DNA of 64,000 nt, from NCBI RefSeq assembly GCF_964204645.1, contig NC_134025.1, positions 24,346,299 to 24,410,298 of the forward strand, given 5' to 3'. A program made the translations under genes and the position numbers. The notes beneath the pieces were generated by a model. That model made no database searches, was not told the DNA's origin, and worked only from the letters and a program-made list of their open reading frames with translations. The stretch is from Tubulanus polymorphus (Eukaryota; Animalia; Nemertea). This document shows, piece after piece, positions 1 to 64,000 of the stretch (position 1 is the first letter of the stretch; every line of letters begins with the position of its first letter).

Positions 1-277
1 GAATGTAACATGTCATGAAGAGGAAGAGAAAGAAATAAATGGCAAAATATACATATATATATAGAGAGAAATTGATCAATGTGCAATTCTATTAATAAGC
101 AGACCAAATTCTCTTCAAGAATGCTTATAAATGCACAAATTATGAAATACAAATGGACATAGAGAATGCAGTCGTAATAGATATAATCCAAAATGCCCTT
201 ATCGAGTCTTCAACATATGATATGAACACTGTCTGAGCATCAGATTACTTGAAATCGTTCAATAAAATTTTCTTTAC

Positions 278-32970
<32,693 letters not shown>

Positions 32971-33468
32971 TTCAACTCGATTTCAGATCTTTCTAGACCC
33001 TGCGATGAAATTTGCCTTCTCGAGGAGAAATAATCGTACTCGCGATCATCAAACGTCAACCGGGCAGTTTAATATTCGCCATGATGATGAACAGAGCGGA
33101 CCGATTGCGAGAAGAAATAGATCTCGAAGTCGTGCTAGTAGTAGAAAGATAAGTCGAACAAGATTAAATTCTACTTTATGCTGTTGGTGTATTATTATTT
33201 CGCTAGTCTGAAGAACCTCTCTCGACTACTCATACATACTTCACAGCCCCTCTTGCAGTACCCGTGCGCAGTGCAGCTTGCAATCAACACATTAACTCTG
33301 CATTAGTATACATCAACATTCAAGAACATTTTTTTCTTCTTTTTCCACGGCAACCACCAGTAAATATGTATATTCGAATATATAAGTCGTATCGGAGCCA
33401 TAACCAGTGATATCAGAGGCAGAGACATTAAAAGCCAGAGGTAGAGAGATACTGGTATCATAAGTCTA

Positions 33469-33591
33469 AGTTGCTCAAAGGTTGGTTAAAGATAACTGAC
33501 GAATAAATAACATAGTAACAATGCACTTTTAATTGTCATAACATCAAGTATCCACTGGTTAACTCTAACCAACTTTTCAGCAACTGACCCC
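33469..33591. mobile_element. MITE of about 125 bp (Tourist/Harbinger-like); other copies at 40370-40445 and 44221-44348
   Basis: TIR agttgctcaaaggttggtta / taaccaacttttcagcaact and a shared core (cagtggata.ttga..t.tgacaatt..aag..cattgttact) in three places. Confidence 0.8.
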
Positions 33592-33653
33592 GACTTTGGG
33601 GGAAGGAACTTCATGGTACATCTTAGGGTAGTCCAAATACCAGATGATCTGAA

Positions 33654-34612
33654 CAGGGGCGGATCCAGGGGGATAGGTGGACAGTATTGGAAGGAAATTT
33701 AAGGGCACCTTTCTGATCTGGTGATCACACCCAGTATCCAGGTCAATGCGAGCGCCAAAGGCGCGAAGTCATTGGAGGGGGGTCTGGGGGCCCACCCCCA
33801 TAAAATTTGGAAAATATGGTACCATTTAAAGGCTTTTAGAGACTAGCAGAGCAATCTAGAATAAACGAATCCGAGCCAAGATTTCAACAGATGCGGATAA
33901 AAAATGAAGCTGACGAACCCATGAAAGAATGGTTGTCACCAACCAAGATCAACAATGAATTTCACAGAAGACACCCATGAAAAACACTGGCATTGTTTTT
34001 TATATTTTCCCTAGTGCCCCTATAACCTTTAAATGTGCTCCTTAACAATTATACAGAATATGGCTAAGTGCCCCTTCATTGTTAACAATCGGCAAAAATT
34101 GCCTCGTCTTCACATTTATCCGTATGTGGTGTGCCGTATTCCAAACCAAAAGTGCCCCTAAAATTTTAAGAATTAGGCAAAAAAGTGCCTTTTTCTTCAG
34201 CATTCACTGTGAATTAAAGCCTGAGCGTGCCCCTTGAAAAGGCAAAGTGCCCTTTTCTTCAACATTTTCCGCGTATAGTGCCCTCTTCTAAAGTACGAGT
34301 GCCCCTTTAGCCCTCCCTGAAAAGGCAAGGACAAGGTGCCCTCATCTAAAGCATGAGTGCCCCTTGAAAAAGGAAAGTGGCCTTTCTAGTTTATCATGAT
34401 TAAAGGCCTTATATCAAATATCATTATCTCTCCTCACTTTCTCGGCAGTAGTATTTACCGATTAATTTTATAATCATGCCCGGATTCCGGACACGGAATT
34501 AGCGGTTGCTGAAATAATGCCGTCAAAATATTGCCGGTGAAATTTCGAAGGGCACTTAAAAATTCTAGACCGTGTTGGGCAATACGGCTAATACGGTCTG
34601 GATCCGCCACAG
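33654..34612. mobile_element. Non-autonomous hAT-like DNA transposon, about 960 bp
   Basis: TIR caggggcggatccag / ctggatccgccacag; CTGAA on both flanks (33649-33653 and 34613-34617); about 10 internal gtgccc(c)t-like motifs; no ORF. Confidence 0.8.
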
Positions 34613-36375
34613 CTGAAGGGTAAGAAACAAGAACAGCTAGATACTAAACTCATCTCAGGATTGTCTCAATGGGTCTGGACCACCCCAATTTGCAGCTGTA
34701 TGTGGAAGCATTCGGACGACAGAACCCCTGGCCAAGTTTCAAATTTGGGGAAACAATTTGTTTAATCGATTGTGAAATTTGTTTAACGAGACTACATCTT
34801 TTAGATTTGAATGATTTGATTTTTCCAATGTTTTCATTTACGAAGCCAGTGTAAAAATATCCTATTGGTTTTTCTTGTAAAATATAACTATATCTATAAG
34901 AACTAGGCCACTAAATCTTTTACTAAAAAATTGTAGAAATAGCTGCTGGGTCTGATAATATTCTTTGTTATCGGAGAATAGGTTACTGCTAATGAATAGA
35001 GTACCAATGCCTGACCGTACATTTATATGGCCAGAAAGACTTGACATTGACAATGCTGACCAGCCATGCGAGAAGTCAGTCACAGCTGACCAACCAACCA
35101 GCGCAGCACAGGAGCACCTAATCTGAATACCATTCATTGTTCCCGGTTCCCCACAACCGGTTGCTTGTGGAACGACGGCTAAAGGGGTACTTGACTAAGG
35201 AGCACCTACATTATTACATAACAGACACCGTCTACAACAGTGTACAGTCCGAGTACAGTACACAGTCACAAGTCGCATTTGAATGATCGCAAACCATAAG
35301 GTGGAAAAGGTTACAAACACAGGGTTTTAACCCGCAAGATCTAGGTTCAATTCTGTAATAGGCTAAAACTTTTCTTTGGAATTGGAAAGGAAGCTTATTT
35401 AGATATAGGCCCATTAATCTTCTACTGTTTTTGTATTTCATGGACATTCGCTCAATTACGTAGGTGGCAGCACTTCCCGGTTTATGATACACGTCCGCGG
35501 GCCAACACGAATGATCATAGAACTGTAAAATCTTTAAATATAAAACTGTAAGCTTACAGTTCCATGATTCAATGCAGTCGACTTAGAATAGAATAAGACA
35601 AAAACGTACACTCTCCTTTAAACGAATAAAGTTTATATTTTCAAAAATACAAAAAGCACAACGGGAACAATGAAAATGAAATAAAATGATTAATCGATTG
35701 TTCATTAGCAAAGGCATATTATTTTCAGCAGAAAGAAGGCAATACTGTCGGAGGATGGAATGTGGAGAAATGAAAGACGGGGACAAACACCTAATCTGAT
35801 GTAATTATGCTATTGCTATCAAATATTGCAATTTACAATGAACTTATTGATTGATTGGAAGAACTGAGTGTTTGAAGGGTAAATACTCTAAGAGACAATC
35901 CATATGTTGATGAAAATGTAAAAATAAAGCGAAATACTGATTGTTTCTATTTACATCTTATGCGAACAAAATAAAACAAAAATTCTTAACAAACAAGGAT
36001 AAATGATACACTTTAGTGCAAAATAATGGTAAATGCAGGTAGATATTTGGTAGTAAAATATTCTAAAATAAACAAAAAGATCTATATAATTCTTCAGACT
36101 GAGACAAAAAATTATGATCTTTATGTATTGATTGTCCAATTGATAAATTTCCACTAGAATATGTACAAGGAATCAAGGAGTGGTCAAAATTGAAAGAACA
36201 GACTAAACGTAATAACTGAAAATTGCATTTCACTTCACTTGAATATGATCCAAGTATCGTATGAATACTATATTGGCCATAATTGTGAGAGCATTGGATA
36301 AGCACCTCGATCCTTCAATGAAAAAATTGATTGAAATCATTGCATAGAGGTTGGAGTAAGCAGGGCTGGGCTCTA

Positions 36376-37774
36376 TCACTTGCATTTTGTCAGTATTGTC
36401 TCCCATGAGATTTCATCCATATCCGTTGCTTGCAGATGTTTTGAGATTCCTTCTAGTTTCTTCTTCAGTGCATCACTGCTGCTAGTGTACAACATCTTCT
36501 GCTTGATTGTAGCATTATCTGGCGACCTGTAGAATACATATAACATCACCAGCCCGTTTATAGAAATTTTATGGGTCATTTTGTAAACTGCAATAAAATT
36601 TGTTATCAGTTGATTTCTTTAGCTGCCAGGTCTGTTATACATAGCTTGATCATGTTTTTATTTTTAAAAAGTTAGGTACAGGTTAGAGAGGCGACCGGCC
36701 AGGTCAACTTTTAAGTAGTGCAGCAGAAATGAGAAACAAGGTATCAATTTTTTAGCCTAAGCATAGAATTGATTAGTTTTCATTTTCTGCTGGCATATTA
36801 GTCCATCATTTCTCAAGTGGAACCTCATTTCAATGAATTTCAGGCGAGCAGAAAGTATATTCGTTAAAAACCATGTTCGTCATGTCCACTATGAAATCAT
36901 TGAAATTGTCCTATCGAAGACAAAATTCTAGCTTTGTGAAAATGGACAAAGCGTTATTGTGGGTATCTTAAATAAGATCATGGGGAGATATTTCAGATAT
37001 GATCGGGTAAATGTACTAACCACATGATAAGACACAGTTTTTCTCTAGGCGCCCGCTCATCACCATTGCCTGCATCATATGAAACATCAAATATAGCATA
37101 TCGACACTGGCGTTTCTTAGCAGCATCCATCATATCTTCAATGAAATCTTCATACGTAGCATCTAAAGAAATATTCAAAAACTTAATTATTCCTTACGTT
37201 TACGAATTCATTTCAGATACATTACAATTAACTAAATACAGACATTCGTACACTTACCAAAAATCGCGGAATTAAGTGGAAATGGCTTTTTATCGGACAA
37301 TATTGGATGAACAAGTGCTTTTTACTGAAGATTGAACATATTGAAAAGATCTTTCTGTATCCTCTGTTTACAACTGAGGCGTACTGTGTTTGGTTAACTT
37401 CCCATCAATTGTCAGAGCTGGTGGCAAGTGTTTTCCACTAGCACATTGTAGCCGTCATGATGGATGTTTTTCTTTCTCTGACCAAACTGGTGCAACTACA
37501 ATACATACCCCTTGAAGATTTCTTCAATACACATATTTCTTTTAAGTCATCTGAGAGCCCGAGAACAACATATCTGTAAAGTCTGTCCATCCTGATTTCT
37601 TCAAGAGTCGTAACGCATTCATCTCTTACTTGGACTCCAGATGCCTGAAAATGTCAAATTCAAAAGATGTCAAAAAGCATCATCTTTATTTCTAGATGAA
37701 TAAAGTTCGATAGGGTGAGTATTTAAGAATTTAGACAAGTGTGGGTAAGTAAGTGAATTGAAGCTACTAACCAT
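36376..37774 (-). CDS. cofilin: Actin-depolymerising factor / cofilin, 143 aa
   Basis: Exons 37774-37772 (ATG only, typical of ADF/cofilin genes), 37644-37509 (ASGVQVRDEC), 37162-37021 (QCRYAIFD..KLCLIMW), 36526-36376 (SPDNATIKQKMLYTSSSDALKKKLEGISKHLQATD). Confidence 0.95.
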
Positions 37775-38757
37775 ATTTTAGTCTTCTCTGCTTCTCTGAG
37801 CAAAATTTAGAAAATCGAAAAAAAATCTCGGGGAGAATGATCGACGACCTTGAATAATTCCAGTCAGTGGAGTCGAGCATAAAACGCGGACTAGGATTTA
37901 AGTATACAACGGACTAGGGAAACGGAAATGGTGCGGGCCTTTGAAAACACTGTCAATCATACAATTTGTCTTTGTTTGGAATGTTATTATTTAGTGGATA
38001 AAAGAAATGGGTTTTTGTCTTTTGAAACGGCAGGCCATTCAAATCGTGTCGTTTTTGGGCATGATTCGATAAAATCCCTGATGGTCCTTAGTTTTTTCTA
38101 ATTATGTCAAACTTTCTTTGCTCAATCCGTTTTTTACTTTTTTCTGCTGCCACCCAAATTGATAAATTTCCACATTTGAAACAAAAAGTTGAAAACTAAT
38201 GCTAAAATTTAAGTCGCAATTGTTTATTTACAGCTCAGAAAATTTACAAAAAACCAATTTCATTCATATTAATAATACATATTTAGAATCATCATTACGC
38301 ATTTTATGGTGCAAATATCATACAAATATAGGCGATTAGAGCCCAGGTCTCCGGATTCAGATATCTAGATTTGACTCATGAGTTACAGACATTCTATAAC
38401 TGAAAGCTCCGTAACCGGAGGTAGCACTAAGCTTCTTAAGATACCGGGTACTACACCAAAAATTCCCTTAATACAATCCGACTAAATAAAATAGCTTTTT
38501 GACAATTAAGTGTAATAAATAAATTACCGAATTCAAGCAACTTTTGTAACTATCATACAAACATCTAGCAAACCACACATTTTTTAAAGGCATCACAAGC
38601 AATCAATATTTTCTAAGATAAAATTTATCTCTTAGGTAGATAAACAAACAATAGAACATTTCATTATATATTACTTACAAAAAACAAGGCATTTATTGCT
38701 GCAGCTTTCTCATATTCAAACAAATGAAAGCAAACACTAATGTCCTGAATAAGGAAA

Positions 38758-38845
38758 TTGTGAACGGTTTCATATTAAGTCTTAATTGATTGTTGCCAAA
38801 TTTGTGAACGGTTTCATATTAAGTCTTAATTGATTGTTGCCAAAT
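38758..38845. repeat. Perfect 44-bp tandem duplication in the probable NAA30 3' UTR
   Basis: ttgtgaacggtttcatattaagtcttaattgattgttgccaaat twice. Confidence 0.95.
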
Positions 38846-39308
38846 AGAGACCCAATTAATGAATCATTCTTGACAAATCAATGATGAGAAGTCATCATTC
38901 CATATGATGATTAATGCTTGCTTATTTGCATAAAATATTTTCAAATAAAATCTCCAAATTCTTATCATGGGACTTCGTCAATTGATACGCCTACATAGAT
39001 ATAGCGTTTATTCACTTAAGACTTAAAGATAAGTAATAAACAGACATGTGACGCAAACAAAGGACAATTAATCACCATGCTTATCACGCTTTACCGATCT
39101 TATTAATGAGGTAACATAATATTGTGAGTTGAATACCACATACGTAATGGGGTACAATTAAATTTTCGTAAATTGACTGCCTATAAACTGATTAAGTCAA
39201 TAACTGTGACAAATATCCTCAATCTATATCCAAAACCATGTTATACTCGTTTGCAGTCATTGACGTCCATATACATATATATCAGTTTATCATAAAACAG
39301 TCTGTTAT

Positions 39309-41337
39309 TCACCTCAACCACAGTTTTAATCTTAAGGCATCGACACCGTTTAGATAATATCGAAACAGTCGTTTATCTCGAACGAAGCCAAGGTTTTCGT
39401 ACAAGTGTAAGGCAGCTTTATTGGTTATTTCCGTTTCTAGCACAACCTGCAAAAGATTCGAATCAACATTGAAAATTGTATGCCTGATGATGGCTAATAG
39501 TCTTTAGCCGAAACGTTGCGCAAATATATATATTCCTCTATGCAAGTTTCTCGTTTTGGCTGAATTTATTGCGGGATTTCTCTCTTTATCATCTTACAGG
39601 GATATTATTGTATATCTTCTCGTCTCATAGAAAATTGTACTGTTCCGAAAAATTAGAGGTTATAATTTCGTTAGAATTAACAGTTTTTACTCTTAAGACG
39701 CGTACCTCATCACATTCATCGGCAACCATAGCTTTGATGGCTTTTAGTACCAATTGTGATCCTGTGTAGAAGAAAACAATGAAGAAAATTATTATTCCAC
39801 TACAAAAATGAAAGATGCAAAAGTCACGGCTGGGTACCGATACAACAAAGGATTGAAATATTTGGGATTGAGAGGGAGTCTTTTTATTCATGCTCCAACA
39901 AATGTTGCCTACCAATTTTTCTTCTTCTGTAATTGGAATCAACAGCTAACATAGCAATATATCCTCGTCTAACCATCTTCTTATGAAGATCCAGCTTACA
40001 GACAATGGCACCAATTGTAATATCACCATCCATAGCCTATATGAACCAAGAAAAAACTTGCTAATTTTTAAGATCATCTCATTAATTGGACAACTTGATC
40101 GGCAAGAAGATTTCTTCTCAGATTCAATTAGCATCAATCCATAATTTCTCAAAATCTATGAATGAAAATTGCGTTATATTCAGCTCAATTGAGTTTACCC
40201 TTATGTTTAATGTGGGTAGTTAAAAATCTAGATGCGAGTTTATTGAAAATGAACTGAATTCTGATCACCATCTAGCTGGTAGAACAGGGCCCTCATTCAT
40301 TTTTAATTGAGTTAGCTTAGGGGTTTAAGTTGAACCAGGCTCTATTAGAGCCAACCCCAAAAGCTCAAAAGTTGCTCAAAAGTTGGTTGGAGCTAACCAG
40401 TGGATAGTTGACGTAATGATAATTCAAAGTCCATTGTTACTGGGCCCAGTAGTTCAAAAACTTCTTCGGTGAATTGGTTGTTCCTTCACTATTTTAGCGC
40501 TTTACATTTGACATCAATCAAAAGGAGTGATATTTTCATTCAAACTTTTAGTGGAGATAAACTTACCAAAAAACACAGTTTCGGCCAATTGTGTATAAAA
40601 TACCGGTAAGTGTATATAGAATACGGTTCTGATAGGTCTTTAGTAATAAGCCTCATTATGTCAGGCATTTGTCTCTCCGATTCATACACAACATAACTAA
40701 TTTCACTGGTTGGAGCACTAATTTTTTGCGATTTCGACGACGATTCAGTTCTTTCCTCATCAGTCCTTTGTTTCGATTCGCTATCGTCTAAACTTAGCGT
40801 ACCTAGTTTCTGTTCCGTGTCTAACGTCACATCGTTAAGCACATCAGCTTTAGAACACTTTTGAACGCATGAATTCAAATGGGAGCATTCTAACGCGTTC
40901 GCCACCGATGATGGCTTTAAATTGTTTGTTGTCGTAGTTATCGACTTATCATTAGTCGATTGATCGCCGATGTGTTGATTATTGGATCCGATATTAATCG
41001 GCGTTAACACAGATATCGCTGAATTCACATGATCTGCAGTTTCATTCGTCACTTTTACTCTGTTGTTGGTTTTATGAGTTAAAAGTCCATTTTCAATAAT
41101 CGACTTATCATGATGTATGCTTACGAAACCGTTCATCATATTATTCTTAGTTTTGTGCGAAGATGAGTTATTACTGTGATTTTCATCAGCATTTTCTAAT
41201 AATTTAGTGGTGGTTTCATGGTCTGAAACAGATGATGATTGTGCCGTTTTTGTTGTTGGATCACCACAGGACGGGCGACAGTTGTCCGCGACAGCAAATT
41301 CCCCCTTTTGGACGTTTTGAGAGGGAATCCCGGACAT
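39309..41337 (-). CDS. NAA30: N-alpha-acetyltransferase 30 (NatC catalytic subunit), 362 aa
   Basis: Exons 41337-40567 (..[28 protein letters not shown]), 40036-39913 ([18 protein letters not shown]), 39761-39706, 39446-39309 ([45 protein letters not shown]). Confidence 0.97.
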
Positions 41338-42209
41338 AACGATGTAGTTTCGTTGAGGTTCTTCAAATCCTTCCTATCAATGGTCAAAATTAAGCTACAG
41401 AAACGGCCAGATGAACCAACAAATGTAGTTACTCCCTCAATATTTCTTCACTTCACTTCGGCAACCATTATTTTTCGCATGGGGTATATCCTATTCGCCG
41501 GTTGTGGACTTTGATTAGTGAATAAATAATTTGTATTTGAATTGAAATTCTGACTGAAAACTCAAGGTCGAAGACTGTGGTAAAATATTTTCATTAATTA
41601 CACAATTACATGGGTTAAAAAGTACTATAAAAGTGTAAGTTAAGTCATTAATTAGTCACTCATTTAGTACGGATATTGACCAATCAAAGAGACATCAGTA
41701 AGCAGTTTCATGTTCCACTCAACTTTACTCTGAGTTTGAGCTTTATTTAACTAGTCTAAAAAAGAGTTACGGACCAAGGCAAGACCAAGTCAACAGGTCT
41801 GGTCAAGTGGAAAATAATAAAATGGTCGTCTCAATTTTTCGGTTTAGTGAGTTTGAGTGGAACTTCCTTACAAAATAACGAACTTTAGGACGTGAGTGGC
41901 CACTTTAGGAGACCAGAAAATATGTCCGGTTGGGTTTGAATTAATGGTTCGTCATATCCATAAAATTATTAAAAATGGATTCTTAGTTCATAACCAATAG
42001 ATCCTTGTAATGGGGTTTCACTGATTTTCAGCAAATGAATTAGTTATTTTTTAAAATCTGCATGCATCTCTCTTTCAAAAAAACATGTCAATGGGTACGA
42101 ATATGTCTCTGGAAGAGTAAATTTAGTATTAGTCTGTGAGCATTTTGCCCAGGTTAGGTTTGATCTTTATCATATGTATCATATTTTAGAAATCCTTTAC
42201 TCAAGTACT

Positions 42210-42564
42210 ATGGCAGCTGCACCATCCCAGGCTGAAAGAAAAAAATGCTGGTTTGCCAGAGATCTCTACTGGAAATGTCTAGATGAGAACAATGATGATA
42301 AATCGAAATGCTTGAAATTAAGAGAGCAATTTGAAAACACTTGTTCTCTTTCATGGGTTGGCTTTTTCAAAATTTCCTTATTTGAATACTGATCTGTTTA
42401 TGATTGAGTTCTATTTTTGACATTTACTTTCTAATTGGCATTTCTTTACTCTGTAGGTGAAATACTTCGATAGAAGGAAAGGATATCTGAAGTTCAAAGA
42501 CAAAATGGAGAATGATGGATATGAACCAATAGATGGAGTTAAGAAGAAATCTGGAACATCGTGA
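42210..42564 (+). CDS. COA6: Cytochrome c oxidase assembly factor 6, 84 aa
   Basis: Exons 42210-42356 and 42457-42564: APSQAERKKCWFARDLYWKCLD..C..LREQFENTCSLSWVKYFDRRK, with CX9C/CX10C; AATAAA at 42619. Confidence 0.93.
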
Positions 42565-42701
42565 CAGATTTACTGATTTGTGATATTTATAGAAAATAAG
42601 CTTTGTTGATATAACAGTAATAAATGCCGTGATTATGATATTAACTCTACTGTGAATATTTCATTTGGGTACATATTCGAGAGAAAGCAATGCTATCTCC
42701 A

Positions 42702-43110
42702 GTTTCCTACTCATCCATCCGCCTTGCAGGGATTTGACCTGATGGCATTGGAACCCCTGCCACACAAGAATACAACTTCGATGATGGCATTATCAGCTGA
42801 TCAGATATCCCGTTTTATTTTAGCCCCGGTTTTCCATTAATAGTTTTTCCGTGAAATTTGCCTTGGCAATCTAATTGGCACTGCCAGTTTTTCGTGGTAA
42901 AGCTGTGCATGTGGCAAGGTTTCGTGCCGTGGCTGAGTAGCGATGCCATCAGGTTTGAATCCTTGCCAATGAAGTTTCTTACCCAGTATTCCATGCAGGA
43001 CCATTTTTCGATTAGCAACGGAGTCAAGATGAAAGTGGAAGCTCATGGCGATGACCGAGGAAGACCCATTTCCATAAGAAATGAGAAGGCATGAATTGAT
43101 GGGTATAGGA
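42702..43110 (+). ncRNA. Candidate large structured RNA (unassigned) between convergent genes
   Basis: Nested multi-branch helices with at least 11 G-U pairs on the + strand (see findings). No family motif recognised. Confidence 0.4.
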
Positions 43111-43494
43111 TAAGTATTTTATTTGATTTATCCTATACATTCGTATATGGATCAAATAAATTGGTATAAAAACAATACTTATTTAAATAAAGCTTAGATA
43201 ACATGAAAAACTAAATTTCTAAAATGGTAGCTATCTTCAATTCAACAGAACTTTAAAACAATTAAAACATTTGACGTTCTATGCATTCCGCAATAAATGA
43301 CCTAACATAAAACAATTTATAGATCAGACCTTCCATATTGAGGATTTAAAAGTTGACAATTGGAAAATTTTACCAAACTTGATTGAAAATAAAATATGTA
43401 CTCATGATCATATCTACACGTACAATAAAAACCATTAAATCTCAAATTTTACAGCAAATAAGCATTTACATAATGATATTAAAGTTTCATTGTG

Positions 43495-45038
43495 TTAGTC
43501 ACAATTATTAACATCACTGGAGACACATGAAATGATAGGTTTTATAAAACAACGTCTGAAATCTTTCTCAGACATTGTCTGAAAAACAACCGTTTCGAAA
43601 TTATCACAAACGAAATGATTCGCATGAAAATTAGCGCTGGTGATCAACACTTCGGCTTTATCGTCTTTCACACCAGCGATGAACTTACAATGAAATCGCT
43701 CGATTGGATAGATAATTTTCGAAAAAAAATGATACTCGATGTGTACTTGTTTATTAGGCAAGTACTCGTCTAGCAGCTCTTTTTTCAGCTGATGAATGGA
43801 TTTCGGATCATCGCACTTCTTTCGCACGTACATCGCCTCCAGTTCACCGGCGTTCACGTTGTTTCGGTTTGTCAGTAAAATATCGGCCACGTTCATCAAA
43901 CGATCCTTATCCAAAAAAGGAGTGACGATGAATGTCTTATATCCCTGACCGATCCATTTGTTCAACAGCGCCCGCCAAAGGGGATAGATGTATTTTTGTC
44001 CGTTTTTCACGCAACAATTCCTCAGCATTCTGAGCTCGTCTTTCAACTGTCCGGCAGTCAACTGAAAGAGATTTTACGGTAACAAACTTAAGAAAATCCA
44101 GATTTTGATAACTCATATATCTCTTTAACGCAGTTCTCCAGTACGAATGGAAAATTTGAGTGAACAAATCAAAATCCAAATGAACGTGCACAATTCTTTA
44201 TTGAGACTTCTCATAAACCAGGGGACAGTTGCTCAAAGGCTGTTTTGAGTTAAACAGTGGATAGTTGACATAGTGACAATTAAGAATTCATTGTTACTAT
44301 GGTATTCATCTACTGGTAAGGAAAACCAACTTTCGAGCAATTGGCCCCTGATGTGTAACTACTTATAGCGCTTACCATATCAAGATTAAGTGATTCCATA
44401 CAATTGACAATATCATCAATAGATACTGGTAATGTTTCAGCAGTTGCCGGTGGAGCTGGAGGTATTTCTTTTTCTGAATCTTAAAGAAATAAATGTTCAA
44501 CATTATACACTGGTAACTTCACGCTTTGAGTCCAATTTAGAATCTGAGTTTTGAGAAAAATACCTTTCTGTTCATGAATATTCACGTTGAAAGAAGCTCC
44601 TGGAACATATGCCGATATAATTTCATCAGCACCATTATTTATGGGATAAGACATCGGCTTCACTGGATTCAAAGGACAAGGAGCATCATATCGTTCTAAC
44701 AGTTCCAGAAATCGTCTTCGAAACCAATCCAATATGAATTGACCTTGGATCATAATTGTTCCTTTTTTCATGTACACTGTAATCGTAACATCTTCAGCTT
44801 TCAAAATCAATTTTTCAACTCCGACGTGGTCTTTGTGTTTTTTATATGGATATCGACTGGCTGGGAAATTGTTGGCATGCTGTAAGACTTTCACCCACAA
44901 AATAGCCAGCACAGTGGAGCCGCATTTCGACGAATGCTTCACTGAAATACAGGTCTGTTTCACCTCAAGGAACACTTTCTCCGCCGATTTTGCAGAGACA
45001 AACTTTTGAATTTCATACTCAATCGACTCGAAATCCAT
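43495..45038 (-). CDS. Uncharacterised 381-aa protein: TBP-like (DUF3378/RNase HIII-N-like) module plus a single-motif PLD-superfamily nuclease-like domain
   Basis: Exons 45038-44564, 44479-44376 and 44061-43495 join in frame. C-terminal IVTPFLD..RFHCKFIAG..VLITSANF..DNFET matches PLD S/TP, HxK, (G/T)SxN and NxE motifs. The N-terminal part has VTITVYMKKGTIMIQG..W. Confidence 0.8.
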
Positions 45039-45477
45039 GTTGTTTCAGTTGGAATGGGCTAAAAAGCGGAATAAAATACATTTAAATTCGATTTGTAGTA
45101 GGTTTTATTTAAAATTTGTTGAAAATGTTCAGCAGTTCACAATGTTCAGCAGCAGTTCACGACACAATTAACTTCCAGAAATCAGTGTGCTCTTAATTAA
45201 CTATCACCATCTTTTACTGGGTGCAATCAATGAGATTAAATGGTCGAAACTTACTTCATTCGGCTATTTTTCTTTTCAAAACCAAGCACTCGGCACGGCA
45301 TTTGTTTTGGTTGGTTACATGACAAAAAGGTTGGCTCCGAGACTGCGCGCTAGTGGCAACCAGTCTATTAGACGTTTTGACTGCGGCCGGAACCGGGGCC
45401 GAGTCCGTATTTCAGATGGTACCAATTTCAAAAAGGCAGAATCGAGAAATTATAGGAACTGACGTGAATAAAACAAG
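45039..45477. promoter_or_regulatory. Compact bidirectional promoter region with CCAAT/CHR-like motif
   Basis: Divergent ATGs 440 bp apart; GC-rich core at 45335-45405; accaatttcaaa at 45421-45432 (CCAAT plus reverse TTTGAA). Confidence 0.55.
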
Positions 45478-47216
45478 ATGTCTTCTGTATCAACAAATAC
45501 TGAAGAAAGCTGTAGTGATGTAACATTAGTAAAAACCGAGAAACAAAAAAATAATGTTGTATTGGTCGCTAAGAAAGACAACAAAATGAACAATAATCAA
45601 AAAGTATCATCAAAAATTACTCGGACGTTCAATGATCCGCTCAAAAAGGTTACGGTTACAAAAACTGCAAGCGCCACAAATGTGTCATCAAAACTTCACA
45701 GTCCGAAAAAGCTGGGCGCATTTTCCACTTCGAAAAAGGATCTTGCTTCAGTTGGAAAACGGAAAAGATTCGTCTCAAAGTCCAGTCCTACTATCACACA
45801 ATCACCGAAACGTAACCCGCTGAAAGCGAAATGTCGAATTGACTTCAGTATGAAGCCGGAAATCAAATTCTCAAACCAAAAAACATTTCCTGTTTCGGCA
45901 AAGAAAATCAATGTTAAGCAATCTACAATGGGGTGCGTTTTAACTGTTAGCTAGATTCACTTATTTCGAAGTAATAGCATTTGAAAAAAGCTTGAGTTCT
46001 GCGTAATTCTTTTCTAGATATTCACAACTTCGCCAAGCTGAGCTTGAACTGAGGCAAAAATATGAAGAACTAGAACTAAAAATGCGGACGACAGAAGAAA
46101 ACCACAAACTAATGGTATCAAATCTTGAAGATGAACTTCGCACATATCAGGTACCGGTATTGTAGACAAGATTGACTGAAATTTGGTAGCTCTTAAAAGT
46201 GGTGTATAGTTGTGAGCTATTAAAGATTTGTTTGCTCCGTGTCATGTGATTCCTGGTCTTCTACTCTAGGGGCAAGTTAAAGATCTTCAAGGTGAAAAGA
46301 ACGAACTTTTGGGTAAGAGAGAGCAGAATTTCAAATTTCGTGATTGAATGATGATTTAGATGGAGAGTATTTAGAAGATTTGCACTATCATTTTATTGTA
46401 GAAACATTATCAATTAAAGATGCTGAATATATAAAAAGTTCAACCGCACTTGGTAAAAAATTGTGAGTGAAAACCTTTGAATCACATGTTGTGTTGTCAT
46501 TTTATCTTTATTGTGATTTCGATGAAGCTGAATTTTTTCTGATTCAGAGAAATGTGTGAGAACAGATTGATTGAGCTTCAAATAGACCCTGGTATGGCAG
46601 TAAAGTTAAAATCTGAGCAAAAAACAAACTGCCTCTATGCGTATATTTTATTGATTTTATTTGTTTTAGTTTCATTGAAGAGTTTGAATGTGGAGCAACA
46701 GGAAAAAGAAAATGTTAATGAAATTCGTTTAAAGCAAAAGGTACCGTAGGCGTCATAGTTCCTTTCAATGACTACTCGAGTATAACCACAGCCTCGAATG
46801 AGCCTAGCACCAGATCCTTCACAAATGATGATGATGATGATTTTAATGTTACTGCAAACTCTCCTGGCAATCGATTCATTCATATACACATGTCTTGCTG
46901 CTGCTTTATAGGAACAAGCGAAAGTTCTACTCGATAAGCTGGAATTATTCACTCAGAAGACAAGCTCCTATCTATCATCAGTGGTAGCAGTGAACAAGGT
47001 ATCTTGACATTTAAATATTATGATTTAGAAGATTTCTGGAAATTCATTTGTTTACCATTGAGAATTTATCAATTGTTCGTTTAGGAAACGATTGCTGACG
47101 AAACATCGGAGATGAACTGCACAGATATAGACGTAAATCAAACTACGACTGATGATAATCATCGTCATGGACAAGTTTTATCAGTAGCTGACACAATTCA
47201 ACAAGAAAATGTTTAG
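45478..47216 (+). CDS. Basic low-complexity N-terminus plus coiled-coil protein, 341 aa, resembling SKAP/KNSTRN
   Basis: Exons 45478-45932, 46018-46150, 46270-46312, 46402-46462, 46548-46591, 46670-46740, 46912-46998 and 47085-47216 are all in frame (1026 nt), with AATAAA at about 47265. The gene model is firm; the identity is inferred from a remembered SKAP sequence pattern. Confidence 0.75.
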
Positions 47217-47584
47217 GACAAATTTTGCATGAATCATTTCTTAATTATATAATTTTTAGTATTTAATAAATATTTTTTATTGATCAAGAGATGACCTCAG
47301 TTTTGCTGAATATTCTATTTCGGTTGCAGGCCCGAAAGTAAGTTTTCAAAGGTTTTTCAAGCAGAGGATTTTTTGAGGAATGTGTTGGTTTGTCCTGAAA
47401 ACCACTCAGTTATGTTTTCAGCTGCAACCAACCCAAAAAATCTACAACCACCGACGGTCCGACTTTTAATCCAAAAGAACCGTCCGGGTTATATACTGTT
47501 CCAACTTTTGACGTACCCCATTAAGTATCTACCAGTAACCTTGAACCATCTTTGCCCTACGAACTTTCCAGTGTCGCACTTAAG

Positions 47585-49376
47585 ATGTCCGGAATTTTAA
47601 GAGGAATTTCGAGCCGTGCTCTGCCACTAGTGAGGCTATCTGGCATCCAGAGAGCTAATTTAGTATCCGGACCACCGAAGAATAGGATTTCCTTCCCGGT
47701 AAGATGTTCAGAATTCATGATACAATGCCATTACGTTTTGCTTAGTCTGAGTTTATTCCGCTGGGGAAGCGACTGTACATTTTTTAATTTTAAATAATCA
47801 CTTCAGTGATGTTTTGTAAATATTTGTGTATACATGTGTAATAGTTGTCTCTATATATCATGGAAGTGGTTGGAGTCTAAATAAAATCGTAATCGTAAGG
47901 TGGTTTTAACCAAAACCAAAACCATAACAACCCGGAGCGACTGCACTTTGGGTGTCCCTAATCAATCAATGGTTATGTACCTAGCTAGTTAGTTACCTAA
48001 TCGTTGGTGGTAAGCTTTTTATAATCGGATGGGCTTATACCAACGTTAGGGATGACAAGGACCAAAACACGGTTGAAAAAAGTAACACTTCAAAAATATA
48101 CTTTCTATTCACTTCAGTCCACAATTAATGGCTTAATTCACAAACTAACACAGGTACCTTTCGAAATAATCCAATTCTATGTATGTTTCGAGTGATTAAT
48201 CAACATTATTTTGAGAAATTAATTAATTTCCTTACAAATTTCGCCATTGGCCGCCATTTCTCTGTATTGCACATGTGGCATGATAAGACAAGGGGACCTA
48301 CAAGGATTTAGATAAAACTTTCAAGACGAAACGACAATTTTTATTTTTGATGGTTTTCCAACCTATATTTCAAATCTTCGTGTTTTCCATTATAAATAAT
48401 GAAATAATTAATTCTGGTAAAAGAAAAATGTGAATAAGTCTTGATTTCTTAATATTTTTCAATTTCGTCGTTTCGCTTCGTTAGTTTGTGCTGTTGTCCT
48501 GGCCTCAGTCCACAGGTGCCAGCACCTCCAGTAATTTTCAAAATGGCAGCTGTTGACTCTACGGAAATTTACTCTCACTTTACGGCCGATTTGCACATGG
48601 ATTAAGATCGTCAGGTGAGGTGTTATAGGTATCAGACAAACTACGAATCTGTTGTGTGTCGATTACAACAAAAATTTGACGGATATCTTAAGAGACAATG
48701 AAATGCCAGGCAAATTACTCGTCAGTCAAATTGGCTGACGAAGATTTCATACAAAAATGACCTTCCCATTCCTGACTGTGGTTTGTGAAAATATCCGATC
48801 GTGAAACTAAACCACAGACAGGTTACTGACTAGTACCTAGCCTAACCATAACTATAGATAGTGCCACACAGTGGAAAGGTGACCCAAACTGCAGGCAGTT
48901 ACTAGTAGACCGCTGCAGAGCCTGGGCTAGGTAAATAGTCCCTGGTCCAGGCTGGCAGGCCTGGTATTATTTTGAAATTCGTCAGTTATTACCATGGTTT
49001 CTCATTGTTACTATATTGGTTGTTGCCCAGATTGAGGATTTACCCCTAGGAATAACTTTTTGATACTCATTCTAGTTTATATGTCCATGGTCTATGAAAC
49101 CAGGCCCGGCCTGCAGTCTTACACCGTGATTTGTTGTTCAACAAATTACATTATCAACGTGAAGTGCGGATATGCATTTTTACTCTAATCCTTTAAATGG
49201 CATTTGTGTCGCATAGCGGGGAAGCAAGCGACCTAAACCTTAACAAAAACTTTGTATTCATATTCCTTCTTTTATTGCAGGAAAAGGCGGGCGTTGGTAT
49301 AGTGATGTCTATATGTGTCGTAGCTCCCGCTGGTTATATTATGATGAATATAGAAAACTACAAGAAGAGAGATTAA
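47585..49376 (+). CDS. COX8: Cytochrome c oxidase subunit 8, 69 aa
   Basis: Exons 47585-47698 (MSGILRGISSRALPLVRLSGIQRANLVSGPPKNRISFP, presequence-like) and 49281-49376 (EKAGVGIVMSICVVAPAGYIMMNIENYKKRD*). Confidence 0.9.
47985..48833. mobile_element. Copy of the 118-bp MITE carrying an internal segment of about 730 bp (48045-48776)
   Basis: The ends match 31297-31414. The internal segment is bounded by the imperfect inverted repeats gttagggatgacaagg / ccttcccattcctgac. Confidence 0.7.
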
Positions 49377-50905
49377 TCTACGCTCCGCCCTAAATGGCTT
49401 TTCCTCATGGCTTCATGTACATAGATTTTTTGTGAATATGTTCGAAATTTTCTTCTGTGATCTCACTTCATCTACGAGCTATGGACATGATATGGATTAT
49501 CAGTGACTTGTTTCTCAAAATGAATACTTCGAAATTTAGTATAAAACATCTTTCAGATATAGATCAATGTATTGGTACTTTGGATACTCGGAAAATTATA
49601 AATTTTGTTTGAAAAAGCTTACATGAATAACAACTCTGCAATATGTACAAGACTTCTACTCTTTTCAAAATAAAAGTTAGATATAGTGGTTTTAAATTTC
49701 TTCTTTCTGTCGTGTTTTGGTTTTGATGATTTGTTTTAATTCTCTGGTTATTGATGTGTTCAATGTAGCTGCTGGTTGTGATTTAAGGACTAACCTGTCA
49801 TTCGATGTTCGACTATGGCAATCGAGGATTCCACTTATGGCAAGTGAGAATCCACAATGTTCGATAGTGTGCATTCAGACAACAACTTTCGGATTCCTCA
49901 GATTTAATAAAAATTTATCAATTTCTCATATTATTCTCATATTTCTCATATTATATCTATCATTCCATTCACCATCAGGACAACTAACTAGCTTATTCTA
50001 GAAGCAATCTCTCTTGCATTTATGTAGATTTGACAGAAAATCTTCATTCTGTACTATGATGACAACCAAAATACAATGGACAACGCTTTGAAAATGCGCA
50101 GGTTATCTTTATTTTTCATAAATTATTACAAAGATTTGACAAAACCCATGCACGGCGGGGGGCTGGGGATTTAAAAAGTTTCCCCAAAAGATATGATTAT
50201 CTCACAAAATTACAACTCGAGAGTTATTTGAGCATGCTTGTTTATATGATGAAAGAAACAAGTAGAAAAAATAATAGATTTCGCCCAATTGGTCCGATGA
50301 TTTAGATAGAGAAATAATCATAGGACAGAAAACTTTCCACCTAGACAAACAATCAACGTGACAGATGAAATAGAAATCTACTACCGGTAAACTTTGATAT
50401 TCATTGACGAAGGCAAGGTTGAAATTGTCATTTTCTGAAGTTGATACTGACCAAGGAGGGGTTTACTGAATCAGTTTTAGATAAACCTGAAAATGTATTA
50501 TAGCAATGGTAATAGTATGTACCTTCCCAGTATAAGAAACAAGGAAAATCTCAACATAAATCAACTACAATAATACTCAACATCACCTGTACAAAAACTA
50601 AAATACAGATACATATATAATATATTATCTATTTACGTAACAAATAAATAATAACAAGATAATAATATAAATAGTGCAATATGCTGGTCCACAAAACAAT
50701 AATAGCAAGAATCACAGGAAGGCATCCATGTAAGACTTCATACTACAAGGTATCATCAATATGGGTACAACCGCATTAACCAATTAATTAGTATTCGCAC
50801 ACGAGTAGCTTTTATTTAGCGAAAATTGCTACAGTTACAAGTCACCCATTTTATGAAAGCACCATACTTGGGGTGTTTTAACATTTTATAATTTAAAATA
50901 TCAAC

Positions 50906-51064
50906 ATAGTCAAACCCACTTAATTTCGGATCAGTTTGATCCGGATATCTTGTATTCACCTATACATAAATGTACATAAATCTTCACGTTTAAACTGGAT
51001 ATCTCATAAATGGCGAATTAGTTTCATTGGTCCTAAATGATCCAAAATCAAGCAGATTTAACTG
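50906..51064. mobile_element. Degenerate Tigger/pogo-like MITE
   Basis: tagtcaaacccacttaatttcggatc / gatccaaaatcaagcagatttaactg imperfect TIRs, similar to the 32642 element. Confidence 0.55.
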
Positions 51065-51957
51065 GAGTACCATCTTGTATATCCACAACGGATTAAGAGA
51101 AACATAACAGTCATAAAATGAACTTATTTGAACAAAATTGGTTTTTGTTCTCGGTCAAAAATCTCATTAAAAAAATATCAGATTCCATTTTCTATAGTTA
51201 GCCTACCTACATGTACAAAATAGACAAAATGGTCAATTAAGTTCTGGAAACCCAGAAGCAGCACAAATCCTTACAGATAAAGAATACTGAAGTTGTGCGT
51301 ATTACAGAAATTAGCTTTCACATGATCTTTTGAAACATATTCTAATGTATGGCACTGCAATACAAGTAATTACTCCAACCTACTGCTACAGGTGCAATTT
51401 AGCAACTACATAAAAACAAAATAACTCTAGTTTATATAAATAAAATGTCTTCCATGATCTTGCATGCAAATATAACGTGACATTAACTTTGTTATTGCCA
51501 ATGCTTAACAACATAAATTACTACACTATGAATACTACGTGCAAACTAGCACCAGTGGATATGTATTACTTGTTATATAGCTTACAAGAGGCAGACCCAG
51601 GAATATTTTAGGGTAGCAAGGCATCAAGAGCACTAGTCGCTGCCGGCACCAAGAATAATAATGCAAAGCTCCAAAGGCTCGAATGCCTGTGGGAGTGGAA
51701 GCTTGGAACAATCATTCTGTAAGATTACTAAATGTTCATGTACCCATGGACAGTAATGGACTCGCAGTTCATGATGACAAATTTCGCATACTGCTACTTT
51801 CATTGAAATTTGTCAGTACATCGCTTATCAAAGGCAAGAATTTTAAGCATGTCATGAAGAAAGGAGATGTAGTTTAAAAGGAGATAATGTTTGGTGCTAT
51901 GTCAAGGTAACAGTTTGAACAATATTATCCAATACAATGTACAATCAAAATATTACT

Positions 51958-54900
51958 CTACATATTCGTCGGCCATGTTTCGCGGTTTTTTTTCTTGAAT
52001 GAAATCCGGCTGAATGGATTTCGCAAGAAATGTCTCGGCAGCGACATCGTACTGCTATGAGAAAGCTCTAGGTATACTTGAATCTCATTTTCGAGTGACA
52101 ACCATCGCGAAATCATCATTGAATCTGAAAAATGACGACAGAATGTTTAGAATCGTATGATAAATATGATCAAATTAAGCGAGTTTCACCAGGTAGGATC
52201 ATTATGAACGTTTCACACTGATAAATATTCAATTCACTAACACAGCAAACGGGATCACTGACGCTGAACCAATATGCAGCAAGGGTGAAATAAATGTTAA
52301 GACAAGTTTTTAGGTCTAAAGTCAAAGCTGAGCTGAAATTATCGATTAAATCTACGCTGCAAAGAATTACCTCGTGATTTTTCAACTTTCAAAGCTGTAA
52401 CAACAAGTTTAGATGAAAAAACCAAATATGTATCAGCTAATCAGATTTCCTGATGAATGATAGCATGTAATAAACTATAACTACATTGGCCTATACCTTC
52501 CTTTGACCTATGATACTATAGGGATTATGTGTCCATTTCAGGGATTCCAATGATATCATTTACATAAAGGGTACATTTTTTGAGAGATGTCTTCCATATT
52601 CCCAATGCGTAATGTGCAAATTCTATGTGCAACACAGGGTAAGATCTAATGTATGGTATGTATTGAACCTATAGCTGCCCAACACCAATTACTGATGTCA
52701 GTAACATTTTACAATGCTGTCAAGCTACCTAATGCCTCATGCGATCAATTTCACCTACCATACATATTGAACAGATTTTCTGAATTAGCATTGACAAACT
52801 CTTCTGCAATAATTAATAACCAACTAATATTCTTTAGCGCTATATGCGTAATGGAAAGAAATTCAGTTTCCCATTCAAGCTTTTATTTTGAACAATGAGG
52901 CCAGTGCTAGAATGTTAGCAAGATTTTAATGTGTGTATATACATGTATATATATATATATATATATTGCTTACCGGTGAAAAGAAATTTCAACGTGAAGC
53001 CTCTAGTTGCAACGTGCTGGTTCTTATTACTTGATTTGACATCGATAATCAGCAGTGTGTCTTCTGGCAGTCCACCACCTTTATCAGCCTAAACATAAAG
53101 TAGGAAATCAGATGTACCTCTCTTCATTGGTTACTTTACATGTATATTATATCCAATGAAGAAAGTGGTGGCATCATATAACTGCAATAGACATTATTAC
53201 AATGAGCAACAGAAAGCATGACTTGATAAATAAGGGAGAACAACAAAAATGGAACATCTAAGCTCTAACGCACACAAAAAGCACAGACCAAAATTTTGAT
53301 TTACCCATTCATGATAAGGAATATTTGGAAGGTGTATATATTATTTATTGTATATATATATGCATGTGTTAATCACCATGTATATGCAATAAAACATTAC
53401 ATTATATTCCCATATCTAAACATATTCCAAATCTAAACATTTTCATTAGATGGTCTAAATGCAGAACAAGAATTACATTCACTGAATTGATAGCAGATCA
53501 CTGCTAAACAACATCATAAAAATTACCAGCCCATACGCGTTCCCCTTCCATGGGATACATCCGAAATTAGCCGGTGCAAGCTGTAGATCAAAATCAGATC
53601 AAATTTCAGTATGCAAAACAAAAATTATTGCCCTGAATGCAAAACAAGTCTTTTCGTATAATACACCCATACTAAAAAACTGAACCATTGTATACCCAGC
53701 TGTGACTATGAGTTCTTTAGTAAAGGATGATACGAGTTGATTAACTTGGGTTCAACACATTCAAATTGAAGCAAGGGTATCTAAAATGTTTAAACCCTTA
53801 ATGCCATATAGAATGGACCCTAAGCAAATAAGGCCAAGAATAGCTATGCCAAGGCCATTTTCAGTAAGGGAAAGCAAGCTCATCACCAGGTACATGTAAT
53901 TATGTTTCTTAAAATGTTCATTTGATTTTCCTACAAGCTTAGAAGCCAAGACAAAACCAGAAATTTAAAAAACGTAGGTGCTGAACAGAGTCGAACTCAA
54001 GAACTTACCTCGAAATCGTAATTAAAAGAATATTCACCATTCGAATCATGTTTGCATACATGTGTTTTGCCGAGGACACGACCAGCAGAAAATCGACTGG
54101 CACGTTGCGCTTCAGTTCGGCTGAAATCAACATAGGATTGAATTCACTTTCAATTATCAGTATTATAGATTATGAATATCGATTATGTATGTACCTGTCT
54201 ATTCTGATTTTGCAGTAAAGTGATCCTTTATTGTCACTGTCCTTATTGGTTCTGATTCGAGAAAGGCGTCCTTTCACATCATAATATTTTCCAGGTCCTG
54301 GTTCATTTAACTCGGCTGTAATAGTATTAAGTATGAATATGGTCGAAAACAGTAGAATCTTGAAAGATATTGCATATTGCACTGGTAACAGCATAGTTTC
54401 ATAGTTTAATATGCACTTACTTTGAGAACTGAATACTCCATTCAGCGATGAAACACTGAAAATGAATAGGTAGAATTTATTGAAAATAAAAACATAAGAC
54501 TCCTTCTAATTGTCACATTGTGATACTTACGATCCATTTCTTTTCAATGTTTCCTCATCATTTGATGCACTAACAGTTTTTCTGAACAATCGGAACTTGC
54601 CCTTCTTATCGACGTGCACATCGGAATGAGCTCTGTTCAGCGTGCTGCTTTTCATTTTGATTTCGGGACTATCAAGAATTTCATTTTGGCTTTTGCTTTT
54701 ACGATCCTTCTACAAATTAAAACAAATATTTACATTTTCTAGAAATGATATACCCATAACCATCTCACTACAAAGTCTGGAGGTAACAAATCTGCCAACA
54801 ATAGTTTCCTATCAATAATCATCTTTCGATAGAATCTGATAAAAAAAAATCATTACAGTCACAAATTATGAAAAATTGTCAACTTAATATAGAAATGCAA

Positions 54901-57900
54901 AATTGTTAGAACTTTCAACCTGTAAAGATGTTATCCAAATTCATGTCTCCATTATTTAACACGAATCACACTTAAAGAAATTTACATTTATGCAGTGCAC
55001 AGAGATATGATAAAGAAAAAAGTTACAAAAACAAAACCATCAAGTTGTTCAAATAATTTCATATTCACTTGAGCAACTTGACACATATACATTTTGTTAG
55101 AAGGGAACTTTGTGATAATTTTGAAATAAGCCTTACCCCATTGAGATCATCTAGGGGATTAAACTCCCCTATTTTATCAATAATGTCTTTAAGGAATGAT
55201 GGAAATACAGAATCCTATGAAGATAACAGAAATGAACACATGCAACACTATGTACCGTAATGAATCCTCTAAGCAACATGCACAAACGAGGATGTGATTT
55301 CAACAACAAAATGTGATATAATTCATGGCATTGATATACATGAACTTTAAAATTTCACATTCACCAACCAGATAATGAATCCAAAAAGTAGCAACAAGAA
55401 TATCACATTCAAAGCTATATCTCCATATACTGAGTATACACTATCACTTATTTCTTTTTCCCTCTTTCAAGTATGATATTCTAGTATAATTCAATTAGGA
55501 AGTCTTACTATAAGTCAAGAAAATGTCAAAATGGAACTCATAGGAGTGCCCATTCACTCATAGCTTTGAATGTGTTTTTTCAATTGCGAGGCATGAGACC
55601 CATTCCCAAGGCAAGGGTCACCAAATCATAGAATTTTTCTTCATGAGTGACATGCTTTGTGATACTATTCCAAAAACCATTCCAAAAAACCAAGCATTTG
55701 CACATAAATGTGACCAAAAAATTGAAGAAAATCATCATTACCATCAAATTATGACCAATGATGCCATTATGACCATTGTTATAAAAGGCATTGAACCTCT
55801 GTAATTATTGAAAAATGAAAAGGTCAATAAACAACATTCTATAGGTTCAAAAATGAAATAAGACTGCAAATGATAAACAGGGCAGTATGATGCCATTATG
55901 GCCATTGTTACATGAAAGGCATCGAATCTCAACAATCATAGAAAAATGAAAGGGTCAATTAACAACATGCAACAGGTTCAAAGGAGAAATAATTAAGACT
56001 GTTAATGACGAACAGGGAAGTAGACTCCACTCAAGTAGGATCAGATCATCTTGGGATAACCGCTCAACATTTTTTGTGACATTTCATATGAAATACAAAC
56101 GTATATACCAATGAAATACAAATGTACATATCATCCAACTTGGATATCACTTAGACACATTTTTACGGTCCCAAAAGATCCGATTTCAGCAAAGTCTACT
56201 GTACTTATGTTAACAATACAAAATGAACTACCAGTAAACAGAAATCCAACAACATTCGCGGGAGATATAGAGGAATTTTCATTCTAACTGCAAAACTTGG
56301 AAAATGCAACAACTTAAAATGTGTGAAGAATGTACACAGAACCAAGAAAATTGAGATTTTGTGGAGTAATATTTCATAGCAAGTAAAATAAATAGTGAAA
56401 CAGCAATATTATAGGGTAAAAGCACTTACTCTGGTGTTATGCTATAAATCATTACATAAGAAGACATTTTGCATCTGACCAAAAATATATTTTTTTACGT
56501 TATCAATAAGTCAAGCCTTTAGGTAATGTTCATATATGGCAGTTAAAAGATATCATTTTTTTCTCTAGCACTGAAGACTTTATATCTATATTTGAATGAA
56601 TAGAACAAATATTTGAGATCTTTCTCCAACTACACGTAGTGGCGTACATGCAATAGATTAAATCTTGATTAATCACGCAAAGCAAAAGCAATAGGTACAT
56701 AATTTTTAAGAAAAATTTTATTAATTACGTTGGAAGGTGGCGTTGAAGTGGATTTATCTCCTTCAAAAACCTAATTAGTAGATATACATATATATTCAAA
56801 CTGAGAGGATTAAACAAAAACCAATGCTTGTATACTGACGTAAGAAAAATGGGTACACGTTAAAAATATGAAAACAAGTATATGAAATCATACTATTCTA
56901 CGATTATTTGACATTCAGATCCTACAGAAAATGCTATGGTGGTGTTTACCTCATCAGCATCTACATTATCTTCTGAAAAGCTTTCAATTTGTTTGAGGCT
57001 CTCCTGAAATGCAAGAGATGAAATTCATTTTATGGACACAAAAAATAATTGAATGATGACAAACATTTCAATGATATTGAGACCTAGTCAGGGTATCGAC
57101 GATATTTACCTTCATGTCATCTTTAAGCACCTTTATCGCTAATTGTATTTGTCCAGTCTTGGCTTTTTGTAAAAGATACCATCCTGGTTCTCCCTATACC
57201 ATACATACAAATAAATGTAGAGATAATCAGCGAGGAAAACATAGTAAAAGCCATAACTCAAGAATTTATTACAAACTCACGATAGTTGAGATTCTGCGAA
57301 GTTCATCCAATGTTAACGTTAATGTTCCTATAAAATCTTTCATGAATAGCGGATCCCTGTCCCAAACAACCTGAAACGACACAAATCAGGCAAACAATGA
57401 GCCATATCTAATCGCGAAGATATAATAAAATTGACCAACAGAACGAAGAAATAATACTCTTACTATTTCTAATGTCTCGTCATCTTTTGGTAGCTGCATA
57501 GTGACCCACTCATCCCAAACTGGATTCAACGTCTTTTTCTTTACAGTTGTCTGAAACTTCTTTTCCTTGCCAATTTTTACAACACAGAATGGGTCACTTA
57601 AACCTGTATGGAAAAATGGAAAATTTCATCTCATAATGAACCCATAATCCCTTACAGAGGCTCATTAAGATAAAATGATTCAAATTTCTCACCATTTTTA
57701 TCTTTTGCAACCAGATCTTTGGCTTTGATAATATTTAATTCGAGCAGACCATGTCCTGGAAGATTTTGATCAAAGGACATTTCAATGGCTGAACGTCCAT
57801 AACACGTGAGTTCAGATAAAGATAAGGATAATACTGTACCTGCACTCAGAAGCCCAGAAGGTAATAGCTTGTTGTTAGACTGCACATTCTGAAAAAATAA

Positions 57901-60900
57901 AATACACTTGTAATTCTATTGTTTATATGTGCAATATTCTGCTTGCCGACACCAGAACAGTATTTCACAAAAATCACAAAATACCAATCAGTAAGCATGC
58001 AAGTATGCATGCATTTTTTTCTAAAGCTAAATAAGTCAATAAGTGTTATCCAAATTGCAGTATTACATTGTGTTTCAGTGTAAAAATTAAAGTCACCCTC
58101 ATAACACCTCAATAACATTCTGAAGCTGTTAAGTTTAACAGCCGGCAAACCCATTATTTACTTGCTTAGTGTTCAAAAGGCTTGCTCATTCCATTATGAT
58201 TTTTATGTAAAGTGTACAACCAACTAAATCAAATTCATACTAAGTGTTTCCTTAACCAAGAAATTCATTCAGACAGTGTCAATACTCACAAAGTCACAAG
58301 CTAGTGTTAATTTTGACATGCATTTACAAAGTTATTTTGTGAGCAAAAGCTTCATGAGTAAATTGTGACGATTGAAAATAGTAAATTTACCATCACACCA
58401 ACTGTATTACGTCCCTGAATAAAAGCATGTTATTTCGTCTATTAATTCTTTCTAATTATTAAGAAAGCACAAATAAAAATGAATAAAATACCATTGATGA
58501 ACACAGGAAGATGCGCAAGACATTAGAAAGCTTATAAATGAATAAGAGAAATCGCTGAATTAAGCAAACATCAAAATTGATTACAATCATACCTGCAGTG
58601 TTTCGCTTAGATCATCATTTTCATTATCAGATGTGCCATGAACGTTGACTGAAAAAAAGAAGAAAATATCACAAATTAATTATCGTTTATTAGTTATCAA
58701 TACAGACAGATACCCATTAAAATAACATTAGCACCATTTTAGTTGCTAGGATCATAATAGAAAAACACCAGGTAAATTCAGAAACAATCTCCTGAAAAAT
58801 TGTTGAAAAGCACAAGGTTTGGAACCATAAAAATTCTGGTGACAAGCACACAAGAAAGACACATAGGAGACTTCACTTCATGGAAAAAGATTCATTTCAA
58901 TGACATGCTTATTTAAAAACAAAGGAACATAGCAGGGATGAGGAAACTACGATACAGAACAAAGTTGCAAAGAAAGGTTTCCTTCTTCAAACTTTCAAAC
59001 CTGAACTGAAAACATTGAAGGATGCCTCAACTGATCATCAAAACTTCAATCAAGCTTTAAATGTAAGTGCGCTTTTAATGGATCAACTATGGAACATCGT
59101 GAACACTGATTGTTATCAAAGTATTGTAAACGTAGTAAAATAAGAATAAAACTTTGATAAAGAACAGTGTTAATTCGAATAGTGATGTTAATTTTCATTA
59201 ATAGAAGATAAATGAGATCCGAAGAGCAATCCTTTAACAAATGATGCACTTATACTCACTGGACTGGGTATCAGATTGTACATCAGTGACATCATTCCAA
59301 TCATCTGGGCATAACACGTGAAGATGTTTTTTTATGAATATACTGAACAATCAACCATGATGAATTTCCTCCCCTCCCACAGAGGACATTTTCAAGAAGA
59401 CAAGTACATGTATGTTTAAATGAACATACATTTAGATGATGCTAATACATGTACAGTAGTTATCAAGACAGAAAAGTGTGAAAATTATCACTGTCTATAA
59501 TGGTGGAGTTTATTTTTCATGCAGGCTATTATTGTCTTCAGTTCTAAAATCTGTCAGTAACAGCAGGTCTACCATAGATTCATAAAACATTCAACTACCT
59601 TAACATTTAAATCAAGCGAAAATTATTGAATGACTTTTTCTAAACCTTTAAGAATATTTACCTGCTCTTGCTACGCTTGCAACTGGTCGGAACACGCATG
59701 ATACGATTATCGATCCCAATGCATCGTCATCAACTTTACCAACATTCAAGATATTGTAACTAAGATTTAGAGTCTTGTATACGACATATGGCTCTTCCTG
59801 AAATGAAGACATTATCAACTGATATGAAATGGACATTAATTCGATTCAACTCATAGAAAGTTTTTCCAAATAATTAGTAGAATCGTACCGGTGACAATGT
59901 GATATGTGTAGTACCCATGAAATCATCGTCGTTGGCATCATAGCCATCCCAGTCGTAGATGAGAAATGATAAATCAGTCTGAATAAAGAAAAAACAAAAT
60001 AAAAAACAAAGTAGCAAATTAGCATGGCTAAAAGGTGCTAGAAATCTAGCCATGTAGGAACTGAATGTACATAGTCACAATAAAGCTACTAGCCTTTGTG
60101 AAGTCATCCACGAAGAATTCAGCAGTCTCATCCCATTTAGGGTTTCGTGTACAATTCACATAATTACTGGTTTTCACCTGAAATCAAAGCAGAATTCATA
60201 ATTATGGGCCAGTGCATTTTGTGTCATTCATTAATTTTTTGGGGACCTCAAAGGGAATCAATGGACTTAATAAACATACCCGTTTTCTATTGGCAAACAG
60301 TACAAAGTATGGATCAGATGTGCCTGATCTGTCCATTGCGAGTAAATTAAGGCCACCATGTACAGTCACAAACATAACACCAGCTGTACCTACGTATGTA
60401 AAAAGTATTTTTTCAGTAATGATGCCGAGGAGCTAGTTTTTGCTTAGAAAAGTGCAGATGAAAACTCTATAAAATTTGAGTTTCCTAACCAACTCACAAG
60501 TACTGTAATCAATATCAGTCTCGGGTTTGGGTTCCATTTGTAAACTGAGGAGGTTCACTTCTTTTACCGGCGTATAATCCATCACAACTGTCAACTTGGT
60601 GTCGGCTTCTTTCGTTGTTTCAAGTACAGCTTCAACCCTGCAACGATATATTTCACATTGAAAACTATTGAACTGCTAACTAACTCAGGGCCGGTGTTCA
60701 AATTTAAGATATCGATCAATAATAACCTTTGTAATGTAATTGATTACATGTGGCACAAAACATTAAAGCCATGCATTGAAATTTTTAGATTTATACATCT
60801 GGTTTTATACTAAAGGTCTGTTACTTTAACTAAACATATGTTCATAGAAACTGACAATATGTATAGTTCTTACTACATATAGTATCGATTTTAAACAACT

Positions 60901-63436
60901 GATTATACAAACAATACCAATTTTCAAAAGTAACAGTTGTTTTGGAGACATATTACATACAATGTAACGAATTTCTCTACTCACCGTCCACCTAGTAAAT
61001 CATAGCTGCTCAATAACAAATCGTAACTCATTAACGTTACACTGCTAAACATTCGTTTACATTTCGCTTTAATCATCATCTGAAAAGCGTTGAATTGAAA
61101 AACCTGTAGGCCTATGGTATGATTGATTCTTACAGAGTAGATTTATCTAAACGTACGTAACTATAAAGAGAAATATTGCAGTAAATTTGTTACTGGTACT
61201 CAAGGGTATTATTGGGCATTTCATTTTTTCTAATTTCAAATCATAATTCTCTTAAAGAAAGCCATATTGATTCATTTTATATGCTTATAAGTAAATTGTA
61301 CTATTGGCTGTACATTGCAAAAATCTGTACTCATAAGTCTAAGATGAAAATATGATGCAAAAGCACTATTACAGCCTTAGAAAATATTTCGTTTTATGTA
61401 ATACATAGTGGTAAAAATTGCCATACCCTATCTTTTTTGTAATCGTACACAAGGAATGAACATGTTTCCTGCCAGCCATGATTACCCTGCGTTTCTTTTG
61501 TCTCATGGCTCTGTTCACCGAGGCTGACTTTACAGAAACGAATATCAGAAATAGAGTGACCTGAAAAACAAAGAAAAAATTAAAAGGAAATGTTTCTAAA
61601 TGATGTACCTGATATGAATACATCGACCCCCCACAACAGCTCACAATTCGACTGATACTAAGTAACAAGTATGTTTTCAATAGACAACCTAAAATCTTTA
61701 TTGCTACAAAATTATGAAGCTTTAAATTGATCACACCATATAACTCGATAGAGCCCCATAGCCTTAACCATAAGAATTCATATTTGCCCAAGTTTGACTA
61801 CCGAGCTATCAACATTACCTTGTCATACAATTTTGTATGAAATTATGGAGAAATTAATATTTCATTAACTGATTATAACATGTAACTTCATATACATGTA
61901 CACCTGTGACTACTGTGCAACATCTATGTATTATATGTTTAAATTGTATTGCCTGCACCAGGTGCCAAGCTTCAACTCCACCAGTACCAGGTATATGATC
62001 ATATACCATTATTATTCAAACTCTATTCACACAGACAATAATCAGAAACAGAAATTAATGTGACGCCTGACAGCATTTTGATTGACAAATACGTTTAAAG
62101 AATCTGTTTTCATTCAAAATCCTTTAGATGAAGATACATGTACATTCGTTTTGAGGGGGGGAGAAATTCAAAGATCTGAGGCATCGATGATTTGCCAGGT
62201 TTAATAGCATACCCGGTACTTTAAATTCAAAACAAAATGATTTCTTTTTATCGGTGCTGAAAAAAATACAAATATCTTTAAGTCATGGATAAGATAATCA
62301 AGTTTCCCATTGACACCTGGACTAATTATAGAGAGGGTCTTGACCACCCCGGCACCTGACTTAGCTGATTAATTGGATGGATTAGTAGCAAAGAAGATAA
62401 TTCTAAAAACAATGATGATGACATTTAGGAGCAGAGCTGATCAGCCAATTCATTACAAAGCTCCATTAATTGTCATCAGGGAAGTTCCATAATCTCTGCA
62501 TGTAGAAGCATAATCAGTTAAAGTAGTGTGCATTGGTGTGCATGTAATTAATACCTTCAGATGAAGTGTCATCAGATTTTGCTGAAAGGCAAAATTGCTA
62601 CATTTTAAATTGGTTTGGTTAATTCTATATAAGGTCACACCGCCCTGATTCTATCGACCACAACAGTCACACACCAAAGGAGGCCTATCAAGATGAAAGC
62701 GATGATTTATGAAACTGTTTGAACAGTACTAATCTATGCAATAATGAAATGAACGAAAATATCAAACAGAACATTATAAATTCATGCGAAATGTATATAG
62801 CAAAACACACAGCAAAATCTTCATACCTGAAACTTGTGAAGTATCGCCCTTTATCGTCAATGTCAGAACACCTTCGGCTGTGGAAAAAATCACGGAAAAT
62901 ATTCTTTTAACTTTGCATATTTATCGAACAACAGGATTTACCCAGTTATGGCGATAGAAAGAGTTTCCGAAAAAACATTATTCTCACCAAAAGTGTTCGG
63001 AGAACTGCTATAACTTGGTCCCGTTGATTCTTTCATTTTTGTAAGATCAATTTCGTAACGCCATGGATCGACCATTGTGAGTTGTAAAGCGTCGATGACG
63101 AAGTCATGAAGCCAGTTCTTCAATCCTGGAATATCACTGACCTGGAGTGCTTTTAGCACCTTTACAGAAAACCAAATCTTTGGCCTAAAGAAAAGTTTAT
63201 CCACTGAATGCGCTAATAGTTCTCATACCATATTCCAGATTTAAACAGGTTTAGATTTTTGATGCAGTTGAATACAGTTTTTCTATTTGGTTTGATATCA
63301 TACTTACTTTTCTGTGAAAGACACTTGGGCTTTGGCAATGTGAGGAAATGGAATGTTTTGGTTAAAATGTAGCGTAATCTGTAGATGGCCAGATATATTC
63401 AGATTTTCGACGACGATATCAGGACCAGTATTCATC
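51958..63436 (-). CDS. SMP-domain plus four-C2-domain membrane-contact-site protein (extended synaptotagmin/tricalbin-like); 5' end outside the window
   Basis: SMP exons 63436-63308 and 63184-62988 (VENLNISGHLQI..PFPHIAKAQVSFTEKPKIWF..IPGLKNWL). C2 exons 62877-62827, 61560-61427, 61079-60985, 60637-60498, 60389-60280 (LLAMDRSGTSDPY), 60177-60094 (NPKWDE), 59978-59889 (IYDWD..DDFMG), 59797-59662, 58648-58593, 57888-57693 (KAKDLVAKDKNG), then exons encoding SDPFC..LNPVWDE and VWDRD. Later exons 54709-54531, 54455-54421, 54315-54195, 54120-54009, 53088-52974 and a last exon 52124-51958 with a basic tail. Confidence 0.88.
55758..56000. repeat. Diverged tandem duplication, period about 130 bp
   Basis: atgatgccattatg.ccattgtta..aaaggcat.gaa.ctc..gaaaaatgaaa.ggtcaat.aacaacat..aggttcaaa..taagactg occurs twice. 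Confidence 0.8.
56019..56202. mobile_element. Degenerate Tigger/pogo-like MITE
   Basis: agtagactccactcaagtaggatc / gatccgatttcagcaaagtctactg|ta. Confidence 0.55.
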
Positions 63437-64000
63437 CTGTACAGAAATAGCAATACCTATGAGTTAGAAGACTTCAGCAATAGAAGAAACTGGAAAAATG
63501 CTTGGGTTACAGAAAACAAAATATTGAAACAAATTTACAACACTGCAGCTCGAATCAGTTACTGGTAAATTTCAATGAAAACAATTTCAATGAAAACAAT
63601 TTGAAACTGACATAAGATAAACATAATTCAACAAATTTTTTTGATGCCGTAAAAAACCGTTACAATAATGTTTACATATATTGATACCTATTTGGCTTTA
63701 TCTAAAGGGTTCTGTGTGAGTACCGTAGATGTGCTCTATGTCATCAATATTGGCATTTCAAAACAATCTCAATTGCGAATTTTGGCATTATTTTCTATTA
63801 AACATACTTCATAACTCTTATTTTTGATAAGGGTTTTTAAGGGTTTCTGTGTGAGAACTATGTCATCTATACATCGGGGATACACTGGTTGCCGGCCAAT
63901 TCAATTCAATTATTGATATATAAAAATAAAAAAAACTTAATATTGAGCAATATATGTGTAATTTTTCAAGGCGTCAATTGATGTTCACGTTTGTTTTCTT

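Follow-up and report, generated by a model that had tools for sequence, protein, structure and literature searches.

The gene on the minus strand at 43495-45038 of the window (the whole 64-kb stretch of Tubulanus polymorphus DNA that was analyzed) is a genuine spliced ribbon-worm gene and belongs to an unnamed marine-invertebrate family. Its product has two domains, and the reading preferred here, at about even confidence, is that it is a soluble protein forming a PLD homodimer with one shared active site, which most likely cuts nucleic acid like Nuc, BfiI, and SauUSI. The earlier observation is borne out, and the interpretation that went with it is supported in part. Both domains are of known kinds and the chemistry is familiar, which makes this a variant and not a new category. 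The identity of the N-terminal domain and an immune role are weak and catalysis is often lost in the family, and the finding is therefore judged less striking than first thought. The three minus-strand exons join into 1146 nt encoding 381 amino acids and a stop codon:

44564..45038, minus strand: exon 1, coding, opening with the ATG at 45038; it carries the N-terminal alpha/beta domain (aa 1-120) and the first part of the linker
44480..44563, minus strand: intron 1, 84 nt, GT..AG; absent from the spliced contig of run X4
44376..44479, minus strand: exon 2; Pro/acidic linker, mostly of low confidence in the model, then a short helix
44062..44375, minus strand: intron 2, 314 nt, GT..AG; absent from the spliced contig of run X4
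43495..44061, minus strand: exon 3; the entire single-motif PLD domain (aa 194-381), with the stop codon ending at 43495
43399..43494, minus strand: 3' untranslated stretch from the spliced contig; a minimum extent

Transcription of the gene is indicated by a spliced contig from run X4 (run type unrecorded), which spans 43399-44956 and skips both introns exactly, with the ATG outside its coverage; the splice joint was seen in this one of four runs and not in the other three. The product is identical, letter for letter, to XP_074658121.1 (LOC141911056), an "uncharacterized" protein of Tubulanus polymorphus. The reading frame, the contig, and this identity bear out the first-pass annotation of an intact three-exon gene of 381 aa. 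The protein has VTITVY at residue 84, WF at 105, TPF at 240, HCK at 317, KDD at 325, TSANF at 334, and NFE at 347; TPF, HCK, TSANF, NFE, and WF had been named before and are all present where they had been placed. The Pro/acidic linker and the lack of an obvious membrane anchor, both claimed earlier, agree with the make-up of aa 121-190, where 10 residues are Pro, 10 are acidic, and 3 are basic, and with a highest 19-residue hydropathy of 0.91 in the 381-aa protein, in which no anchor is apparent. Within intron 2, a short high-copy repeat at 44218-44304 has a summed contig depth of thousands in all four runs, compared with tens on either side.

Exon 3, as the query of a full HMMER scan, matched 112 representatives at E ≤ 0.001, to which a Mercenaria protein was added from a separate search, and names were looked up for 30 of the representatives and for the Mercenaria protein. 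The members named are all from animals: a nemertean, an annelid (Owenia), a brachiopod (Lingula), a flatworm (Macrostomum), hemichordates (Ptychodera and Saccoglossus), amphioxus, bivalves (Mercenaria, Sinanodonta, and Argopecten), and gastropods (Haliotis, Babylonia, Biomphalaria, and Patella), with no arthropod, nematode, or vertebrate among the 31 proteins looked up. All 31 are annotated as uncharacterized, hypothetical, or unnamed. The family is unnamed in Pfam, NCBIfam, and the papers searched. Pfam PLDc_2 is found in 10 of 86 relatives, with E 8e-5 for the best of them, and neither NCBIfam (four single weak matches among 23) nor PHROGs (two single weak matches among 81 members) holds a family member. 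PDB sequence searches with either exon and two family profiles matched no chain at E up to 10. Word-index protein searches returned two proteins and then one, with none among proteins of 801-2285 aa, a search that barely samples long fusions and relatives with the N-domain only. In the literature covered, with subscription journals largely outside its scope, nothing was found on the family or on a fusion of TBP-like and PLD domains; the supplementary domain tables of, for example, PMC3710099 and PMC7221094 could list it.

The full-length proteins form three groups. Group A, the window's own type, carries both domains. Group B, likewise found in Tubulanus and Lingula, is another spiralian paralogue, with an N-domain homologous to that of group A (hhalign probability 96%). 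Group C is distant and lacks introns, and the link of its N-domain is weak (hhalign 28%). Both the A and B types of Lingula are His-less. Of the paralogues whose count was suggested at the outset, a protein search gave at least one, XP_074645235 (P0054) of Tubulanus, which is encoded outside the window, has a homologous N-domain, lacks the catalytic His, and is a candidate regulatory or heterodimer partner; no second family copy lies inside the 64-kb window. Nine rows of short unnamed matches, identified by pattern, start with an apparent intron tail directly before the PLD domain, from which we infer single exons that would share the exon-3 boundary. A cluster of about 14 unnamed single-exon fragments (P0019, P0022, P0024, P0026, P0029, P0033, P0040, and kin), nearly all catalytically intact, may be a lineage-specific expansion.

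The C-terminal domain has the alpha/beta fold of PLD proteins in the predicted structure, and a Foldseek search, one of the checks first suggested, places it with PLD nucleases, which rank first. Its best exon-level Pfam match is RE_NgoFVII (E 0.047). The key residues of exon 3 are T-P-F-L-D at 240-244, R273, H317, K319, S335, N337, and E349; the catalytic set H317, K319, N337, and E349 is present and is co-conserved across the 57 His-bearing rows. The Val at the Asp position of HxKxxxxD, remarked on earlier, is a family trait: 54 of the 57 rows that bear the His have V, T, I, E, C, or M there, and T-S-A-N replaces G-S-x-N family-wide. The possibility that KDD supplies a displaced catalytic Asp was ruled out, since only 5 of 57 His-bearing rows have Asp at 326. 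The absent Asp and Gly lower motif membership and not the predicted chemistry, because the four active-site residues listed for BfiI and NgoAVII in PMC4267654 do not include this Asp, and SauUSI has Glu there (PMC7913695).

The dimer model, also suggested at the outset, predicts a homodimer with a shared active site, H317 from one chain being in contact with E349, S335, and N337 from its partner; the model's score was 0.54 compared with 0.01 for the best control, and the model may recall solved PLD dimers. On this prediction the PLD-fold domain very probably forms a dimer. The layout would be that of BfiI in reversed domain order: the binding domain comes first, and an acidic segment tethers it to a dimeric PLD nuclease. 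By PLD family chemistry, phosphodiester cleavage would proceed without metal by way of a phospho-histidine intermediate: the His of one chain would serve as the nucleophile, and that of the partner chain would complete the reaction. Nucleic acid is favored as the substrate, with some reserve. In an amphioxus-type branch (P0089 and P0104), where the N-domain is undetectable, an intact PLD domain is followed by CCHC zinc knuckles, a fusion that independently ties the family to nucleic acid. A phospholipase or transphosphatidylase, with the N-domain as a KA1/START-like module docking on acidic membranes, is distinctly unlikely, given that Foldseek puts nucleases first, that the weak profile links go to DrmC, RE_NgoFVII, and Tdp1 and not to lipid enzymes, and that the protein has CCHC-bearing relatives and no membrane anchor.

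Some of the same matches could be read as pointing to a housekeeping phosphodiesterase of end processing or repair, Tdp1-like or R-loop-related, that trims blocked ends and has no part in defense; the chemistry would be as in the nuclease reading and the role different. Tdp1 structures match with E values of 1e-3 to 1e-2, three of 86 relatives weakly hit the Tdp1 Pfam family, Ogg1-type glycosylases, present among the N-domain structure matches, have TBP-like domains as well, and the gene is single in the window and lies between housekeeping genes (a GNAT acetyltransferase and a COX6B-family protein). Recurrent catalytic loss and the absence of arthropods, nematodes, and vertebrates from the 31 named look-ups fit an essential repair enzyme poorly, however, and this role is very unlikely.

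The active site is covered by 104 of 113 rows, of which 51 keep H, K, and N, three keep H and K only, and 50 are without H or K. Where the His is kept, so are K319 (54/57), N337 (52/57), D/E349 (56/57), R273 (45/55), and an aromatic residue at 242 (40/46); where it is lost, the corresponding counts are 14/48, 7/47, 23/47, 4/42, and 6/40, while W229 and D244 persist even in His-less rows. About half of the relatives are thus without key catalytic residues, and the family appears often to dispense with catalysis, as FAM83 does. On a quick tree of 94 of the 113 rows (rows shorter than 120 aa left out; no outgroup, hence no indication of origin), the active/dead label switches about 10 times, with at least four switches forced by strong branches. 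Among the 11 named genera of group A, the His is kept in Tubulanus, Owenia, Mercenaria, and Argopecten and lost in Sinanodonta, Lingula, Macrostomum, and all four gastropod genera. Such losses would suit a protein that is mainly a scaffold or adaptor like the FAM83 pseudo-PLDs, with the dimer and N-domain binding partners and catalysis a dispensable relic kept by the nemertean copy. This is unlikely, as copies that hold on to H317 also hold on to K319, N337, E/D349, R273, and the residue-242 aromatic, which suggests long selection on a working site in the nemertean, annelid, bivalve, hemichordate, and amphioxus copies. With its complete, co-selected site, the window's copy is probably active as an enzyme in Tubulanus polymorphus. 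The biological role in the animal is least certain, because the catalytic residues are lost in about half of the relatives.

FAM83 (DUF1669) pseudo-PLDs give the best structural Z (13.8), and many family relatives are likewise His-less. FAM83 proteins are vertebrate-only, with an N-terminal DUF1669 and no catalytic His except in FAM83D (PMC6008594), whereas the present protein is nemertean, has its PLD domain at the C-terminus, and retains the His. None of the 14 Pfam families on record across 86 members is DUF1669, and the earlier separation from FAM83 holds. Zucchini (PLD6) has an N-terminal mitochondrial membrane anchor. Unlike Nuc/NucT and Zucchini, the window's protein has an extra N-terminal domain, no canonical Asp, and no signal peptide or anchor, and the chains of these proteins showed no sequence match by phmmer or family profiles; it appears distinct from Zucchini, as was first supposed. 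Zucchini is mitochondrial (PMC6008594).

The restriction enzymes BfiI, R.NgoAVII, and SauUSI are bacterial, while this is an animal gene with introns; their partner is a C-terminal B3 domain or a helicase-SRA, while here the partner is N-terminal and tentatively TBP-like/helix-grip, and no methylase or ATPase partner is present. The acidic linkers of all three have been proposed to block the active site (PMC4267654 and PMC7913695), and all 23 two-domain proteins of the present family have a linker with an acidic net charge. Among bacterial profiles, those of the defense PLDs ZacB (15 of 81 members) and DrmC (12 of 81, one model, best E 5e-4) come closest. The family has in common with DrmC an H-x-K ... 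ITSANF stretch (32 aligned columns at an hhalign probability of 89%), but DrmC keeps the Asp of HxKxxxxD and sits in a drmA-drmB operon, while the family is without the Asp and this member is a spliced animal gene. The window's own protein has no match to DrmC at E 0.1, and P0001 and P0003 have no PADLOC match; relatives alone match, weakly. A single family pattern run over genome contigs, a narrow test of absence in prokaryotes, found one locus, the drmC of a drmA-drmB-drmC operon. The likeness is confined to the active-site stretch and does not demonstrate descent from DrmC, itself a candidate, dispensable nuclease (PMC9142583).

The N-terminal domain (aa 1-120) is folded and soluble in the predicted model (pLDDT 95-98). 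Its TBP-like assignment in the first-pass annotation remains plausible but weak: Pfam gives DUF3378 only at E 0.13, and TBP-like/helix-grip is a tentative description. Like the N-domain of RNase H3 (DUF3378) and the TBP-like domain of RnlA, it appears to have an antiparallel sheet preceded and followed by a helix, together with an aromatic residue and a Gly that does not vary, and it precedes a nuclease-type domain (PMC4132731, PMC7221094, PMC3710099, and PMC3597702). Y89 is a candidate for the aromatic that stacks on nucleic acid (L5.1) and G99 for the Gly that contacts the hybrid; G99 is invariant in 23 of 23 proteins and position 89 is aromatic in 12 of 23. Binding of RNA:DNA hybrids by this domain can be proposed only tentatively. 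A fuller scheme is quite unlikely: an undescribed cytosolic sensor-nuclease of marine invertebrates, of DrmC or restriction-type descent, in which the TBP-like domain would detect RNA:DNA hybrids (retroelement or viral intermediates) and free the dimeric nuclease from an acidic-linker brake, with dead orthologues and paralogues serving as regulators or decoys and possibly heterodimerizing with active copies.

Group C comprises 15 loci (L001-L015) from metagenome contigs, five of which share one assembly prefix. Four are frameshifted (two of these identical), one has an internal stop, and the catalytic pattern is intact in 13 of the 15. In L004, ORFs with TNFR cysteine-rich and ZU5 domains (5872-6483, 18707-19348, and 19602-20684) flank the intronless family copy, and in L008 a Death domain ORF (2741-3298) flanks it. 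Group C resembles an animal gene that is present in multiple copies and turns over in the neighborhood of immune-type genes, and we tentatively infer a cnidarian-like host. In four intact copies, dN/dS is 0.20-0.32 for the PLD domain and 0.29-0.65 for the N-domain; selection is purifying, looser in the N-domain, with no positive selection seen in these copies. Nothing of this turnover is seen in the window's own gene, for which an immune or anti-transposon role, indicated indirectly, is possible and somewhat doubtful. In L002, an ORF of 400 aa at 4008-5207, carrying a Pfam domain of the beta-lactamase family (E 7e-19), lies 1 kb downstream of the family copy in animal-like DNA.

The multi-copy, intronless, and in several cases broken copies of L001-L015 would also be expected of a domesticated transposon (ORF1-like) or viral gene, and for the PLD domain the Atlas shows unnamed, mostly viral clusters at a feature score of 0.94. 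A search of 50,697 phage records and three viral-contig scans nevertheless found no family member, no adjacent long ORF scores as a transposon protein in the window or in L001-L015, and the exon-3 boundary is apparently common to bivalve-type relatives. In the window, flanking repeats are not beyond chance and the neighbors are housekeeping genes. A transposon or viral context was found for no family member. The ORF1 ancestry first suggested, like a viral origin, is highly improbable. A viral fold library matched generic PLD proteins (best E 6e-6).

To our knowledge, the known animal PLD-fold nucleases are Zucchini/PLD6, PLD3/4, and Tdp1. If the nuclease reading is true, the family would be a further, soluble animal PLD lineage spread over several invertebrate phyla, with the layout of a bacterial restriction nuclease (a binding domain and an acidic linker joined to a dimeric PLD). 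Naturally occurring pairs of orthologues, one active and one dead (for example Mercenaria and Sinanodonta, or bivalves and gastropods), offer a ready test of the passage from enzyme to pseudoenzyme, parallel to FAM83. Should the N-domain prove to bind hybrids, this would be, within the literature searched, the first case of an RNase H3-type domain so used in animals.

Beyond the 3' end of the PLD gene lie a GNAT acetyltransferase gene with a long low-complexity N-terminus (39628-41373, minus strand), which we take to resemble the NatC subunit NAA30, and a convergent gene for a small COX6B-family protein (42039-42560, plus strand, Pfam E 2.5e-16), presumably resembling the assembly factor COA6. 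About 430 nt upstream of the ATG begins a divergent, multi-exon coding stretch rich in Lys, Ser, and Thr (45472-47200, plus strand) with no significant Pfam match, which may share a promoter with the PLD gene. Farther away, a rhodopsin-family GPCR ORF (4664-5968, plus strand, Pfam E 1e-44) is on the strand opposite to a large SPRY-domain gene (459-2214, minus strand), presumably ryanodine-receptor-like, and is possibly nested in one of its introns.
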